Assembly (NCBI GenBank): GCA_965224195.1 | Contig: OZ245040.1 | Coordinates: 192,001-256,000 of the forward strand | Reading direction: 5' to 3' | Length of the DNA: 64,000 bases | Source of the DNA: Nitrosopumilus sp. | Lineage (GTDB): Archaea; Thermoproteota; Nitrososphaeria; Nitrososphaerales; Nitrosopumilaceae | Shown: one piece after another, positions 1-64,000 of the stretch | Layout of the letters: each line of letters begins with the position of its first letter | Numbering within the stretch: the stretch's first letter is position 1 | The notes under the pieces: model-generated | The model's database searches: none | Seen by the model: only the letters and a program-made list of their open reading frames with translations | Told to the model about the DNA's origin: nothing | Made by a program: the position numbers and the translations under genes

Positions 1-74
1 GTCTAATTTGGTTTATAATTTGCTACTAAAGTATTTTAAATCTATTCCATAGTTAGTATAAACACGAAATAGTC

Positions 75-893
75 TCATTCAGACTTTTTTGAGATTATAA
101 GAAAGGAGGGATCAATAAGCTGTTTTAAGCCTAATGTAATCCTAAGATTTCCGTCTTCATCACGAAATATGTATGTATAAACTGCAGGAGAGTCTTTTTT
201 GCTTTCAATTTCAGTGCCGATTGTTATATAATCAAAATACCAATCTATTTTGTGCTTGTTTATTTCTAAAATTTCATTGATTGTTTTTTCACTGTGAATA
301 TTAAAATCGCATCTCCAAAGGTCTTTGTCATCAATAACTGATCTGTCACGAAATTTAAGAATGACATCGCAGGCTTCTGGAATAAATCTACCTTGCATAA
401 TAGCAATTCCTCCTGGATTCAACATGGTAATTATTTTGTTTAAAAGAGCAGTTGGATCTGGAAATATTTGAAAAGTTCCAAAACAAAAAATTATATCAAA
501 ATTTCCTTTAAAGTTTAGGATGTCACTATTTACCAGAGTTATTGAGGTATTGTCTTTTAGGATCGCCTTTGCTGTATCTAAAAACTCTTGAGTTAGATCT
601 AATCCAGTCAGATTATTATCTGGATAATTATCAAAAACATATTTTAAAAATTCGCCATTTCCACACCCAATATCTAATAATAAACAGCGTGATTCCAAAT
701 GTTGGTTTTTTTCTGTTATGATCTTTAATGCATGACGAAAGATAAATTTGGGATTTTGTAGTCTATTTTCGTCTATTTTACTATATGGAGAGGCATCTGG
801 AATTGCATAGTATTTTCCATGAACCGATTCGTTAAAGCCATATTTTTTTGTCATAAGTTGGTAATTTTTTTGCGTTAAATAACTTCTTTTCAT
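75..893 (-). CDS. Class I SAM-dependent methyltransferase
   Basis: Motif I LLDIGCGNG, TGLD acidic strand, FDIIFC, LNPGG post-motif. Confidence 0.85.
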   Translation of the reverse strand: MKRSYLTQKNYQLMTKKYGFNESVHGKYYAIPDASPYSKIDENRLQNPKFIFRHALKIITEKNQHLESRCLLLDIGCGNGEFLKYVFDNYPDNNLTGLDLTQEFLDTAKAILKDNTSITLVNSDILNFKGNFDIIFCFGTFQIFPDPTALLNKIITMLNPGGIAIMQGRFIPEACDVILKFRDRSVIDDKDLWRCDFNIHSEKTINEILEINKHKIDWYFDYITIGTEIESKKDSPAVYTYIFRDEDGNLRITLGLKQLIDPSFLIISKKSE

Positions 894-898
894 ATCCT

Positions 899-1438
899 TT
901 AAAATCCAGGCATGTCCATTAGCCTTTCTTGTTGATGTAATTCTATCATGTAAAATTCAAGATATCCTCCAGCCAAGAGAATACCTACTACAATTCCAAT
1001 CTCAATTAATGTTGGTTTGAGAAATTGAATTAAATTAATTTTTTTAATCACTGCTCTAATTAGAATAAAACTTCTGGAAATTCCAAAAGAGTATGCAATT
1101 AATTCCATCAATCCAAAAGGTGTCAAGAAAAGAATTGAAAGTGGAGGAATTTCAGCAATTTGTGGTGTAGTTAATGCTATTGAAGCAAAAGCAAATCCCG
1201 TAGACCAAGCAGAAAAAAGTCCCCATCCCATCCCAAATCCAGGAATGAACATTGGTAATGCAATGGTCAAGTTATGAGTAAAGATCCCAAAAGCATCAAT
1301 ATCTAAAACAAGATCTTCAAATTCTGTCATGAAGGCTTTTGCCTCCTCTTCACTAACAGTAGACATTGAACCAATTTGAAATGCAGTAGCAAAGAATCCA
1401 AGAAATATAAAAAATGTAATTATTCTAATTTTATTCAT
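899..1438 (-). CDS. SpoIIM-like (DUF95) integral membrane protein
   Basis: Multi-TM; GIFTHN...MFIPGFG and PFGLMEL motifs; start set at MNKIR. Confidence 0.7.
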   Translation of the reverse strand: MNKIRIITFFIFLGFFATAFQIGSMSTVSEEEAKAFMTEFEDLVLDIDAFGIFTHNLTIALPMFIPGFGMGWGLFSAWSTGFAFASIALTTPQIAEIPPLSILFLTPFGLMELIAYSFGISRSFILIRAVIKKINLIQFLKPTLIEIGIVVGILLAGGYLEFYMIELHQQERLMDMPGF

Positions 1439-1514
1439 ATAGCCATACCTGGTGAACAATATTTGAGGGTTGGTGTAGGCGCAGATTTAATTAAACCAGA
1501 TGATATTTTTTGAT

Positions 1515-2960
1515 ATGAAAAAGGAGTTATCCTTTGCATTAAACTATGCATTAAACAAAGGATTTCAGATTCATCCAGATGCTTTTAAAATATTAGAAAA
1601 TGTAGATGTTAAAAAATTAGAGAAAATAATTAAAGAAATTGTAAGAGAGAAGACAAAGCAAAAATTATTTCAGATTAGCCAGGATGATTTAGAAACTTAT
1701 CTTGGAATTAAAGAAGATTTATCATTACAGAGTGAAATCAAAATAATATCAGACCCTACTAGTAAGATTACATCTGGAGAGGGGGTAAAAGGATACAATG
1801 CTTTGTTTTCTAGCCGTTTTAACAAGCTTAAACGAATCATCTCAGATAGACCAGAATCAAAACTACTCAAATCTGCGGCATCTCTAAAAAATACAAAAAT
1901 CGATGATGACCAGTATGTATGCGGACTAGTTACAATTAGAAATTCTGAGAGAAACATCACAAAGATAGTTCTGGAGGATCCTTCAGGCTCATTTGAGGGT
2001 ATAATTTTTGATGAGGAATTGCAAAAAACCGCAGAAACTTTGCTAATAGATCAATTCGTCATGGCAAGAATAGGTTCTGCTAAAAACTCAGGATATATCA
2101 TCAAAGATCTTATTTTACCAGACATTCTAGAGCAGGCAAAAAACAAGTCAGAAAGTGACACATATGCAGTCTTTCTATCTGACTTGCATATCGGAAGCAA
2201 ATACTTCATGGAAGAAGAATTTTTACAATTTGTATCATGGATTTCCAGTCCAGATCTTGTTGCAAGAAAAATTCGATTTATCCTAATTGGAGGTGATATA
2301 GTGGATGGTGTTGGAATTTATCCTAATCAAAATAAAGAATTGGTTTGTCAGACAATCCAAGAGCAATTAAAAAAAGCAGAAAATTTGATTGATAAGATTC
2401 CCAAAAATGTAAAAATCATCATTATGCCAGGAAACCACGATCCTGGTAGAAGAGCATTGCCACAACCTGCCATCCCTAAAAAATACAATTCAGGTCTATG
2501 GGAGAGGGAAAATGTAATGATGGTTGGTAATCCGGCAGTGATATCATTAAATGGAGTTATCGTCTCAATGTTTCATGGACAAAGTATAGATGATATTGTA
2601 AAGACCACACCTGGTCTTAGTTATGACAGACCTACCAATGTAATGAAACATCTGCTCAAAGCAAGACATCTTAGTCCAATTTATGGTAGTCAGACACCAA
2701 TTGCGCCTGAAATGGAGGATTTGATGGTAATTCAAGACATTCCAGATATTTTTCATGTAGGCCATGTTCACCGAGCCCAATTAGACATGTACAAAGGAAT
2801 TTTGTTGATAAATTCTGGTTCTTGGCAAAAACAAACCCCTTTTCAGGCCAGTGTAGGAATGATCCCAAATCCAGGTATTGCCATAATTGTTAATCTAAAA
2901 ACCTTCCAAGTCTTCCATGAAAATTATAGTTCTAATTTAGATAATGTCTTGCAAACTTAG
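1515..2960 (+). CDS. polB: DNA polymerase D small (exonuclease) subunit DP1
   Basis: OB fold plus calcineurin-like motifs SDLHIGS, GDIVDG, PGNHD, FHG, HLSP, GHVH. Confidence 0.97.
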   Translation: MKKELSFALNYALNKGFQIHPDAFKILENVDVKKLEKIIKEIVREKTKQKLFQISQDDLETYLGIKEDLSLQSEIKIISDPTSKITSGEGVKGYNALFSSRFNKLKRIISDRPESKLLKSAASLKNTKIDDDQYVCGLVTIRNSERNITKIVLEDPSGSFEGIIFDEELQKTAETLLIDQFVMARIGSAKNSGYIIKDLILPDILEQAKNKSESDTYAVFLSDLHIGSKYFMEEEFLQFVSWISSPDLVARKIRFILIGGDIVDGVGIYPNQNKELVCQTIQEQLKKAENLIDKIPKNVKIIIMPGNHDPGRRALPQPAIPKKYNSGLWERENVMMVGNPAVISLNGVIVSMFHGQSIDDIVKTTPGLSYDRPTNVMKHLLKARHLSPIYGSQTPIAPEMEDLMVIQDIPDIFHVGHVHRAQLDMYKGILLINSGSWQKQTPFQASVGMIPNPGIAIIVNLKTFQVFHENYSSNLDNVLQT

Positions 2961-4145
2961 ATCATCTTTGAATGATTTTTTTATCATTTCAGATGATATT
3001 GTGAGTTTGTATTTTTTTGTCCTTCCATGAATGCCTTGATGAATTAGTCTTCCAGAAATAATTCCAGACAATTCAATTTCACTTAGCATTTGTGTAATTC
3101 TTCTTTGAGTAAGTTCGTCTTTTCCTAATGTCTTACAAAGATTTTTGTAAGAAGAATAAATTTCACCAGTTGAAGAGCCATTAGCCTTCATTATGGCTAT
3201 AATTACCAATTTTTCATGAAGTGGGTATGATTTGAGGGAGGCTTCTTCTTTGTTTTCTTCAATTTTTAAAGAGGCTTCCCTGACATGCTCAATTGTGACT
3301 TTGTCAGATTGTTGTCTTTCTGCAAGTTCGCCTGATACACGAAGTAGATCAATGGCCCTTCTAGCATCACCATGTTCCCCTCCTGCAAGGGCGGCACAGA
3401 GGTTTAAGGCTGGTTCTTCTATGGAATTTTCAATAAAAGATTCGTTGATTCTCTCTTCAAGAATTTTTTTAATTTGTTCAACATTATAATTTGTAAAGAC
3501 AATCTCTTCTTCTCCTAGACTACTAATCACTCTAGGATCTAGTTTTTCTTTGAATGTTAAGTCATTTGAAATTCCTACCATAGTTAGAGAACCTTGTTTT
3601 AATTGCTCATTTGCCCTTGTTAATTGATATAGAATATCCTTGCCTGTTTTCGCTACTAGTTGGGCAAGATAATCAATCTCATCAATTACAAAAATTGCAT
3701 TAAGTTTTCCCTCATCAATTTTGTTTAGTAGCCTTTTGAAGACTTCGCTAATAGCAAGCCCATTTGAGGGTAATTCGTCTTGTTCTAGGCCTAATTGCCT
3801 GCCTAGACTGACTAATAATCCGTATAATGTAGTCTCATTTTTTGAATTAGAATATACAAGTTTGATTGGAAAGTTTGATTTCTCAACTCTTTCTTGAATT
3901 TTAGATAATACTTTTTTTACAACTAATGTTTTACCAGTTCCAGGTTTTCCATAAACTAAAAGATTTGATGGTCTGGATTGTTTTAGAATTGGTAATAGAG
4001 ATTGAGTAACTTGTTCTTGTTCATTTTTTCTATGTAAGATGGTATTTGGAATATATGTAAAATGAAGTATATCACGGTTTTTAATAATTGATTTTCCAGA
4101 TTCAGCTGCATCAAGTAAATCATCTATCGGATCAGACATACTCAC
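2937..4145 (-). CDS. cdc6: Orc1/Cdc6 replication initiator
   Basis: Walker A GKPGTGKT, Walker B VIDEID, GDARRAIDLLR, C-terminal winged helix. Confidence 0.98.
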   Translation of the reverse strand: MSMSDPIDDLLDAAESGKSIIKNRDILHFTYIPNTILHRKNEQEQVTQSLLPILKQSRPSNLLVYGKPGTGKTLVVKKVLSKIQERVEKSNFPIKLVYSNSKNETTLYGLLVSLGRQLGLEQDELPSNGLAISEVFKRLLNKIDEGKLNAIFVIDEIDYLAQLVAKTGKDILYQLTRANEQLKQGSLTMVGISNDLTFKEKLDPRVISSLGEEEIVFTNYNVEQIKKILEERINESFIENSIEEPALNLCAALAGGEHGDARRAIDLLRVSGELAERQQSDKVTIEHVREASLKIEENKEEASLKSYPLHEKLVIIAIMKANGSSTGEIYSSYKNLCKTLGKDELTQRRITQMLSEIELSGIISGRLIHQGIHGRTKKYKLTISSEMIKKSFKDDLSLQDII

Positions 4146-4284
4146 ACACCTTCATTTCTTCTCAACACTAATACAACTATATCTGAATTAAGAGAGTATA
4201 GAATAATAATAGTAGTTTAGTTTGTAATTAATTATTTTTAGTTAGTTTTAGATTTTCTATTAAAAAAAAATTAAAAAAAACATA

Positions 4285-4306
4285 GAGTGGAAATATCGGT
4301 GTGTGG
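4285..4306 (+). promoter_or_regulatory. ORB-like element, inverted relative to the other two
   Basis: GAGTGGAAATAtcggtgtgtgg shares the GAGTGGAAATA core with the two full ORBs. Confidence 0.7.
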
Positions 4307-4380
4307 GTTTAATCCTAAATTAGGAGTGAGTTAACAAAATTGTTAATTTAGTGTTAAGAAATGTCTGAAAAAGCCCATTT

Positions 4381-4405
4381 TAACCCCATTATTTCCACTC
4401 CAGGC
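4381..4405 (-). promoter_or_regulatory. Origin recognition box (ORB)
   Basis: Reverse complement GCCTGGAGTGGAAATAATGGGGTTA resembles the ORB consensus with G-string; identical copy at 4443. Confidence 0.9.
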
Positions 4406-4442
4406 GTTAAGATGGATGTTAACACTGTGAATATCTTCAATC

Positions 4443-4467
4443 TAACCCCATTATTTCCACTCCAGGC
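4443..4467 (-). promoter_or_regulatory. Origin recognition box (ORB)
   Basis: Exact 25-bp direct repeat of 4381-4405, 62 bp downstream. Confidence 0.9.
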
Positions 4468-4626
4468 ATGAAATTATCTTAATTTAGGGGACTAATTATG
4501 AATTAATTATTAATAACAAAATATACTCTAGGCGTGGCTCAGGCAGTCAATGTTAACAAACCACTTAGTTAACAAATATTCTGAGATCATTTCAACTGTT
4601 AACATCTGATCAGTTAGATCTCAAAG

Positions 4627-5013
4627 ATGGCTAAAAAACGTATTCGAATTGATATGGAAGATTCTGATGGTGCACGATATGACATCAAATTAGAAGGTAA
4701 TGTAACCAAAGATAAAATCCTCAAAATTTTCGAAATGATGGACTTGATGAATATTGAAGAAGAACAAGAACCAACAAACATGAATTCAGTAGGTTCTAAA
4801 ATTTCAAATATTGTTGACAAGTTTTTCCCAATGGGCAAATTCACTTCAACAAATATTCTTGAAAAGTATGAAGATGAATATAATGAACCTGTAAAACTTA
4901 GTATTATTTCCACATACTTGTCACGATTTGTTACAAAAGGTAGGGTAAATAGAACAAGAACTGGCAGAGAATGGACATATCAAACCATTAAAATACCTCA
5001 AAAACAACAATAA
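4627..5013 (+). CDS. Origin-adjacent protein with C-terminal winged helix (BlaI/CopY-like)
   Basis: LSIISTYLSRFVTKGRVNRTRTGREWTY resembles a recognition helix plus wing. Confidence 0.7.
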   Translation: MAKKRIRIDMEDSDGARYDIKLEGNVTKDKILKIFEMMDLMNIEEEQEPTNMNSVGSKISNIVDKFFPMGKFTSTNILEKYEDEYNEPVKLSIISTYLSRFVTKGRVNRTRTGREWTYQTIKIPQKQQ

Positions 5014-5017
5014 TCAA

Positions 5018-5179
5018 TTAAGAAATCGTTACTTTTCTAACCAATAATCTATCTTTTCCGAGAATTACTTTAACATATTCACCTTTTTGGATATCCATAT
5101 ACTTTCTAAACTGTTTTGGGATTGATATTGTACCTGCAGAAGTGATTTTCACTAAAACTTCATTATCATTTACTGACAT
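5018..5179 (-). CDS. AbrB/MazE/SpoVT-family DNA-binding protein (53 aa, not in ORF track)
   Basis: Manual translation MSVNDNEVLVKITSAGTISIPKQFRKYMDIQKGEYVKVILGKDRLLVRKVTIS; G-x-I-x-IPK-x-R...GE signature. Confidence 0.85.
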   Translation of the reverse strand: MSVNDNEVLVKITSAGTISIPKQFRKYMDIQKGEYVKVILGKDRLLVRKVTIS

Positions 5180-5300
5180 ATTGGTATTATAATTTAATAA
5201 TATATATAATTTAATAAATTATTTAAATACATTTTCATTATAAAATATGCCTAATTATCTTAAAATTCAATAAATTTACCACTAAAAAAATCTAAATTTC

Positions 5301-5906
5301 TTATTGTACTAAGAGATTTTTGTCTGTTTGTTCCACTTTTGCAATTCCTTTTTCAGTAATTGAGTAAGTATATGGTTTAGATTCAGTATTTCTTTGAACA
5401 TATCCTTCTTCAAACAACTTTTTCATCAGGCGTGAAGTATGCTCTCTACTTTTCTTTAATGTGATTTGTATGTCACGTGATGTCATAGATTTGCTTGTGA
5501 TTAGATGCAACACATAATCAACTGGATTTGTAGGCGTAATATTTTGAATAATAGGTGTAGAATCTACCTTTTCAGGTACAACTTCAGTCTTAGTGACAAC
5601 CTCAATTGGTTTTTCTTGGACTTCACTCTTTACCAATTTTTCTAAAAATTGTTTTAATTCTAGGTTAGGATCCTCTACTTTTTGTTCAATTCCTTGAATT
5701 TCTATAGCATCTAGGCGTATTTTCATATCAATTAACTGTCTTTCATAATATTCTAGACGTTCAGCTTGTGAAGCATCAAATACATCATTTCTAGTTTTTA
5801 CTAATGGACGTACTTTGAAATAGGCATACAATCCAACAATACCAATAATGAATGCTAAAATCACACTTAAAATCACTTCAGGTTCAGGAATTTCTACTAA
5901 CATCAC
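5301..5906 (-). CDS. Membrane-anchored coiled-coil protein with C-terminal MarR-type winged helix
   Basis: N-terminal TM (VILSVILAFIIGIVGLYAYF), coiled coil, TSRDIQ...SREHTSRLMKKLFEEGYVQR...YSITEKG. Confidence 0.8.
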   Translation of the reverse strand: MMLVEIPEPEVILSVILAFIIGIVGLYAYFKVRPLVKTRNDVFDASQAERLEYYERQLIDMKIRLDAIEIQGIEQKVEDPNLELKQFLEKLVKSEVQEKPIEVVTKTEVVPEKVDSTPIIQNITPTNPVDYVLHLITSKSMTSRDIQITLKKSREHTSRLMKKLFEEGYVQRNTESKPYTYSITEKGIAKVEQTDKNLLVQ

Positions 5907-6151
5907 AACTTCTATGCCTGCAACGTGATTTATCGTGATTGAACAATTTTATTTCACACTTTAGATTAACAATCTCACACACATTATCACATACAATTTA
6001 GATTGACATTAACTTAGGTAATCACATACATCACATGTTACATGCCTGACGAATGAGCCTGTCAATCACATTAATCACCTCTTCTTCCCTTTCAGGAAAA
6101 ATATCACTCTCATTAATCACACTAATTTGTTCTGAAAGCTTTGATATCACA
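5860..6151. repeat. Cluster of ATCAC(A)/(T)GTGAT short motifs
   Basis: 13 ATCAC copies counted on both strands in about 290 bp. Confidence 0.75.
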
Positions 6152-6393
6152 TCTATATCATCAGGTAAAAGTATGCCTAGACCACGAAAAAGTATGATTG
6201 AGTAGAATAATCCAATTAATTTGTCTCTAGATTGCCCAACTTGCCTGTAATACGCACCTTTACTAATAGAAAAATTGGATTCAAGAAGATCTTTCTGATT
6301 TAAAATAATTTCAACTTGTCGCTCTGTAAACAGTGATTTTTTGATGATTTTACGGATAATATTGTTAAAATTAGATTTTTCTAACTTATCCAT
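6031..6393 (-). CDS. Putative helix-turn-helix protein
   Basis: FTERQVEI...SISKGAYYRQVGQSR resembles a TFX/sigma-region-4-type HTH; start set at MDKL. Confidence 0.6.
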   Translation of the reverse strand: MDKLEKSNFNNIIRKIIKKSLFTERQVEIILNQKDLLESNFSISKGAYYRQVGQSRDKLIGLFYSIILFRGLGILLPDDIDVISKLSEQISVINESDIFPEREEEVINVIDRLIRQACNM

Positions 6394-6457
6394 AGCTATA
6401 CAAATCTGTATGCAGCATTCCAATTAAACTTTAAAGAGACATGTACAAACCCATTCT

Positions 6458-7210
6458 ATGGCTGAAGACAAAGTTGAATCATTTCTAAAGTCAGAATTAA
6501 AAAAGAAAAATATATTACTTTTCGTATTAATTGATTCAGAAGTATCCAATTTAGAGGCATCAAGCAAACTTGCCAAAGATGTTGAGAAGATTGGAGCCTC
6601 GGCAATTCTAGTTGGAGGCTCATCAGCAACTAATCAAATTGAGATGGCCCAAGTTGTAAAAGGAATCAAAAAAGGTCTAGAAATTCCAATCATTCTATTT
6701 CCAGGTAATGTTACAGGTGTCGTACCTGACGCAGATGCCATATTATTTAGTTCATTAATGAATTCTGAAAATCCTTATTTCATCACCCAGGCACAGGCTT
6801 TAGGTGCCCCAAATGTCTTAAAATTTGGATTAGAACCACTCCCAACTGCATATTTGGTCATAGGAGATGGAACATCAGCATGGTTTGTTGGTTCAGCAAG
6901 AGGAATTCCATTTGAAAAACCAAAAATTGCTGCAGCATACTCACTAGCTGCTCAATTTCTAGGTATGAGATTTGTTTACTTGGAGGCAGGATCTGGTGCA
7001 AAAACCCATGTTACTCCTGAAATGGTAAAAACTGTCAGACATGCATTTAATGGATTTTTGATAGTAGGTGGAGGCATCAAAGATGTAAAAACTGCTGAAA
7101 GTTTGGCTAAAGCCGGAGCAGATGCCTTGGTTATTGGAACCTTCCTTGAACAAGGTGGAAGTATCACAAAACTCGAAGAAATAGCAAAAGCAATTCAAAG
7201 AAGCAAGTAG
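6458..7210 (+). CDS. Geranylgeranylglyceryl phosphate synthase
   Basis: ILVGGS, ILFPGN, YLEAGSGA, VGGGI motifs of the GGGPS/PcrB family. Confidence 0.95.
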   Translation: MAEDKVESFLKSELKKKNILLFVLIDSEVSNLEASSKLAKDVEKIGASAILVGGSSATNQIEMAQVVKGIKKGLEIPIILFPGNVTGVVPDADAILFSSLMNSENPYFITQAQALGAPNVLKFGLEPLPTAYLVIGDGTSAWFVGSARGIPFEKPKIAAAYSLAAQFLGMRFVYLEAGSGAKTHVTPEMVKTVRHAFNGFLIVGGGIKDVKTAESLAKAGADALVIGTFLEQGGSITKLEEIAKAIQRSK

Positions 7211-7222
7211 TAAAGGACTATT

Positions 7223-10200
7223 ATGTCTGAAAACAATGCAATTTCTCGAATTAGTGATATCAAAATGCCAGAACACTATCTGGATTACTATACCCGTCTT
7301 TCAGATGAGACATATTCAATATTTGAACATGCAGCTTCTGCAAAATCTACTCTAGTTGATTCTTCAGGTATTATTGAACCAAAAATCGCTTTTGATCTAG
7401 CAGATAGAGTTGCAAAAATACATGAAATTGATATTGCTGATCCATTAAGAGAAATTTTAAAAATTAATGGGAAAGAACTTTCAGCATTAATTTTAGCAAA
7501 AGAGATTGCTCAAGGCAAATACTGTCTTCCAGATGCTACATTAGAAGACAAATTAGATCTTGCAGTACGTGTAGGACTAGCTATTATTACTGAAGGAGTT
7601 ACTATTGCACCATTACAAGGAATTAGTGAAGTAAAAATTAAGAAAAATAAAGATGGCACTGAATATCTCTCTGTTTCAATTGCAGGACCAATGCGTTCAG
7701 CAGGCGGAACCGAGTCTGCTGTAACTTTGTTAATTGCAGACCATGTCAGAAAAATTGCAGGTCTATCAAAATTTCAAGCTAATTCATTTGATGATGAAAC
7801 AGGTAGATTTGTTGAAGAATTACGAATCTATGAAAGAGAAGCAAGCAGCTTTCAATTTCATATTTTAGATGCAGACATTGAACATGTAATTTCTAATCTT
7901 CCTGTAGAATTAGCAGGTGTTGATACTGATCCGTATGAGGTGGTTAACCATAAAGGCATGACTAGAATCAAGACTGACCGTGTTAGAGGTGGAGCTTTAC
8001 GAGTCTTAAATGATGGATTGATCGGAAGATCAAAAAAACTTCTCAAGAGAATTGAACTGTATAATCTAGATGGGTGGGAATGGCTCAATGATCTCAAAGG
8101 ATCTGTTCAAACTGATGACAATCAAGAAGACGCAGCAGCCAAAAGAATGCATGAAGTAATTACTGGCAGATCTGTCTTATCCATGCCTAACAAATTAGGA
8201 GGATTTCGTTTAAGGTATGGTAGAGCATGTAATACTGGTTTTGCAGCAGTAGGAATTCATCCAGTTATTGCGGAAATTCTAGATCATACGATTGCAGTAG
8301 GAACTCAAATCAAAATAGATATCCCTGGAAAAGGAGCAACTGTGGCATTTGTTGATTCAATCGATACTCCAACTGTCCGTCTCAATAATGGTAATGTTGT
8401 AAAAATTCGTGATGTAAAACATGGACTAGAAATTAAAAATAATATTGAAAAAATTCTACATCTTGGAGATATTTTAATTTCATTTGGGGATTTTTTAGAA
8501 AATAATGCTCAACTGGTACCTTCAGCTTATGTTGAAGAATTCTGGATAGAAGAATTAAAACAAAATATTGAAAAATATGATCCAAATGATCAGGTTTTAA
8601 ATCAATTTTTAAATAAAATTCCTACAATAGATGAAGCATTAAAAATTTCACTTGATTTTAAAATTCCACTTCATCCACATTATTTGTATTTCTGGGATAA
8701 AATTTCATCAGAAGATCTTCTCAAACTTTTAGAACCAAAAAAAGTTAATGAAATGTCAATTGAATATTCTATTCAAGTTAAGAAAATTCTTGAAAACTTG
8801 GGAACTCCTCATAAAGTTGAAAATGAAACATTGATCTTAGAACATCAGGAAGCAAAAATTTTCTTTAATTTACTTTTTAGAGAAAAACCAACAATTAGTG
8901 ATTTATCTGTTCCAAAAATCTTGTCAGAATCATCAGGTATTCAAATTAAGAATAAATTTTCAACAAGTATTGGAGTTAGAATTGGAAGACCTGAAAAAGC
9001 AGCTCCAAGACAAATGAAACCTCCTACACATACATTATTTCCAATTAGTGACAAGGGTGGTCCTACTAGAGATCTACTAAAAGCATCCAGAACTGAGCAC
9101 TTTTTTGCTAATATCATTAACCGTAATTGTACTCAATGTAATCAACCTTCTATTGGAATTAGATGTTCTATTTGTGGTACTAAAACATCGATAACTTACA
9201 GATGTTCCAATTGCAGAGATATTCTTAATGAGCCATTTTGCGAAAAATGTAAACGAAAAGCTCCAGCTCATTCTTATCAAGTATTTCCATTAAAATCTAG
9301 ATTGTTTTTAGCTCAGGAAAAAATGGGAATTCGTGCAAAAGAACCATTCAAAGGAGTCAAGGAATTAATTAATCAAGATAAAATTGCTGAACCATTAGAA
9401 AAGGGACTTGTAAGACAAAGTTTTGGTTTAACCACTTTCAAAGACGGAACAGTAAGATGCGATGCAACAAATTCTCCAATTACTCAATTCAAACCATCTT
9501 GGATTGGAACGTCCATTGAGAAATTAAAAGAACTTGGATATTCTCATGATATTGATGGAAAACCTCTTGAATCTATTGATCAAATTATTGAAATTCGAAT
9601 GCAGGATGTCATTATACCAAATGAAATCGGAAATTATCTAGTTAATGCTTGTAAATACATTGATGTTCTTTTAAAAAAATTCTACGGAAAATCTTCATTT
9701 TATAATGTTAAAAATAATGAGGAATTAATTGGGCATCTAATAATTGGTTTAGCTCCTCACACATCAGTAGGAATAGTAGGACGTATCATAGGATATACTG
9801 AAACTCATGTTTGTTTTGGAACTCCAAATTGGCATTCTGCAAAAAGAAGAGATGCTGATGGAGATGCTGATTCTATAATGTTACTAATGGATAGTCTTCT
9901 TAATTTTTCAAGACAATTTCTTTCAGATAGAATTGGCGGATTAATGGATGCGCCGTTACTTATTCAACCACATGTTTTACCACATGAATCTCAACCACAA
10001 GCACATAATCTTGAAGTTACAAAAATACTTCCTTTAGAATTTTTTGAATCTACATTCGAACAAGTAAAAGCATCAGATGTATCCTCAATTGAGATTATCA
10101 AATCACGACTTGATACTGAAAGACAATTCTATGATTATCACTTTACACATCCTACTTCATCTCTTACTACATCTAAATCAAGAAGTGCATATTCCACATT

Positions 10201-10600
10201 AGGTTCAATGCTTGACAAATTTGATATGCAAGTTAGAAATGCCGAATTAATCAATGTTGTAAACCCTGCAGAACTTGTTTCAAATGTAATTTCAACTCAT
10301 TTGGTTCCAGATTTGATGGGAAATCTTAGAGCATATGCAAGACAAAGTTTCAGATGCACAGCATGTGGAAAATCATGTCGTCGTATGCCTTTAATCCAAA
10401 CATGTGTTTGTGGGCATAAGCTAATTGCCACAATTACTAGAGGTTCTGTAGAAAAATATCTCAAACTTGCAAAAAGACTTGTTGAGAAATATGATGTTGG
10501 TGAATATCAAAGAGGAAGAATTCACGCCTTATCTGATGAAATTGAATTGGTATTTGGAAAGAGTCAAGGAGATCAATCCTTACTTTCAGACTATTCGTAA
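7223..10600 (+). CDS. polC: DNA polymerase D large subunit DP2
   Basis: AGPMRSAGGT, GGFRLRYGR, RIGRPEK, catalytic KRRDADGDAD, Zn fingers. Confidence 0.98.
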   Translation: MSENNAISRISDIKMPEHYLDYYTRLSDETYSIFEHAASAKSTLVDSSGIIEPKIAFDLADRVAKIHEIDIADPLREILKINGKELSALILAKEIAQGKYCLPDATLEDKLDLAVRVGLAIITEGVTIAPLQGISEVKIKKNKDGTEYLSVSIAGPMRSAGGTESAVTLLIADHVRKIAGLSKFQANSFDDETGRFVEELRIYEREASSFQFHILDADIEHVISNLPVELAGVDTDPYEVVNHKGMTRIKTDRVRGGALRVLNDGLIGRSKKLLKRIELYNLDGWEWLNDLKGSVQTDDNQEDAAAKRMHEVITGRSVLSMPNKLGGFRLRYGRACNTGFAAVGIHPVIAEILDHTIAVGTQIKIDIPGKGATVAFVDSIDTPTVRLNNGNVVKIRDVKHGLEIKNNIEKILHLGDILISFGDFLENNAQLVPSAYVEEFWIEELKQNIEKYDPNDQVLNQFLNKIPTIDEALKISLDFKIPLHPHYLYFWDKISSEDLLKLLEPKKVNEMSIEYSIQVKKILENLGTPHKVENETLILEHQEAKIFFNLLFREKPTISDLSVPKILSESSGIQIKNKFSTSIGVRIGRPEKAAPRQMKPPTHTLFPISDKGGPTRDLLKASRTEHFFANIINRNCTQCNQPSIGIRCSICGTKTSITYRCSNCRDILNEPFCEKCKRKAPAHSYQVFPLKSRLFLAQEKMGIRAKEPFKGVKELINQDKIAEPLEKGLVRQSFGLTTFKDGTVRCDATNSPITQFKPSWIGTSIEKLKELGYSHDIDGKPLESIDQIIEIRMQDVIIPNEIGNYLVNACKYIDVLLKKFYGKSSFYNVKNNEELIGHLIIGLAPHTSVGIVGRIIGYTETHVCFGTPNWHSAKRRDADGDADSIMLLMDSLLNFSRQFLSDRIGGLMDAPLLIQPHVLPHESQPQAHNLEVTKILPLEFFESTFEQVKASDVSSIEIIKSRLDTERQFYDYHFTHPTSSLTTSKSRSAYSTLGSMLDKFDMQVRNAELINVVNPAELVSNVISTHLVPDLMGNLRAYARQSFRCTACGKSCRRMPLIQTCVCGHKLIATITRGSVEKYLKLAKRLVEKYDVGEYQRGRIHALSDEIELVFGKSQGDQSLLSDYS

Positions 10601-10602
10601 AT

Positions 10603-11925
10603 CTATCTTAATTTGACGTATTCGTAAGCACCCAATTTGTTATCAAAGCAGAATTTAACTTTTTGAAAGTCTTTTCTGAATGCTTTAACTTTTGAAAGTA
10701 TTTTCTGTGGATCTTTTTTGTCAATTACAACTTGTTTTAGATAGGAAGCAATTTCTTGCATTTCATTTTTCTTCATTCCTAATCGTGTAATTTCAGAAAC
10801 TCCTAATCTTATTCCACCAGGATGGAAATAGTTTCTTCCTGCTTTAATATCACCAGGGATTAATTGTCTATTTACAATAATATTTGCTTTTTCTAAATTA
10901 GCTTCTATCTTTCCACCATCAGAATAATCTAAAACGTTAACTACAATCTGATGTGATTCTGTAAAGCCTCTACTTTCACCTAATACTTTGAATCCCATAT
11001 CACTCAAGGCTTCTGCAAATATTTTAGCATTTTTGATTACTTCAACTGCATAATCTTTTCCATACTCTAAAGCTTCTGCAAATGCAACTGCTTTTCCGGC
11101 CATATGATGAATATGATGACTACTAGTAAGACCAGGAAAAGTTGCTTTTTTGATACCTTCTTCGTGTTCTTTTGAGCCTAAGACAAGTCCTCCTTGAGGA
11201 CCAAACAAAGTCTTATGAGTACTCATAGTCATTGTATCTGCTCCTTCGCGTAAAGGATCTTGGAATCTCCCACCAGCAATTAATCCTGCAACATGAGCAG
11301 CATCATAATTGATATGCATATCATAACTCTTTAGAAAATCTGATAATTCTTTGACAGGATGAGGAAACAAGAATAATGAACCACCAAACATTGCCATCTT
11401 TGGAAGACGATTTTGTTTTTTGAGATCTTTAATTTTTTGTTTAGTTTTATCTACATCAATTGTCATTTCTTCAGCATTAAACGGATAAAATTCAATTTCT
11501 AATCCATGAACCAATCCAGCAGTTCCAGAATGTTCCTTCTTACCATGAGAGATATGTCCACCTGCTGGAATTGATGGTGCTAACATAATGTCTCCAGGAT
11601 TTGTAAATGCAGAATAAACTGCTAAATTTGCAACGACTCCTGAAATTGGTCTAACGTCAGCAAATTTTGCTTTGTATAATTTTTTAGCTAACTTCATGCA
11701 TTCAAACTCTACCTCATCAATGTAGGTACAACCAGCATAGACTCTTTCTCCAGGCCATCCTTCTGCGTATCTATTTCCAAAATCAGAAATTATTGCCTCC
11801 CTAACCGCTGGGCTAGGGATATTTTCACTTGCAATTAATGGAATTGAGTTTTCAAACCATTTGTGATGTTCTTTTAATTTTGTAAAAATTTTATCATAAG
11901 ATTCTTTATTCTGGGATTTTGTCAT
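10603..11925 (-). CDS. glyA: Serine hydroxymethyltransferase
   Basis: LIASEN, RYAEG, GGHISH, PLP lysine STHKTLFGPQGG. Confidence 0.97.
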   Translation of the reverse strand: MTKSQNKESYDKIFTKLKEHHKWFENSIPLIASENIPSPAVREAIISDFGNRYAEGWPGERVYAGCTYIDEVEFECMKLAKKLYKAKFADVRPISGVVANLAVYSAFTNPGDIMLAPSIPAGGHISHGKKEHSGTAGLVHGLEIEFYPFNAEEMTIDVDKTKQKIKDLKKQNRLPKMAMFGGSLFLFPHPVKELSDFLKSYDMHINYDAAHVAGLIAGGRFQDPLREGADTMTMSTHKTLFGPQGGLVLGSKEHEEGIKKATFPGLTSSHHIHHMAGKAVAFAEALEYGKDYAVEVIKNAKIFAEALSDMGFKVLGESRGFTESHQIVVNVLDYSDGGKIEANLEKANIIVNRQLIPGDIKAGRNYFHPGGIRLGVSEITRLGMKKNEMQEIASYLKQVVIDKKDPQKILSKVKAFRKDFQKVKFCFDNKLGAYEYVKLR

Positions 11926-12019
11926 ATTTTGCATCTTGATTTTCCCAATTTAAAAACACCGATGTGATTTCAAAATTTTCGATCTTGATCTGGAAGATAT
12001 AAAAGGGGAATCGGGAGTT

Positions 12020-13735
12020 TTGGCATCTATGGGAATGCAGGCAACCTCAAAAGGCAATATGCCAGTTGTTTTGCTAAAAGAAGGCGGTACTGAAACTAAA
12101 GGACGAGAAGCCCAAAAAAATAACATTGCAGCAGCCAAAATTGTTGCCGAAATTGTTCATACCAGTCTTGGTCCAAGAGGCATGGATAAAATGCTAGTTG
12201 ATTCCTTGGGTGACGTTACAATTACAAATGATGGCGCTACCATTCTAAAAGAAATTGATGTTCAACATCCAGCAGCAAAAATGCTAGTTGAAATCTCAAA
12301 AACTACTGATAATGAAGTAGGAGATGGTACAACTTCTGCTGTTATATTAGCAGGTGCTTTACTTTCACAAGCTGAAACATTAATTGATCAAGATGTACAT
12401 CCAACAATTATTGTAGATGGATATAGAAAAGCTGCAAGAAAAGCAAAAGAATACCTTGAAGATATTGCAGACACAATTACAGCTAATGATAAAAATATTC
12501 TAAATAAAATTGCAAAAACTTCAATGCAAACTAAATTAGTTAGAAAAGACTCTGATCAATTAGCAGAGATTATTGTAAAATCAATTCTTGCTGTTGCAGA
12601 AAAAGATGGTGAATCTTTTGAAGTTGACATTGATGATATTAAAGTAGAAAAGAAAACAGGTGGTTCTATCAAAGATTCTATGATTATTCAAGGTATTGTT
12701 CTTGATAAAGAAATTGTTCATGGAGGAATGCCAAGAACAATTACCGATGCTAAAATTGCATTAATCAACACTGCATTAGAAATTAGTAAAACTGAAACTG
12801 ATGCTAAAATTAACATTTCAAATCCTCAACAACTAAAATCATTTTTAGATGAAGAAAATAGAATGCTAAAAACAATGGTTGACAAAGTAATTGGTTCTGG
12901 TGCTAATGTAGTATTATGTCAAAAAGGACTAGATGATATGGCTCAACATTATCTTGCAAAAGCTGGTATAATTGCTGTTAGAAGAATTAAAGAAAGTGAT
13001 CTTACTAAACTTGCAAAAGCAACAGGCGCTAGAATAGTTACTAATCTTGATGATCTCTTTGAAAAAGATCTTGGTATTGCTGAAACTGTAGAAGAAAGAA
13101 AAATTGAAGAAGACAAATGGGTATTTGTTGAAGGATGTAAACATCCAAAATCAGTAACATTACTTCTTCGTGCAGGCTCACAAAGAGTAGTAGATGAGGT
13201 AGAACGTTCTGTTCATGATGCTTTGATGGTTGTAAAAGATGTGATTTTAAAACCTCAAATTGTAGCAGGTGGCGGTGCCCCTGAGACATATGCAGCGACC
13301 AAAATTCGTGGTTGGTCTAAATCTTTAGAAGGTAGAGAGCAACTTGCAGCAGAAAAATTTGCTGATGCATTAGAAGAAATTCCAATGGCACTTGCTGATA
13401 ACGCTGGAATGGATCCAATTGATACTCTTACACTTTTACGTTCTAAACAACAGAAAGGTGAAAAATGGACTGGAATTGATGTAATGAAAGCAAAGATTGG
13501 TAATATGAAATCAAGTGATATTATTGAACCACTTACAGTTAAACTACAAATTGTTTCAGCAGCTGCAGAAGCTGCATGTATGATTCTTAGAATCGATGAT
13601 GTTATAGCTACTCAAAAATCTGCAGGTGGACCTCCTGGTGGAGAAGGCGGAATGCCACCTGGAATGCCACCTGGAATGCCACCTGGAATGCCACCTGGAA
13701 TGGGTGGTATGCCTGATATGGGCGGAATGATGTAA
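12020..13735 (+). CDS. Thermosome (group II chaperonin) subunit
   Basis: [25 protein letters not shown]-rich tail. Confidence 0.98.
13649..13702 (+). repeat. 12-bp tandem repeat (GGAATGCCACCT x4.5) encoding GMPP in the thermosome tail
   Basis: Directly visible. Confidence 0.95.
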
Positions 13736-13789
13736 ATCATTTTGAAAACTTTTCAAACCTTTAATTGCTAAATCTATTTACGAAAAATA

Positions 13790-14068
13790 TTGAATCAAAC
13801 AACATCCAAAGCGCTTACTGGATTCAAGTACATTTACCTAATTGCCTTTTTTACATTACTGGCAGGATTATTCCATCCACTTATCACTAACACTAGTTTT
13901 GATGGAGTGATTAGTGGAGTATTGATATTATTTATAGGTCTTGCCGGTGGGGTTTTACTATACAGAGCTGCAACATCTGAAAGTAAAAGAGTAATTTTTC
14001 TAGGAAGTGGGTTTACCTTAATGGCTATTTCATTATACTATATTTTTCAATTTACTGGAAGAGCTTAA
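13790..14068 (+). CDS. Small 3-TM membrane protein
   Basis: Three hydrophobic segments. Confidence 0.7.
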   Translation: MNQTTSKALTGFKYIYLIAFFTLLAGLFHPLITNTSFDGVISGVLILFIGLAGGVLLYRAATSESKRVIFLGSGFTLMAISLYYIFQFTGRA

Positions 14069-15537
14069 ACATCAAAATACAGATAAAATTCGTGTGGATG
14101 TGGTCTGATGGCTATCTCCCGTTGATCTCTTCTTTCTAATTCTATAATTTTATCAATTACATCATTTGTGAAAATTGTGTTAAGGTATTTTCTATCACTT
14201 TCTAATTCATCTAATGCTTCTCCAAGACTTTTTGGAAGAACACCAATTCCTCTTTTTGCTCTGTCAGATTTTGTCATCTTGAAGATATCGTCACGAACTT
14301 CAGGTCCCGGATCCATTTTCTTCTTCACTCCATCCATTCCTGCTGCAGTTACAGCTGCAAATACAAGATATGGGTTTGATGAAGGATCAGGTGCTCTAAA
14401 TTCAAGCCTCTTAAGATTAGCATAATTTTTCCCTTTGAGATGTTTTGGAACTCTGACTATTGCAGAACGGTTTCCAGAACTCCATGCAATGTATGCTGGA
14501 GCTTCATATCCTGGAACTAATCTGTGATATGAGTTAGTTGTAGGATTACAAATAGCAGATAATGATTTTGCATGATTAATGATACCGCCACAAAAGTATC
14601 GTCCAAGTTGGCTTAATTCAATTTCATCGTCTGCATCATAAAATGCATTTAGATTATCCTTCCATAAACTAACATTAACATGCATTCCAGAACCAGAATC
14701 CATTGCAATTGGTTTTGGCATCATTGTTGCAACTTTTCCATATTTTTGTGCAACATTTCTAATAACAAATTTGTATGATTGTGCAGCGTCAGCAGCATTT
14801 GTCATGCGATCATACTTGATATCAATTTCACATTGACCTGCTGTTGCTACTTCGTGATGGTGATTATCACATAAAATTCCAAAATTTTTATTGAGAATAT
14901 TTACACATTCATTTCTATATGGTGTAAGAGTATCTGCTGGAGTACTTGGGTAATATCCCTCTTGTAATCCCATAGGATAACCATTACCTGATTGATTCCA
15001 TGGAGCCTCTTTTGATTCAATAGAATATGATTGACCTTTGTAAGGAGTTAGAACATCCCAATGTACTTTATCAAATACAAAGAATTCAACTTCTGGACCC
15101 CATGTACTATAATCAAATCCTTGAGTTTTGATATATTCTTCAGCTTTTTGAGAAATTCCTCTTGGGTCTCTTGATAATCGTCCTCTATCTTCACCCCAAT
15201 AGACATCACATAGTAGTCTAGCAGTTTTATTTTCAGTCATCCATGGAATAATTGCAAATGTATTTGGATCAGGTTTTAAAAGTAAATCTGAATCATTAAT
15301 GCTGGCAAATCCAATAATAGATGAACCATCTAATTTTGGTAATCCATCTCTCATTTGTTCTGGAGTGAAGGTATTTGCTGAAATTGTAGTATGATGAAAA
15401 TGACCTGTAAGACCTGTAAATTGTAAATCTATAAACTGAATTTCTTCATGTTGGATTCTCGAAAAAACTTCGTCAGAGGAATATCCTATTGGAATTGCTT
15501 TACCGTGGCTGACTTTATATGGCAATTTATACTTCAA
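14065..15537 (-). CDS. glnA: Glutamine synthetase type I (copy 1)
   Basis: LDGSS, GPEVEFF, HHEVATAGQCEI, MPKP..SGSGMH, RLVPGYEAP, NRSAIVRVP, RLEFRAPD. Confidence 0.96.
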   Translation of the reverse strand: MKYKLPYKVSHGKAIPIGYSSDEVFSRIQHEEIQFIDLQFTGLTGHFHHTTISANTFTPEQMRDGLPKLDGSSIIGFASINDSDLLLKPDPNTFAIIPWMTENKTARLLCDVYWGEDRGRLSRDPRGISQKAEEYIKTQGFDYSTWGPEVEFFVFDKVHWDVLTPYKGQSYSIESKEAPWNQSGNGYPMGLQEGYYPSTPADTLTPYRNECVNILNKNFGILCDNHHHEVATAGQCEIDIKYDRMTNAADAAQSYKFVIRNVAQKYGKVATMMPKPIAMDSGSGMHVNVSLWKDNLNAFYDADDEIELSQLGRYFCGGIINHAKSLSAICNPTTNSYHRLVPGYEAPAYIAWSSGNRSAIVRVPKHLKGKNYANLKRLEFRAPDPSSNPYLVFAAVTAAGMDGVKKKMDPGPEVRDDIFKMTKSDRAKRGIGVLPKSLGEALDELESDRKYLNTIFTNDVIDKIIELERRDQREIAIRPHPHEFYLYFDV

Positions 15538-15578
15538 TCAAACACAAATACATCAGCCATTTAAGGATTAGGTAAGAC

Positions 15579-16136
15579 ATGTCAGAATCAAATCAAATCG
15601 ATATCAACTCTTTACATCATATAGTTTTACGTGAAATTGAAGATGATTCAATTTCAGAAATTGATCCTAATTTTTACAGAAATTTAGCTGATTTCATTGG
15701 AAATTTACAAAAACAAGAATTTGATGGAGTAGAAAATAAAATTAAAGATACTATGGTAGAGATGGTAACAGAATTAACATCATTATTAATAGAAATTAGA
15801 CTAGATAAAATTTCAAAAAATTCTGATTTAGAAATAAGTTATTTACTAGATGAAGAAAAATTCATTCTTGATTCACAAGAAGATCAGAAAGAAAGAATAG
15901 AAATGATTGTATCGGCAACAATTAATGGAAAATCAAAATTTCTAGAATCATTAGCCCAAAATCATAAAACAAAAAAAATTGTTATTCGATTCTTACATAA
16001 AGTAGATGAAATTGTTGGTGCAGATCTTGAAAAATATGGTCCTTTTAAGACTGAAGATATAGCTACTATTCCATATGAGAATGCTCAGGCTTTAATTGCA
16101 AAAAATGTAGCAACTAAGGTTCATTTGGAAGACTAG
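15579..16136 (+). CDS. GINS complex subunit (Gins51-like)
   Basis: Helical A-domain (IRLDKI) and C-terminal B-domain (IVGADLEKYGPF..EDIATIPYENA). Confidence 0.85.
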   Translation: MSESNQIDINSLHHIVLREIEDDSISEIDPNFYRNLADFIGNLQKQEFDGVENKIKDTMVEMVTELTSLLIEIRLDKISKNSDLEISYLLDEEKFILDSQEDQKERIEMIVSATINGKSKFLESLAQNHKTKKIVIRFLHKVDEIVGADLEKYGPFKTEDIATIPYENAQALIAKNVATKVHLED

Positions 16137-16167
16137 ATAGAAATTATACCTTTAATCATCATAAAAT

Positions 16168-16452
16168 ATGTCTCATACAGGCGTTGAAGTGTTTGATTTT
16201 CTTCTTTACACAATTTATCCTGTAATCGGAATTTTTACAGTGGAAGTTATCAGCAGATTAGTAAAGGCACCAAAATGGATAAAATTATGGACACAAGCAA
16301 TTGTGTCTATTGGCTTTGGGGTTTACTATTGGTTCATTTTACCAGCACCACAAAATTTTCCATTAACTGCAATGGTGATGTTTGCACTTGCTATAGCTTT
16401 GATTTATCAAGGAAGAAGAGCAAAAATTTCTCCTGATAAAAGTCCGTATTAA
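16168..16452 (+). CDS. Small membrane protein
   Basis: Three TM segments. Confidence 0.7.
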   Translation: MSHTGVEVFDFLLYTIYPVIGIFTVEVISRLVKAPKWIKLWTQAIVSIGFGVYYWFILPAPQNFPLTAMVMFALAIALIYQGRRAKISPDKSPY

Positions 16453-16676
16453 TTTCGAAATCTTCTAAAAATTCGTTTTAAAATATTTGGTTTGTTACGT
16501 CCACCATCACGAATAACTTTTCCCTCTCCAAATCTTTTAGCTCTAATTTGACTGAGTTTTACACATCTATGTTCTTCAGGTAGTCTATGTTCTGCACAAA
16601 AAGGATCTTTGCAGTAATTACATTGAAAAGGCATATCAGTTAAATCACCACAATAAGCGCATTTTTCAGATTGCAT
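16449..16676 (-). CDS. AN1-type zinc finger protein
   Basis: CAYC...PFQCNYC..FCAEHRLPEEHRC. Confidence 0.9.
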   Translation of the reverse strand: MQSEKCAYCGDLTDMPFQCNYCKDPFCAEHRLPEEHRCVKLSQIRAKRFGEGKVIRDGGRNKPNILKRIFRRFRN

Positions 16677-16783
16677 ATTTTATAATACTATTTTTCTTTT
16701 AATAAAGGTGCTAGAATTTTCTTGAAACTTCTTAATGTCTAAACATTTTTACGATGTTCAACCATAGTTTGTGTGAAGATTAT

Positions 16784-17524
16784 ATGATTAAAGATAAAGT
16801 TGCAATAATTACTGGAGCCAGCAGTGGAATAGGATTTGCTACTGCTTTGGCCTTATCAAAAGCAGGTGCAAAAGTTGCAGTAGGTGCTAGAAGAGTAGAT
16901 AGATTAGAAGAACTAGCAAAAAAAATCACATCTGATGGTGGAGAAGTATTTTTTCAAAAATTAGATGTAACACAAAGATCTGAATGCGAAAATTTTGCAA
17001 AAGCTGTTTTAGAGAAATGGGGCTCTATTGATATTCTTGTAAATAATGCAGGTTTGATGCCTTTGAGTTTATTCAAAAGCCTCAAAGTTGATGAATGGGA
17101 TAGAATGATTGATGTGAATATCAAAGGTGTTTTGTATTCTACAGGAGCTGTAATTTCACATATGAAAGAAAAGAAATCAGGTCATATAGTTAATCTTTCA
17201 TCAGTAGCAGGAAGAGTAGTTTTTGTCGGTGGTAGTGTTTATTGTGCAACTAAATATGCTGTTGCAGCATTTACTGAAGGATTAAGACAAGAATTCAGTG
17301 TTCGCTCTAACATTAGAGTAACTAGCATTGAACCCGGAGTTGTTGTAACAGAACTTAATGATACTATTACTGATGAATCCTTACAAGGATTTGTTGAAAA
17401 TGCAAAGAAAATGGAAGCTTTACAAGCAGAGGATATTGCAAATGCAATTTTGTATGCAGTTGATTCACCATCACACGTTAATGTAAATGAGATTTTGATA
17501 CGACCTACAACTCAAGCACTTTAA
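16784..17524 (+). CDS. Short-chain dehydrogenase/reductase
   Basis: TGASSGIG, NNAG, YCATK. Confidence 0.95.
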   Translation: MIKDKVAIITGASSGIGFATALALSKAGAKVAVGARRVDRLEELAKKITSDGGEVFFQKLDVTQRSECENFAKAVLEKWGSIDILVNNAGLMPLSLFKSLKVDEWDRMIDVNIKGVLYSTGAVISHMKEKKSGHIVNLSSVAGRVVFVGGSVYCATKYAVAAFTEGLRQEFSVRSNIRVTSIEPGVVVTELNDTITDESLQGFVENAKKMEALQAEDIANAILYAVDSPSHVNVNEILIRPTTQAL

Positions 17525-17525
17525 A

Positions 17526-18674
17526 TTGACAAATATTCCACATGTTGTAATTTTAGGTGGAGGTTTTGGTGGACTTTCAGCTGCAAACGAATTAAGAAAC
17601 ACATTACCATCATCACAAGTAAAAATTACTGTAGTTGATAAAAAAGACTGGTTTATGGTAGGATTTGCAAAGTTATGGATCATAAATGGAACTCGCACTT
17701 TTGAAAATTCAACCGGATCCTTAAATGAATTACAAAAAAAAGAAATTGATTTCATTAAAGATGAAATTATATCAATTAATTTTGAAAATAAAAATGTAAA
17801 AACAAAAACTAAAGAAATTTTATTTGATTTTTTAATTATTTCAATGGGAGCAGTATTAGCTCCTCAAAAAATTCCTGGATTAGAACAAAATGGATTCAAT
17901 CTTTATGATCATAATCAACTTTTAGAAATCCGTGAAAAGCTTGAGAATATTGAATTTGGAAAAATTGCAATTTCTATAATGGGAATGCCTTACAAATGCC
18001 CTCCAGCACCATTTGAGGCTAGTTTATTGATAGATTCTATGCTTCGAAAACGAGGAATTCGTGATTCTGTACAAATTGATTTTTACAGTCCTGCTCCTAT
18101 TACTTTGCCAGCTGCTGGACCTGAAGTTAGTAAACAAATTCTTGAACTGGTAAATTCTGTACAAATTGTTTTTCATAATTCGTGTAAAATAAAATCTGTT
18201 GAATCTAAAAAATTAATTTTTGAAGATAGTGAAGCTGATTTTGATATACTTTTAGCTATTCCACCACATATTGCTCCTAAAGTAATTTATGATTCTGGAT
18301 TAGCTAAAGAACCTGGATTTATTCCAATAGATAGAGATTGTAAAACACCAATTGAAAATGTCTTTGCAGTAGGTGATGTAACTAGTTTAACAGTTGTAGA
18401 AAAAATGGCAGTTCCAAAAGCTGGAATTTTTGCAGAAGGAGAAGGTATTACAGTAGCACAAAATATTATTGCAAAAATTCAATTTAAAGAAGAATCTGCA
18501 TTGTTTGACGGAAAAGGTGGCTGTTTTATTGAGTCTGGCAGAGATACTGCATCTATAATTGAAGTTGATATGTTTTCACACTCAAAACCATCAACAAATC
18601 TCACAGAATCAACAACTGACAATCTTTCTAAAAAAATAGAATTTGAAAAAGAAAGACTATCAAAATGGTTTTAG
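17526..18674 (+). CDS. FAD-dependent oxidoreductase, sulfide:quinone oxidoreductase-like
   Basis: GGGFGG, KCPPAPFE, FAVGD, PKAG, second Cys in KGGCFIE. Confidence 0.75.
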   Translation: MTNIPHVVILGGGFGGLSAANELRNTLPSSQVKITVVDKKDWFMVGFAKLWIINGTRTFENSTGSLNELQKKEIDFIKDEIISINFENKNVKTKTKEILFDFLIISMGAVLAPQKIPGLEQNGFNLYDHNQLLEIREKLENIEFGKIAISIMGMPYKCPPAPFEASLLIDSMLRKRGIRDSVQIDFYSPAPITLPAAGPEVSKQILELVNSVQIVFHNSCKIKSVESKKLIFEDSEADFDILLAIPPHIAPKVIYDSGLAKEPGFIPIDRDCKTPIENVFAVGDVTSLTVVEKMAVPKAGIFAEGEGITVAQNIIAKIQFKEESALFDGKGGCFIESGRDTASIIEVDMFSHSKPSTNLTESTTDNLSKKIEFEKERLSKWF

Positions 18675-18675
18675 T

Positions 18676-18885
18676 TTATTCATCTGAATCTTTACTTTTT
18701 GAAAGATGTTCTAAAATTGCTTTAACTCCCACATCTATTTCTTGAATATTTTTTGAAAGATTGAGTTTTTCTGGAATATTATTTTTAAAATCTTCAGCTT
18801 CTGATTCTATACTTCTTTTTTGAACACAATCTAGATGATCTTGATCTGTAGCAGAAATCTTATGGCAAATATTGCAAAGTTTCAT
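18676..18885 (-). CDS. Small putative Zn-binding protein
   Basis: CNIC...HLDC. Confidence 0.6.
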   Translation of the reverse strand: MKLCNICHKISATDQDHLDCVQKRSIESEAEDFKNNIPEKLNLSKNIQEIDVGVKAILEHLSKSKDSDE

Positions 18886-18941
18886 TAATTTTGTTTATCA
18901 ATAGGACGATTTAATAATTTCATTTTGTGCCTCTGAAGCGA

Positions 18942-19015
18942 GGGATCGTAGTCTAGCTTGGTATGATACTAGTCTGGGGGACTAGTGGTCGCAGGTTCAA
19001 ATCCTGCCGATCCCA
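18942..19015 (+). tRNA. tRNA-Pro(GGG)
   Basis: Acceptor GGGATCG/CGATCCC, anticodon arm CTAGT-CTGGGGG-ACTAG, GGTTCAAATCC T arm. Confidence 0.95.
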
Positions 19016-19777
19016 TTATAATTTTAGAATTTTAAGTAACTTTTCAAAATTCTCTCTTGATTTTTCTTGTTTGTATGATTTTAGTGTCTCAATAATTTTT
19101 TCTTTGGATGAATTTTTGTAAATTTTTTGAGCTGTTTTGGAAATTCCGGATCCAATGAAAAAGGCTTGAGTAATTGATGTAACATTAGAGGGTCTTCTCT
19201 TCGTACTTGAACTTTCAAAATCAATTAACGAAGATTTTGTTTTCCCTACAATAACATGTTTTGAAATATTACTTAATTCACCATGATCAAATCCTATTTG
19301 GTCTAATCTATAACAATCTTCTAATACACTTTTTATTGTTGATTTTAATTTTTTTGCACTTCCAACTCCTTTCAACATCTCAATCCAATTACTAAATTTT
19401 TCTCCTTCAAGATATTCCATAACTAAGAAATTTTTACTAACATCAATCTTTTTTGGACCAACTTTAACTGAATTAACTAATTTTAACAACACTGCTTCAT
19501 TTTTCATATTTTTTCTTGGAGAATCAGTTCTTCTAATTTTTAAGGCGACTTCTTTGTTACCTTTCTTTGCAATTACTACAACACCAACGTACCCTTTTCC
19601 TAAAATTGCCAAATTTTCAAGTGTAGTAGGACCGGTTAAAGAAATTGATTTAATTTTTAATTTTTCTAATTCATTTATTCTTGATTTAATTTGACGACTA
19701 GTTGCATTTGGATATCCTATAATGTTTGAATATGGTTTTTTTAAAAATTTTTTAATTAAAATGAAGGAGTGTGCCAT
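19016..19777 (-). CDS. Archaeal RIO-like Ser/Thr protein kinase
   Basis: LGKGYVGVV, VALK, VMEY, DHGEL, IDFES. Confidence 0.85.
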   Translation of the reverse strand: MAHSFILIKKFLKKPYSNIIGYPNATSRQIKSRINELEKLKIKSISLTGPTTLENLAILGKGYVGVVVIAKKGNKEVALKIRRTDSPRKNMKNEAVLLKLVNSVKVGPKKIDVSKNFLVMEYLEGEKFSNWIEMLKGVGSAKKLKSTIKSVLEDCYRLDQIGFDHGELSNISKHVIVGKTKSSLIDFESSSTKRRPSNVTSITQAFFIGSGISKTAQKIYKNSSKEKIIETLKSYKQEKSRENFEKLLKILKL

Positions 19778-21083
19778 CTACTGAAATTAATTCAGATGCT
19801 TCTTCTTTAATTGATTTGCTTAGATTTTTATTTCCTACAGATATCTTGAAACCTCGTTTAAAATCACTTTGAAGACCTTTTGGTATGCCTACCTGAAAAT
19901 TTTTCTTTAAAAATTCTTTCATAAAGTTCACTGCATCAGTGTGATTTCTTTTTTCTAAGGAAATTATTTTTCTGTTATTTCCTACCCATACCAATTCTGC
20001 ATTTTTGAGATTTTTAGCAATGAATCTATGGGTACTATCTTCTCTAAAAAATTCAGGTCCACTTTTGGAATAAATTTCATTGATTTTGGTAGACTCTAAA
20101 AAGAACAAAAGATAGGCTTCTTTTTGTTGATCTATGTGAGATTTACTTCTCAGTACTGTAAATCCTCCTAATTCTAGTTGTGTGGACAATGTTGAAGTTG
20201 CTCTTTTAATTTGCCCCCAGATAATATCTGGACTCCTAGCTTTGAAATCAAATTTTACAATCAATAAATTATTCCAAAATTTATTTGAGATTCTTGATTT
20301 TTTAATCTTGAAAAATCCTAAACCTGGTTTTTCTTTAAACGCTCTTGAAATAAGAATAAATTTTCCAATATTTTCATCAGAAATAGCAGCAGTTAGATTT
20401 CGATTACTGTCTATGGGATCAATTACTACAATTGATGTATCAAATTTTTTACTTGTTTTTCCAATGATTTGATTTTCATTAATTTTTGAAATTGATTTTA
20501 TTAGATTTTCAAAACTCCCAAATTCTAAAATCAAAACTTCTGAAATATATCCACTGAATCCTTGTTTTGCTATTTCTGCACCATAAATTCCATTTGACTT
20601 TAGAAATATCTTCAAAACTCGTACCTCGTTTCTCATTTTTGGTGTTAATGATTTTTTCATAAATTTTGTATGAAACGGTGATCTATCTGCAGCACTTTTC
20701 CATTCTCCAATTTTTACATCATAACATGGCACAACATTGATCTTGGTATTCTTAATTTTAGCCTCAACGTATGGATGTTGAGAATATCTAACATAAGGAG
20801 AATATTTTTTTAATGAATCAAATCCAATTTTTTTAGAAATTTTCTCAAATTTTTCTTCAGATACATTTTTTTTAAATTTAATGAAAATATCCACATCCGC
20901 ATCTTTAGTTAGCCAAGTTCCTTTTGCAAATGATCCACCAAATTCTAATCCTACCACTTCTGAATATTTTTCAGTTTCTTTTTCAACTAAGATAAAAGCT
21001 ATATCTGCAATTTGCTTCTTTGATTTTTCTATTATTTTCGAAGGTATTACAGTTTTAGAAACTTTAGAAATTATTGGTCTCAT
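19752..21083 (-). CDS. cca: CCA-adding enzyme (class I tRNA nucleotidyltransferase)
   Basis: GGSFAKGTWL..DADVDIF, HPYV, SAADRSPFHT, GFSGY; start set at MRPII. Confidence 0.95.
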   Translation of the reverse strand: MRPIISKVSKTVIPSKIIEKSKKQIADIAFILVEKETEKYSEVVGLEFGGSFAKGTWLTKDADVDIFIKFKKNVSEEKFEKISKKIGFDSLKKYSPYVRYSQHPYVEAKIKNTKINVVPCYDVKIGEWKSAADRSPFHTKFMKKSLTPKMRNEVRVLKIFLKSNGIYGAEIAKQGFSGYISEVLILEFGSFENLIKSISKINENQIIGKTSKKFDTSIVVIDPIDSNRNLTAAISDENIGKFILISRAFKEKPGLGFFKIKKSRISNKFWNNLLIVKFDFKARSPDIIWGQIKRATSTLSTQLELGGFTVLRSKSHIDQQKEAYLLFFLESTKINEIYSKSGPEFFREDSTHRFIAKNLKNAELVWVGNNRKIISLEKRNHTDAVNFMKEFLKKNFQVGIPKGLQSDFKRGFKISVGNKNLSKSIKEEASELISVDGTLLHFN

Positions 21084-21626
21084 TTTTTTTGCATTAATCT
21101 CCACTAAATCTGAATAAATTGGTCCACTTGTAGTAAGCACACTTTTTTTCAATTTAATATTTGACACCTTTTACACTCCAAAACTTGTCATTTTATGGTT
21201 TTTCAATTCTCCTGATATATCTCCAATCTTCTTTTTAATTCTAAATACTGTGATATGAGGTTTGAATGGTTTATCTGAAAAAAATCCTAGTGGTTCTAAC
21301 ACTTTTTCTACTTTTTTGGATAATTGAATTAACATATTTCCGCCATTTTCATTTGTTCCAATCCAAACTACTCTTGGAAATTTAGGTTTAGGAAAGGCTC
21401 CAATTTCTTTTAGATTAACATCAAAACTTGAAAATTTGATTGTTTTAAGAGATTGAATAATTTTTTGAGTGATTTCTTCTGAAATTTCTCCTAAAAATTG
21501 TAAAGTAAAATGCAGATTTGATAATTCTACAGGTTTAGCATCAATATTGATTTCTTCTTGAAATTCCTTAACTGAATTTATTATATTATTATTTGTAATT
21601 TCAATAGCTACAAAAACACGCATCAT
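21084..21626 (-). pseudogene. thpR: 2H phosphoesterase (RNA 2',3'-cyclic phosphodiesterase) interrupted by in-frame TAA
   Basis: HFTL and HITV motifs, GAFP..PRVVW; the C-terminal strand LKKSVLT..GPIY lies after the TAA at 21171-21173. Confidence 0.8.
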
Positions 21627-21692
21627 AATATTTTTTGAAGTATGTTTATAATTATTTCCGGTAGCTTCATAGACGAGCCTTTTTTTTGATAT

Positions 21693-22244
21693 ATGTTGAC
21701 AAAACTAATTGTATGTTTAACAGGAATGCCAGGAGCAGGCAAGTCTACTATTGCAGAAGGATTACAATCCAAAGGATATGAAATTATCAATATGGGAAAT
21801 ACTGTAAGAGAAGAAGCTAAAAGAAGAAATTTAGAATCTACTAGAGAAAATTTAGGAAAATTAATGCTTGAGTTAAGAGAGAAAAATGGTCCTGGTGCTA
21901 TAGCTGAATTAGTTAAACCACAAATAGAAACTTCAACTTCAAATATAATTTTAATAGATGGAGTTAGATCCAATGATGAAATTCAAGTATTAAAAAAATA
22001 TGGTACAGTAAAATTATTAGCTGTTCATGCTTCTACTGATACTAGATTTGATTTCCTACAAAAAAGGGGAAGATTAGATGATCCTCAAACAAAACAACAT
22101 TTTGAAGAAAGAGATAATCGTGAATTAGGAGTTGGTGTAAGTAATTCTATTGCACTTTCTGATAATGCAATATCTAATGTAGGTAAAACAAAAGAAGAAT
22201 TAATTGAACAAACTTTTAAAATAATTCAAAAATGGTTAGAATGA
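21693..22244 (+). CDS. UPF0200 P-loop nucleotide kinase-like protein
   Basis: GMPGAGKST, IDGVRS, RDNRELGVG. Confidence 0.85.
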   Translation: MLTKLIVCLTGMPGAGKSTIAEGLQSKGYEIINMGNTVREEAKRRNLESTRENLGKLMLELREKNGPGAIAELVKPQIETSTSNIILIDGVRSNDEIQVLKKYGTVKLLAVHASTDTRFDFLQKRGRLDDPQTKQHFEERDNRELGVGVSNSIALSDNAISNVGKTKEELIEQTFKIIQKWLE

Positions 22245-22639
22245 AAATTCCAAACATTAATTGTAAAATTGAAATGGTTTGTCCAGTAAACTTATCCGAA
22301 GATCCTGATAAAGTTATACAAGCAATTTCTAATATTTTTCCACACTCAGATATTAAGAATGAAAATTTTTCAATTAAAGCACAATCAAATGAATTAAAAT
22401 CTTTGGAAAAAATTTATGAATCAATTGTATCCACACAATCTCAAAAAAGTTATACACGTAATTTAGAAAATAATTTAGAAGAAAATAGTACTTGGTTTTT
22501 TCTAAATAAACAAGCAGCTTTTGTAGATCAAGTTGCAATATGTGATGAAGCAGAAGAATCCCCTCTTGGGCCAATTAAGGTAATCATGAATTCATCAAAC
22601 ATTGATAGAATAATTGATTGGATTTCCTACAAAAATTGA
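22241..22639 (+). CDS. DUF54/UPF0201 RNA-binding protein
   Basis: SEDPDKV..AISNIFP, LNKQAAF, ESPLGPI. Confidence 0.85.
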   Translation: MKIPNINCKIEMVCPVNLSEDPDKVIQAISNIFPHSDIKNENFSIKAQSNELKSLEKIYESIVSTQSQKSYTRNLENNLEENSTWFFLNKQAAFVDQVAICDEAEESPLGPIKVIMNSSNIDRIIDWISYKN

Positions 22640-22723
22640 TGATAATTAGCTAAGAAAATTCACTCATTTTTGACTATTTTTTTCAGTTTGAATCTAAAAT
22701 CTATTTTTTTGAATTACTCTTTA

Positions 22724-23566
22724 ATGTTCATTAAATTAGGCATAATTGCAGGTATTGTAATCTTGGGAGGGATGATATTTTCAAATGAAATTGATAACTT
22801 GTTTCCTACAACTTCAGCTACTGTGCTTGATTCTCTAAAAAACGATGTAAGCATTTTCGGTTCAAAGGCTTCTGATTCAGTTGAACAAAGGATTGATTCA
22901 TCAATAGATAAGATTGTAGATAAAACAAGCGAATCAATATCTAATGAAATAAATGACGCTGGAGATAAAATATCAGATGAAATCTCTGAAGTAAAAGAGT
23001 CATCTCAAAAAACAATCGAAGAAGAAATCTCAAATTTTAATCCAATAGAATCAATCCAAAATATTTTCACTGGTAATTCAAATTCTGGTTTAACTAGTCA
23101 ATCATCAACTAGTCAATCATCAACTAGTCAATCATCAACTAGTCAATCATCAACTAGTCAATCATCAACTAGTCAATCATCAACTAGTCAATCATCAACT
23201 AGTCAATCATCAACTAGTCAATCATCAACTAACAATATTTTATCTCAAAATACTATTTCAATAATACCTGAAACTCTTTCTTTATCTACCAAACAACAAT
23301 CAGATGATAATATTTTACTTCAATATGTTGATACAAGTGGAAAAACAAAAAGTGTTAATGTAATTATTAGAACTACTGATAAAGAAATTTTTTCTGGTAC
23401 ATACTTTGCTTCAAAGTTTGATACAAATGTAAATGATGCAACAGGAATTCCATATTATATAGATATGATTGTAGAACATGAAGATTATGGAACAGTTACT
23501 TCATCAGTTTACAATCCAGGAGATTCTTCTGATACCAAAATTAACGGTATCTTTTCTCAACCATAG
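22724..23566 (+). CDS. Membrane-anchored protein with Ser/Thr-rich repeat linker
   Basis: N-terminal hydrophobic anchor, helical region, (TSQSS)9 linker, beta-rich C-terminal domain. Confidence 0.75.
   Translation: MFIKLGIIAGIVILGGMIFSNEIDNLFPTTSATVLDSLKNDVSIFGSKASDSVEQRIDSSIDKIVDKTSESISNEINDAGDKISDEISEVKESSQKTIEEEISNFNPIESIQNIFTGNSNSGLTSQSSTSQSSTSQSSTSQSSTSQSSTSQSSTSQSSTSQSSTSQSSTNNILSQNTISIIPETLSLSTKQQSDDNILLQYVDTSGKTKSVNVIIRTTDKEIFSGTYFASKFDTNVNDATGIPYYIDMIVEHEDYGTVTSSVYNPGDSSDTKINGIFSQP
23093..23231 (+). repeat. Perfect 15-bp tandem repeat ACTAGTCAATCATCA x9
   Basis: Directly visible; in frame. Confidence 0.98.
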
Positions 23567-23567
23567 T

Positions 23568-24287
23568 TTATTTTTTAAATAATGAAATTAATTTTGGTAA
23601 CGTTTCTACACTTGTATTTCTAATAATTTCATCCATTTCTCCTGACAACTCTGTATTTTCTGGATTAATTTCTATTAATGTTGCATTATTTTGTTTTGCA
23701 TATAGTGGAAGTGTATTTGCTGAAGATACTACAAGTGATGTTCCCACTATGACCATTAAATCACATTGACTTGCAAATTCAATAGCATTTTGCCATACAT
23801 CTTGTGGTAGTGATTCTTCAAACCATACTACATCTGGTCTTAGTATATTTCCACATTTACAAAGTGGTGGAAAATCAGAAATTTCAGTTAAAATTTCTTC
23901 ATTATAATCACAAACAGAGCATTTGATTTTTACAATACTTCCGTGCAATTCTAAAACATTCGAACTTCCAGCTTTCTTGTGTAATCCATCTATATTTTGT
24001 GTTAGAATCGTAACTTGAGCATGTTTTTCGAGTTCTGCAATTGCCTTATGGCCTGGATTTGGCTGTGCCTGAAAAATATTGCTTCTTCTCTCATTATACC
24101 ACTCCCACACCAGTTTAGGATTCTCATAAAATGCATCAATAGTAGCAAGTTTCATTGGATCATAATTTCGCCATAATCTATCATTTCCTCTGAATGTGGG
24201 AATTCCACTTTCTTGTGAAATTCCAGCTCCTGTTACAAAAACAATTTTTTTATAATTTTTAATTTGATTACTAATTGATTCAAACAT
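23568..24287 (-). CDS. cobB: Sir2-family NAD-dependent deacylase
   Basis: TGAGISQESGIPTFRG, TQNIDGLH, ELHGS, Zn CxxC/CxC, GTSL. Confidence 0.95.
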   Translation of the reverse strand: MFESISNQIKNYKKIVFVTGAGISQESGIPTFRGNDRLWRNYDPMKLATIDAFYENPKLVWEWYNERRSNIFQAQPNPGHKAIAELEKHAQVTILTQNIDGLHKKAGSSNVLELHGSIVKIKCSVCDYNEEILTEISDFPPLCKCGNILRPDVVWFEESLPQDVWQNAIEFASQCDLMVIVGTSLVVSSANTLPLYAKQNNATLIEINPENTELSGEMDEIIRNTSVETLPKLISLFKK

Positions 24288-24288
24288 T

Positions 24289-25188
24289 TTATTTAATTTC
24301 TATCTTTAAAAGATCTTTTGCAGTAATTACTAAATCATGAATTTCTTTAGCTTCTTTCAAATGTCCTTCTTCATCTTTGTATCTAGCTGAAAAATGTGTT
24401 AAAACTAAATTTTTTACTCTAGCATTTTTTCCTAATGTTGCTGCTTGTTTTGCAGTAGAATGACATGTATCTTGTGCTCTATCTTTTTCTTCTTCTAAAA
24501 ATGTTGAATCAAATACTAGATAATCACAATTCTCAAAAAATTTTTCTAATTCTATAGTTGGCATTGTATCTCCAGAAATTCCAATTTTTTTACCTGGACG
24601 TTTTTCTCCTAATACTTGATTTGGCTTTATTATCTTATTATTAATTGTGATATTCTGACCTTTTTGTAAATCACTCCACAGTTTTCCTTCAGGAATTCCT
24701 AATTGATTGGCTTTATCTAGATTAAATCGTCCAGGTTTATCTTTTTCTTCAAACAAATATGAGAAAGCAACTACTGAATGATTTGCTTTACATACGTAAA
24801 TAGAAAATTTTTCATTCTCAAACACTTTTCCTTCTTTGATTGTAGTAATTAAAACAGGGAATGATAATCTAAAATTTAACACTTTGATATTTGCTGCAAT
24901 GAATTCTTCAATCCCATTTGGTCCAAAAATTTCTAATGTTTCAGTTCTATTTTGCATTGACATAGTTTGTAACAATCCTAAAATTCCTACACAATGATCT
25001 CCATGCATATGTGTAACAAACAATTTCATTTTTTTATTCCAACCCAAACCTGATTTCATAAATGATATTTGAGTAGCTTCTCCGGCATCAAACATTAAAA
25101 TCTCACCATCTCTTTCTAAACAAATGCATGATAATCCTCTATTTTCAGTGGGTTGGGCAGCAGAAGTACCTAGGAATACAAGTTTCAT
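24289..25188 (-). CDS. rnz: Ribonuclease Z
   Basis: LGTSAAQP, THMHGDH, exosite GIPEG, SGDT, HST, THFSARY. Confidence 0.95.
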   Translation of the reverse strand: MKLVFLGTSAAQPTENRGLSCICLERDGEILMFDAGEATQISFMKSGLGWNKKMKLFVTHMHGDHCVGILGLLQTMSMQNRTETLEIFGPNGIEEFIAANIKVLNFRLSFPVLITTIKEGKVFENEKFSIYVCKANHSVVAFSYLFEEKDKPGRFNLDKANQLGIPEGKLWSDLQKGQNITINNKIIKPNQVLGEKRPGKKIGISGDTMPTIELEKFFENCDYLVFDSTFLEEEKDRAQDTCHSTAKQAATLGKNARVKNLVLTHFSARYKDEEGHLKEAKEIHDLVITAKDLLKIEIK

Positions 25189-26130
25189 TTTATCAGAATT
25201 GTTCTTGTCAAGCTTTTATGCTTATAGATATGATATTTTTTTAATCCACTTAATTTTGAGTTAAAATCCATTTCTTTTTTGTACATAATCGCAACTCTTT
25301 TTCGTTTAGGAAGCATTGAGAAAAATTTCTTCAATATTTCTTGAGGTTTTTCTGATGTTTTTGAGGCTGTTTCATATGGTAAATCAGTTACAATTCCATC
25401 AAATTTATCAGATATTTTTGATAATTCATGAAATTCTGAGTTCAAAATTTTTGAATGATAATTGTTCACTTTGAGATTTTTTTAGCAATTTCACACATTT
25501 TTCATCAAAATCCAATCCAATTCCATGAATTCCTATAGATTCTGCCTCAAGCAGCGTAGTACCTGTTCCACAAAATGGATCACAAATGGTCTCCCCTTTT
25601 TTCATTCCAATTAGATTAATCATTACTCTGGTTAGTTTCCAATCTAATCCATGAGGGTATTTCTTGATCTTTTTTGGCCTTATCTGTTCTTTGGATCGTT
25701 TTGAAAACCCAAAAAAGTTTTCATTATTTGTAAAAATCAGATATACTGTAATATCTGGATTTTCTAAATCCACTTTTGCATGAGAAAATTTTGATATCAT
25801 GTCTCCCATAGAACTCTCTAATTCTGGAATGTTGAATTGATTCGATGATAAATTAATCACTCTGCAAACAAAACTTTTTGCATTTTTTAAAACTCCAATA
25901 TTCTCTTCATCTAAAAATAATCCTGACATTTTTCGTAAAATTTGCCCTGAAGTTTTTACAAATGTAGCACGTTTTGCTATTTCATTTACATTTGTTTTAG
26001 ATTGAACAATTACTAAATTAGAAATTATTTTTATTTTAGAAAATCTATCATATATTTTTGCTATTACTGTAATTTCATCTGTTGCAAGTTCTAGATAATC
26101 TTTAGATAAAACAAAAAAACTTTCTGGCAT
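25185..26130 (-). pseudogene. THUMP-domain Trm11/TrmG10-like tRNA methyltransferase, frameshifted
   Basis: DPFCGTGT in ORF 25426-26130, DLPY and HKSLTR in ORF 25185-25469; break at A-runs near 25477-25502. Confidence 0.75.
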
Positions 26131-26132
26131 AA

Positions 26133-27011
26133 TTAAATTGCCTTTGCAATAATATTAGAAATATCTACAATGGATGTTTTACCTGGAATTGTATTTGCAC
26201 CAATAATTTTTGTGACACCAGCTTTTTTGATTTCTCTCTCAGCATCATTCATTAAAAGTGCATGAGTACATGCAACATACACTTTTTTACATTTTTGTTT
26301 TTTAAGAAATTGTGTAGCTTTCACAATACTTTCTCCGGTACTAATCATATCATCAACTAATATCAAATCTCTATTTGCAACTTCGTCTAGATTTTTTGTT
26401 TTAATCTGAATCTTACCTGTTTTTCTATCTCTTTTTTTCTCTAAAGCAATGTATTCTGAGCCTAATTCTTTTGCAAATTCTTTTGCTCTTTCTTTTCCTC
26501 CTTGGTCTGGTGATATAACAAGTGGATTTTTCAGGCTCAATTTCTTGAAATATTGTACAAGTTCGGGAATTGCAGAAACATTCTTTGTTTTAATGGAAAA
26601 ATGTTTGAATCCAATTAAACTGTGAATATCAACTGCTATAACTTTTGATGCGCCAGCTCCTTTGAACAGCTTACCAAGAACTTTCATCGTCACAATTTCT
26701 CCTGGTAAAAATTCTCTATCTTGTCTTGCATATCCCATATATGGAATTACAGCAATTACTTCTGATGATGTTTCTTTAGCTTTTGAAATAAGTGATAATG
26801 CTTGAATTAGATTTGTATCAACTGGAGGGTAAATTGATTGTACAACAATAGATTTTTTTTTAGATATTTTTCCACTTAGTGTTATCTTACTTTCGCCGTC
26901 AGCAAAAACTTTAACTTGTGATTTTACAAAATTTGCCTTTATTTTTTTAGATAATTTTTTGGCTAAATCCTCAGAAGATTTTCCTGCAATTACTGATAAT
27001 TTACTCAACAA
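26133..27011 (-). CDS. prs: Ribose-phosphate pyrophosphokinase
   Basis: FADGE, PYMGYARQD, SPDQGG, VDDMISTG. Confidence 0.95.
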   Translation of the reverse strand: MLSKLSVIAGKSSEDLAKKLSKKIKANFVKSQVKVFADGESKITLSGKISKKKSIVVQSIYPPVDTNLIQALSLISKAKETSSEVIAVIPYMGYARQDREFLPGEIVTMKVLGKLFKGAGASKVIAVDIHSLIGFKHFSIKTKNVSAIPELVQYFKKLSLKNPLVISPDQGGKERAKEFAKELGSEYIALEKKRDRKTGKIQIKTKNLDEVANRDLILVDDMISTGESIVKATQFLKKQKCKKVYVACTHALLMNDAEREIKKAGVTKIIGANTIPGKTSIVDISNIIAKAI

Positions 27012-27050
27012 GAAAACATGATTTAATGCGATTCTTAAGTTTTAAGAAGA

Positions 27051-28793
27051 TTATTCTTCTTCGCCACTACCGCGACCAATATCCCCAATACCATATTTGT
27101 CAATAGCCTCATTTCTCTTATCTTCTAGCTTATCGATCTTTTCTTGTTCGCGTTTTTCATCTCCTTGGTATACTGTTCTAATTGGCCATGGAATTCTAAT
27201 ATCATATTTCTTAAATTCTTCGTACATGATCATCCTCATATCTGTTTTAGTTTTGAATTGTGCACCATAATTTCTGACATATACTAATAATATAAAATCT
27301 AATGCAGAATCATTAAAATTATTAAACCTTACAATTGGTTGATTAATATCAACATGAATATCTTTATCACAACCACAACTTGGTTGGTTATTTTTTAGGT
27401 ATGGACATCGAATTTGTCTAATTAGATGTCCACCCTTACCATCAACGACTTCATTCATTGCACGTTTCCCAATTTTTATAAGAATAGCTGAAACTTGTTT
27501 AGGATCATTAAGATATGAAACACCTACCTCAACAATAGCAGGTACCATCTTTATTCCCTGTGTGTAGTTGATTACCTGTGCACTGACTAATTGTCTTGTT
27601 GGAATTATTGCAATTGATTCGTTTAATGCATCTCGAATATAGGTAACTCTAGGCGTAATTTTGTGTACATATCCATTATAACCTGTATCAAGTTTTACAC
27701 GTTCACCTTCGACAAATATCTTATCTTTTCGAATCATAATATATGCAAAATAATTCTGCATAGTCTCTTGTAATGCCAATCCTATCCCAATTGCCATTCC
27801 TCCTGTAGCTGTAGCAAGTACAATCAAGTCTACTCCCCACCATGCAACAACTCCTAAAATTGTCGCAATAAAAATTCCTATTGGAAGAATTTGTTTTGCA
27901 GACTTAGGAATTCCCTCTTTTTTCTTTTTTGCATATCCTGCAGGACGAGAACTTGGAATTAGTGGTTCAAAGCTATTTGATCTTTTTTCCTCTCTCCATA
28001 CATCAATTGGAAATATTTCATCAGGTTTTGCACCTGGTTTTAACTTTCTACCCGATTGATTATTACCGGTAACACAGTTTTGATAATATTTGTCATATTT
28101 TGTACGTTCTGACTGTTTCCACTCTTCAAATGGTTTATCAACTAATTTTTCATATCCACCAATTGGATTTCCTTTTGTTGTACGAAATTGCTCCAATTGT
28201 AACATTCCTTCTTTTCTTTTGAGCATCTCTTTGAATTTTTCTTCATCTATCTCTTCTGGAGTGACTTTTGGTGGAACCCACTTGTACAATTTAGGGAATA
28301 GGTTATCTTTATCATCAACAAATCCTCTCATTTCAAACCAAGCATCAAAATCCTCTTTTTCTTGTTCACGTTTCTCACGTTTGGTAAGAGAAATTGGAAT
28401 AAGATGAGAAATCGTGTAACCAATTACCAAAATGTTGAAAGTATTGAGAATCTTTGCAAATACTTCTTGAGGAGATATCTCTTCATCTCCAACTATCGTC
28501 AAGTCTTCTCCTACCAAAATTCCATTTTGTATGTAAATATTGATTATCGTAATAAACACAATTGCAAAAACTGGAAGAACTGCTCTTCGTAGAAATCTTG
28601 AGGCATGTGGTCTTTGATAATAGAATTTCTTTGAACCTACCCAAGATGAAAATTTCTTATAACCAACAGTTATTCCAATCATCCCTACAATCATTATCAA
28701 AAATGTAATTTGAAGTGATTCAGATGATGCTAAAAGCTGTGAAACGGTTTCAAATTCCCCTGCAGAAATTTGTGATATCTCTTCCTCAGCCAT
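27051..28793 (-). CDS. MscS-family mechanosensitive channel with extra domains
   Basis: GIGLALQET..NYFA TM3, GERV beta domain, VGVSY, F.DSALDF, IRIPWP. Confidence 0.88.
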   Translation of the reverse strand: MAEEEISQISAGEFETVSQLLASSESLQITFLIMIVGMIGITVGYKKFSSWVGSKKFYYQRPHASRFLRRAVLPVFAIVFITIINIYIQNGILVGEDLTIVGDEEISPQEVFAKILNTFNILVIGYTISHLIPISLTKREKREQEKEDFDAWFEMRGFVDDKDNLFPKLYKWVPPKVTPEEIDEEKFKEMLKRKEGMLQLEQFRTTKGNPIGGYEKLVDKPFEEWKQSERTKYDKYYQNCVTGNNQSGRKLKPGAKPDEIFPIDVWREEKRSNSFEPLIPSSRPAGYAKKKKEGIPKSAKQILPIGIFIATILGVVAWWGVDLIVLATATGGMAIGIGLALQETMQNYFAYIMIRKDKIFVEGERVKLDTGYNGYVHKITPRVTYIRDALNESIAIIPTRQLVSAQVINYTQGIKMVPAIVEVGVSYLNDPKQVSAILIKIGKRAMNEVVDGKGGHLIRQIRCPYLKNNQPSCGCDKDIHVDINQPIVRFNNFNDSALDFILLVYVRNYGAQFKTKTDMRMIMYEEFKKYDIRIPWPIRTVYQGDEKREQEKIDKLEDKRNEAIDKYGIGDIGRGSGEEE

Positions 28794-28923
28794 ATTTAAC
28801 CACCATTCTAATCAAATTCATGTCCTAGAATACAAACGTTAAGACATATTATTATTAAATTCGAAAAATATTATGCGTAACTAGTATGCAACCTTTAACA
28901 AGGGTTTTCACATTATTTACAAA

Positions 28924-30270
28924 ATGACCTATCAAGAATCAGTATGGGATGATTCACCATCACTCAAGTCTTATACATTAGCAAATTTTCGTACTCTTCC
29001 ACAAATTCAAAACCTTGGTGAAGAAATACAATTTGAAATGGAAGTTGTAGGAAATGTCTTACCATTTAAAGCAAATAATTACGTTGTTGAACAATTAATT
29101 GATTGGAATAATATTCCAAATGATCCAATGTATGTTTTGACTTTTCCTCAAAAAGGAATGCTAAAACCGGAACATTACAAAAAAATGGAAACAACATTAA
29201 AAAATAATTCTGATAAAAAAGAAATAGCAAACATAGCAAATGAAATTCGTTTACAATTAAATCCACATCCAGCAGGACAAATAGAGCTTAATGTTCCAAC
29301 ATTAAAAGATGGAACTAAACTTTACGGAATGCAGCATAAATACAAAGAAACTTGTCTTTTCTTTCCTAGTCAAAGTCAAACTTGTCATGCTTATTGCAGT
29401 TTTTGTTTTAGATGGCCACAATTTGTTGGAATGGATGAAATGAAATTTGCTATGCAAGAAGGTGATCAACTAGTACAATACGTTACAGAACATCCTGAAA
29501 TCAGTGATGTACTTTTCACCGGCGGTGATCCAATGATTATGAAAGCAAAAGTATTTTCAAAATATATTGATACTATTATTGAATCAAAACCTCAAAATTT
29601 AAAAACGATTAGAATTGGAACAAAAGCTCTTTCTTATTGGCCTTACAAATTTTTGACTGATTCAGATTCTGAAGAAATGTTGGATGTATTTAGAAGAATA
29701 ACTGATAGTGGATTACATCTTGCATTTATGGGCCACTTTAATCATCTTAATGAATTATCTACAGAAGCGGTAAAATCTGCCATCAAAACAGTGAGAAAAA
29801 CTGGTGCAGAAATTCGAACCCAATCTCCTCTTTTAGCACACATTAATGATGATGCTGACATGTGGGCAAAAATGTGGACTAAACAAGTTCAACTTGGTTG
29901 TATACCATACTACATGTTTGTTGTAAGAGATACAGGTGCTCAACACTATTTTGGAGTTCCATTGGTTAAAGCATATGAGATTTTTAGTAAAGCATATTCT
30001 TCTGTTAGTGGATTAGCTAGAACTGTTCGTGGTCCTAGCATGTCTGCAACTCCAGGAAAAGTGCAAGTAGTAGGAACATCAAAACTAAATAATCAAAAAA
30101 TACTCGTTTTACGATTTTTACAAGGAAGAAACCCTAACTGGGTCGACCAACCATTCTTTGCAAAATATGATGAAAATGCTATCTGGTTAGATGATCTAAA
30201 ACCTGCATTTGAAGAAAAATTCTTCTTTGAAGACGAACTTGATGTTATCAAAGCATCAAAGATGAGTTAA
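28924..30270 (+). CDS. KamA-family radical SAM/PLP 2,3-aminomutase
   Basis: HKY, CHAYCSFCFR, DVLFTGGDP, RIGTK, HFNH, QSPLL..IND, PYYMF, PGK. Confidence 0.9.
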   Translation: MTYQESVWDDSPSLKSYTLANFRTLPQIQNLGEEIQFEMEVVGNVLPFKANNYVVEQLIDWNNIPNDPMYVLTFPQKGMLKPEHYKKMETTLKNNSDKKEIANIANEIRLQLNPHPAGQIELNVPTLKDGTKLYGMQHKYKETCLFFPSQSQTCHAYCSFCFRWPQFVGMDEMKFAMQEGDQLVQYVTEHPEISDVLFTGGDPMIMKAKVFSKYIDTIIESKPQNLKTIRIGTKALSYWPYKFLTDSDSEEMLDVFRRITDSGLHLAFMGHFNHLNELSTEAVKSAIKTVRKTGAEIRTQSPLLAHINDDADMWAKMWTKQVQLGCIPYYMFVVRDTGAQHYFGVPLVKAYEIFSKAYSSVSGLARTVRGPSMSATPGKVQVVGTSKLNNQKILVLRFLQGRNPNWVDQPFFAKYDENAIWLDDLKPAFEEKFFFEDELDVIKASKMS

Positions 30271-30359
30271 TTTCAACAAATTTTATAATTTACCTGACTA
30301 ATTTGACAATTCTAACTTACAAGATAACATTAGTAAACTAATTTAGAATCAATATCAAA

Positions 30360-31805
30360 TTGAATTCAGATCAAGTATTACAGACTATTCAAGACGAAAA
30401 TATATCGTTCATAGATTTTTGGTTTGTAGATATTTTTGGTGAACTCCATAATGTTGGAATGCCAAGCTATGCAATTGGCAAAAATAGTTTTGTAAATGGT
30501 CTTGAAAAATTAGATGCAAGTTCAATTGTTGGTTTTAAATCTGTAAATAACTCTGATATGATTTTAATGCCTGATCCAAAATCATTCAAAATTCTTCCTA
30601 ATGATTATGATCCAGGTAATAGAAAAAATGCAAGAATTTTTTGTGATCTTTATGATGGAAGTACAAGCAAGGAATCAAGATACACTAGAGATTCTAGAGG
30701 TATAGCTTTCAAAGCATCAGAGAAATTAAAAGAATTTGGATTAACTCATACTAATTGGGGTCCTGAGATAGAATTTTTTGTTTTTGATGCAATCAATGTT
30801 TATCCATCTCCGTATGCAGCAACTCATTTTGGAGGAGGTTCAGGTTATTCAATTGAATCCAAAGAATCCCCTTGGGCAAAAGGAAATATTAGTACTGCAA
30901 TTGATATCAAAGAAGGGTACTATCCATCACAGCCAAAAGATACTCTTAATGGTTTTAGGAAAGATGTTTGTGAAGATTTATACAATTATTTTGGAATAAA
31001 AATTGAAGCTGAGCATCATGAAGTTGCAACTTCTGGTCAATGTGAAATCAATTTAGTTTATGATGAAATGATTACTATGGCTGATAATGTTATTGCAGTT
31101 AAAAATTTAGTAAAAGTTAAAGCTAAGAGAAAAAATAAAGTTGCAACCTTTATGCCAAAACCAATTTTTGGCGATAATGCATCTGCTATGCATACACATC
31201 AAAGTCTATGGAATGAAAATAAAAATGAAATGTACGATCAAAATGATGATGTCGCACAAATGAGTCAAATTGGTAGATATTATGTTGGTGGAATTCTAAG
31301 TCATGCTTCAGCATTATGTGCGATATCAAATCCTACAACAAATTCATACAAACGTCTTGTTCCTGGATTTGAAGCACCAGTCAATGTTTGTTGGGGATTA
31401 GCAAATCGTTCTACAGCTATTAGAGTTCCAATGTATAATAGAAATCAAGAAAAAAGTAAGAGAATTGAATATCGTGTACCTGATCCAACTGCAAATATCT
31501 ATCTTTTAGAAGCTGCATTATTACTCGCAGGACTAGATGGAATTAAAAATAAAATCGATCCCGGTGATCCAGTTGAAGAAAATGTCTATAAACTTTCTAC
31601 AGAAAAGAAACGAGAATATAACATTGGATCTTTACCTGTATCTTTGAAAGGCGCATTAGATTCTTTGTCTAGTGATTCAAATTTCTTGATAGATGTTTTC
31701 ACAAAAGATTTTCTAGATGCATATTCTGAATTAAAATATAAAGAATATACTGCATTTGCACAAACCCCTACAGCCTGGGAAGTTTCAATGTATGCAGATG
31801 CATAA
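30360..31805 (+). CDS. glnA: Glutamine synthetase type I family (copy 2, divergent)
   Basis: LDASS, GPEIEFF, HHEVATSGQCEI, MPKPIFGDNASAMH, RLVPGFEAP, RIEYRVPD. Confidence 0.9.
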   Translation: MNSDQVLQTIQDENISFIDFWFVDIFGELHNVGMPSYAIGKNSFVNGLEKLDASSIVGFKSVNNSDMILMPDPKSFKILPNDYDPGNRKNARIFCDLYDGSTSKESRYTRDSRGIAFKASEKLKEFGLTHTNWGPEIEFFVFDAINVYPSPYAATHFGGGSGYSIESKESPWAKGNISTAIDIKEGYYPSQPKDTLNGFRKDVCEDLYNYFGIKIEAEHHEVATSGQCEINLVYDEMITMADNVIAVKNLVKVKAKRKNKVATFMPKPIFGDNASAMHTHQSLWNENKNEMYDQNDDVAQMSQIGRYYVGGILSHASALCAISNPTTNSYKRLVPGFEAPVNVCWGLANRSTAIRVPMYNRNQEKSKRIEYRVPDPTANIYLLEAALLLAGLDGIKNKIDPGDPVEENVYKLSTEKKREYNIGSLPVSLKGALDSLSSDSNFLIDVFTKDFLDAYSELKYKEYTAFAQTPTAWEVSMYADA

Positions 31806-31875
31806 TTGGTACAAACATCAATAATTTTATGAAAATTAGTAGAACATTTTTAAAATCAAATTTGGTTTTTTTAGT

Positions 31876-32529
31876 ATGAAATTAGAACTAATGATTTTAT
31901 TTTTATTTCTTGTTCCTGGTATAGCTGGAATTGCTTATGGACATACCGTAGATGCTGTAGGTGAATATAGAATAGAAATTGGTTGGATGAACGAACCTGT
32001 GGTATCAGGAGAAACTAATGCAATAGAATTCTATGTTAGTCCACTAATAACTTGTCCAGAAATTTCTGAAGCATCCAAATGTGCAGAATCTCAAAAATTT
32101 CAGAATGGAATTTCAGATTTGAGAAAAACTGTTAAAATAAAATTAATTTACAAAGATGAAAACATTACACTTCCTTTATCACCTGATCATAATATCCCAG
32201 GAAAATATTATGCATTTGTAAATCCAACTGTTTCTGGATTTTACCAAGCAAATATTTTAGGAACAATTATTGACACTCCAATTAGTTTATCCATGCATCC
32301 TCCAAAAGTTGATGAACGTTCTTACATTGAATTCCCTGAACCTGCAGATATAACAATAACACAAATGATTGATGGTCATACTGCATTAATTGAAGATGTA
32401 AGTGATTTGAAAGACTCAGTATCTATTATTGAAGAAACAAAATCAAATAGTATTGGATATCTTGGAATGGGCATTGGAATTATTGGAATTGCAATTGCAA
32501 TAATTGCCTTAGTAAAATCAAAGAATTAA
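31876..32529 (+). CDS. Exported protein with C-terminal membrane anchor
   Basis: Signal peptide ending AYG|H, beta-rich domain, C-terminal TM. Confidence 0.7.
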   Translation: MKLELMILFLFLVPGIAGIAYGHTVDAVGEYRIEIGWMNEPVVSGETNAIEFYVSPLITCPEISEASKCAESQKFQNGISDLRKTVKIKLIYKDENITLPLSPDHNIPGKYYAFVNPTVSGFYQANILGTIIDTPISLSMHPPKVDERSYIEFPEPADITITQMIDGHTALIEDVSDLKDSVSIIEETKSNSIGYLGMGIGIIGIAIAIIALVKSKN

Positions 32530-32609
32530 TTAGATTTTTCCATATTCTTGATATTCTATGTAATAACCTACAAGTATAGGAATTTGAAAAAATATCATTG
32601 GTATAGAAT

Positions 32610-33755
32610 ATGGTAGAAAGCAATTATGATATTTTGGGAATTATTGAGGGTTCAACTGAGAAAGATATTCGAGATGCATTTAGACGATTAGCTCTTCAAT
32701 ATCACTCAGATCGTGGAGGAGAAAATGAACAATTTATAAAAATTAAACAAGCATATGACGATCTAAAAATTGGTAAAAAATATCCAGAAACAGATTATGA
32801 AAAATTAAAAAACTCTAAAGTATATTCCGATGAATCTGAGGCTGATGTAAGAAGAAAAAATCAGATTTTAGGTCAGGAATTATTCAAAGAAATGAAAACC
32901 GCTGAAGAATGGGCTTCTGTTTTAAATAATTCAAACACTACTGCATCTAGATTATTTGGTTCAAAAACTCTTGGAGAAATTGAGTTAGAACGAAAAGCAA
33001 ATGGTGCTTTATCAATAAAGGGAAATTTCATGGCAGGAACATTTTCTTTTGACGGTCCAATAATTATGCAAGGAAGTATTACTAGTCCATCATGGACAAA
33101 AGAATATCAAACAAATATTCATCTAACTAAAGGAGATTTCAAATTTATTAATCCGTTAGAAAATAAACACAAAATTGATAATGGTGCAAAAATTACTGTT
33201 GATAATGGAAATATAATAATTGGAAATGTTTATGGAAGAAAATTTAAAATTGAAGATCCTATTCGTGTAGGAGTTTTCCAAATTCAAGAACATAGAACTC
33301 ACATATTAGCTCCAAATGGAAAAATCATTGCTGAAAACCTTGCAAATACAGTATTACTTGAAGCAGATTCTGTTATAGTTTTGAATGTTGAAGATGATGT
33401 TACTATATCTGGTAGAGAAATTTTATTTTATGGTGGAAAATTAACTTTTGATTCTAAAATTATTTTAAAAGAGGGTGGAACAATACGATTTTTTGAGAAT
33501 TTTTCTATTCAAGGTTTGAGTGGTGATGCAATAATTAAATTAGAAAATGGTAAAAAAATTAGATTATTTGATCTTAAAACTAAAAAAATTAAAGATTTGG
33601 CAGATAAATTTGTACTTAACAAAGAGAATTACAACAAAGATGCTACTATGGTAGGTCATGGATTTACTATAACATATGCAATGCTAGATAATCTTTCATT
33701 GAAACCTGCTAAAAAACAAGGATGGGCATCAAAATTTGGATTCTCTAAAAAATAA
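32610..33755 (+). CDS. J-domain protein with long beta-rich C-terminal region
   Basis: NYDILG..DIRDAFRRLALQYHSDRGG..F.KIKQAYD. Confidence 0.8.
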   Translation: MVESNYDILGIIEGSTEKDIRDAFRRLALQYHSDRGGENEQFIKIKQAYDDLKIGKKYPETDYEKLKNSKVYSDESEADVRRKNQILGQELFKEMKTAEEWASVLNNSNTTASRLFGSKTLGEIELERKANGALSIKGNFMAGTFSFDGPIIMQGSITSPSWTKEYQTNIHLTKGDFKFINPLENKHKIDNGAKITVDNGNIIIGNVYGRKFKIEDPIRVGVFQIQEHRTHILAPNGKIIAENLANTVLLEADSVIVLNVEDDVTISGREILFYGGKLTFDSKIILKEGGTIRFFENFSIQGLSGDAIIKLENGKKIRLFDLKTKKIKDLADKFVLNKENYNKDATMVGHGFTITYAMLDNLSLKPAKKQGWASKFGFSKK

Positions 33756-33769
33756 TTGGGTTTGAAGGC

Positions 33770-34756
33770 TTATTTTTTTCTTTTAACTTTAAAAATACTA
33801 TAACCATATTTTTCTTCCATTTCGTTTGATGTAAATTTTGCAAATTCGTATTCTTTAAAGTTCTTTAAAATTTCATATAAATTAATTCCAATTATAACAC
33901 TATTTCTTGGGCAAAGTGAATTTATCTTAAAACATCTATTCACTGTAGGTCCAAAAATATCAGAAATATTTGAAGTAGTACTTTGAGCAACTTTTACCGA
34001 ACCATACGTTGCACTAATTTTATAATCTAATTCTGGCATATTTTCTGCTTTAAGTTGTTTTTTTAACTCGTCATGAGAATCAATCATTGATAAGCAGCAT
34101 TCTAAAATATTTTTCATTTCTATAGGATTATTTGGATCAACATTTGGAAATCTAAACATTAAAGCATCCCCGATATTTTTTACTACTTCACCATTATGAT
34201 TTTTCACAATTTTTGCCATAAAATTAAGAAAAATTTCATATAATTTTGTAATGCTTTCATCTGATAATTCACTTGAGATTTTGGTAGAATCTTTCATGTC
34301 AATAACTCCAACACAATCGTTTTGAGTGTGTTGAGAAAATTTTAATAAAATATCTTCTTGTTGTTTAATGACTTCTTCTTTTTCTTTAATTTCAAACAAT
34401 GATTCTTGTAATTTCTGTGCCATTGAATCAAAAGATGAAGATAGATGTCCTATTTCATCATGTGATTTTATGTTAGTTCTAACACTAAAATCTCCATGTG
34501 AAATTTTATTTGCTGCATCACTAAGCTTTGTGATTGGTTTAGAAAGACGTTTTGAAAGAAAATATGTTAGAATACTTAATCCTATCATCAGTGTTATACC
34601 AATCCATATGATGTTCTCTTGTAGTTCAAAAATTGGTATATTATCAAAATTTAAGAATAGAATAGTAGTAATTGAAATTGAAATTAAAGTTGCAGATAAA
34701 ACTAAGACCAGTAATTTTTTTTGTAAACTAAAAAATATTGTTTTCTTCATATTCAT
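33770..34756 (-). CDS. Membrane HAMP / class III adenylate cyclase
   Basis: 2 TM, HAMP (PITKL..DEIGHL..FDSM), GVIDMKDST, KNIGDALM, DIFGPTVN. Confidence 0.88.
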   Translation of the reverse strand: MNMKKTIFFSLQKKLLVLVLSATLISISITTILFLNFDNIPIFELQENIIWIGITLMIGLSILTYFLSKRLSKPITKLSDAANKISHGDFSVRTNIKSHDEIGHLSSSFDSMAQKLQESLFEIKEKEEVIKQQEDILLKFSQHTQNDCVGVIDMKDSTKISSELSDESITKLYEIFLNFMAKIVKNHNGEVVKNIGDALMFRFPNVDPNNPIEMKNILECCLSMIDSHDELKKQLKAENMPELDYKISATYGSVKVAQSTTSNISDIFGPTVNRCFKINSLCPRNSVIIGINLYEILKNFKEYEFAKFTSNEMEEKYGYSIFKVKRKK

Positions 34757-34851
34757 TATTGAAAATAACTTAAAGTATTTAATTATCTAAATTATGCAGA
34801 TGCTGTTAAAATTTAAAATAATAAAAAGAAATTAAAAATTGACGAACTAAT

Positions 34852-35151
34852 CTAATCGATTAATTCAGTCCAACCTTTGACGAAGACTGAGTTTTTATAG
34901 AGTGGAACTGGTTGTCCAACTGTAAAGTCCATTGGTCGCATCCAAAAGATTGCTTTTGTTGGGCATACACCAATGCATGCACCATCTGAAATACATCTTT
35001 CTGGGTAGAAGACAAATGCTTTACCTCTTTTCCAGCCTTCAACTGGTTTTACTCTAAGGACATCTGGTCCAAGTGTGGTACAGATTTCTACACATAGTGC
35101 GCATCCGATACACATTTGTTCGCTGATGTCTGGAATAATTCCTACTGGCAT
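34852..35151 (-). CDS. Ferredoxin (dicluster type)
   Basis: CIGCALCVEIC and CISDGACIGVCP. Confidence 0.92.
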   Translation of the reverse strand: MPVGIIPDISEQMCIGCALCVEICTTLGPDVLRVKPVEGWKRGKAFVFYPERCISDGACIGVCPTKAIFWMRPMDFTVGQPVPLYKNSVFVKGWTELID

Positions 35152-35205
35152 AACAAAATTAATTCCTGATTTGATCTTTATATAATTTGCCTAAAAATAT
35201 CACGC

Positions 35206-35238
35206 TATAACGGCGTTTGATATTTTATAACGGCGTTT
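35206..35238. promoter_or_regulatory. Tandem 13-bp operator-like repeat upstream of the ferredoxin promoter
   Basis: TATAACGGCGTTT at 35206 and 35226; TATA-like TTATATAAA (minus strand) at 35177-35185. Confidence 0.65.
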
Positions 35239-35263
35239 CATTTTTGATCGCTATCTTAGATCT

Positions 35264-35851
35264 TTATTTCATTTGTTTTTCTATATTACTAATTATCAAG
35301 TCATTTTCAGTTTTTTTAAGAAAATAAACACCTGTTTTTTCTGATTTAATGATGTGTCTTCCACCTGGTGAAAGAATCCATCCATCATTTTCTTTTATTC
35401 GGGCTATTCCAGTTATTACAACAGATGATTTAACATGATTTCCAATTGACGAGAGTAACATTACACATGAATTAATGAATATGGCAGATTCTAAATCATC
35501 AAACAAATTGTAGACCCCATTAAAGGAGTCAATAATTACTAAAAATTTATCTTTTGATACTTTGGAAATAATTTCTGAGAATTTTTCTTTCCAATTTGCT
35601 TTATCTGGGTAAAAAATTGTTAGATTTTCTTTTTTCTGAATCATTTTAGATTCTACATATCCAGTGTAAAGTAAATCCATGTCAATGAAAATTATTGGAT
35701 CATCTGTTGAATTGATTAATTTGTTAAGAAATTCTATTTTATGGAATGGTTTTGAACATAAAACAATATTTGGATTGTTTTGTTCAAATTTAATTTGAAT
35801 TTGTGTTAAATCATTACCTATGACTTGCTCAGGATTTTTATCCAACACCAA
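35264..35851 (-). CDS. Hypothetical protein, degenerate RecA-like fold
   Basis: IIFIDMD and LVIIDSF strands, no Walker A. Confidence 0.55.
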   Translation of the reverse strand: MVLDKNPEQVIGNDLTQIQIKFEQNNPNIVLCSKPFHKIEFLNKLINSTDDPIIFIDMDLLYTGYVESKMIQKKENLTIFYPDKANWKEKFSEIISKVSKDKFLVIIDSFNGVYNLFDDLESAIFINSCVMLLSSIGNHVKSSVVITGIARIKENDGWILSPGGRHIIKSEKTGVYFLKKTENDLIISNIEKQMK

Positions 35852-35874
35852 ATTAGCATTCTACAGACATAATA

Positions 35875-37026
35875 ATGAATTTAGTATCTAAAGACATTTC
35901 AGGTGATTTTCCAACTTCAGAGAAAATCTATCTCAATAATGCATCTGTTTCTTTAATGCCCACTCAAAGTATTGAGGCGATGAAAGAATTTTTAATCTCA
36001 TACAATTCCATTGGTCCTGATTCAAAAGATTCAGAACCATTTGTTAATGATAAACTACGAAATGTAAGAAAAACTATGGCAAAAATCATTTCTTGTCAAC
36101 CTGATGAGGTGGTTCTCACTCAAAGTACTACTGATGGAATTAACTTTGTAGCAAATGGATTATCTTTTGATGATGACTCTAATATGATAATTCGTGGAAT
36201 GACACACGAACATCATTCAAATTTTTATCCATGGATTAAATTACAAGAAAAAATTTCTATACAAAATTTACCTATTGATGATAATGGTTTTTTTAAATTA
36301 GATGATTTAAAATCACTTGTTAATGATAAGACAAAACTAGTTGCACTTAGTCATGTATTGTATAATACTGGTGCAATCATACCTGTAGAAGAAATAGGAA
36401 AAATTCTTGAAGACAAGGTTCCGTTTTTCATTGATAGTGCACAAAGTATAGGTTGTATTGGAGATATTGATGTTTCAAAAATTAAATGTGATTTCATGTC
36501 ATTTAATGGATCTAAATGGCTTTGTGGTCCTATGGGTACGGGATTATTTTACTGTAAAAGAAGTTCTAGTAAACTATTAGAGCCCAAAACTATTGGTGGT
36601 GAATCTGCAATTATTTATGATGATTCCAAGTTAGCATACAAAGAATTACCAGATAAATTTCAAACAGGATTTAGAAATTATGTAGGAATTGTTGGATTAG
36701 AATCATCTGCAAATTATTTATTAAAATTTGGAATGAATAACATTCGTGAAAAAAATCAATACTTGTCTAATATTTTTAGAGAAGAATTATCAAAAATTCC
36801 AAATATTATTTTGTATGGGCCAGATGATCCAAATCTTAGAACAAGTATTGTTTCTTTTAACATCAAAGGATTTGATTCACAACATGTTGTTGATAAACTT
36901 GAAAAACAAAATATCATTTTAGCAGTAAGAGAAATTATGGATCAAAAGATAGTACGAGTATCTCCACATTTTTTTAATACTGAATCTCAGATTTTAGATG
37001 TAATTGATAAAATAAAGAAATTATAG
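35875..37026 (+). CDS. Class V PLP aminotransferase / cysteine desulfurase-like
   Basis: YLNNAS, EHHSN, DSAQS, GSKWLCGPMGTG, RVSPHFFN. Confidence 0.9.
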   Translation: MNLVSKDISGDFPTSEKIYLNNASVSLMPTQSIEAMKEFLISYNSIGPDSKDSEPFVNDKLRNVRKTMAKIISCQPDEVVLTQSTTDGINFVANGLSFDDDSNMIIRGMTHEHHSNFYPWIKLQEKISIQNLPIDDNGFFKLDDLKSLVNDKTKLVALSHVLYNTGAIIPVEEIGKILEDKVPFFIDSAQSIGCIGDIDVSKIKCDFMSFNGSKWLCGPMGTGLFYCKRSSSKLLEPKTIGGESAIIYDDSKLAYKELPDKFQTGFRNYVGIVGLESSANYLLKFGMNNIREKNQYLSNIFREELSKIPNIILYGPDDPNLRTSIVSFNIKGFDSQHVVDKLEKQNIILAVREIMDQKIVRVSPHFFNTESQILDVIDKIKKL

Positions 37027-37293
37027 GTTTTCTTGCTCTTCAATTACCATCATTGTTAGTGTAGATTGAACTTTGCTAATTTTTCTAACTTTGTTGGTAA
37101 TGATTGCACGTAATTTTTCGGCATCATCAGAAGTTAACTTTAGGACAATATCGTATACTCCATACACACCCTGAACTTCATATTTCACATTTTCTTCTGC
37201 AAGAATTTGTTTTACTTCGTTGATGATTGATTCATCTGATCCTAAATCAGAATTTAACAGAACATATGCTGTAGGCACAAGGGGTTTTTTCAT
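37021..37293 (-). CDS. Stand-alone Lrp/AsnC ligand-binding (RAM) domain
   Basis: AYVLLN, VYGVYDIV, VQSTLT. Confidence 0.88.
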   Translation of the reverse strand: MKKPLVPTAYVLLNSDLGSDESIINEVKQILAEENVKYEVQGVYGVYDIVLKLTSDDAEKLRAIITNKVRKISKVQSTLTMMVIEEQENL

Positions 37294-37352
37294 GAGACAG
37301 TATTTAACCTTTCATTCTTTAAATTGATTAATCACCAATACGTTCTGATGAT

Positions 37353-37994
37353 GTGAAACCAATAGATTTGTCACTTACGATATCAGAATCTATCCCAAGT
37401 TTTCCTGGATCTCCAACTCCTCAATTCATTGATTGGTCAGATATAGAACATGATGGATATAATCTTGAACTATTATTCCTAAGTTCACATACAGGAACAC
37501 ATCTTGATGCACCATTTCATTTTGTTAAAAATGGTCTAAAAATTCATCAAATTCCTCTTGATAGACTCTTTGGAAAAGCAATTCTAATCAAACTCAAAAA
37601 ATCAAAGAATACTTCTATTACTAAATCAGATATTACACTATTTGAAAAAAAGAATGGTAAAATTCCAAACCATTCTTCAATTTTTTTCTTTACAGATTGG
37701 CAAAAAAATCTGAAAAAAAATAATTATTTTACTGAAAACCCTGGATTAGATACAACATCTGCGAAATATCTTGCATCTAAAAAAACTAATTTAGTTGGTA
37801 TTGATTCTCCAAGTATAGATCTTGGAAAAGATGAATCATTTTCTGTACATCATATATTATCTAAAAATAATATTTTGATTGTAGAAAATTTAGCAAACAT
37901 GAATAAAATACAATCTTTGGAATTTATTTTTACAATTCTTCCATTAAAGCTAAAAAATGCTACAGGTTCTCCTGTACGTGCAGTAGCATCATAA
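37353..37994 (+). CDS. Cyclase-family metal hydrolase (kynurenine formamidase-like)
   Basis: HTGTHLDAPFH, VGIDSPSID, IVENL, GSPVRA. Confidence 0.92.
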   Translation: MKPIDLSLTISESIPSFPGSPTPQFIDWSDIEHDGYNLELLFLSSHTGTHLDAPFHFVKNGLKIHQIPLDRLFGKAILIKLKKSKNTSITKSDITLFEKKNGKIPNHSSIFFFTDWQKNLKKNNYFTENPGLDTTSAKYLASKKTNLVGIDSPSIDLGKDESFSVHHILSKNNILIVENLANMNKIQSLEFIFTILPLKLKNATGSPVRAVAS

Positions 37995-38041
37995 TTACAC
38001 TATTACGTAATACTAAAAAACAGAACAATTCTAAATTTAAC

Positions 38042-38536
38042 ATGAGTAAACCTGGTAATATTTGGAGAAAGGTTCATGGTAAAATTACAAGAAAACCAAC
38101 TAATTTTTCTTGGCTAATTGAAGAAAAATTAGCAGGCTCAGGCATTCCAACAAGTTTGGATGAATTTGATTGGCTTCTAAATCAAGGCGTAAAATCAATT
38201 GTAACTATGACTGAGCAATCACTGCCAGATGAATGGGTTAAAAATATTGGATATCTTCATGTCCCAACTCCTGATTTGACAGCTCCTGATATGGATAGAA
38301 TAGATTTAGCAGTTGATTTCATAAATGAACAAATTAAAAATGATCAAGCAGTAATGGTTCATTGTGCAGCTGGAATGGGAAGAGCTGGAACAATACTTGC
38401 TTGTTATTTTATAAAATATAAAAAATTTTCAGCCAATGATGCAATTAAGAAAATTCGAGATGAAAGACAAGGATCAATTCAATCTGAAGTACAAGAATTA
38501 GCTATTGGATTTTATGAAAAACATGTAAGAAATTAG
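38042..38536 (+). CDS. Dual-specificity protein phosphatase
   Basis: VHCAAGMGRAGT. Confidence 0.93.
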   Translation: MSKPGNIWRKVHGKITRKPTNFSWLIEEKLAGSGIPTSLDEFDWLLNQGVKSIVTMTEQSLPDEWVKNIGYLHVPTPDLTAPDMDRIDLAVDFINEQIKNDQAVMVHCAAGMGRAGTILACYFIKYKKFSANDAIKKIRDERQGSIQSEVQELAIGFYEKHVRN

Positions 38537-38537
38537 T

Positions 38538-38684
38538 TTAAACAAATTCTGAAACTAATTTTCCATCTACAACTTTAATCTTCAAGGTTTTATCTTCTTG
38601 AAAAAATAAAGTCAATCCACCGTCTGCATCCGAATCTTCTACTTTAACAAGTTCTAACATTTTGATTGGGTCAAATTTTTCCAT
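38538..38684 (-). CDS. 48-aa hypothetical protein (paralog B, not in ORF track)
   Basis: MEKFDPIKMLELVKVEDSDADGGLTLFFQEDKTLKIKVVDGKLVSEFV; preceded by GGTGA SD-like motif. Confidence 0.75.
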   Translation of the reverse strand: MEKFDPIKMLELVKVEDSDADGGLTLFFQEDKTLKIKVVDGKLVSEFV

Positions 38685-38694
38685 TCACATTCAC

Positions 38695-38847
38695 CTATTC
38701 TGGGATTGATACGGTCTCAATTTTACCATCAACTGCTTTTATGAACATAAACCTGTTGTCTTTGAAGATAAAGGTAATTCCATCGTCTTTATCAGGTTCT
38801 TCAACTTCAAGTATTGGTTGTCCTAACAGACCATCGTATTTTGCCAT
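38695..38847 (-). CDS. 50-aa hypothetical protein (paralog A, not in ORF track)
   Basis: MAKYDGLLGQPILEVEEPDKDDGITFIFKDNRFMFIKAVDGKIETVSIPE; aligns with paralog B. Confidence 0.75.
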   Translation of the reverse strand: MAKYDGLLGQPILEVEEPDKDDGITFIFKDNRFMFIKAVDGKIETVSIPE

Positions 38848-38878
38848 TAATTATTACCCAAAAAAGTTCCTTATATCC

Positions 38879-39415
38879 CTAATTGATTGTAATCTCAATT
38901 TCCCTTGAGCTGTTTTTGATACTTCCAGTTTCTGTAAAGTCATGTTTTTGCCAAGATGCAAAAGCTTCTGCTCCGATCTTGTGTTTACCCTTTCCCAAAT
39001 CTGATGCTTTGAACACGAATTTCTCATTAAAGTCAAATAATTCCTGTCTAACTTTTTCTTCTGATAATCTGATAAATGGCTCAAAATTTTTGGCTATCTG
39101 TACCCAAATCCGTCTATCTTTCATTGGATTGACTAGTTTTGGATTTCGAGTCCAAAATATTGCTGCCTTTCTATAACTGTCAATGGTTCGTCCTAATTCC
39201 TTCTTTCTTAATCCACCTGATGTCAATTTTATACCATGTTTTACTTTGAATGAAACATCGTTGTTGTTGTAGGCTTTAGTCCAATTTGCCTCATTGAAGG
39301 CATTTCTAATGTCTCCTTCGATTGAAAATTGAACATTTATCTCTATATTTTCCTCAGATGAGTACTCATCCTTGGATTTTACTAATTCTATTACCGAAAT
39401 CTTGCTTTCTGTCAT
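38879..39415 (-). CDS. Hypothetical protein (beta-sandwich-like termini)
   Basis: 178-aa ORF filling the gap, typical composition. Confidence 0.7.
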   Translation of the reverse strand: MTESKISVIELVKSKDEYSSEENIEINVQFSIEGDIRNAFNEANWTKAYNNNDVSFKVKHGIKLTSGGLRKKELGRTIDSYRKAAIFWTRNPKLVNPMKDRRIWVQIAKNFEPFIRLSEEKVRQELFDFNEKFVFKASDLGKGKHKIGAEAFASWQKHDFTETGSIKNSSREIEITIN

Positions 39416-39466
39416 TGTTCCCGCTCATAATGATTTATATCCGCAATAAGTGCTTTTTCTGAATAC

Positions 39467-39745
39467 ATGAACGCAGAAGTAATCAGTTCTGAGCCTAAAG
39501 AGATCAGCCTTTCAATTACTGAAACTGATATTGGAATTTTATACATAGTTCAACATGAACTGCTAAAAGCATCATCTACTGATTTTGCAGGAGTTATTGT
39601 AAAACATCCTCTTACCAATGAATGTTGGATGAGAGTTAATTCTAGTTCAAAACCACTCGGTGAAATTAAAAAAGCAACAGATTCCGCAATCAAAATAGCT
39701 CAAGAATTCAATCAACTATTCCATTCTCAAATTAAGGTAAATTAG
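39467..39745 (+). CDS. rpoL: RNA polymerase subunit L (Rpo11)
   Basis: Size, FAG...HPL motif, position before tfs. Confidence 0.8.
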   Translation: MNAEVISSEPKEISLSITETDIGILYIVQHELLKASSTDFAGVIVKHPLTNECWMRVNSSSKPLGEIKKATDSAIKIAQEFNQLFHSQIKVN

Positions 39746-39746
39746 A

Positions 39747-40064
39747 TTGAAATTTTGCCCCAAATGTGAGGTTAAATTAAAAAACAGTGGATCAGGCCTT
39801 CAATGTTCTAAATGTGGTTATGTTGATGGAGAAAAAGCTAAATCAACAAAAAAAATTACTACTGAAGAAGAACCAGATTTCTCATTGCTTGCTTTTGAAG
39901 GAGATGAAGGCGAAGAATCTAATCCAACTGTCAAAATAGACTGTGAAAAATGTGGACATGATGAAGCAGTCGGCTGGATGTTTCAAACTAGAAGTGCAGA
40001 TGAATCTACAACAAGATTTTATCGTTGTCAGAAATGCAAATACACCTGGCGTGATTACACATAA
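39747..40064 (+). CDS. tfs: Transcription factor S
   Basis: FCPKC..CSKC; CEKC..QTRSADE..FYRCQKC. Confidence 0.93.
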   Translation: MKFCPKCEVKLKNSGSGLQCSKCGYVDGEKAKSTKKITTEEEPDFSLLAFEGDEGEESNPTVKIDCEKCGHDEAVGWMFQTRSADESTTRFYRCQKCKYTWRDYT

Positions 40065-40098
40065 GGTTTAACTGGAACATAAAGAGAAGAAAATTGAT

Positions 40099-40845
40099 TT
40101 GACTTTTAGTGCAAAAACAAGCGGATCTGATGATCTAAAAGCTATCATTTCTGCAATATCTACACTTGTTGAAGAAGCAACTTTTGTTGCAACAGCAGAA
40201 GGAATTACTTTTAGAGGAATGGATCCATCACATGTAGCTCTAATAGATATTTCATGGCCTAATTCTGCATTTGAAAAATATGAATGCGATAGTGATATTA
40301 AATTTGGTGTGAGAATTGATGAATTCTCAAAACTCATCAAAAGAGCAGACAAAAAAGATAGCATTGAGATAAGCATCTCTGAACAAAACATGTTGCTTGT
40401 AACAGTTGGAAAAAATAAAAAATACAAAATGCGATTAATTGAAAGTTCTGCAACTGATACTCCATTGCCAAAAATTCCTTATGACTCAAAAATTATTTTA
40501 ACTTCTTCAAAGTTTGATAAAATTCTTGGCGATGTACAAGTTGTATCTGATTATCTTACTATACAAACAGTTGATTCAAAAGGAGATTTTTCTGGAAAAG
40601 GTGATTCTGGAGAAGTTGTAATTGAATTAGACAAAGATGATAAAGAAATTGAAGAAATTTCTTCAAAAGCAGACAGTGTTGGTACATACAGCCTTGAATA
40701 TCTAAATCCTGTAGTGAAAGCAGTAGGTTCCAATGCAGGCTCAATTACATGTGAGTTTTCAAGCGTAAAACCTCTTAGAATTGAATTCAAAGTAGCAAAT
40801 ATCGGTAGAATCCACTTTTACTTGGCTCCACGCGTAGAAAGTTAA
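40099..40845 (+). CDS. pcn: PCNA sliding clamp
   Basis: MDPSHVAL, YSLEYL, FYLAPR. Confidence 0.97.
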   Translation: MTFSAKTSGSDDLKAIISAISTLVEEATFVATAEGITFRGMDPSHVALIDISWPNSAFEKYECDSDIKFGVRIDEFSKLIKRADKKDSIEISISEQNMLLVTVGKNKKYKMRLIESSATDTPLPKIPYDSKIILTSSKFDKILGDVQVVSDYLTIQTVDSKGDFSGKGDSGEVVIELDKDDKEIEEISSKADSVGTYSLEYLNPVVKAVGSNAGSITCEFSSVKPLRIEFKVANIGRIHFYLAPRVES

Positions 40846-40880
40846 AGCATTTAAAGATTAACTAGTTCAGGTATTTTGAA

Positions 40881-42284
40881 TTGAGACTTGTAATAAAATA
40901 TGGTGGCACTTCAATTTCTGCCGCAAAAGACATCCAAGCAGTAGCTAAACATCTTAATGAATTATCAAAGAAAAATCAAATTGTTGTAGTGTGTTCTGCA
41001 ACTAGTGGAACTACAGATGATTTAATAGAAATTTCAGAATCAATAAAAAAAGAAAATAAATCTAAAGCTGAACAACTTGCATCAAAAATTACCAATAGAC
41101 ATAAACAATTAGCTAAACAAACAATCAAAAAACCTGACATAAGAAAAAAATTACTCTCAAAATTTGATGATGACTTTGATGAACTTGTTGCCTTAATTGA
41201 TGGAATGGTGTTATTGGGAGAAGTTACTCCAAGAACACTGGATTATTTATTTTCGTTTGGAGAGAGATTATCAATAAAATTAGTTTCATCAGCGATTAAT
41301 GATTCAGGAAAAAAATCAGTTTCTATTACTGGTAAAGAAGTGGGAATTGTTACTGATTCTAATTTTGGTGAATCTAAACCTCTCATTGATACAACACGAT
41401 TAAGAGTATCAAAGACTGTAGATGCTTTATTTTCAAAGAAAACAATTCCAGTTGTTGGAGGATTTGTTGGTGCTGATCAACATGGTCATGTTACTACCTT
41501 TGGTAGAGGTGGATCTGATTATTCTGCAACAATCATTGGTTCTTGTATAAAAGCAGATGAGATTTGGTTAATGAGTGATGTAGATGGTTTAATGACTGCA
41601 GATCCAAAAATTGTAAAAAATGCAAAACTACTCAAAGAAGTTTCATACATCGAGGCAATCGAAATGGCTCTATTTGGTGTAAAACAAATACATCCACGAA
41701 CCTTTGAGCCTCTACTAACAAAGAAAATCCCAATGAAGATTAGAAATTCTTTCAATATCCAAAATGAAGGGACTCTAGTAATTACATCAACTTCTTCAGC
41801 TGTAAAAAATACAGTAAAGTGCGTAAGTAATGTGCGAAATAATGGATTAATTGATGTTCAAGGTGGTAGTATGGTTGGAACTCCAGGTACTGCAGCAAAA
41901 ATATTTGCAACACTAGCAAAGGCTGGAATTAATGTAATGATGATCTCACAGAATCCATCTGAATCAAGCATTACAATTGTGGTAAAAAATGCAGATCTCG
42001 ATAAAGCAGTTAGTGCATTAGAAATGGAATTATTAGGAAAAATTATTAAAAAATTAGATGTTACTACAAATGTTGCAATAATTGCATTAATTGGTTCAGG
42101 AATGAGGGGAACAGTTGGAGTTGCTTCCAAAGTTTTTGGTGCAATTGAGAAAAACAAAGTAAATGTATCTATGATTACTCAAGGATCATCTGAGCTTAAT
42201 CTTGCATTTGTTGTAAAAAATTCTGATACAAATACAGCCGTGCGAGCTTTACACGATGAATTTACACTAGATAAAATCAATTAA
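40881..42284 (+). CDS. lysC: Aspartate kinase
   Basis: KYGGTS, GERLS, GRGGSDYSA, DVDG.MTADP, two ACT domains. Confidence 0.95.
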   Translation: MRLVIKYGGTSISAAKDIQAVAKHLNELSKKNQIVVVCSATSGTTDDLIEISESIKKENKSKAEQLASKITNRHKQLAKQTIKKPDIRKKLLSKFDDDFDELVALIDGMVLLGEVTPRTLDYLFSFGERLSIKLVSSAINDSGKKSVSITGKEVGIVTDSNFGESKPLIDTTRLRVSKTVDALFSKKTIPVVGGFVGADQHGHVTTFGRGGSDYSATIIGSCIKADEIWLMSDVDGLMTADPKIVKNAKLLKEVSYIEAIEMALFGVKQIHPRTFEPLLTKKIPMKIRNSFNIQNEGTLVITSTSSAVKNTVKCVSNVRNNGLIDVQGGSMVGTPGTAAKIFATLAKAGINVMMISQNPSESSITIVVKNADLDKAVSALEMELLGKIIKKLDVTTNVAIIALIGSGMRGTVGVASKVFGAIEKNKVNVSMITQGSSELNLAFVVKNSDTNTAVRALHDEFTLDKIN

Positions 42285-42321
42285 GACAAATCATTTAAGG
42301 GAATAATTTCAAGATTATTTA

Positions 42322-43785
42322 TTGAATAAACTTCAATCTTTGTTAATTATTGGAATTATTTCTATTGGTATTATTTTTGTATCTTCATCAACTGATCAAT
42401 TCGTTGATGCTGGTTCTAGAAAAAAAATTCATTTTACTGAAACTATAACATCATCTCAAGATCCGGGTCAAGGACATGAAAATCATCAACTAGCATTGAT
42501 TTTATCTCCTAATGAGGGAACAATCTATGACGGCTCTATGACATTTACCTCAAGTGATCCTGTGCAGATTGTAGTTTTACATGAAATTAGTTCTCAGGAA
42601 TCAAAAGGCCAACCTACATGGACAGTTGATGGAAAAACAATTTATGGTTTATCATTGATTGATTTGCAGAAAAATTCAGGCTCATTTGAGTTCACGGGAG
42701 CAGCTCTTGCATTACATTCATCAAATTCTAAAAAATTCACAACTACTGTTAGTCTAGACGGATGGATTAGAGGACAACCTACTGAAGTAATAATGCAAAA
42801 AATTGAGTTTGAAAAAGATGAATCATTATATTTACTTTCAAGAACAAATGTACCTGCTACAATTCCAATGCACAAAGGAATCTATGAAGGAAATCAAATT
42901 CGTTATATCATAACTGATGGTAGCGATAAAAATTATGCAAAAGATATTTCAGATAAACAAGAATGGAATATAGAATTTGCACCAGTTCTTGCAGATGTTC
43001 CAGATAATATACTTCAAAAATTATATGTTTTCAAAAATGGAGTGAAAGGTGATGGAATTTATGGATTCCAAAATGAAGTATTTTCTAGTACTCCATTACA
43101 AAAATCGGAATATAGTGCACTAAATTCTATTATTGAAGTTACTTGGAAAGTTGGTCAAAAAGAAATCGAATTTGAATCTGCAATTGATGTAATTACAGCT
43201 GAAGAAAGTGGTAGAATTGAATTTAATGAAACAGGAATTGTATTGAATACCCCACAAATTACTTGGCCTGATGGACAAATGAAAGTTCGTTCTGACAAAG
43301 AAATTTCTGATGAAATGTCTTACAGTGATGGTCAAATTACTGAAATTAATGAAGAGGAAATGACTGTAACTTTTGTAGCTCATAGAGGTTGGGGACCTGA
43401 TGGGAGGACTATTTACTATATTGTTACTGATGCGACACCATCAGGACCTGCTGAAACAATGGGAATTACCTCTTCTTCAAGTTCAGCAAATCTAATTGCT
43501 CATTCAGGTGCTGTAGATCTCTTCCAATTCAAAAATGGAATTATTGGTTCTGGTCCATTAGGATTTCAAGCAGGTATTGCTGGAGCCACACTTGGAGATG
43601 CAAATTACAGTCCTATGTGGAGAATCTATCTGGTTGAATGGAACGATGCAAAATCTGCAAAAATTCTAGAAACAAGGTCTGATATTGACTCATTTAGTGA
43701 AGAGAATAAACTTTTAGTTAGTATTGCCAGACCAACTAACAGTGATCATATAGTAAACTGTCCATTCATTGATCCGTTCCAGTAG
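42322..43785 (+). CDS. Exported protein with internally duplicated domain
   Basis: Signal anchor; two YI.TD...F.NG..G.G..GFQ...YS units, ending VNCP. Confidence 0.7.
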   Translation: MNKLQSLLIIGIISIGIIFVSSSTDQFVDAGSRKKIHFTETITSSQDPGQGHENHQLALILSPNEGTIYDGSMTFTSSDPVQIVVLHEISSQESKGQPTWTVDGKTIYGLSLIDLQKNSGSFEFTGAALALHSSNSKKFTTTVSLDGWIRGQPTEVIMQKIEFEKDESLYLLSRTNVPATIPMHKGIYEGNQIRYIITDGSDKNYAKDISDKQEWNIEFAPVLADVPDNILQKLYVFKNGVKGDGIYGFQNEVFSSTPLQKSEYSALNSIIEVTWKVGQKEIEFESAIDVITAEESGRIEFNETGIVLNTPQITWPDGQMKVRSDKEISDEMSYSDGQITEINEEEMTVTFVAHRGWGPDGRTIYYIVTDATPSGPAETMGITSSSSSANLIAHSGAVDLFQFKNGIIGSGPLGFQAGIAGATLGDANYSPMWRIYLVEWNDAKSAKILETRSDIDSFSEENKLLVSIARPTNSDHIVNCPFIDPFQ

Positions 43786-43830
43786 TTCCACTAAACGGAT
43801 AAATTACTTGACAAAAAATTTCTTTTAAAA

Positions 43831-44625
43831 TTGACTGGTAAACTCTACATTGTTGGTGTCGGACCTGGCCATCATGATCATATGACATTTCGAGCAAAAG
43901 AAGTGATTGGCGCGAGTGACACAATTGTTGGATATGAAACTTATGTAAATTTAGTACAAGATCTTATTGAAGGAAAAACTGTTCATCGTTATGCAATGAC
44001 ACAAGAAGTAGAAAGAGCTCATCAATGTATTGATCTTGCAAAATCTGGAAAAATTGTTTCACTTGTATCAAGTGGTGATCCAGGAATTTATGGAATGGCA
44101 GGATTGATCTATGAAGCACTTGCTGAATCTGGTTGGAATCCAAAAGATGATCTTCAAGTGGAAATTATTCCTGGTGTATCTGCACTTAATTCATGTGCAT
44201 CACTAATTGGTTCACCTCTAATGACTGATTTTGCAGTTGTAAGTATGAGTGATCTGCTAGTTCCATGGGAAGTTATTTCAAAAAGAGTTGAAGCAGCTGC
44301 TCAAGGTGATTTTGTAATTGTAATTTATAATCCTGCTAGTCAAAAAAGAATTCATCAATTACAAGATACAAGAAAAGTTATTTTAAAATATAGAAAACCT
44401 ACTACACCTGTTGCAATTATCAAAGGTGCATTTAGAGATTCTGAAACTGTTGTAATGACAGATTTAGAGAACTTACCTAATCATTCAGATCAATTAGGCA
44501 TGATTAGTACTGTAATTATTGGAAATTCATCAACTTATACTTACAAAGATTTGATGATTAATCCAAGAGGTTACAAATCAAAATATAATTTAGAAGAACA
44601 GACAAATCCTAATCTCAAAGTCTAG
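43831..44625 (+). CDS. cobJ: Precorrin-3B C17-methyltransferase
   Basis: VGVGPG, SSGDPGIYGMA, DFAVVSMSDLL.PW, YNP, PRGY. Confidence 0.93.
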   Translation: MTGKLYIVGVGPGHHDHMTFRAKEVIGASDTIVGYETYVNLVQDLIEGKTVHRYAMTQEVERAHQCIDLAKSGKIVSLVSSGDPGIYGMAGLIYEALAESGWNPKDDLQVEIIPGVSALNSCASLIGSPLMTDFAVVSMSDLLVPWEVISKRVEAAAQGDFVIVIYNPASQKRIHQLQDTRKVILKYRKPTTPVAIIKGAFRDSETVVMTDLENLPNHSDQLGMISTVIIGNSSTYTYKDLMINPRGYKSKYNLEEQTNPNLKV

Positions 44626-45668
44626 AAACTTTTCTTAATTGTATCATTCAATTCTTCACTAAGATTCAATTTATCTCTAATTGGAGAAACTACTTTAACT
44701 AAATAATTCCCTACTGTTTGTTTCAAATCTCCAGGATGTAATTTTTTTTCTACAAAATCTTTTTTCAATTGATTGTAATTAGTATATGATACATTTCCAC
44801 CAAATTTTTCAGGTCTCTCTACTTTCATTTCCTTGTATTCATGAAAGATTATAGATTTTGAAATTTCTAATAGTGGATTATTTTCAATATTTGCTTCTTT
44901 ACACCATGCTTTGTTTATTTTCTTCCTTATTTCATCATCAGAATTATGAATAAACACTCCTGAATTTGGATCTGATTTATTCATTTTACCTACAATTTTG
45001 TTATTGCTTGAATCTGCAGGCTTTGAAAGTCCTGGTAATAATTTGTGATGAACAGCAACAGGTACTTTCCATTTCATTTTTGGAAATATTTCTCTAACTA
45101 ACATGTGGATTTTTCTTTGATCCATTCCGGCATGAGCAATATCTACATCTAAAGAATGAATATCAACTGCTTGCATTGCAGGATAAAGTAATTTTGCTAC
45201 ATCAATTTTGTTATCGTTTTCTGATCTACCCATGATAGTCAAAGTTCTCATTGTTCTTGCAATTGACATATGTTTTGTAAATTTTACAAGCTCAGACCAA
45301 TATTCTGTTTTTTCTTCATATAGTTTAGATCCTAAAATTATTTCTGCATCAGGACATACTAATTTGAAAGCATCTTGATAATATTTTGAAACTTTTGCAA
45401 TTGTTTCCCAATCTCCACCTAGTTTGTCATTTATCAGAGTATGCCAATCAGCTAAAAAAATCTTACATTTTACCCCAGCTTTTACAAAATCATTAATTTT
45501 GAAACCTGTACTAATCAAACTGCCAAGATGCAAGAAACCGGAAATTTCTAAACCAATGTAATGGTTTGGAGATGAATTAGTTTTGAATAATTCAATTAAT
45601 TCTTCTTGTGTTACTATTTCCTCAGTTGGTGGTCTTTGAATCAAATCTACTTTTTCTGTAATATCCAA
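44622..45668 (-). CDS. tyrS: Tyrosyl-tRNA synthetase
   Basis: YIGLEISGFLHLG, YPAMQAVD, GMDQRK, KMNKS; TTG start chosen. Confidence 0.95.
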   Translation of the reverse strand: MDITEKVDLIQRPPTEEIVTQEELIELFKTNSSPNHYIGLEISGFLHLGSLISTGFKINDFVKAGVKCKIFLADWHTLINDKLGGDWETIAKVSKYYQDAFKLVCPDAEIILGSKLYEEKTEYWSELVKFTKHMSIARTMRTLTIMGRSENDNKIDVAKLLYPAMQAVDIHSLDVDIAHAGMDQRKIHMLVREIFPKMKWKVPVAVHHKLLPGLSKPADSSNNKIVGKMNKSDPNSGVFIHNSDDEIRKKINKAWCKEANIENNPLLEISKSIIFHEYKEMKVERPEKFGGNVSYTNYNQLKKDFVEKKLHPGDLKQTVGNYLVKVVSPIRDKLNLSEELNDTIKKSF

Positions 45669-45756
45669 ATCAAAACAGCTTTTGAGAAGTAAACGTATAA
45701 AGTTATTCAAAATTCTAGTTTGAATTTAGAAGGTTTGAATAGAAGATATTTTCATA

Positions 45757-45972
45757 TTGTTTATGACTCTTGAAGAAGGTTTAGAGTTAATTTCAAATTA
45801 TAAAAAAGCCCTTGAAAAATTTCTTGAAACATTACCAGAACAATCAGTTCAATTAGGCTCAGAAATGATCAATACTTTATCGATGAATTCTAAAAATGAA
45901 ATTAAAAATTTAGATGCAATTGAAAAAGCTTTGAAACGACAGCCAAATTATAAATCTGGATTATCTGAATAA
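45757..45972 (+). CDS. Small helical hypothetical protein
   Basis: 71-aa ORF filling the gap. Confidence 0.6.
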   Translation: MFMTLEEGLELISNYKKALEKFLETLPEQSVQLGSEMINTLSMNSKNEIKNLDAIEKALKRQPNYKSGLSE

Positions 45973-45974
45973 TT

Positions 45975-46178
45975 CTATTTACAGTTCTTCTTATGTTTTC
46001 TTAGATCATCTGAAGAATCAAATTCAGTTCCACAAGCTCTACATTTTTCTTTTTTCTTATTGTGTGCTTTTTCTTGATGTTTCTTTAATCTATCAGAGTC
46101 TGAAAGGACTGTGCCACATTTTTTACATTTTAATTCATTTTTGTTAGAACTAAATAATCCCATGCCCAAATTAGTCAT
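45975..46178 (-). CDS. C2H2-type zinc finger protein
   Basis: CKKC...H...H and CRAC...H...C. Confidence 0.8.
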   Translation of the reverse strand: MTNLGMGLFSSNKNELKCKKCGTVLSDSDRLKKHQEKAHNKKKEKCRACGTEFDSSDDLRKHKKNCK

Positions 46179-46226
46179 TCATAGTTGATATAGTTTTTTT
46201 TACAAACTTTTTCTATAAAGAAAAAT

Positions 46227-46817
46227 TTATTTAATTTCTGATTCATCTAGACTTTTTCTAGGTTTTACACTGAGATAAAATCCATGTGCAGTAATGATAA
46301 ATGATGCAAGAAATACTTTGGTTGCAAATACTAAATTCCATGGTCTGTCTGCATCTGGATAAGCAACTGATAATTTATCAATGTCTGGAACCATTCCATT
46401 GATAACACCTGCAGTCATTTGTGCATTTAATACGGTAAAATTGTATAATACTTCATAGAGAGCAATTATTGAAAATCCTAACAACATTAATTGAAGTAAT
46501 GCCATTTTTGTACCAACGATTTTATCGCCAGCAGTTCTTCTCCACCCAATTCTTGTAACACAATACCATCCAATTATTGTAGAGAAAAATATCCAAGTAG
46601 TTACTCTTGCAAAATTTTCAAATGGTATAGTTGTATTGTGAATTGCTTCTCCCATAACATATGTTCCATTTTCCATCCATTCTATCATGGTAACATATAC
46701 TCCAAAAACTAATGATGATGTCATAATGAATCCACAAATATAGAAAATGTACAGATAGACTTTGTAGCCTGAATCTGATTTTTCAAGATGACGTGGCTTC
46801 ATGATGCCGTTTGCCAA
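46227..46817 (-). CDS. 4-TM membrane protein
   Basis: Four hydrophobic segments. Confidence 0.7.
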   Translation of the reverse strand: MANGIMKPRHLEKSDSGYKVYLYIFYICGFIMTSSLVFGVYVTMIEWMENGTYVMGEAIHNTTIPFENFARVTTWIFFSTIIGWYCVTRIGWRRTAGDKIVGTKMALLQLMLLGFSIIALYEVLYNFTVLNAQMTAGVINGMVPDIDKLSVAYPDADRPWNLVFATKVFLASFIITAHGFYLSVKPRKSLDESEIK

Positions 46818-46881
46818 ATTTTGAAATATAAAAATTCATGTTTTTTTGCTGAGATTTATAGACTAGTTATAAACAGGAATA

Positions 46882-47967
46882 TTGTTGAAAATTGCAATTA
46901 ACATTCCTATTGTAGGCAAAGAAGAGATAGATGTAGTCACGTCAATTCTTAAAAATGGAGCTTTAACATCTGCTGCAAATTTAGGCGGAAAACACGTTCA
47001 GGAATTTGAAAAATCTGTTGCATCGTTTGTAAAATCAAAATACGTCATTGCAGTAAATTCTGGTACTGCAGCATTACAGGCATCACTTTACGCATTAGAT
47101 ATCAAAAAAGGAGGTGAAGTTTTACTTCCGTCATTTACATTTGTAGCAACTGCAAATGCAGTTGTTGCAACTGGAGCAAAACCAGTTTTTGTTGATATTT
47201 TAAAAGAAAATTATACTATAGATCCTGATGATTTAGAAAAAAAAATTACCAAAAGAACTAGAGCAATAATTCCAGTTCATCTATATGGAAATGTAGCATA
47301 TATTGAAAGACTTTCTGAAATATCTAAAAAACATAATATTCCTATCGTAGAAGATTCTGCACAATCTTTAGGTTCTACTTACAAAGGAAAACAAACTGGA
47401 ACTTTCTTTGAAATGGGATGTTACAGTATGTATCCTGCAAAAGTAATGACTGCTGGTGAAGGAGGTTTTATTGTAACTAATAATAAAAATCTTAGAGATA
47501 AACTGTTAATGATTAGAAATCATGGAATGGTTCATGGATATGACACTAGAATGTTTGGTCTAAATTTACGATTGCCAGAAATAAATGCAGCAATTGCAAC
47601 TGTACAAATGAAAAAACTTCCTAAATTTTTAAAATCTAGAAAAAATAATGCTATACTCTTATCAAAATTAATTTCAGATCTCAATATTGTTTTACCAAAA
47701 GAAAGAAAAAATGAAAATGTAAATTGGTATCTATATACAATTTCAACCGATAAACGTAACAAGCTTTTGAAAAAATTAAACGATAAGGGGATAGGTGCAG
47801 CTTCTTACTATCCTACACCTGTTCACAGAACTCCATTTTACAAACTAAAAACAAAACTCCCTGTCACTGATTGGACATCTTCACATGTACTCTCTTTACC
47901 GGTTCATCCAAATGTAACTCAAAAAAATATTGAATTTATTGCTAAAACAATGCGTGAAATGTTGTGA
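46882..47967 (+). CDS. DegT/DnrJ/EryC1/StrS aminotransferase
   Basis: VNSGTAAL, TFVATA, PVHLYG, EDSAQ, SMYPAKVMTAGEGG. Confidence 0.95.
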   Translation: MLKIAINIPIVGKEEIDVVTSILKNGALTSAANLGGKHVQEFEKSVASFVKSKYVIAVNSGTAALQASLYALDIKKGGEVLLPSFTFVATANAVVATGAKPVFVDILKENYTIDPDDLEKKITKRTRAIIPVHLYGNVAYIERLSEISKKHNIPIVEDSAQSLGSTYKGKQTGTFFEMGCYSMYPAKVMTAGEGGFIVTNNKNLRDKLLMIRNHGMVHGYDTRMFGLNLRLPEINAAIATVQMKKLPKFLKSRKNNAILLSKLISDLNIVLPKERKNENVNWYLYTISTDKRNKLLKKLNDKGIGAASYYPTPVHRTPFYKLKTKLPVTDWTSSHVLSLPVHPNVTQKNIEFIAKTMREML

Positions 47968-48440
47968 ATGCAATAGGTGAGGCTATTGGTGAACTTTGCA
48001 AAGTTATTTTGCCTATCAATGAAGAATTTTACCTTGGAAATTCTGATTCTAAAATAGCAATCTGTACACTTTCAAGCATAGATTTACTCAAAAATATTGC
48101 AAATTCTGAAATTTTAAACAAAATATCAATTGCAGGACGATTACTTTCTGAAAATAAAGGAATTGATTCTATTATCAAATATGTGAATAAACATCCTAAA
48201 GTCAATACCATAATAGTTTGTGGTAAAGAGGTTTGGGGACATAAATCAGGTCATTCATTATTTCAACTTCACAAAAATGGAATTGATCAAAATAATAGAA
48301 TAATTAATTCAACTAGTCCAGATCCATTCCTTACTGTGTCAAAATCAGAAATAAAATATTTTCAAGAGAATGTTAAACTCGTAGATTTAATTAATCTAAC
48401 TAAAATTGAATTAATTTTGAAAAATTCTAGAATTTTTTAA
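47964..48440 (+). CDS. Stand-alone MtrA-like corrinoid protein
   Basis: AICTLSS, ENKGID.II, IVCGKEVWGHKSG.SL..LHKNG. Confidence 0.85.
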   Translation: MNAIGEAIGELCKVILPINEEFYLGNSDSKIAICTLSSIDLLKNIANSEILNKISIAGRLLSENKGIDSIIKYVNKHPKVNTIIVCGKEVWGHKSGHSLFQLHKNGIDQNNRIINSTSPDPFLTVSKSEIKYFQENVKLVDLINLTKIELILKNSRIF

Positions 48441-48778
48441 TAACCTGTTCTTTGTCTTTCACGATTAATTTCATTCTTCTTTTTGTAGTCATCTAAAATA
48501 TCATCAGGTGTAAGTTTTAGTTCTAGAGACGCTTGTACAACAAAATGCCAAATATCGATTAATTCCTCTCTTGCTTCTACTTCATTAAATTCGACAGGAG
48601 TTTTCCACCATTTCCAGTTTGTTGTTCTTTGTAGTTCTACAGCCTCATGCATTATAGCAGTACATAAAGCAGAAACTCTTCCTTCAGAATCTTTTGGATA
48701 TCTATCCAGATTCATCATATCTGATAGCCCTTTTTGAAGTTTGAATATTGTCTCTAGTCGATCTTTTTCTTCTGACAA
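48437..48778 (-). CDS. All-alpha (dimeric/MazG-like) dUTPase
   Basis: HEAVEL, WKWWK, EELIDIWHF, KNEIN.ERQ.GY. Confidence 0.88.
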   Translation of the reverse strand: MSEEKDRLETIFKLQKGLSDMMNLDRYPKDSEGRVSALCTAIMHEAVELQRTTNWKWWKTPVEFNEVEAREELIDIWHFVVQASLELKLTPDDILDDYKKKNEINRERQRTGY

Positions 48779-48817
48779 TGATAAATTAATTTGAGAAATA
48801 ATTGAACTTAAGTCTTT

Positions 48818-49711
48818 TTAAAAATGAATCATTTTTTCATATGTCTTGATACGTTTTGCAATATCACCATTTTTTATTTTTAATAATCCATCAAGACCAT
48901 ATTTTTCTACAGCAAATGATCCTAATACATTTCCATAAACAACTGCTTTTTTGATATCAGATATTTTTGTAGATTTTTTATTTGCTAGATATCCTATCAT
49001 TGCACCTGCAAATGAATCTCCTGCACCTGTAGGATCTACAACATTTTCTAGAGAGAATCCTGCAGTTGGGAAAATTACATCATCATAAAACATCAAAGAA
49101 CCATGTTCACCTTTCTTAATTATTACATATTTTGCTCCCCATTGCATCATTTTCTTTGCACATTTTATCAAGTTGAATTCTTTTGTTAGGAGTTTAGCTT
49201 CTTCATCATTAATTACAACAGCATCTACAGCTTTTATCATTTTAATTACTGCATCCCGTTTTGTAGAAATCCAAAAATCTATGGTGTCACACATCGAAAA
49301 TTTAACATTATCAAATTCTTTGATTAGAGAAGTATTTTGTTCTGGATCATTATTTGCAAGATACACAAACTGTGATTTTTTATATGCATCAGGTACAGTT
49401 GCTTTAAAATCAGCTAGAACATTTAATTCTGTTTTCAATGTTGATCTTGTACTAAGGGTACTATCATATTTTCCATTATAGCGAAATGTTTTTCCATTTT
49501 TGATAGTTAATCCTTGTAAATCAAGATATTTTGATAAAACTTTATGATGTTTTTTAGGAAAATCTTTTCCAACTACTGCAATTAATCCTGTATCTACAAA
49601 ATTACTGGCAGAAATTGCTGCAAATGTAGCTGCCCCCCCTAAAACATTTTTTAATGTTTTTTTTGGCGTTCTAATAGTATCTAATGCTGTAGAACCAAAA
49701 ACAGTAAGCAT
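48818..49711 (-). CDS. PfkB-family carbohydrate/nucleoside kinase
   Basis: GGAA, INDEE, KKGEHG, DPTGAGDSFAG. Confidence 0.93.
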   Translation of the reverse strand: MLTVFGSTALDTIRTPKKTLKNVLGGAATFAAISASNFVDTGLIAVVGKDFPKKHHKVLSKYLDLQGLTIKNGKTFRYNGKYDSTLSTRSTLKTELNVLADFKATVPDAYKKSQFVYLANNDPEQNTSLIKEFDNVKFSMCDTIDFWISTKRDAVIKMIKAVDAVVINDEEAKLLTKEFNLIKCAKKMMQWGAKYVIIKKGEHGSLMFYDDVIFPTAGFSLENVVDPTGAGDSFAGAMIGYLANKKSTKISDIKKAVVYGNVLGSFAVEKYGLDGLLKIKNGDIAKRIKTYEKMIHF

Positions 49712-49722
49712 TTGATAAGAAA

Positions 49723-50172
49723 TTAATTTTGATGTATAAATTCTCTTGCTTGTTCTTCTGTTGGATAGTATACAAATGGAACATCTATTGATGTAACTAA
49801 TAGATCATATTTTGTTACTCCTGAAATCTTCACTGAATGTGATTCATCTGAGTTAACATCTGTATGAAATGTACCCCTTACAAAACTACTATCTAATGGT
49901 TGTAAAGTAAATGATTCAAGATCACCTTTTCCTATAATTTCATCATTTGAAATTACAAAAAATTCTGTTTCCCCTGCGGTTAATACCAATAATGAAGGAT
50001 TTTCAAATTGTAACTCAACATTATAGTTTGAACCTTTTTCATTTTCATTTAATAATTCACTTTGACTAATGCTTACTCCAATTTGTGAAGCAGATGCATA
50101 TTGCGAATATCCAAAAATACTCATACCTAATACAAACAGAACAACTATGCCTGCTTTCTTAGAAGCTTTCAT
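49723..50172 (-). CDS. Membrane-anchored LEA14/WHy-like protein
   Basis: N-terminal TM, F.NPS motif, beta-rich. Confidence 0.55.
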   Translation of the reverse strand: MKASKKAGIVVLFVLGMSIFGYSQYASASQIGVSISQSELLNENEKGSNYNVELQFENPSLLVLTAGETEFFVISNDEIIGKGDLESFTLQPLDSSFVRGTFHTDVNSDESHSVKISGVTKYDLLVTSIDVPFVYYPTEEQAREFIHQN

Positions 50173-50293
50173 GACTAGTTTTTGTAAATTTACATTTAAC
50201 CTAAAGACAAAAAAATCCCAATAAATTGTGTAAAAGTTTTGATCTAATCTTAAAGCTCCTTAGAGCTACCAGAATAAATCAAAAATAGATGAT

Positions 50294-50788
50294 ATGATCA
50301 TAATGGCTAGAATTAAATTCAAACTAGGCGAAAATGAAATTGAGGTCGACTCTAGAGATTTTTATGTTGATAATCAAACATTAGGTGAAATCATTGATGA
50401 TATTTCTCAACATTTACCTGAAAATCAAGCTAAAATTGTTTATGAAACAGATGCTGCTCAATCACCAACTAAGGCAGAACATCCAGCACAGTTTGGCTTG
50501 GAATATCTAGATGATGCTGAAGCATATGAACCTGAATTTAATGAACCAAAATACATCACATCCCATGAAATTAAATCAAAACTAAGAATTTTAGAAACAA
50601 GCAAATTCTTTGATTCTCCTAGAACAGTTACTGAAACTGTACAACAACTTAGAGAATATGGATGGGCAGCTAGTCCATTAGATGTTTCAAAAGCTTTAGC
50701 TAAAATGGCTTCTAACAAAGAAATAATGAAAAATTCTGAAGAAAATCGTACACATTATTTTGTTCAAGAAGCCTTAGTAGCTAACTAG
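50294..50788 (+). CDS. Hypothetical protein with C-terminal winged helix
   Basis: FFDSPRTVTE...DVSKALAKM...RTHY. Confidence 0.6.
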   Translation: MIIMARIKFKLGENEIEVDSRDFYVDNQTLGEIIDDISQHLPENQAKIVYETDAAQSPTKAEHPAQFGLEYLDDAEAYEPEFNEPKYITSHEIKSKLRILETSKFFDSPRTVTETVQQLREYGWAASPLDVSKALAKMASNKEIMKNSEENRTHYFVQEALVAN

Positions 50789-50972
50789 AAAGATATTTAC
50801 ATTTTTTACAGTGTGAAAAAATTTCTCCATCTAAGTGATCAAAGTGTGTATTACATTGCTTGCACGTATGATGCATGTCAAAATACCCATCTTTTTCAAC
50901 TCCTCCAATTTTATTTGCTTCTAAATCTGTACTTTTGCACTTTATGCAATGACATCCACATTCAATTTTCAT
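50781..50972 (-). CDS. Small Cys/His-rich Zn-binding protein
   Basis: CGCHCIKC, HHTCKQC..HFDH, CKKC. Confidence 0.7.
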   Translation of the reverse strand: MKIECGCHCIKCKSTDLEANKIGGVEKDGYFDMHHTCKQCNTHFDHLDGEIFSHCKKCKYLSS

Positions 50973-51020
50973 GACTATTCTCAGATAATGTATGTATAGT
51001 TGAAATGACTATACAAATCA

Positions 51021-51176
51021 TTGGAAAAGAAAAGAGAGATTCCAATCGAAATAGATGATCATTTCAAGCTTTTTGGTAAGGAACCATGGGAAGTAGATTA
51101 TGGTGAAAAATGTGTCATTTGTAATGTAAGAATTGATGAATATGGTTTTTGCTCTTGTGGTTCTAGCGGAGATTAA
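51021..51176 (+). CDS. 51-aa Zn-finger-like protein (not in ORF track)
   Basis: TTG start; MEKKREIPIEIDDHFKLFGKEPWEVDYGEKCVICNVRIDEYGFCSCGSSGD. Confidence 0.65.
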   Translation: MEKKREIPIEIDDHFKLFGKEPWEVDYGEKCVICNVRIDEYGFCSCGSSGD

Positions 51177-52050
51177 TTTTTTTAATTAAAGGAGCCATCA
51201 TTATCATTAAAAATCCAATAGCCAAGGGAGCTATAATTGGGAATTCAGGTACGACTGTAGTTCCAATAATACTAATTTCACCTGAAGTGTCAGGTTTTAT
51301 GTTAATCCAAACATGTGTGCCGTTATTTTTGTAATCGTGAAATAGAATTTTTTCATCATCTAGAAATACTACATATGGTCCCCACAATAATTCTAATGGG
51401 ATAATTGTCGTGATAAATTGATCACTTTCATTTACATTAAATCTAATTTCTTTTGTAGATTGATTAAACTCAAAATTTTCTATATTGGTAAAAGTTCCTA
51501 TCTCAACAAAAAATTCTTTATCTTCCCAATTAACATCTATGGTATTTTTTGGTTCATTAAATGCATATTCTAAAATCATTTGACAACCATGACATGAAAT
51601 TCCTTTTTGATCACCCAAGTAAACTGGTTTACTATTAACAAAAATCAAATCTAATTCTTCAGGAACCATAAAGTTTGTTGATTCTAAATATAAAAAATCC
51701 CATGTCCACAAATTATCTTTAAGCAAAAGTACACCTTTCAAATCATATTCTATAATTGAATCACTTCCAGATGGAAAAATCATAACAGAATCGTTATTGC
51801 CAATTGTTATAACCATTTTTTCTTCATTAGTAATGATTAGATTTTGAATTTCACCATCAATCAACTCTACTTGTTTTGGAGAACTTGAAGAACCAACAAC
51901 GTGTATCACATGAATATCTCCGGTTTCATTAATTGTAACTATGACTGATTTTTGATTTGCCTTTTCTGCAATATTAATTTCTTGAGCACTTATAGATGGA
52001 ATTACTAAAATTAATAAAATTATGGTAAATATAGTAATTATTTTATTCAT
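51163..52050 (-). CDS. PEF-CTERM surface protein
   Basis: Signal peptide; C-terminal VPEF + TM + basic tail. Confidence 0.85.
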   Translation of the reverse strand: MNKIITIFTIILLILVIPSISAQEINIAEKANQKSVIVTINETGDIHVIHVVGSSSSPKQVELIDGEIQNLIITNEEKMVITIGNNDSVMIFPSGSDSIIEYDLKGVLLLKDNLWTWDFLYLESTNFMVPEELDLIFVNSKPVYLGDQKGISCHGCQMILEYAFNEPKNTIDVNWEDKEFFVEIGTFTNIENFEFNQSTKEIRFNVNESDQFITTIIPLELLWGPYVVFLDDEKILFHDYKNNGTHVWINIKPDTSGEISIIGTTVVPEFPIIAPLAIGFLMIMMAPLIKKINLR

Positions 52051-52527
52051 TTATTCCACGGTAACATGAATCATTGATGTTTTTTCTAGCGGACAATCAT
52101 TTCCATCTTTATCAAGATTTACAATTTTGTCTGCAACATCCATTCCTTCAGTAACTTCACCAAACACAGTATATTCTCTATCCAAAAATGCACTATCAGA
52201 TGTAACTATGAAAAATTGTGAACCTGCACTATCTGGATCTTGTGATCTAGCCATGGAAACAATACCTCGTAAATGAGATCTTGAACTAAATTCAGCTTTG
52301 ATGCTATAACCTGGTCCTCCCATCCCCCATGAACCTTTGTTGTCTGTTTTTGTATTAGGATCGCCTCCTTGAATCATAAATCCGGGAATTACTCTATGGA
52401 AAAGAGTTCCATCATAAAATCCATCTTTAGCTAGTTTTTGAAAATTTCTTACAGTTTCTGGAGCTAGTTCAGGTAATAGTTTAAATGAAATTTTCCCTAA
52501 GTTAGTTTCAATATTTACTGTAGCCAT
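52051..52527 (-). CDS. Cyclophilin-type peptidyl-prolyl isomerase
   Basis: FHRVIPGFMIQGGD, SMAR, SAGSQFFI, YTVFG. Confidence 0.96.
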   Translation of the reverse strand: MATVNIETNLGKISFKLLPELAPETVRNFQKLAKDGFYDGTLFHRVIPGFMIQGGDPNTKTDNKGSWGMGGPGYSIKAEFSSRSHLRGIVSMARSQDPDSAGSQFFIVTSDSAFLDREYTVFGEVTEGMDVADKIVNLDKDGNDCPLEKTSMIHVTVE

Positions 52528-52773
52528 AAGGATGAATCTGTAAATACATCTTAATAGTCTTTTGCGGAAATGGTTGGAATATTTTTGTAGATAGTTTAGC
52601 AATATTGAAAAATCTATAACGATCTGTACAGTTTTCGTTAGAAAATTAATTTATGTAGACTTTGGAATTTTTCTGTTTTACTATTATCTATGATATTTGA
52701 ATTAATCAAAAATGACAATTTTCAAATTACAGAAGTTATAGTGTTATATAGAACAAATAAAATTCAGTATTCG

Positions 52774-53007
52774 TTGAATCGTACAAACCAAAGCACGATA
52801 ATTAAAGAAGCGATTAATTCTTATCTTGACAAAGGGGTAACCGACAAGCAGGATATCTACACCAAAGTAGTTGATGAACTTGGAGTTCCAAGACCAACTG
52901 TAAGAAGAGTTGCAAGAGATCTAAGAACCGAACTATTGCAAAAAATCCAAATCTTACAATCAGATATGCCAAAAGCAACTGTCGCTACCACTGAAGAAGA
53001 CGAATAA
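52774..53007 (+). CDS. Small putative HTH protein
   Basis: KVVDELGVPRPTVRRVAR; TTG start chosen. Confidence 0.6.
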   Translation: MNRTNQSTIIKEAINSYLDKGVTDKQDIYTKVVDELGVPRPTVRRVARDLRTELLQKIQILQSDMPKATVATTEEDE

Positions 53008-53089
53008 ATTCGGCTCTTTTTTCTTTTTAATTATATTATTTTATGATTTTTAGCATTACTGTTATAAATAATGAAATTTTAAAATAATT

Positions 53090-53563
53090 ATGGGGTATTT
53101 TGGTAACCACTTAGCCACATTAGTAACCGGAGTTTTTGCAGCAGTGCTGACTGGACTTTGGGCATTTTGGGATTTATTACCAATATTAGATTTCATATTT
53201 CTGATGGCAGTTCCAATAACATGGTTTATGACATTTACATGTTGGATTTCTCAAAAAAGTACTGATTACATGCATAATCACTCACCATTTCATGGTGAAA
53301 AAAAAAGCTTGAGTAATACACAAACTATTGAAACTACAACCACTGGTTCACAAGTCAGTCTTTCAGAAATAAAACAAATCCAAAATGAATTATCCCTTGA
53401 ATTAAACAATGTTAAAGAAACTGTTAAACTAAAAGACAGTAAAATTGAAAGATTAAACCAAGAAATTTCTAATCTAGAAACTCTTGTTCAAATTGAATCA
53501 CTAAAAACTGAACTAGCTAATCTCAAAATGCTAGCATCTGAAAGAAAAACTAAGAGTAAATAG
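53090..53563 (+). CDS. 2-TM protein with C-terminal coiled coil
   Basis: Hydrophobic N-terminus and heptad-rich tail. Confidence 0.7.
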   Translation: MGYFGNHLATLVTGVFAAVLTGLWAFWDLLPILDFIFLMAVPITWFMTFTCWISQKSTDYMHNHSPFHGEKKSLSNTQTIETTTTGSQVSLSEIKQIQNELSLELNNVKETVKLKDSKIERLNQEISNLETLVQIESLKTELANLKMLASERKTKSK

Positions 53564-53565
53564 AT

Positions 53566-53685
53566 CTAATCTTTACAATGACAACAAACTTCGCCATGAT
53601 TTTCTTTACAACCTGGACAACTAACTGCTCCTCCAAAATGACATTTACATAAACATAATTCAGTTGGATCTTTTTTCAAATTCAT
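53566..53685 (-). CDS. Metallothionein-like Cys-rich peptide
   Basis: MNLKKDPTELCLCKCHFGGAVSCPGCKENHGEVCCHCKD: 8 Cys, 3 His in 39 aa. Confidence 0.55.
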   Translation of the reverse strand: MNLKKDPTELCLCKCHFGGAVSCPGCKENHGEVCCHCKD

Positions 53686-54044
53686 AATATAATCTCTAAA
53701 TGATGTTATTATTTGACTTTTGCATTTAAAATCTAAATATTGATTATGCATTTATTGGAAAGTTTCGATATTTGAAATAAATTTATTTGAATAATATGGA
53801 TTTTACTTATAAAATACTCATTAAGCGATTTTTAGGAGAATTTTTTTAACGGAATTAAAAAACTAATAAAAATTCTTTAGAATTAATTATTTTTCAAATT
53901 AAAATATTTTAAAATAAAATCTTGGTTAGAATTTATTAAATAAATTATACAATCTATCCAATATTTTCTAAATTTTTAATAATTACTCTAAATTTATCAA
54001 AAACAAAATATCGATTTATTAAAATTATTGTAATGCAAATTTAT

Positions 54045-54611
54045 TTAATTAATTTTATAATACTTGATTTTACTAAATGGTCTGATTAAGCCTATTTTTG
54101 ATGCAATATCCAAAGTCTCATCTACCATTCCTCTTAGTCTAGTTTTTGCATCTTCATCAGTTATAGAATTCTCAGATACTGATTTTGTAGTTAAAAATAC
54201 TGCCTTTGGATTTGCTATTACTCTGAAATATGACAATAATTGTGTGACAAGGTTCTGCACATTGATAAAACCAATATCTCCTGCAGCTAAAATTGTTATT
54301 CCTGCTACTTTTCCTGCAGTTTTTTTATAATCTACATATTCAAACAGATTTTTTAACGCAGCACTAAAAAATGAATTATAGATAGGTGTCCCTATCAACC
54401 AAATATCTGCGTCCATAATTTCTTTTGTAGCGGTCTTAGTAGCATCATTATATTCTACATCATATCCCTTGTAACATTCAATGTCATCCTCTGATAGATT
54501 GATAAATTTGATGTCCTGATTTTTTGATTTAGCATATTCAAAAACATATTTCATTATGATTTGCGTATTTGCATTTTTTCTTGGACTGCCAGAAATGACA
54601 ACAACTTTCAT
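54045..54611 (-). CDS. NADPH-dependent FMN reductase
   Basis: ISGSPRK.ANT, TPIYN, LKN.FE, GKV. Confidence 0.88.
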   Translation of the reverse strand: MKVVVISGSPRKNANTQIIMKYVFEYAKSKNQDIKFINLSEDDIECYKGYDVEYNDATKTATKEIMDADIWLIGTPIYNSFFSAALKNLFEYVDYKKTAGKVAGITILAAGDIGFINVQNLVTQLLSYFRVIANPKAVFLTTKSVSENSITDEDAKTRLRGMVDETLDIASKIGLIRPFSKIKYYKIN

Positions 54612-54664
54612 ATCTTCAGCAATTTGTCTTTGTATTTAAATTTCCATTACCTGTTAAAATTAAA

Positions 54665-54757
54665 CGGGCTTGGAGGGCTTCGATCCCTCGACCTGTAACT
54701 TAGGAGGCTACTGCGCTATCCATGTTGCGCGTCAAATTGACTCTGCGCTACAAGCCC
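54665..54757 (-). tRNA. tRNA-Arg(CCT) with 18-nt non-canonical D-loop intron (54725-54742)
   Basis: Acceptor GGGCTTG/CAAGCCC, anticodon loop CTCCTAA, BHB-like structure at position 15/16. Confidence 0.9.
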
Positions 54758-54781
54758 AGCAAAAAAAACATTCTTAATTAT

Positions 54782-55492
54782 TTAAGCGTAGTCAAGATTT
54801 CCTTCGATCATTTTTTGAATTTTTTCCCAATTTTTATTTTCTTTTTCATTCCATTTTTCAAAAAATACAACGTCTTTCAATTCTAGTCTTGGTAACCATC
54901 CTTTAGTTTCAAGATCTGGTTTTTCTGCAAATTTATCGACATATCCTAAACACAAGTATGCAACAGGAATTACATGCTCAGGTAAATCTAAAGTTTCTTT
55001 CAATGTGTCATTTGATAGTATACTTACCCAGCCTAAACCTATGTCTTCGGTTCTAGCTGATAACCACAAATTTTGAATTGCACAACACACACTATAGAGT
55101 CCTGCTTCGGGAATACTTGATCTACCGATTACAAAGGGGCCAAATTTTGTAGGATCATATGTTACACACAGATTTACAGGAGATTCTAAAATCCCTTCTA
55201 ATTTAAAAGAAAGATATTTTGACTTTTTTGGTTCTTCAACTAATTGTGATGAACGGTTTTTTTCTTCTTCAAAAGATTCTTTTATTTTCTTTTTAGTGTC
55301 TTGATCTTTAATTAAAATAAAATTCCATGGTTGAGAAAATCCTACTGAAGGAGCATGATGTGCTGCGTTAAGAATTTTTGATAAGACCTCGTTTTCTATT
55401 GGCTTTGAGGTAAAGTGAGATCTTACATCCCTTCTAGAATAAATTGCCTTGTAGAAGCCTTTTTTTTCTTCATCAGTAAAATCTTCTGTCAT
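54782..55492 (-). CDS. bluB: 5,6-dimethylbenzimidazole synthase
   Basis: RRDVR, APSVGFSQPW, KLEGI, YSVCCAIQNLWL, LGWVS, YLCLG. Confidence 0.93.
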   Translation of the reverse strand: MTEDFTDEEKKGFYKAIYSRRDVRSHFTSKPIENEVLSKILNAAHHAPSVGFSQPWNFILIKDQDTKKKIKESFEEEKNRSSQLVEEPKKSKYLSFKLEGILESPVNLCVTYDPTKFGPFVIGRSSIPEAGLYSVCCAIQNLWLSARTEDIGLGWVSILSNDTLKETLDLPEHVIPVAYLCLGYVDKFAEKPDLETKGWLPRLELKDVVFFEKWNEKENKNWEKIQKMIEGNLDYA

Positions 55493-55561
55493 CTATTTTG
55501 TACCTCAATTCTTTCTTTTGTTAAACGTTAATAATGTCAATTGTTTGATTTATTTTTCAAT

Positions 55562-55635
55562 GGGCCTGTAGTCTAGCTGGTTAGGATACTGCCTCGACAT
55601 GGCAGTGATCATGAGTTCGAATCTCATTAGGCCCA
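55562..55635 (+). tRNA. tRNA-Val(GAC)
   Basis: Acceptor GGGCCTG/TAGGCCC, anticodon arm CTGCC-TCGACAT-GGCAG, TTCGAAT T loop. Confidence 0.9.
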
Positions 55636-55643
55636 CTTTTTAT

Positions 55644-56138
55644 TTAATAACCGGTTTTGAAATCTTTGTCAGTTTCACTCCATGAAGTCTGAGTGATGAT
55701 GTTCCCTTCGGCAGAAAAACTAGTAATTTTTTCATTAGTAGCATCTTCATAAATTTCTGAATTAACTTCAGATTTGCTAAGAACAAATATATTTTTCAAT
55801 GGGATTTCTGCACCTGAAACAAACAATGCTCTACCAGGTAATGCAATGTCTGCTGTAGAGTATAATCCAGAACCTAATAATTTACTATCACCATATAGTT
55901 GGAAATCTATTTGTGAAACTGTTAGTGTTTTATCACTAGGATTTTTTACTAGAAATGTAACTTCAAATTTTGCCTGATTATTTACTATGTTTACATCTAA
56001 TAGTTTCACATTTGTTAGTTCAATCTCAATTAAAGCAAGTTCCTCATTATCGAGACTAGCATAGAAAATAATTCCTCCCATTAATGCTAAAACTCCAACT
56101 ATTGCTAGATAAACTGTCAACTTACTTTGAAGTGCCAT
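55644..56138 (-). CDS. Membrane-anchored LEA14/WHy-like protein
   Basis: N-terminal TM, VKNPS..LTV..IDF.L....LGSG. Confidence 0.65.
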   Translation of the reverse strand: MALQSKLTVYLAIVGVLALMGGIIFYASLDNEELALIEIELTNVKLLDVNIVNNQAKFEVTFLVKNPSDKTLTVSQIDFQLYGDSKLLGSGLYSTADIALPGRALFVSGAEIPLKNIFVLSKSEVNSEIYEDATNEKITSFSAEGNIITQTSWSETDKDFKTGY

Positions 56139-56219
56139 TTCAATGATTCCAGATTTGTATAACTAAAAAAGGTTGGCAAGATCCAAATACATAATATTTG
56201 ATTTAAAATATCATAAACT

Positions 56220-56717
56220 ATGGCAGCTCTAGAACAGGCAATCATAACTTGGATTCATCTAATAGCTGCTTCAATTTGGATTGGCGGTTCTTTATTTATT
56301 GGAATTGTGTTTTCTCCACTTTTAAAAACAATGACTAATTCTATTGAAGAACGAATGCAAATAATGATTCGTGTTGGTAAACGATTTAACAAAGTTGCTG
56401 TTCCTTCACTGATAATTTTAATGGTTACTGGTTTGTATACTTCTCATGCATTAATTGGAAAACCTGAACTTCTTATTTCAACGAGCTATGGAACTTATCT
56501 GATTATTAAAATAATTCTTGTTATTGCATTAATTATTACATATGCTGTGCATGTTAGAGTAATTTGTAAAGATGTAGAAGAAAAAATTATGTCAAATCAA
56601 ATGTCAGAATCTGAAATTCAAAAACTAAGAAAGAAAATTATCATACTTGGAGAGATAACTGTAGTATTATCTGTAGCAATTCTGTTTTTTGCTTCATTAC
56701 TTGATGCTGGGGTTTGA
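56220..56717 (+). CDS. CopD-like membrane protein
   Basis: WIHLIAASIWIGG, TG, YG.YL..K. Confidence 0.75.
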   Translation: MAALEQAIITWIHLIAASIWIGGSLFIGIVFSPLLKTMTNSIEERMQIMIRVGKRFNKVAVPSLIILMVTGLYTSHALIGKPELLISTSYGTYLIIKIILVIALIITYAVHVRVICKDVEEKIMSNQMSESEIQKLRKKIIILGEITVVLSVAILFFASLLDAGV

Positions 56718-57719
56718 GATTCCCTCAATTATTACTTCAAATCCATAATTTGTTTTTCCAATACCATATTTACAACCAGTAATTTTTGATGTCACAAACA
56801 AATTTGTCTCTAAATGTTTTGTAATTTCTTTGACAGGAAAAATTGTTTTTCCAGCAGATAAACTAGCAGGAACCACTAACATATCTGCTAAATTATCATC
56901 AATTGAATAATTTTTAACAAAATCATCTATATCTAAATCAAATTCATCTGTTTTGTTGTTGTACAATGCATCAATTCCTATTATAGAATCATTATCTATA
57001 CTGTAAATTAACAAAGATGCACCTGAATCTAATGCTTCTTCAGATTTAATTTCTACATTAACGATATAGTTTGCTTCAGTTAACTTTTTTACAATTTGGT
57101 TTACTTTATTTTCAATTTTATTATTTGTAAATTTTGAAAATGAACAAACTAATTTAACTTCTCTTGTTTTTCTTTTTGAAAATGATATTGATTTCACATT
57201 AGATGAATTAACTTGTAATTTTATTTCTCCACTACCTTTAGGATAATAACCTCTTTTGATTAATTCAAATGAAAAATTAATCCCCATTCTTGAATATGCT
57301 TCTTGTAATACGTATTGAGTATAATTGATAGTGGGACTCCAAAGTACGTCTGTACCACCTTTAATTTTTAAATTAAGTTGTTTTTTTGATATTGCAACTA
57401 CAGGAATTAAAACTTGTAAAATTAATGGAATACTTCCGGCAGTTCCAACATCTTCAACTAGTTCTAAATTTTCAATATTACCTGGGATAAATTTTATTTC
57501 TGTAGATCCTATTTCTGCTCCAATAATTTTAGCATTTGCAATTTTTTGAAGAATTTTGATTGCTGTAAGATGTTGTGGTCTTAATCCAGAAATTTTTCTA
57601 TTTTTCCTAATATTTTCTAAGTGTATTGGTTTTTTTGTAATACATGAAAGTGCAATTGCTGAGCGAATAATTTGTCCACCACCTTCACCGTGACCACCAT
57701 TAATCTTTAGAAAACTCAT
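56697..57719 (-). CDS. rtcA: RNA 3'-terminal phosphate cyclase
   Basis: GEGGGQIIR, GLRPQH, GGTDV, RGYYPKG, HLETN. Confidence 0.95.
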   Translation of the reverse strand: MSFLKINGGHGEGGGQIIRSAIALSCITKKPIHLENIRKNRKISGLRPQHLTAIKILQKIANAKIIGAEIGSTEIKFIPGNIENLELVEDVGTAGSIPLILQVLIPVVAISKKQLNLKIKGGTDVLWSPTINYTQYVLQEAYSRMGINFSFELIKRGYYPKGSGEIKLQVNSSNVKSISFSKRKTREVKLVCSFSKFTNNKIENKVNQIVKKLTEANYIVNVEIKSEEALDSGASLLIYSIDNDSIIGIDALYNNKTDEFDLDIDDFVKNYSIDDNLADMLVVPASLSAGKTIFPVKEITKHLETNLFVTSKITGCKYGIGKTNYGFEVIIEGISNPSIK

Positions 57720-57780
57720 AATTTTTTCTGTTAACCACTCTTTATGATAGTTTTTTAAAAAGAAATTTTCTATAGATGAT

Positions 57781-58275
57781 ATGGATGGTTTGTTGATAGG
57801 GAGATTCCAACCTTTTCATTTGGGCCATCTTGAAACATTACAATTTGCATTATCTAAAGTTGATAAATTGTGGGTGGGTTTAGGGAGCTCAAATAAACCT
57901 GCAGAAAAAAACAACCCATTCACTGCTGAACAACGAAAAGAAATGATTCTAACTTCTATTGATGATTCAATGAAAGAGAAAATTTCAATTTATTTTATTC
58001 CAGATGTTGATAATCATATTAGATGGATTGAAAAAATAGATACTATCGTACCAAAATTTGATATAATTTTTTCAAATGATGATTTGACAAAACATCTGTA
58101 TTCAAAAAGAAAGATTGAGGTTATTTCAATTCCTTTTTTGAATAGGGAATCATTATCTGGAACTAATATTCGCGATCTAATAGTTAGCGATCAAAAATGG
58201 GATAATCTAGTACCCACTGGAACAAGAAATTTTTTGGAAAGCAATGGTGCCAAAGAGCATTTGAAAAATCTCTAA
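57781..58275 (+). CDS. nadM: Nicotinamide-nucleotide adenylyltransferase
   Basis: GRFQPFHLGH, NPFT, SGT.IR. Confidence 0.92.
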   Translation: MDGLLIGRFQPFHLGHLETLQFALSKVDKLWVGLGSSNKPAEKNNPFTAEQRKEMILTSIDDSMKEKISIYFIPDVDNHIRWIEKIDTIVPKFDIIFSNDDLTKHLYSKRKIEVISIPFLNRESLSGTNIRDLIVSDQKWDNLVPTGTRNFLESNGAKEHLKNL

Positions 58276-58314
58276 TTATAAATAAACCCCAAAATAACCT
58301 GTCATAGATAACAT

Positions 58315-59460
58315 ATGGAATATCTTTCAATGCTTCCTGGTCCAACAAATGTACCTAACAGAGTTATGAGAGCAATGCTTGCACCTATCATCAATCACAG
58401 AAGTGATGATTTTGTAGAATTGTATACTGATGTCGTTGATAAAACTCAGCAAGTATTTGAAACACAAAATGATATTGTAGCATTATCTGCATCAGGAACT
58501 GGTGCAGTTGAAGCCAGTGTTGTAAATTTAGTTAAAAAAGGTGATAAAATTATTATTCCTGTAAATGGAGAATTTAGTAGACGATTATCAGAATTAATTG
58601 AAGGTCAAGGAGGTAATGTTGTAAAACTTCAAACTCCACCAGGAGAAAATGCAACTTTTGATCAAGTTAAAGAAGCATTTGATAACAATAAAGATGTAAA
58701 AGCATTCTATGTTGTTCACAATGAAACTTCAACAGGAACAATGGTAAATTATCTCGATAAAGTATTTGATTTGACTTCAAGAAATGATGCATTTTATGTT
58801 GTAGATTCAGTTTCATTACTTGGTGGCGCTCCACTTCCAGTAGACAAATGGAATATTGATGTATGTATGACTGGTGCACAAAAAGCAATCGCCGCTCCTC
58901 CAGGAATTTCACCACTATCTATTAGCGCTAAAGCCAAAAAATACATGATTGAAAATTCACCACCTACAATGTATTTCAATTTAGCAAGATACTTCAAATT
59001 TTATGATGGAGAAAAACACACTCCTTTCACACCTGCACTTCCATTACTTTATGCATACAGAGAAGCATTATCAATGATTTTAGAAGAAGGATTACAAAAT
59101 GTCTTTAAACGTCACAAAGTTTGTTCAGATGCATTATACTCTGGTCTAAGTGCAATGGGTCTATCTCCATTTGCAAAAGAAGAAGATCGTTCAATCTCAA
59201 TTATTGCATTAAATTATTTAGATGGACTTGAAGACAGAATTTTTAGAAGTACACTAGCTGACAAATTCAAAGTATTAGTCGCAGGTGGCTTTGGTGATCT
59301 TAAAGGTAAAGTATTCAGAGTTGGATGTATGGGAGAAGTTAGTCCTTATCATGTGATGAGAACTATTTCTGCAATTTCATCTACATTAGCAATGATGGGA
59401 TATGATGTTGATGCTCAAGCAGGTTTTAAAACTGCAGAAGAAAAACTAAAAGCTCTGTAA
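58315..59460 (+). CDS. Serine-pyruvate/alanine-glyoxylate-type class V aminotransferase
   Basis: LPGPT, HNETSTG, DSVS, GAQKA..PPG, FRVG.MG. Confidence 0.92.
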   Translation: MEYLSMLPGPTNVPNRVMRAMLAPIINHRSDDFVELYTDVVDKTQQVFETQNDIVALSASGTGAVEASVVNLVKKGDKIIIPVNGEFSRRLSELIEGQGGNVVKLQTPPGENATFDQVKEAFDNNKDVKAFYVVHNETSTGTMVNYLDKVFDLTSRNDAFYVVDSVSLLGGAPLPVDKWNIDVCMTGAQKAIAAPPGISPLSISAKAKKYMIENSPPTMYFNLARYFKFYDGEKHTPFTPALPLLYAYREALSMILEEGLQNVFKRHKVCSDALYSGLSAMGLSPFAKEEDRSISIIALNYLDGLEDRIFRSTLADKFKVLVAGGFGDLKGKVFRVGCMGEVSPYHVMRTISAISSTLAMMGYDVDAQAGFKTAEEKLKAL

Positions 59461-59501
59461 ATCCTGTTAACTTAATATTAGGAAATTCGAGACCGATCAC
59501 A

Positions 59502-60248
59502 TTGACTTTCAATAAAGGCTCTTTAATTCTAGTAGATTATACTGCAAAGGTAAAAGACACTGAAGAAGTATTTGATACAACAATTGAAGAAGATGCAAAA
59601 AAGCATTCAATTCATGAACAAAATTTCAAGTATCAACCAAAACTAGTTTCTATTGGTGAAGTTTCTTATCCAGTTCTAAAAGGACTTGATGAAGCACTTG
59701 TAAAAACAGCTGTTGGTGATAAGCTCACAATTGAAGTAACACCGGACAAAGGTTTTGGTGAAAGAGATTCTGGTAAAGTCAGAATGATTCCTATTAGAAA
59801 ATTAGGGGAAGATGCTGAGAAAGTTTCAGTAGGTGATTCTATTGAAGTCGATAACAAAAGAGGTATTATTCGTTATATTGGATCTGGTAGAGTTCAAGTA
59901 GATTACAATCACAGATATGCTGGAAAAACAATTCTGTTTGATGTTAATGTCATTAAATCACTAGATACTTCAAATGATAAAATTGATAGTATTCTAAAAA
60001 ATAGATTACCTGTTGAAGATACAAAAATTGCATTTGATTTGAAAGATAAAGAAGCAAACATTGTGATTCCTGAGGAAATTTTACGTGCTGATGGATTACA
60101 AATCATGAAACACTTTATCCAACTTGATATTTTCAAATTTGTTTCTACATTAGACAAGGTAAGTTTTGTTGAAACACATGTGAACAAACAAGCTCAGGAA
60201 AAGAAGCCTGAGACAAAAGAAAAAGCTCCTGAACAAAAAACTGCTTAA
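59502..60248 (+). CDS. Long-type archaeal FKBP peptidyl-prolyl isomerase
   Basis: VFDTT, GLDEAL, GFGERD, VDYNHRYAGK. Confidence 0.92.
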   Translation: MTFNKGSLILVDYTAKVKDTEEVFDTTIEEDAKKHSIHEQNFKYQPKLVSIGEVSYPVLKGLDEALVKTAVGDKLTIEVTPDKGFGERDSGKVRMIPIRKLGEDAEKVSVGDSIEVDNKRGIIRYIGSGRVQVDYNHRYAGKTILFDVNVIKSLDTSNDKIDSILKNRLPVEDTKIAFDLKDKEANIVIPEEILRADGLQIMKHFIQLDIFKFVSTLDKVSFVETHVNKQAQEKKPETKEKAPEQKTA

Positions 60249-61288
60249 ATTATTCCAGTACTCTTTGCTAAATTTAATGCAATTTTTTCTGTCATTTTAA
60301 TTTCTTTTAGAATTGTATATCTTTCTGGTCGAAGATCTTGTGCAATCATTAGAGCTTTTATGATTATTTCTGGTTTTAGACCAATTTGTTTTGCAGATGT
60401 GGGAGCTCCTACATCTTTCAATGTCTTTATAATTTTCTTCCAATCTTGCCCTTGTAGTTTTCCTATCATGATAGAACCTAATCCACATTTTTCTCCATGT
60501 AATCCTATTCCAGGAGCAAGTTTGTCAAGTGCATGTGAAACAAGATGTTCTGCACCTGAACATGGTCTACTACTTCCTGCAATACATGATGCAACTCCTG
60601 CACTGATTAATCCTTCCACAATTACTCTAGCATCTAATCCTTTTTTTGCAAATTCAGAAGAATTTTCCATGACAATTTTGGCACTCATTAAAGCTAAATC
60701 TGCTGCATATCTGCCATAGTATTCCTTTTTCTTTTTGTGACCTAGTTGCCAATCTTTTACAGCTATAATATTTGCAATAAGGTCTCCACAACCACTTGCA
60801 AGTAATTTTGCTGGGGCTTTTTTAATGATATCAATATCAACAAAAACACCCATGGGTGCAGTTGCTACTATAGAATGTGGTTTATCACTCTTTACTGAAA
60901 CAAAAGGACTGGCCATCCCATCGTGAGATGCAGCTGTTGGCAAACTTACAAATGGTTTTTCTAAATTATATGAAATTAATTTTGCAGTATCTACAGAACG
61001 ACCTCCTCCAATTCCTACAATTAGATCTGAATTATCTTTTTTAACGTCTTTTTGAATTTTATTTAATGATTTTATTTGATTATCTATTGAAGTATGCCAA
61101 ATAAATTGAATTTTTTTTGTTTTTAATGATTTTTCAATTTTTTTCTTTAATATTTTTTGAACATTTGTTCCAGCAATCAAAGATACTTTTTTTGGTTTAT
61201 TTAATGAAATGAGAAATTTACCAAAATCGTTAATGTTCTTTTCTCCTATCTCAATGAGCCTAGGTAATTCCATTTTGTGTGATTGCAT
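60245..61288 (-). CDS. egsA: sn-glycerol-1-phosphate dehydrogenase
   Basis: GGGRSVDTAK, TAASHDG.AS, SRPCSGAEH, LHGE, RPERYTIL. Confidence 0.96.
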   Translation of the reverse strand: MQSHKMELPRLIEIGEKNINDFGKFLISLNKPKKVSLIAGTNVQKILKKKIEKSLKTKKIQFIWHTSIDNQIKSLNKIQKDVKKDNSDLIVGIGGGRSVDTAKLISYNLEKPFVSLPTAASHDGMASPFVSVKSDKPHSIVATAPMGVFVDIDIIKKAPAKLLASGCGDLIANIIAVKDWQLGHKKKKEYYGRYAADLALMSAKIVMENSSEFAKKGLDARVIVEGLISAGVASCIAGSSRPCSGAEHLVSHALDKLAPGIGLHGEKCGLGSIMIGKLQGQDWKKIIKTLKDVGAPTSAKQIGLKPEIIIKALMIAQDLRPERYTILKEIKMTEKIALNLAKSTGII

Positions 61289-61384
61289 GCAATCATGATT
61301 TTTTCTCATTATTTATGATTTCAAGGGATCAAAAAGTTATTTAAAAGGGGGAGATTCCCTTTACTTTATCTTAATAGGTGTATT

Positions 61385-62017
61385 TTGTCAAATAACGTTG
61401 AAGAAAAAATTCTGCATGGGACTACCACAGTAGGTATCAAGGCTAAAGACGGTGTCGTATTATGCGCCGACATGAGAGCCAGTGCAGGCTATTTTATCGC
61501 AAATAACAATACTATGAAAATTCAACAAATTGATCAACATGCAGGGCTTACCTTAGCAGGTGGTGTTGCTGATGCACAAAATATTGTTGATATCTTACGT
61601 TACCATTCTAATCTTCACAGAGTTGAAAAACAAGGTGACATTTCTATTCATTCACTTGCAAGATTATGTTCATTGATATTTCATCAAAACAGAGGATATC
61701 CGTTTACGGCTGATATCTTACTTGGTGGTTATGATGCAAACGGTCCGGCATTATTTAATGTAGATATGTTTGGATCTGTTGAAGAGAAATCATATGTTAC
61801 AACTGGCAGCGGCTCTCCAGTAGCTTATGGTTTACTTGAAGAAGAATACAAAGAAGACCTTTCAATTGAAGAAGCAAAACAAGTAGCTTTAAGAGCTGTT
61901 AAAGCCGCAATAACTAGAAACATTGGTACAGGCGATGGAATTAACATCGCAGTTATGGACAAGGACGGTTTCCGTCTATTAACCGATGAGCAAAAGAAAG
62001 CCGTCATCGAACTTTAG
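61385..62017 (+). CDS. psmB: Proteasome beta subunit
   Basis: HG|TTTVG, ADMRAS, GSGS. Confidence 0.97.
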   Translation: MSNNVEEKILHGTTTVGIKAKDGVVLCADMRASAGYFIANNNTMKIQQIDQHAGLTLAGGVADAQNIVDILRYHSNLHRVEKQGDISIHSLARLCSLIFHQNRGYPFTADILLGGYDANGPALFNVDMFGSVEEKSYVTTGSGSPVAYGLLEEEYKEDLSIEEAKQVALRAVKAAITRNIGTGDGINIAVMDKDGFRLLTDEQKKAVIEL

Positions 62018-62024
62018 TGATTTA

Positions 62025-63965
62025 ATGCAACGTAAATATCAAGAAAAAGAATTACCTCCTACTAGCCAGAATATAATGGCCACCATACTGCAAAGTATAC
62101 CTAAGGAAGCAAGTGTAACAAAAATAGAATACGAAGGACCAAGAATTGCTCTTTATACAAATTCTCCACGTTACTTGATGGAAAACAATGATACAATTTC
62201 TAACCTTGTTAACATAATTAAAAAAAGAATTGTCGTTAGAACTGATGAATCAATTAGAAAACCTGAAGCTGAAGCAAGAAATTTTTTAGCAGATTGTGTC
62301 CCAAAAGAAGCTAATCTACAGGGAACTATTTTTGATACTGCAACTGGTGAAGTATCAGTTGAAGTAAAAAGACCTTGGTTGTTACAAAGAAATGCAAAAG
62401 AATTCAATCATGCAGAAGTAACTGAAAAGATAGGTTGGAGATTAAGAGTTAGAAAAGCCACAACCATTCCTTCACGTACAATTCAAACAATTAATGCAAC
62501 TCTAAAACAAGCCTCTGCTGAAAGAGGTAAACAGCTAAAACAAGTAGGTGATGAAATTTTCAGACCTCGATTATCTCAAAGAACCGAAGTGTCACTTCAT
62601 ACTCTTGGTGGATTCGGTCAAGTAGGACGATCTTCAATGTTACTATCTACTCCTGAAAGTAAGATCTTGGTTGACTGTGGAATTAACCCCGGTGCACGTT
62701 CTCCAATGGATGCATTTCCAAGATTAGATTCTCTAAACATAACACTAGATGAACTTGATGCTATAGTTATTGGGCATGCACACTTGGATCACACTGGATT
62801 CTTACCTGCATTATGTAAATATGGATACAAAGGCCCAATCTATTGTACTGAACCAACATTACCAATGATGAATCTAATTCAATTAGATGCTATCAAAGTA
62901 GCTGCTGCCCAAGGTAGAACTCCAATTTATGCTGAACGTGATGTAAAACAAGTCATGAGACAAACAATCACTTTACCATATGGAACTGTAACTGATATTT
63001 CCCCTGACATTAAACTAGTTCTTGCAAATGCAGGTCATATTCTAGGTTCTGCCTTATGTCATTTTCATATTGGAAATGGTGATCATAACTTTGTTTATTC
63101 AGGTGATATTAAATTTGGAAAAAGTATTTTGTTTGAAGCTGCTAGTTGGAATTTCTCAAGAGTTGAAACTTTATTGATTGAAAGTACGTATGGTCTTAAA
63201 GAAGATATTCAACCAACCCGACAACAAGTTGAATCTTCTTTCATCAATGCTGTAAACAATACATTAGCCGATGGTGGTAAAGTTTTGATTCCTATACCAG
63301 CAGTTGGGCGTGCACAAGAAATTATGATGGTAATTGATCACTATATGAAATCAGGAGAAATGGTTGAAGCACCTGTATTTACTGAAGGAATGATTTCCGA
63401 GGCATCAGCAATCCATGAATCTTATCCTGAATATCTTGCAAGAGAACTTAAACAAAAAATATTAGAAACAGATGATAATCCATTTGATTCTGAATACTTC
63501 ACTAATATTGAACATGCAGATGCTAGAGAAGAGCCTATGAGAGATAATTCACACTGTATTATCTTGGCAACATCTGGAATGTTAGAAGGTGGACCAGTTT
63601 TAGAATATTTCAAAAACATTGCACCTGATAAAAAGAACAAAGTACTGTTTGTTTCTTATCAAGTAAACGGAACTTTGGGAAGAAGAATCCTTGATGGTTC
63701 TAAACAAGCAACTATGTTAGGTAAAGAAGGAAAAGTTGAAGTTGTATCAATTAACTGTAGTGTTGAAAAATTAGATGGTTTTAGTGGACACAGTGATTAT
63801 AACCAATTAATGTCATTTGTACAAAGATTAAGACCAAAACTTCGTCGTGTATTGGTTAATCACGGAGAACGTTCAAAATCAGAAAACCTTGCAATGAATA
63901 TTAGACGAATGTATAAGCTACCTGCACATTATCCACAAGTTCAAGAAGCAATAAAATTATTTTAG
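62025..63965 (+). CDS. fttA: aCPSF1/FttA beta-CASP ribonuclease (termination factor)
   Basis: KH domains (EYEGP), HAHLDH, AGHILG, ESTYG, TSGML.GG, FSGHSD, NHGE. Confidence 0.96.
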   Translation: MQRKYQEKELPPTSQNIMATILQSIPKEASVTKIEYEGPRIALYTNSPRYLMENNDTISNLVNIIKKRIVVRTDESIRKPEAEARNFLADCVPKEANLQGTIFDTATGEVSVEVKRPWLLQRNAKEFNHAEVTEKIGWRLRVRKATTIPSRTIQTINATLKQASAERGKQLKQVGDEIFRPRLSQRTEVSLHTLGGFGQVGRSSMLLSTPESKILVDCGINPGARSPMDAFPRLDSLNITLDELDAIVIGHAHLDHTGFLPALCKYGYKGPIYCTEPTLPMMNLIQLDAIKVAAAQGRTPIYAERDVKQVMRQTITLPYGTVTDISPDIKLVLANAGHILGSALCHFHIGNGDHNFVYSGDIKFGKSILFEAASWNFSRVETLLIESTYGLKEDIQPTRQQVESSFINAVNNTLADGGKVLIPIPAVGRAQEIMMVIDHYMKSGEMVEAPVFTEGMISEASAIHESYPEYLARELKQKILETDDNPFDSEYFTNIEHADAREEPMRDNSHCIILATSGMLEGGPVLEYFKNIAPDKKNKVLFVSYQVNGTLGRRILDGSKQATMLGKEGKVEVVSINCSVEKLDGFSGHSDYNQLMSFVQRLRPKLRRVLVNHGERSKSENLAMNIRRMYKLPAHYPQVQEAIKLF

Positions 63966-64000
63966 ATCATATTCTGGTTTCCAGATTTTTATACTGGATG

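Follow-up and report, generated by a model that had tools for sequence, protein, structure and literature searches.

Archaeal replication origins are described in reviews as ORB repeats read by Orc1/Cdc6, or as being read by WhiP, and the timing of their firing is called poorly understood (PMC4010727, PMC7617429). A single origin has been mapped in N. maritimus according to one of these reviews (PMC4010727), and the available portion of the other, a 2024 cell-cycle review, mentions no segregation system for these organisms (PMC7617429). Origins of Haloarcula hispanica carry control elements besides ORBs, which are origin-specific in one genus, and no cognate non-Orc protein is described for them in the accessible part of the report (PMC3936714). 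The haloarchaeal oapABC genes form a highly conserved three-gene cluster that is divergent from the origin-associated orc gene across the origin (PMC7002104, PMC10927574). This cluster had been expected to function in replication; OapA is a small GTPase that is required to form vesicles (PMC10927574), and OapB and OapC are DUF2073 and zinc-ribbon proteins that do not bind DNA, with no cognate origin motifs described in the portions available (PMC7002104, PMC10927574). The oapABC case cautions against inferring function from linkage to an origin alone.

In this study, a 64,000-nucleotide stretch of a Nitrosopumilus sp. genome (C1:192001-256000; hereafter the window) was analyzed. A first-pass annotation had placed four ORFs for DNA-binding proteins, here termed P1 to P4, between cdc6/oriC and the genes for GGGPS and DP2. 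All four were present in the ORF list where it had put them, and the flanks were borne out by family matches for cdc6 and GGGPS and by an ORF for DP2 (Table 1). The Orc1/Cdc6 encoded adjacent to the ORB origin scored 362 bits with TIGR02928 (cut-off, 181), and a second paralogue with 29% identity is encoded at C1:1112455-1113567. The order DP1, cdc6, oriC, P1/P3/P4, GGGPS, DP2, and SHMT forms an old syntenic block, and tblastn showed that DP1 orthologues adjoin Cdc6 in relatives. P1, P3, and P4 matched no Pfam family above threshold, except for the generic winged helix of P3, and all three are "hypothetical" among the named database records listed. Family scans of P1 to P4 gave no match to GTPases or DUF2072/2073.

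Table 1. Features of the origin region, in window positions
Feature	Position	Strand	Basis and remarks
DP1 (PolD small subunit)	1500-2960	+	ORF; named from sequence and synteny; part of conserved syntenic block
orc1/cdc6 initiator gene	2937-4145	-	Cdc6_lid and Cdc6_C matches
Degenerate ORB over cdc6 start codon	4140-4163	-	Inverted repeat with 4285-4308; conserved in genus alignment
AT-rich, presumed unwinding region	4164-4284		Between inverted ORBs; A-tract 4258-4283; unwinding role putative
ORB1 (GAGTGGAAAT...GGTGTGTGGG)	4285-4308	+	Inverted relative to ORB2 and ORB3
GT(T/G)AA array	4330-4603		Interleaved with ORBs, reaching P1 promoter/start
ORB2 (ACCCCATTATTTCCACTCCAGGC)	4383-4405	-	Direct repeat with ORB3; element recurs in other families and classes
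ORB3	4445-4467	-	Direct repeat with ORB2; also in genus alignment
P1, 128 aa	4627-5013	+	AlphaFold model and sub-threshold wHTH matches; candidate GT(T/G)AA binder
P2, 53 aa, AbrB/SpoVT type	5018-5179	-	PF04014, 33 bits (cut-off 24.7); TIGR01439, 37.4 bits (cut-off 28.3)
P3	5301-5903	-	HTH_27 C-terminal winged helix; N-terminal predicted membrane anchor
TGTGAT (ATCACA) array	5860-6150	-	Spans P3 first codons, P3-P4 spacer, and P4 last 45 codons
P4, 120 aa, all-helical	6031-6393	-	Weakly LuxR/sigma-r4-like N-terminal part; C-terminal helical hairpin
Palindrome TATACA-AATC-TGTATG	6397-6412		Directly upstream of P4 start codon, in divergent P4/GGGPS spacer
GGGPS	6458-7210	+	PcrB, 174.7 bits; NF003198 above cut-off; syntenic neighbor
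DP2 (PolD large subunit)	7223-10600	+	ORF; orthologues in relatives; named from sequence; syntenic neighbor

The archaeal ORB consensus consists of a dyad of the TTCCA.TGGA-like form plus a G/C string. The region next to orc1/cdc6 is the predicted Orc1/Cdc6-type origin of the chromosome, having ORBs in opposite orientation around an AT-rich stretch (GC of 0.25 over 4051-4350). ORB1 was nearly invariant in an alignment of 11 sequences of the genus, and the same ORB elements were present in 40 or more related loci.

The locus offers a second, deeply conserved repeat class inside the origins of ammonia oxidizers and their relatives, GT(T/G)AA, with a candidate reader encoded next door. GTTAA starts at positions 4330, 4342, 4353, 4406, 4418, 4552, 4568, and 4598, and the same array contains TTAAC at 4380 and GTGAA at 4427. 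Five of the 13 copies of GTTAAC in the window fall in 4330-4603, forming the top 300-bp interval of the 2.07-Mb genome (5 copies versus a mean of 0.044). Alignment within the genus showed that the GT(T/G)AA positions are kept while the flanks diverge, and the combination of ORBs with TGTGAA/TGTTAA tandems was also observed in other families and classes. Tandem pairs numbered 84 in 22.3 kb upstream of P1 versus 53 in 788 kb elsewhere (56-fold enrichment), with a higher rate upstream of P1 in 37 of 45 loci and no pair there in the other 8, and these figures overstate independence because the loci are related and were picked for long contigs and the motifs were partly defined from loci later counted.

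P1 had been annotated as a winged helix-turn-helix protein. This was upheld by the AlphaFold model (pLDDT 74.7), which displayed a beta-hairpin plus helix at the N terminus, a flexible linker, and, at the C terminus, a winged helix predicted with confidence (residues 55-120), and not by family searches, in which all wHTH matches were below threshold (Penicillinase_R, 20 bits; cut-off, 22.6). Assignment to BlaI/MecI/CopY was rejected on this score, on that of CopY_TcrY (19 versus 122), and on the reversed domain order in the model; fold matches were generic, of the MecI/ArsR/Fur types. The model contains one winged helix; WhiP/Cdt1-like initiators have two such domains. Of 301 genomes sampled across the phylum, 199 encode P1. 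The residue at the start of its recognition helix tracks the motif, being T with GTGAA and I, V, L, or A with GTTAA; this pairing includes one locus of another class (L038), fails at two loci (L032 and L050), and is confounded by phylogeny. By adjacency and co-occurrence, P1 is proposed as the reader of the GT(T/G)AA repeats. In locus L034, P1 and PCNA are transcribed divergently and a GTGAA tandem occupies the spacer between them, and in L037 PCNA lies two genes from P1. A motif scan revealed no GTTAA sites upstream of PCNA in the genome of this window; therefore, a wider replication regulon was not seen in this genome.

P3 was described initially as a transmembrane segment and a coiled coil joined to a winged helix-turn-helix. 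The winged helix was confirmed by a match above the gathering cut-off to HTH_27, a MarR-like winged helix (29.1 bits versus 22.2, residues 130-186), and the putative anchor is a hydrophobic N-terminal segment, followed by K/R, read from the sequence. The ORF spans 5301-5906 on the minus strand, and orthologues begin at the ATG at 5903. The conserved features include a helix-like segment, RQLIDMKIRLDxLE, followed by a variable linker, and an invariant R-E-H..R..K in the winged helix, whose recognition helix is also invariant. A profile detected P3 in 179 of 201 genomes of the class. Membership in the Lrs14 family was rejected (NF040939, 22.8 bits versus a cut-off of 90).

At the start of P3, ATCAC occurs on the plus strand at 5860, 5872, 5902, 5986, 6021, 6030, 6065, 6074, 6103, 6116, and 6146, with inverted copies at 5925 and 5935. 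The 300-bp interval 5851-6150 thus contains 13 copies, of which 11 share a strand. A coarser genome-wide scan counted 12 copies there, the top interval of the genome, versus 8 in the next interval and a mean of 0.65. The runner-up is a coding repeat. The array holds the only tandem TGTGAT pair of the genome, and arrays of this motif were 10-fold enriched at P3 starts (32 of 34 loci). As a correction to the first-pass annotation, the array extends into the coding ends of both P3 and P4. All six Val-Ile dipeptides inside it use GTG-AT, versus 13.3% genome-wide (p about 6e-6 in a post hoc test); codon choice is bent to keep the TGTGAT array within coding sequence. TGTGAT is retained in loci in which the origin motif switches, which makes it unlikely that a single protein reads the two motifs. 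Both short-motif clusters reported at the outset as interleaved with the genes were thus found to be the densest of their kind in the genome and to leave conserved footprints.

P4 had been taken for a helix-turn-helix protein, which is matched by a weak fold resemblance and by no sequence family. Alignment of residues 19-79 with the LuxR-type DNA-binding domain of EsrB gave a VIA-align Z of 6.0 and an rmsd of 4.1 over 59 residues, within the noise range for helical models; an Atlas lead pointed to Sigma70_r4 at 0.81, and no sequence match was obtained in Pfam, NCBIfam, or PDB. The start at TTG 6423 was replaced, following the orthologues, by the ATG at 6393. The palindrome at this start, absent from the initial motif list, is conserved in the form ATACA-N4-6-TGTAT; ATAC-N4-8-GTAT was found in 29 of 35 windows upstream of P4 versus 1.4% of all 130-bp windows. 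The caveat on independence given for the GT(T/G)AA tandems applies to the enrichment figures for P3 and P4 as well. For each protein of the module, a conserved cis element of its own is located at the 5′ end of the gene. A suggested link to lipid synthesis received nothing beyond the divergent promoter common to P4 and GGGPS.

Linkage of the genes to the origin was found in relatives for P1, P3, and P4, and not for P2. P1 adjoins P3 in all 20 loci of the same order, and Cdc6 is present in 16 of them; in the other 4, the contig runs out within a few hundred bases of P1. Among 25 loci picked from families of other classes, Cdc6 is divergent beside P1 in 16, 3.3 kb off in 1, and without a copy within 10 kb of P1 in 8, and P3 lies directly tail-to-tail with P1 in 11. 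AmoA was absent in all four such genomes that were tested. By this synteny, the conserved unit consists of three genes rather than four, P1, P3, and P4, beside the origin across at least two classes. The AbrB-fold call for P2 held, with PF04014 and TIGR01439 both above their cut-offs; it is one of five AbrB-like matches in the genome (E up to 0.01), two of which exceed a curated cut-off. P2 was found in 8 of the 20 same-order loci, all in one genus and in only part of it, a distribution that marks it as a lineage-specific insert and apparently a recent passenger outside the conserved module.

With a probability of roughly 45%, we favor the reading that P1 is a CtrA-like accessory origin-binding factor and that P3 and P4 are local autoregulated binders. 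P1 would be dimer-prone and would bind the GT(T/G)AA repeats through a winged helix on a flexible linker. The repeats form helically spaced tandems between the ORBs, with three more over the presumed TATA/start region of P1, so that P1 would be side by side with Orc1/Cdc6 and would be autorepressed. It may then tune initiation by masking or remodeling the part of the origin that holds ORB2 and ORB3, much as CtrA, SeqA, or Spo0A does in bacteria; we lean toward negative or timing control over a helping role. P3, membrane-anchored with a cytoplasmic winged helix, would grip the 13-site TGTGAT array on its own promoter, 1.4 kb from oriC, and a P4 dimer would bind the palindrome at its own start. 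The gene identities, the folds, the synteny, and the conservation and uniqueness of the motifs are observations, and we infer which protein binds which motif, the autorepression, and any effect on replication.

It is rather unlikely that P1, P3, and P4 are ordinary autorepressors in a very old syntenic block, with the motifs being operators that have no role in replication. Each motif does overlap the 5′ end of its own gene, the entire block is conserved and not these genes alone, oapABC provides a precedent for origin linkage without replication function, and motif scans of the genome detected no other targets. However, about 10 and 13 sites are far above the usual operator, each cluster is the densest in the genome, biased codon choice preserves the TGTGAT array where it overlaps coding sequence, and GT(T/G)AA sites are found among the ORBs at a distance of 100-300 bp from the P1 promoter. 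Furthermore, P1 is 18-505 kb from cdc6 in five genomes, and in three of these the GTGAA repeats stay at the ORB-bearing origin, with 7-9 copies in the region upstream of cdc6 versus 1.2-2.0 expected (P of 1e-3 to 6e-6); in the remaining two, ORB-like elements are found beside P1 instead. The upstream region of P1 itself has no array in two unlinked genomes (L037 and L040). In three of the five unlinked genomes, GT(T/G)AA sites thus follow the origin rather than the P1 gene. Should the proteins be only autorepressors, the locus would still supply well-defined operator-regulator pairs from an archaeon and, after oapABC, another caution about inferring function from origin linkage.

Improbable in our estimate is a tether, in which P3 would hold the origin region to the membrane through the TGTGAT array as a motor-less, Noc/RacA- or centromere-like segregation device, with P1 and P4 as helpers. 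Consistent with a tether, the hydrophobic N-terminus with basic residues after it occurs in 30 of 34 orthologous P3 ORFs, across classes, P3 has no outside sensor domain, and a single, unique, large, one-directional array lies beside the origin, straddling the promoter of its presumed binder as in plasmid centromeres such as parC/ParR. There is also no ParA-type gene near the origin: the claim that the window lacks a ParA-type ATPase was confirmed, the PF13614/PF01656 matches of the genome being at C1:326243, 355725, 745852, 858214, and 1738771, none in or near the window. The same features, however, would be equally well explained by an autorepressor held at the membrane or by a transcription factor that can be released from it. 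P3 was missed by the profile in 22 of the 201 class genomes, with 0 of 8 in one family, and no P3 was present within 10 kb of P1 in 11 of the 25 other-class loci. The array sits at the P3 gene, and its closeness to oriC may merely follow from synteny. A P3 that tethers DNA to the membrane would bear on chromosome segregation in these cells.

Very improbable is a GT(T/G)AA reader other than P1, be it the second Orc1/Cdc6, some protein of chromatin, or Orc1 itself through an outer contact, with P1 an unrelated neighbor. In favor of such a reader, the arrays follow ORBs rather than P1, the distance between GTGAA and the ORB C-string is constant at 11-12 bases in one clade, resembling an extended ORB, and Orc1/Cdc6 paralogues exist here and in other genomes searched. 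Against it, tandem sites also occur far from ORBs, at the P1 start and in the L034 P1-PCNA spacer, the motif variant tracks the P1 recognition-helix residue, and three P1-less genomes had no GTGAA excess upstream of cdc6, a weak control in that these regions also lacked clear ORB clusters. The second Orc1/Cdc6 paralogue, as a possible reader of the second motif, is a point against the P1 proposal. A long shot is an ancient motor-less origin-handling system of the PolD-bearing archaea of the phylum, in which P1 would mark oriC through the GT(T/G)AA repeats and gate firing and P3 would fix the origin region to the membrane through the TGTGAT array; such a system would put into practice the proposal of the replicon model that initiation and segregation are coupled by attachment to the membrane.

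The literature searched, which did not extend to the primary N. maritimus origin-mapping paper or to supplementary files, contained no account of these genes or of the second motif. Several known systems resemble parts of the locus. In plasmid R1, ParR is a small DNA-binding protein with a direct-repeat array, parC, that straddles its own promoter. In bacteria, Noc, RacA, and RocS connect sites on the chromosome with the membrane or pole; these sites are scattered across large regions, and the proteins have ParB-like or MerR-like folds, unlike P3. They provide the tether logic considered for P3, in which DNA binding would go with membrane association near the origin. In Sulfolobus SegAB, SegB is the centromere-binding protein (PMC7617429). 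The likeness of P3 to the centromere systems ParR/parC and SegB is one of form only, a unique direct-repeat array beside the gene of the binder and across its promoter, by which one complex would both autoregulate and mark a site on the chromosome; P3 differs in having a predicted membrane anchor and no adjacent motor gene of the ParA, ParM, or SegA type, and P1 to P4 gave no ParB, SegB, or RHH family match in Pfam and NCBIfam (E up to 1).

ArnR and ArnR1 of Sulfolobus are membrane-bound regulators; ArnR carries an HTH at its N terminus, HAMP and sensor domains, and a pair of membrane helices at its C terminus, and it activates pilus and archaellum promoters (PMC6396743). P3 would likewise be an archaeal DNA-binding regulator held in the membrane. 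Classification as an ArnR-type one-component regulator was rejected; the architecture is reversed, P3 having one N-terminal anchor, a C-terminal winged helix, and no HAMP or sensor match. The origin itself is different from those of H. hispanica, in that the second repeat class and its candidate reader are conserved across classes.

The origin of Caulobacter contains five CtrA sites, with the motif TTAA-N7-TTAA. Besides acting as a transcription factor, CtrA silences the origin (PMC2877005). It is similar to P1, as proposed here, in being a regulator with several short sites inside the origin beside initiator boxes and also on promoters. CtrA, a response regulator of bacteria, governs a large regulon and is itself controlled by phosphorylation and proteolysis, whereas P1 is an archaeal winged-helix protein with no receiver domain, no homology to CtrA, and one main target locus according to the motif scans. 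If P1 is an origin accessory factor, three small proteins and three short motifs would suffice for direct tests of archaeal initiation control, and in an ecologically dominant group. A motif woven into the origin and the gene beside it point to a possible new archaeal origin-control factor.

The genome holding the window (C1:192001-256000) is 2.07 Mb long with 34% GC. The 481-bp spacer between cdc6 and the gene of the winged-helix protein P1 is a textbook archaeal origin: ACCCCATTATTTCCACTCCAGGC, the Orc1/Cdc6 origin repeat (ORB), is present in two direct copies and one inverted copy, a degenerate copy covers the cdc6 start, and an AT-rich stretch with a long A-tract lies between the inverted copies. 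According to a review, mapping in N. maritimus gave a single origin (PMC4010727). Neither an origin nor a terminus stood out clearly in the GC skew of the window genome; an origin at 196 kb agrees roughly with its AT skew and coding-strand bias. An Rfam search of positions 3800-6800 at E values up to 1 returned no match, and no ParA-type gene was found near the origin, in agreement with the first-pass annotation. DP1 and orc1/cdc6 converge and share 24 bases at their 3′ ends; in genus relatives the two genes likewise overlap or nearly abut. Most of the same-order loci retain, beside DP1, a gene for a SpoIIM-like membrane protein (PF01944, sub-threshold at 23.9 bits against a cut-off of 26.9).

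Features around the origin (window positions); the genes from DP1 to the serine hydroxymethyltransferase-like gene lie in this order within 1500-11934
Feature	Position	Strand	Basis or remark
SpoIIM-like gene	899-1459		
DP1		+	
DP1-orc1/cdc6 overlap	2937-2960		
orc1/cdc6	2937-4145	-	ORF and family scans
ORB1	4285-4308		inverted copy
GT(T/G)AA array	4330-4603		origin and P1 start
ORB2	4383-4405		direct copy
ORB3	4445-4467		direct copy
GATC sites	4585-4588, 4608-4611, 4617-4620		
P1 (winged-helix protein)	4627-5013	+	
P2 (AbrB protein)	5018-5179	-	
P3 (membrane-anchored winged-helix protein)	5301-5903	-	
ATCAC array	5860-6146		P3 start
P4 (helical protein)	6031-6393	-	ATG at 6393
AATTAAACTTTAAAG box	6427-6441		P4-GGGPS spacer
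GGGPS		+	
DP2		+	
Serine hydroxymethyltransferase-like gene		-	
PCNA	39800-40839		region with PCNA (tblastn match 40102-40839) and end of the preceding ORF

Conservation of the genes was followed in 20 same-order loci around P3 matches, chosen for usable contigs, 10 each from the genus itself and from other families. P1 adjoined P3 in all 20 and Cdc6 was present in 16; in the other four, the contig itself runs out a few hundred bases past P1. P4 was matched in 15 with the window query. P2, an AbrB/SpoVT protein of 53 aa, occurred in 8 of the 20, all within the genus, and was absent from the two genus members that have diverged most. The cassette with motif arrays noted at oriC in the first-pass annotation was confirmed as a conserved, origin-linked module, with three genes rather than the four proposed. 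The P3 profile matched 179 of 201 genomes of the class, a count including one genome flagged as unpublished (G421), on which no other result depends. The P1 profile matched 199 of 301 genomes sampled from the phylum and, outside the family of the window, 155 of 257, all of them labelled "same phylum" and belonging to another class. Among 25 other-class loci, picked from families with P1 matches, Cdc6 was divergent beside P1 in 16, 3.3 kb off in 1 and not within 10 kb in 8, and P3 lay directly tail-to-tail with P1 in 11. AmoA was absent from all four other-class genomes tested (completeness 92-100%); therefore, the module predates ammonia oxidation and is not tied to it.

Five of the 13 GTTAAC copies in the window fall within 274 bp, and GTTAA, TTAAC and one GTGAA together make about ten sites in the array at the origin. 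This cluster and the ATCAC cluster are each the densest 300-bp window of its kind in the genome; the runners-up in the genome-wide scan were a repeat specific to the strain, close to a transposase-like ORF, and a Gly-Asp coding repeat, the latter being the second-densest ATCAC window (C1:132081). A four-copy cluster of TGTTAACTTT-type direct repeats (C1:1238428-1238560, locus L058) adjoins a transposase-like ORF. It lies at a distance of 12 kb from the origin's antipode, the coding-strand bias switches nearby at about 1.22 Mb, and a terminus site was considered; this reading was dropped and the cluster taken as strain-specific, because it lacks conservation in 5 genus relatives and its matches are short, scattered repeats. 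A wider GTTAAC regulon was not seen in this genome: only few other pairs were found, adjoining unrelated genes as read, and the region upstream of PCNA had no GTTAA sites. The ORF directly preceding PCNA ends in a zinc-ribbon motif and is putatively TFS-like.

In the genus alignment, the GTTAA sites formed invariant islands, although the two most diverged members vary around them. Other families keep TGTTAA or TGTGAA at equivalent places: the ORB1-ORB2 interval holds a tandem of 2-3 sites one helical turn apart, further sites follow ORB2, and another tandem lies directly before the P1 start. The same plan was observed in the other-class loci, with TGTGAA pairs spaced 8-9 bp, and a fixed ORB-to-GTGAA distance was found within clades only. 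Over 45 loci, 84 tandem GT(T/G)AA pairs were counted in 22.3 kb upstream of P1 versus 53 in 788 kb elsewhere, with a higher upstream rate in 37 loci; the resulting 56-fold enrichment is inflated, since the loci are related and the motifs were partly defined on the same data. The three GATC sites, all in the 45 bases preceding the P1 start codon, were invariant in 11 genus sequences, the adjoining bases being variable.

The likeliest reading takes P1 as an accessory origin-binding protein and the putative binder of these repeats. The first residue of its recognition helix tracks the motif, T going with GTGAA and I, V, L or A with GTTAA; the pairing includes one other-class locus with GTTAA and has two exceptions. 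P1 would be positioned between and beside the Orc1 boxes and would also repress its own promoter: GT(T/G)AA sites at 4552, 4568 and 4598 lie around the likely TATA/start region of P1, as the promoter is read from sequence. A second Orc1/Cdc6 paralogue (G000:C1:1112455-1113567, outside the window), with 29% identity to the origin-adjacent copy and comparable paralogues in other genomes searched, calls for caution in assigning the repeats to P1.

Whether the repeats follow the origin or are mere operators of P1 was examined in five genomes in which P1 and the main cdc6 are unlinked. In three of them, with P1 located 18, 22 and 505 kb from cdc6, the ORB-bearing region upstream of cdc6 has 7-9 GTGAA against 1.2-2.0 expected, and in two of the three the region upstream of P1 itself is devoid of repeats. 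The remaining two genomes lack both ORB clusters and GTGAA upstream of cdc6; their ORB-like elements adjoin P1 instead. Upstream of P1 in loci L053 (genome G232) and L057 (G123), inverted ORB pairs flank an AT-rich stretch, and no cdc6 gene is found within 10 kb; the main cdc6 of G123, at a distance of 92 kb, has no ORBs upstream. In these lineages, the origin may have become separated from cdc6 and stayed with P1. The GTGAA repeats thus stay with the ORBs, which argues against mere P1 operators. Genomes lacking P1 showed no GTGAA excess upstream of cdc6, a weak control because these regions also lack ORB clusters. In two other-class loci, P1 is near PCNA instead of cdc6: in L034 the two genes are divergent, with a GTGAAC-AG-GTGAAT tandem in the 150-bp spacer, and in L037 PCNA is two genes from P1 (L034:10307-11074 and L037:7664-8416, PCNA_N and PCNA_C above cut-offs in both).

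Family scans with P1 gave nothing above threshold, and every named record among its 3704 relatives is "hypothetical". In a structure model built on a 19-row alignment (mean pLDDT 74.7), residues 4-41 form a beta-hairpin and helix, modelled with modest confidence; a disordered linker, variable in length, leads to the winged helix of residues 55-120, which is confident. Generic winged-helix regulators made up the fold matches, and PDB matches of the P1 profile were only at E 0.02 or weaker. A fused form of P1, represented by a single 356-aa match on a 1.3-kb contig, is probably a gene-calling artefact. When P1 was co-folded with the cytoplasmic portion of P3, the score was 0.00, which is no answer and neutral either way.

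The second array holds 13 copies of ATCAC in 300 bp, 11 on one strand, and extends into the first codons of P3 and the last 45 codons of P4. All six Val-Ile dipeptides inside it are spelled GTG-AT, versus 13.3% genome-wide (a post hoc test), and the one tandem TGTGAT pair of the genome lies here. Around P3 starts, GTGAT/ATCAC was enriched 10-fold and TGTGAT 17-fold, figures inflated in the same manner, with a higher rate in 32 of 34 loci. Both the motif, TGTGAT throughout, and the recognition helix of P3 are constant while the origin motif varies; therefore, one protein is unlikely to read both arrays. At its N-terminus, P3 has a hydrophobic stretch with K/R after it; next come the conserved segment RQLIDMKIRLDxLE and a variable linker, and last a MarR-like winged helix in which R153, E154, H155, R158 and K161 are invariant. 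The predicted membrane anchor is conserved in 30 of 34 ORFs.

Both motif clusters listed in the first-pass annotation are real, and a third element absent from it, the palindrome TATACA-N4-TGTATA, abuts the P4 start. ATAC-N4-8-GTAT was found in 29 of 35 P4-upstream windows versus 1.4% of all windows, a contrast likewise inflated. P4 was modelled as five helices in a confident fold (pLDDT 86.7), for which Foldseek found nothing in the PDB below E 2 and a profile sequence search found none. With a second aligner, residues 19-79 showed weak similarity to a LuxR-type DNA-binding domain and residues 76-120 formed a helical hairpin; the Atlas lead was sigma-70 region 4. Conserved residues are concentrated in the putative recognition helix. 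Across the genus, the AATTAAACTTTAAAG box does not vary, and it resembles a TATA region, shared or back-to-back, of the divergent genes P4 and GGGPS. In loci L024 and L029, one more small ORF occupies the P4-GGGPS spacer of about 410 bp; it has two CxxC pairs and is putatively a zinc-ribbon protein of Elf1-like type.

P3 and P4 appear to have a single target each, their own 5′ region. The tethering of the origin and the link to lipid synthesis that had been proposed for the cassette have no evidence so far; the origin-linked module itself is supported. Tethering by P3 is kept alive because of the size and uniqueness of the array, its imprint on coding sequence and the conserved membrane anchor, and a membrane-held autorepressor would explain the same facts.

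The module is a real and previously uncharacterised feature; in a literature search that left aside supplementary files, no description of these genes or of the second origin motif was found. By logic, it is like centromere-binding proteins whose promoters carry repeat arrays, such as ParR/parC. SegAB provides a further case for comparison of this centromere-binding logic (PMC7617429). ArnR, described as a membrane-bound archaeal regulator (PMC6396743), is similar to P3 in logic and different in architecture. The haloarchaeal oapABC genes, a conserved, divergently transcribed trio beside the origin, are similar to P1, P3 and P4 in position and offer a caution as to function, as OapA was expected to have a role in replication and proved to be a vesicle-forming GTPase (PMC10927574, PMC7002104). 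CtrA, which acts at the Caulobacter origin (PMC2877005), has no homology to P1 and shows the working logic proposed for P1 at the origin.

Follow-up and report, generated by a model that had tools for sequence, protein, structure and literature searches.

A KamA-like candidate glutamate 2,3-aminomutase paired with an MscS-family channel gene in Nitrosopumilus

Within the window, by which is meant the whole stretch of 64,000 nucleotides of Nitrosopumilus DNA that was analysed, a radical-SAM aminomutase gene and a divergent mechanosensitive channel gene form what is rather likely to be a pair for the synthesis and release of the osmolyte beta-glutamate. The KamA-like enzyme is best read as a new type of glutamate 2,3-aminomutase and, judged by its sequence, is the best candidate for beta-glutamate synthesis in Nitrosopumilus. 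The conserved core of the locus is the channel gene plus the aminomutase gene, and the glutamine synthetase gene behind them (GS2) is accessory. An earlier, sequence-only reading of this DNA had proposed that the aminomutase makes beta-glutamate and is functionally tied to the channel. Both proposals are supported, since four lines of evidence agree: an Arg in place of Asp293 of lysine 2,3-aminomutase, the strict pairing of the two genes, c-di-AMP riboswitches in front of orthologues, and a beta-glutamate content of 730 mM in Nitrosopumilus maritimus.

Genes were assigned from Pfam and NCBIfam profile matches. The MscS-family channel gene (27051..28793, minus strand, 580 aa; PF00924 and PF21082) and the KamA-family radical-SAM/PLP aminomutase gene (28924..30270, plus strand, 448 aa) diverge from a promoter region of 130 bp (28794..28923). 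An AT-rich spacer of 89 bp (30271..30359) separates the aminomutase gene, the only KamA-family gene found in a search of the genome, from GS2, a type I glutamine synthetase paralogue (30360..31805, plus strand, 481 aa, TTG start). The other glutamine synthetase gene of the genome, GS1, also lies in the window (14065..15537, minus strand). The ORF coordinates and profile matches bear out the order given by the sequence-only reading, with an MscS gene pointing away from a KamA-like gene and a second glutamine synthetase gene 89 bp further on. They also bear out its remark that neither AblB nor an EF-P ligase is adjacent: among the ORFs and Pfam matches of the neighbourhood no EF-P ligase or GNAT gene adjoins the locus, and a search of the whole genome, 99.85% complete, turned up no AblB acetyltransferase (TIGR03827).

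When 14 intergenic regions from Nitrosopumilaceae were aligned, a conserved block emerged, AA..TTTAACAA..GT, the central TTTAACAA of which (28894-28901) stands 30 nt 5' of the aminomutase ATG and is a probable TATA box for an mRNA with a short leader or none. The spacer contains a TATA-like TTTTATAA about 70 nt ahead of the GS2 start, so that GS2 may have its own, separate promoter. In the one run recorded as RNA, a seawater metatranscriptome (X1), short contigs 90-97% alike and derived from relatives touch all three genes; as these data are kept as contigs, in which transcription, strand and co-transcription are not readable, they were given no weight.

The aminomutase contains a CxxxCxxC motif (C154, C158 and C161), which aligns to that of the lysine 2,3-aminomutase (LAM) KamA/AblA of Clostridium subterminale (2A5H). 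These cysteines, like the PLP lysine K379, are invariant in alignments of 50 and 76 sequences; K379 was assigned from its GK motif because the HMMER alignment to 2A5H ends before the lysine. R163, the Arg after the third Cys, is invariant among homologues and corresponds to the alpha-carboxylate-binding Arg of LAM. The structural model (pLDDT 90.8) has 2A5H as its top fold match (TM 0.61/0.67, Foldseek E 9e-18), with the LAM fold spanning about 396 columns; the next radical-SAM folds have a TM of about 0.35. The two enzymes thus share the fold, the cysteine motif, the Arg that follows it and the PLP lysine motif, whereas the window aminomutase is only about 20% identical, has an N-terminus about 30 residues longer and gives no LAM_C Pfam match. 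Its last cysteine, read from the sequence, is C326, and with no Cys beyond it the Cys-rich C-terminal zinc site is missing, as had been noticed from the letters alone.

At the position of LAM Asp293 the window protein has Arg (R335), in single-sequence and profile alignments to 2A5H alike. Arg is found there in 76/76 homologues, and also in two relatives of greater length (about 530-610 aa), P0200 and P0222, which are 32-33% identical. The Asp330 position, placed by its spacing from the PLP lysine, is S372, with Ser in 72 of the 76. In LAM these two aspartates bind the epsilon-amino group of lysine. An invariant Arg where the side chain is bound speaks for a substrate with a carboxylate there, and since a 2,3-shift on aspartate returns aspartate, glutamate is the obvious substrate; the enzyme would convert L-glutamate to beta-glutamate.

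In Nitrosopumilus this product would be a non-metabolised anionic solute, built up to very high concentration. According to the available part of a 2021 metabolome study (PMC8269262), beta-glutamic acid ranks first in abundance among the identified metabolites of N. maritimus SCM1, at 730 mM, a figure from one strain, while presence of the aminomutase gene was counted over the genus (66 of the 67 sampled genomes). No gene is named for it in that part of the study, and our literature search found no paper that names the beta-glutamate gene of N. maritimus. Besides ectoine, confined to few species, no osmolyte had been identified for marine ammonia-oxidising archaea by 2024 (PMC11428151), and the accessible portion of a survey from 2026 on osmoprotection in the genomes of these genera (PMC12949516) does not list the MscS-aminomutase locus.

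The channel protein matches PF00924 with 30.3 bits (cut-off 20.2) and PF21082 with 26.5 bits (cut-off 21), and so possesses the MscS beta-domain and C-terminal domain. N-terminal transmembrane helices are followed by a charged insert and by the MscS core at about residues 300-540. The insert, delimited by hydropathy and charge counts, comprises 165 aa (residues 136-300) with 37 K/R and 31 D/E. Alignment to E. coli MscS is weak (residues 72-208, E about 1e-5), and the Pfam model of the MscS transmembrane helices finds no match in the protein. The channel would act as a safety valve, dumping the solute pool, presumably beta-glutamate, at osmotic down-shock. Two points count against such a dedicated pair: MscS channels are without solute specificity, and the two genes, being divergent, share no operon.

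In 20/20 Nitrosopumilaceae loci the channel gene adjoins the aminomutase gene. A channel orthologue is present in 124 of the 144 aminomutase-positive Nitrosopumilaceae genomes and in none of the 37 negative ones, nor in any of 120 genomes of other families. At E<=1e-80 it is missing from the remaining 20 positive genomes, which include all 13 of one genus (g2). The sampled genomes are related and hence not independent, and because the negative genomes sit in few genera, the co-absences may stand for few events.

Further afield, at least 591 loci of the aminomutase family were found in a species-level genome collection. Chloroflexota orthologues (58-63% identical) are under c-di-AMP riboswitch control, the gene lying directly behind the riboswitch in 8 of 9 loci; none was found at the 16 other bacterial loci searched, the search having covered 25 of the 59 loci outside Nitrosopumilaceae. 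Neighbours of orthologues include an MscS gene (L041), a Na+/H+ exchanger with a P-type ATPase (L040), CLC channels (L043 and L051) and inositol-1-phosphate synthase (L068).

GS2 matches both PF00120 and PF03951 and scores 510.9 bits against TIGR00653 (GlnA; cut-off 429.15). Because it shares 44% identity with GS1 and passes this cut-off, the label 'divergent', which suits the aminomutase well, applies to GS2 only in a moderate sense. In the tree GS2 forms a separate clade (support 100/100) outside every sampled Nitrososphaeria GS1. A division into an I-alpha-like GS1 and an I-beta-like GS2, drawn from an H-x-H motif, was dropped, as the best-scoring solved glutamine synthetase is 3NG0 for both (387 and 362 bits).

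One account of GS2, which we hold to be plausible though just short of probable, is that it is an ordinary ammonia-assimilating isoenzyme that uses alpha-glutamate and makes no beta-glutamine, either acquired jointly with the aminomutase gene or helping only when glutamate is drained or GS1 is inhibited by beta-glutamate. The GlnA score fits this, as do the intact metal-binding and catalytic motifs (E-x-E, HHEV..GQ.E, MHTHQS, NRS and E.R), and we know of no sequence determinant of beta-glutamate use in glutamine synthetases. GS2 is also dispensable, being missing from 36 of the 144 aminomutase-positive genomes and decaying in a few: it is split in three in L009, interrupted by an in-frame TGA in G056 and reduced to fragments in both G105 and G153. 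No glutamine could be detected in cells of N. adriaticus (PMC11428151), by a method that may or may not register the beta isomer. Against an ordinary isoenzyme stands the distribution of GS2: orthologues occur in 108 of the 144 aminomutase-positive genomes but never without the aminomutase (0/37 in the family, 0/120 in other families). While 88 copies are next to the aminomutase gene, 9 are on the same contig at distances of 149 kb to 1.65 Mb, and in at least 7 genomes a full-length GS2 is kept far from it. GS2 is therefore an accessory gene confined to aminomutase-carrying genomes, and this confinement, even where the genes are unlinked, fits a dependence on the aminomutase product. The substrate loop also speaks against the ordinary isoenzyme: among 20 clade-specific positions is A276 in DNASAMH, where other sequences read DN(G/A)SGMH, and this loop is the sole sequence clue bearing on beta-glutamate use.

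The usefulness of GS2 would in our reading depend on the aminomutase. Our most specific guess has GS2 form zwitterionic beta-glutamine by amidation of beta-glutamate when salinity is higher, a role that, taken alone, we rate as tentative and somewhat doubtful; otherwise GS2 may sustain nitrogen assimilation where the cytoplasm is filled with beta-glutamate. In Methanohalophilus portucalensis, beta-glutamate is turned into beta-glutamine by the glutamine synthetase, according to the available part of the report (PMC1224877). That enzyme is likewise of type I, but is the general glutamine synthetase of the organism with unusual kinetics, whereas here a dedicated paralogue would carry out the step.

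Alternatively, the KamA-like enzyme could use another substrate, for instance a different acidic amino acid or an intermediate of some biosynthesis, and beta-glutamate would then be formed otherwise, for example by aminating glutaconyl-CoA; this we consider improbable. In its favour, the family fits no curated equivalog. All NCBIfam equivalog scores of the window protein are far under cut-off, and it falls below that of the KamA family as well (TIGR00238; 122.4 bits, cut-off 199.2). The model for glutamate 2,3-aminomutase itself gives the lowest score among the KamA subfamilies (TIGR04368; 80.8 bits, cut-off 650), with the same result in a whole-genome search. If the function is the same, so low a score implies separate evolution or very far divergence. 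Among 16 scanned relatives 15 match TIGR00238, all under cut-off, and P0212 matches no family. Some relatives are in secondary-metabolism-like contexts, for instance P0128, in which the aminomutase is fused to an N-monooxygenase-like domain. The glutaconyl-CoA route, which involves no aminomutase, has been proposed for methanogens, as far as the available part of the source goes, and counts against an aminomutase. So does the oxygen sensitivity of radical-SAM aminomutases, as Nitrosopumilus archaea are aerobes. A different substrate is, however, disfavoured by the invariant Arg and by the futility of a shift on aspartate, and the genomic contexts are those of osmoregulation (MscS, the c-di-AMP riboswitch, ion transporters). 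Moreover, methanogens (Methanococcus maripaludis) reportedly do use a glutamate 2,3-aminomutase, to go by the title of a 2022 paper by Tunckanat et al.

That the enzyme is a lysine 2,3-aminomutase, as its fold match to 2A5H and its annotations would have it (source annotations of the family read 'lysine 2,3-aminomutase' or 'KamA family', and the cluster names from an ESM Atlas search were all automatic ones, 'KamA / lysine 2,3-aminomutase'), is very improbable given the Arg and Ser at the Asp293 and Asp330 positions, a TIGR03820 score of 105.6 bits against a cut-off of 525.4, the missing zinc-site cysteines and a genome without AblB. The suggestion that GS2 might gamma-glutamylate beta-lysine is rejected with it, because both lysine-binding aspartates are missing from the aminomutase.

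The glutamate 2,3-aminomutase reading invites comparison with known systems. The reaction proposed is that of Eam of Clostridioides difficile, the enzyme of TIGR04368. Ruzicka and Frey (2007) reportedly described Lys at the Asp293 position of Eam and Asn at the Asp330 position; the window enzyme has a basic residue at the first of these, but Arg rather than Lys, and Ser rather than Asn at the second. Going by its weak score against the profile, it belongs to a different lineage. The methanogen enzyme of Tunckanat et al., compared by description, is a radical-SAM aminomutase too, and reportedly one by which an archaeon forms beta-glutamate to tolerate salt. That protein reportedly carries an N-terminal extension of about 160 residues; with its cluster Cys at 154, as against 125 in 2A5H, the window enzyme has no such long extension. 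In incednine-type macrolactam clusters the radical-SAM enzyme IdnL4 has been genetically assigned as a glutamate 2,3-aminomutase (PMC11284099), which, compared by description only, supplies a polyketide starter unit and not an osmolyte.

Osmolyte synthesis genes linked to an MscS gene have a precedent in the same archaeal group, namely the ectABCD-mscS cluster of N. maritimus, the mscS of which is reportedly salt-induced (Widderich et al. 2016, as cited in the available part of PMC12949516). The solute and the enzymes are different there, and the channel gene of the window points away from the aminomutase gene instead of lying in an operon, and encodes a distinct 580-aa form. The aminomutase gene is also far more widespread (66/67 genomes of the genus), ectoine genes being present in 'only few' ammonia-oxidising archaea (PMC11428151). 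No ectoine synthase scored above cut-off in the genome studied here.

The fullest version of the proposal is that the three genes are a module gained from bacteria by the ancestor of Nitrosopumilaceae, in which the aminomutase makes anionic beta-glutamate, GS2 is a dedicated beta-glutamine synthetase converting some of it to a zwitterion when salinity is higher, and the 580-aa MscS protein is tuned to release both, the whole being the main osmoadaptation system in place of ectoine. As a whole this would seem unlikely. Of the conserved three-gene linkage that had been suggested, the MscS-aminomutase pair stands, whereas GS2 is too often missing to belong to it.

If the three-gene module is nevertheless true, the ocean's most abundant archaea would be a large source of beta-amino acids in seawater; marine ammonia-oxidising archaea rank among the ocean's most numerous cells. 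An aminomutase of the KamA kind that works in an aerobe is of interest for biocatalysis (preprint 10.1101/2025.11.21.689712). The gene assignment would correct the 'lysine 2,3-aminomutase' label that this large family carries throughout the databases. It would make the origin of beta-glutamate in these archaea directly testable and provide a marker for beta-glutamate production in metagenomes.

The ORF listing and the Pfam and NCBIfam assignments place an MscS-like gene at 27051-28793 (-), a KamA-like gene at 28924-30270 (+), divergent from it and 130 bp away, and a second glutamine synthetase gene, GS2, at 30360-31805 (+) after an 89-bp spacer; this bears out an earlier sequence-only reading of the three genes. 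The window has a GC content of about 31%; the source genome is 2.07 Mb in size and 99.85% complete, and closely similar homologues carry the name Nitrosopumilus. The genome contains one KamA-family gene and exactly two glutamine synthetase genes, both within the window, the other being GS1 (14065-15537, -), which adjoins a GINS and a thermosome gene. No AblB acetyltransferase of the beta-lysine pathway was found in this nearly complete genome, which extends to the whole of it the remark that none lies nearby. A genome-wide search returned no canonical glutamate 2,3-aminomutase, and ectoine synthase had no match above the cut-off. Elsewhere on the minus strand (25185-26130), a frameshift seems to have broken a single RNA/DNA methyltransferase gene into overlapping ORFs of 234 aa (25426-26130) and 94 aa (25185-25469); the Pfam methyltransferase match in the 234-aa ORF ends at its C-terminus at position 70 of 197 in the UPF0020 profile. 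Two genes downstream of GS2 lies a cyclic-nucleotide signalling gene (33770-34756, -), specifying a membrane protein with HAMP and adenylate/guanylate cyclase catalytic domains.

The 448 amino acid KamA-like protein misses every curated KamA model (bits/cut-off: TIGR00238, 122/199; AblA, 106/525; EpmB, 99/369; arginine aminomutase, 94/600; the glutamate 2,3-aminomutase Eam, 81/650), as do 15 of 16 scanned relatives (28-64% identical), with P0212 lacking any family match. The three cluster cysteines, the Arg after them and the GK lysine are invariant in the homologue alignments. A confident AlphaFold model (pLDDT 90.8), for which 50 sequences were aligned, has as its only near-full-length fold match the lysine 2,3-aminomutase (LAM) of Clostridium subterminale (2A5H; TM 0.61/0.67), other radical-SAM folds giving a TM of about 0.35. 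Judged by its motifs and predicted fold, the protein is nevertheless a complete enzyme of the LAM type; its sequence has none of the zinc-site cysteines, as the sequence-only reading had noted.

Ruzicka and Frey are said to have described in 2007 two aspartates of LAM that hold the epsilon-ammonium group of lysine and, in the glutamate enzyme of Clostridioides difficile (Eam), Lys and Asn in place of them. The aminomutase here has Arg/Ser at the Asp293/Asp330 positions: R335 lies opposite Asp293 of 2A5H in both HMMER alignments, this position is Arg in 76/76 aligned homologues, and the Asp330 position, set by spacing from the PLP lysine, is Ser in 72/76. The Arg at the Asp293 position argues for a carboxylate side chain on the substrate, for which glutamate would be the obvious choice; it is favoured over aspartate because a 2,3-shift on aspartate gives aspartate again. 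A methanogen glutamate 2,3-aminomutase was reportedly presented by Tunckanat et al. in 2022. The literature searched on an aminomutase or beta-glutamate in Nitrosopumilus, Thaumarchaeota or AOA yielded no paper assigning the gene, though papers outside it may do so. The available text of Heal et al. (PMC8269262) gives beta-glutamate, at 730 mM, as the identified metabolite of greatest abundance in N. maritimus SCM1, has oceanic beta-glutamate rising with depth and names no gene. According to a 2024 paper (PMC11428151), ectoine, within reach of few species, is the one osmolyte so far identified in these archaea. The available text of a 2026 survey of osmoprotection genes in genomes of Nitrosarchaeum and Nitrosopumilus (PMC12949516) deals with ectoine, spermidine and BetA genes, this locus not being among them.

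A pattern scan of a species-level genome collection gave at least 591 aminomutase loci, the best 80 of which (21 from Nitrosopumilaceae and 59 others) were kept. An MscS gene adjoins the aminomutase gene in all 20 Nitrosopumilaceae loci having upstream DNA, the two genes being divergent in 19 of them and co-oriented in L012; in a Nitrosopumilus MAG a class I/II aminotransferase gene (L005:4528-5886) sits between the two. Of the 20 loci in which this can be assessed, 11 have GS2 after the aminomutase gene and nine lack it, among them those of Nitrosopelagicus and of two single-cell genomes of marine group I. The linkage proposed for the three genes therefore holds for MscS and the aminomutase but only partly for GS2, and the core unit needs correcting.

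The class was also sampled evenly, with 181 genomes of the family and 120 of 14 other families (301 in all); since these are related, the counts are not independent. The aminomutase is present in 144/181 family genomes, among them 66 of the 67 of this genus, and in 0/120 elsewhere. Orthologues of the channel (E<=1e-80) and of GS2 (E<=1e-160) occur in 124 and 108 of the 144 aminomutase-positive genomes, respectively, and each in 0/37 aminomutase-negative family genomes and 0/120 of the other families. Co-occurrence is thus upheld in that both genes are confined to aminomutase-positive genomes, but GS2 is often absent from these. Three unpublished genomes are counted in these tallies, G231 and G283 with all three genes and G132 without the aminomutase; omitting them shifts each count by at most 2. 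The aminomutase-negative genomes cluster in few genera, which suggests few separate loss events. Both sampled genomes of genus g5 have one in-frame TAG in the aminomutase match (G020:C1:1298276-1299613 and G270:C1:1578593-1579930), and the match in G265 has a TAA; these could be pseudogenes, sequencing errors or cases of read-through.

GS2 is a complete type I glutamine synthetase with all catalytic motifs, showing 44% identity to GS1. In an IQ-TREE phylogeny 11 GS2 sequences form a clade (support 100/100) outside the one that holds all GS1-type genes sampled from the class and that itself tracks taxonomy; GS2 is therefore no recent duplicate. It differs from other glutamine synthetases by fixed residues at 20 positions. 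Its substrate loop, DNASAMH, has A276 where 21/21 others have Gly; in Salmonella numbering (N264-G265-S-G267) this loop contacts the substrate amino group. It would be a fitting site for a change of substrate, though this is only a hint. Of 108 GS2 copies, 88 are no more than 5 kb from the aminomutase gene, 11 are on other contigs, and nine, two of them fragments, are on the same contig at 149 kb to 1.65 Mb. Among the 301 genomes GS2 was never found without the aminomutase, which often occurs without GS2; unlinked copies are retained, and some lineages show decay, GS2 being in three pieces in L009, interrupted by an in-frame stop in G056 and fragmentary in G105 and G153. Such an asymmetric distribution, retention and decay is the pattern expected of an accessory enzyme acting on, or compensating for, the aminomutase product. 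That GS2 is a beta-glutamine synthetase is possible by analogy: the available text on a Methanohalophilus glutamine synthetase (PMC1224877) reports beta-glutamine synthesis, a precedent for the proposed role, but glutamine was undetectable in N. adriaticus cells by a method that may not cover the beta isomer, which counts against it (PMC11428151).

Next after GS2 (31876-32529, +) comes a gene for a 217-aa protein whose ends are hydrophobic and which matches no Pfam family; in the GS2-less loci L004, L005 and L006 this gene stands straight after that of the aminomutase, as if GS2 had been cleanly inserted or deleted. The GS1 proteins of the sampled Nitrosopumilaceae (f1) and of families f2 and f3 read MHVNVS or similar, with Asn for the second His of M-H-x-H; this His is kept in GS2, bacterial glutamine synthetases and the GS1-type sequences L100, L101 and L102 of deeper families.

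Orthologues of the aminomutase (58-66% identical) occur in Bacteroidota, Ignavibacteriota, Chloroflexota, Balneolota, Nitrospirota, Pseudomonadota and one Methanococcoides MAG. The archaeal sequences form one FastTree clade (support 98) within the bacterial radiation, which, with their confinement to one family, is consistent with a single acquisition by Nitrosopumilaceae, short of proof given the weak backbone and a root placed by distant outgroups. The KamA-like gene of L023, on a contig labelled Candidatus Peribacteria, is split into two ORFs and is 69% identical to that of the window, as close as distant Nitrosopumilaceae copies; the explanation is recent transfer or else mis-binning of an archaeal contig. 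P0128 (882 aa; 44% identical) is a natural fusion of lysine/histamine N-monooxygenase-like and KamA-like domains, which suggests that some relatives work in secondary metabolism.

Of the 59 loci outside Nitrosopumilaceae, 25 were searched against Rfam. Eight of the nine from Chloroflexota, and none of the other 16, have a c-di-AMP riboswitch (RF00379; 60-97 bits) immediately before the aminomutase gene and in the same orientation. At L056:4465-4859 two stand back to back, one toward the KamA-like gene and the other toward a divergent class-III aminotransferase gene. According to the available text of PMC9337991, c-di-AMP and Na+ riboswitches control osmoprotectant genes, including ablA and eam. 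Immediate neighbours of other orthologues include genes for MscS (L041), a Na+/H+ exchanger and P-type ATPase (L040), CLC channels (L043, L051) and inositol-1-phosphate synthase (L068), which point to a putative part in ion or solute homeostasis. The gene found most often beside them encodes a class I/II aminotransferase of about 435 aa, recurrent in Bacteroidota and Ignavibacteriota (L030, L035, L038, L044, L048, L057, L060, L070, L074, L075, L077); it is the adjacent gene in 11/59 non-Nitrosopumilaceae loci and lies within 4.5 kb in 15/59 as well as in archaeal L005. Its best matches are aspartate aminotransferases, below cut-off and with no equivalog match, and it may supply or balance glutamate.

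The 580 amino acid channel is a divergent form of MscS (E about 1e-5 to the E. coli protein). Its N-terminal part has two strong hydrophobic helices, after which comes an insert of 165 residues, 37 of them basic and 31 acidic; a further pair of helices then precedes the beta and C-terminal domains of MscS. A conserved TTTAACAA 30 nt upstream of the aminomutase ATG is probably the TATA box of a leaderless or short-leader mRNA. The earlier proposal of a predicted glutamate-type aminomutase working with a channel is strengthened by R335, the constant adjacency, the co-occurrence and the riboswitch contexts. The pairing of a valve with solute synthesis has precedent in this group, since a salt-induced mscS of N. 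maritimus is linked to ectoine genes (as cited in the available text of PMC12949516); the locus described here, as predicted from its sequence, would likewise pair an mscS gene with solute-synthesis genes.
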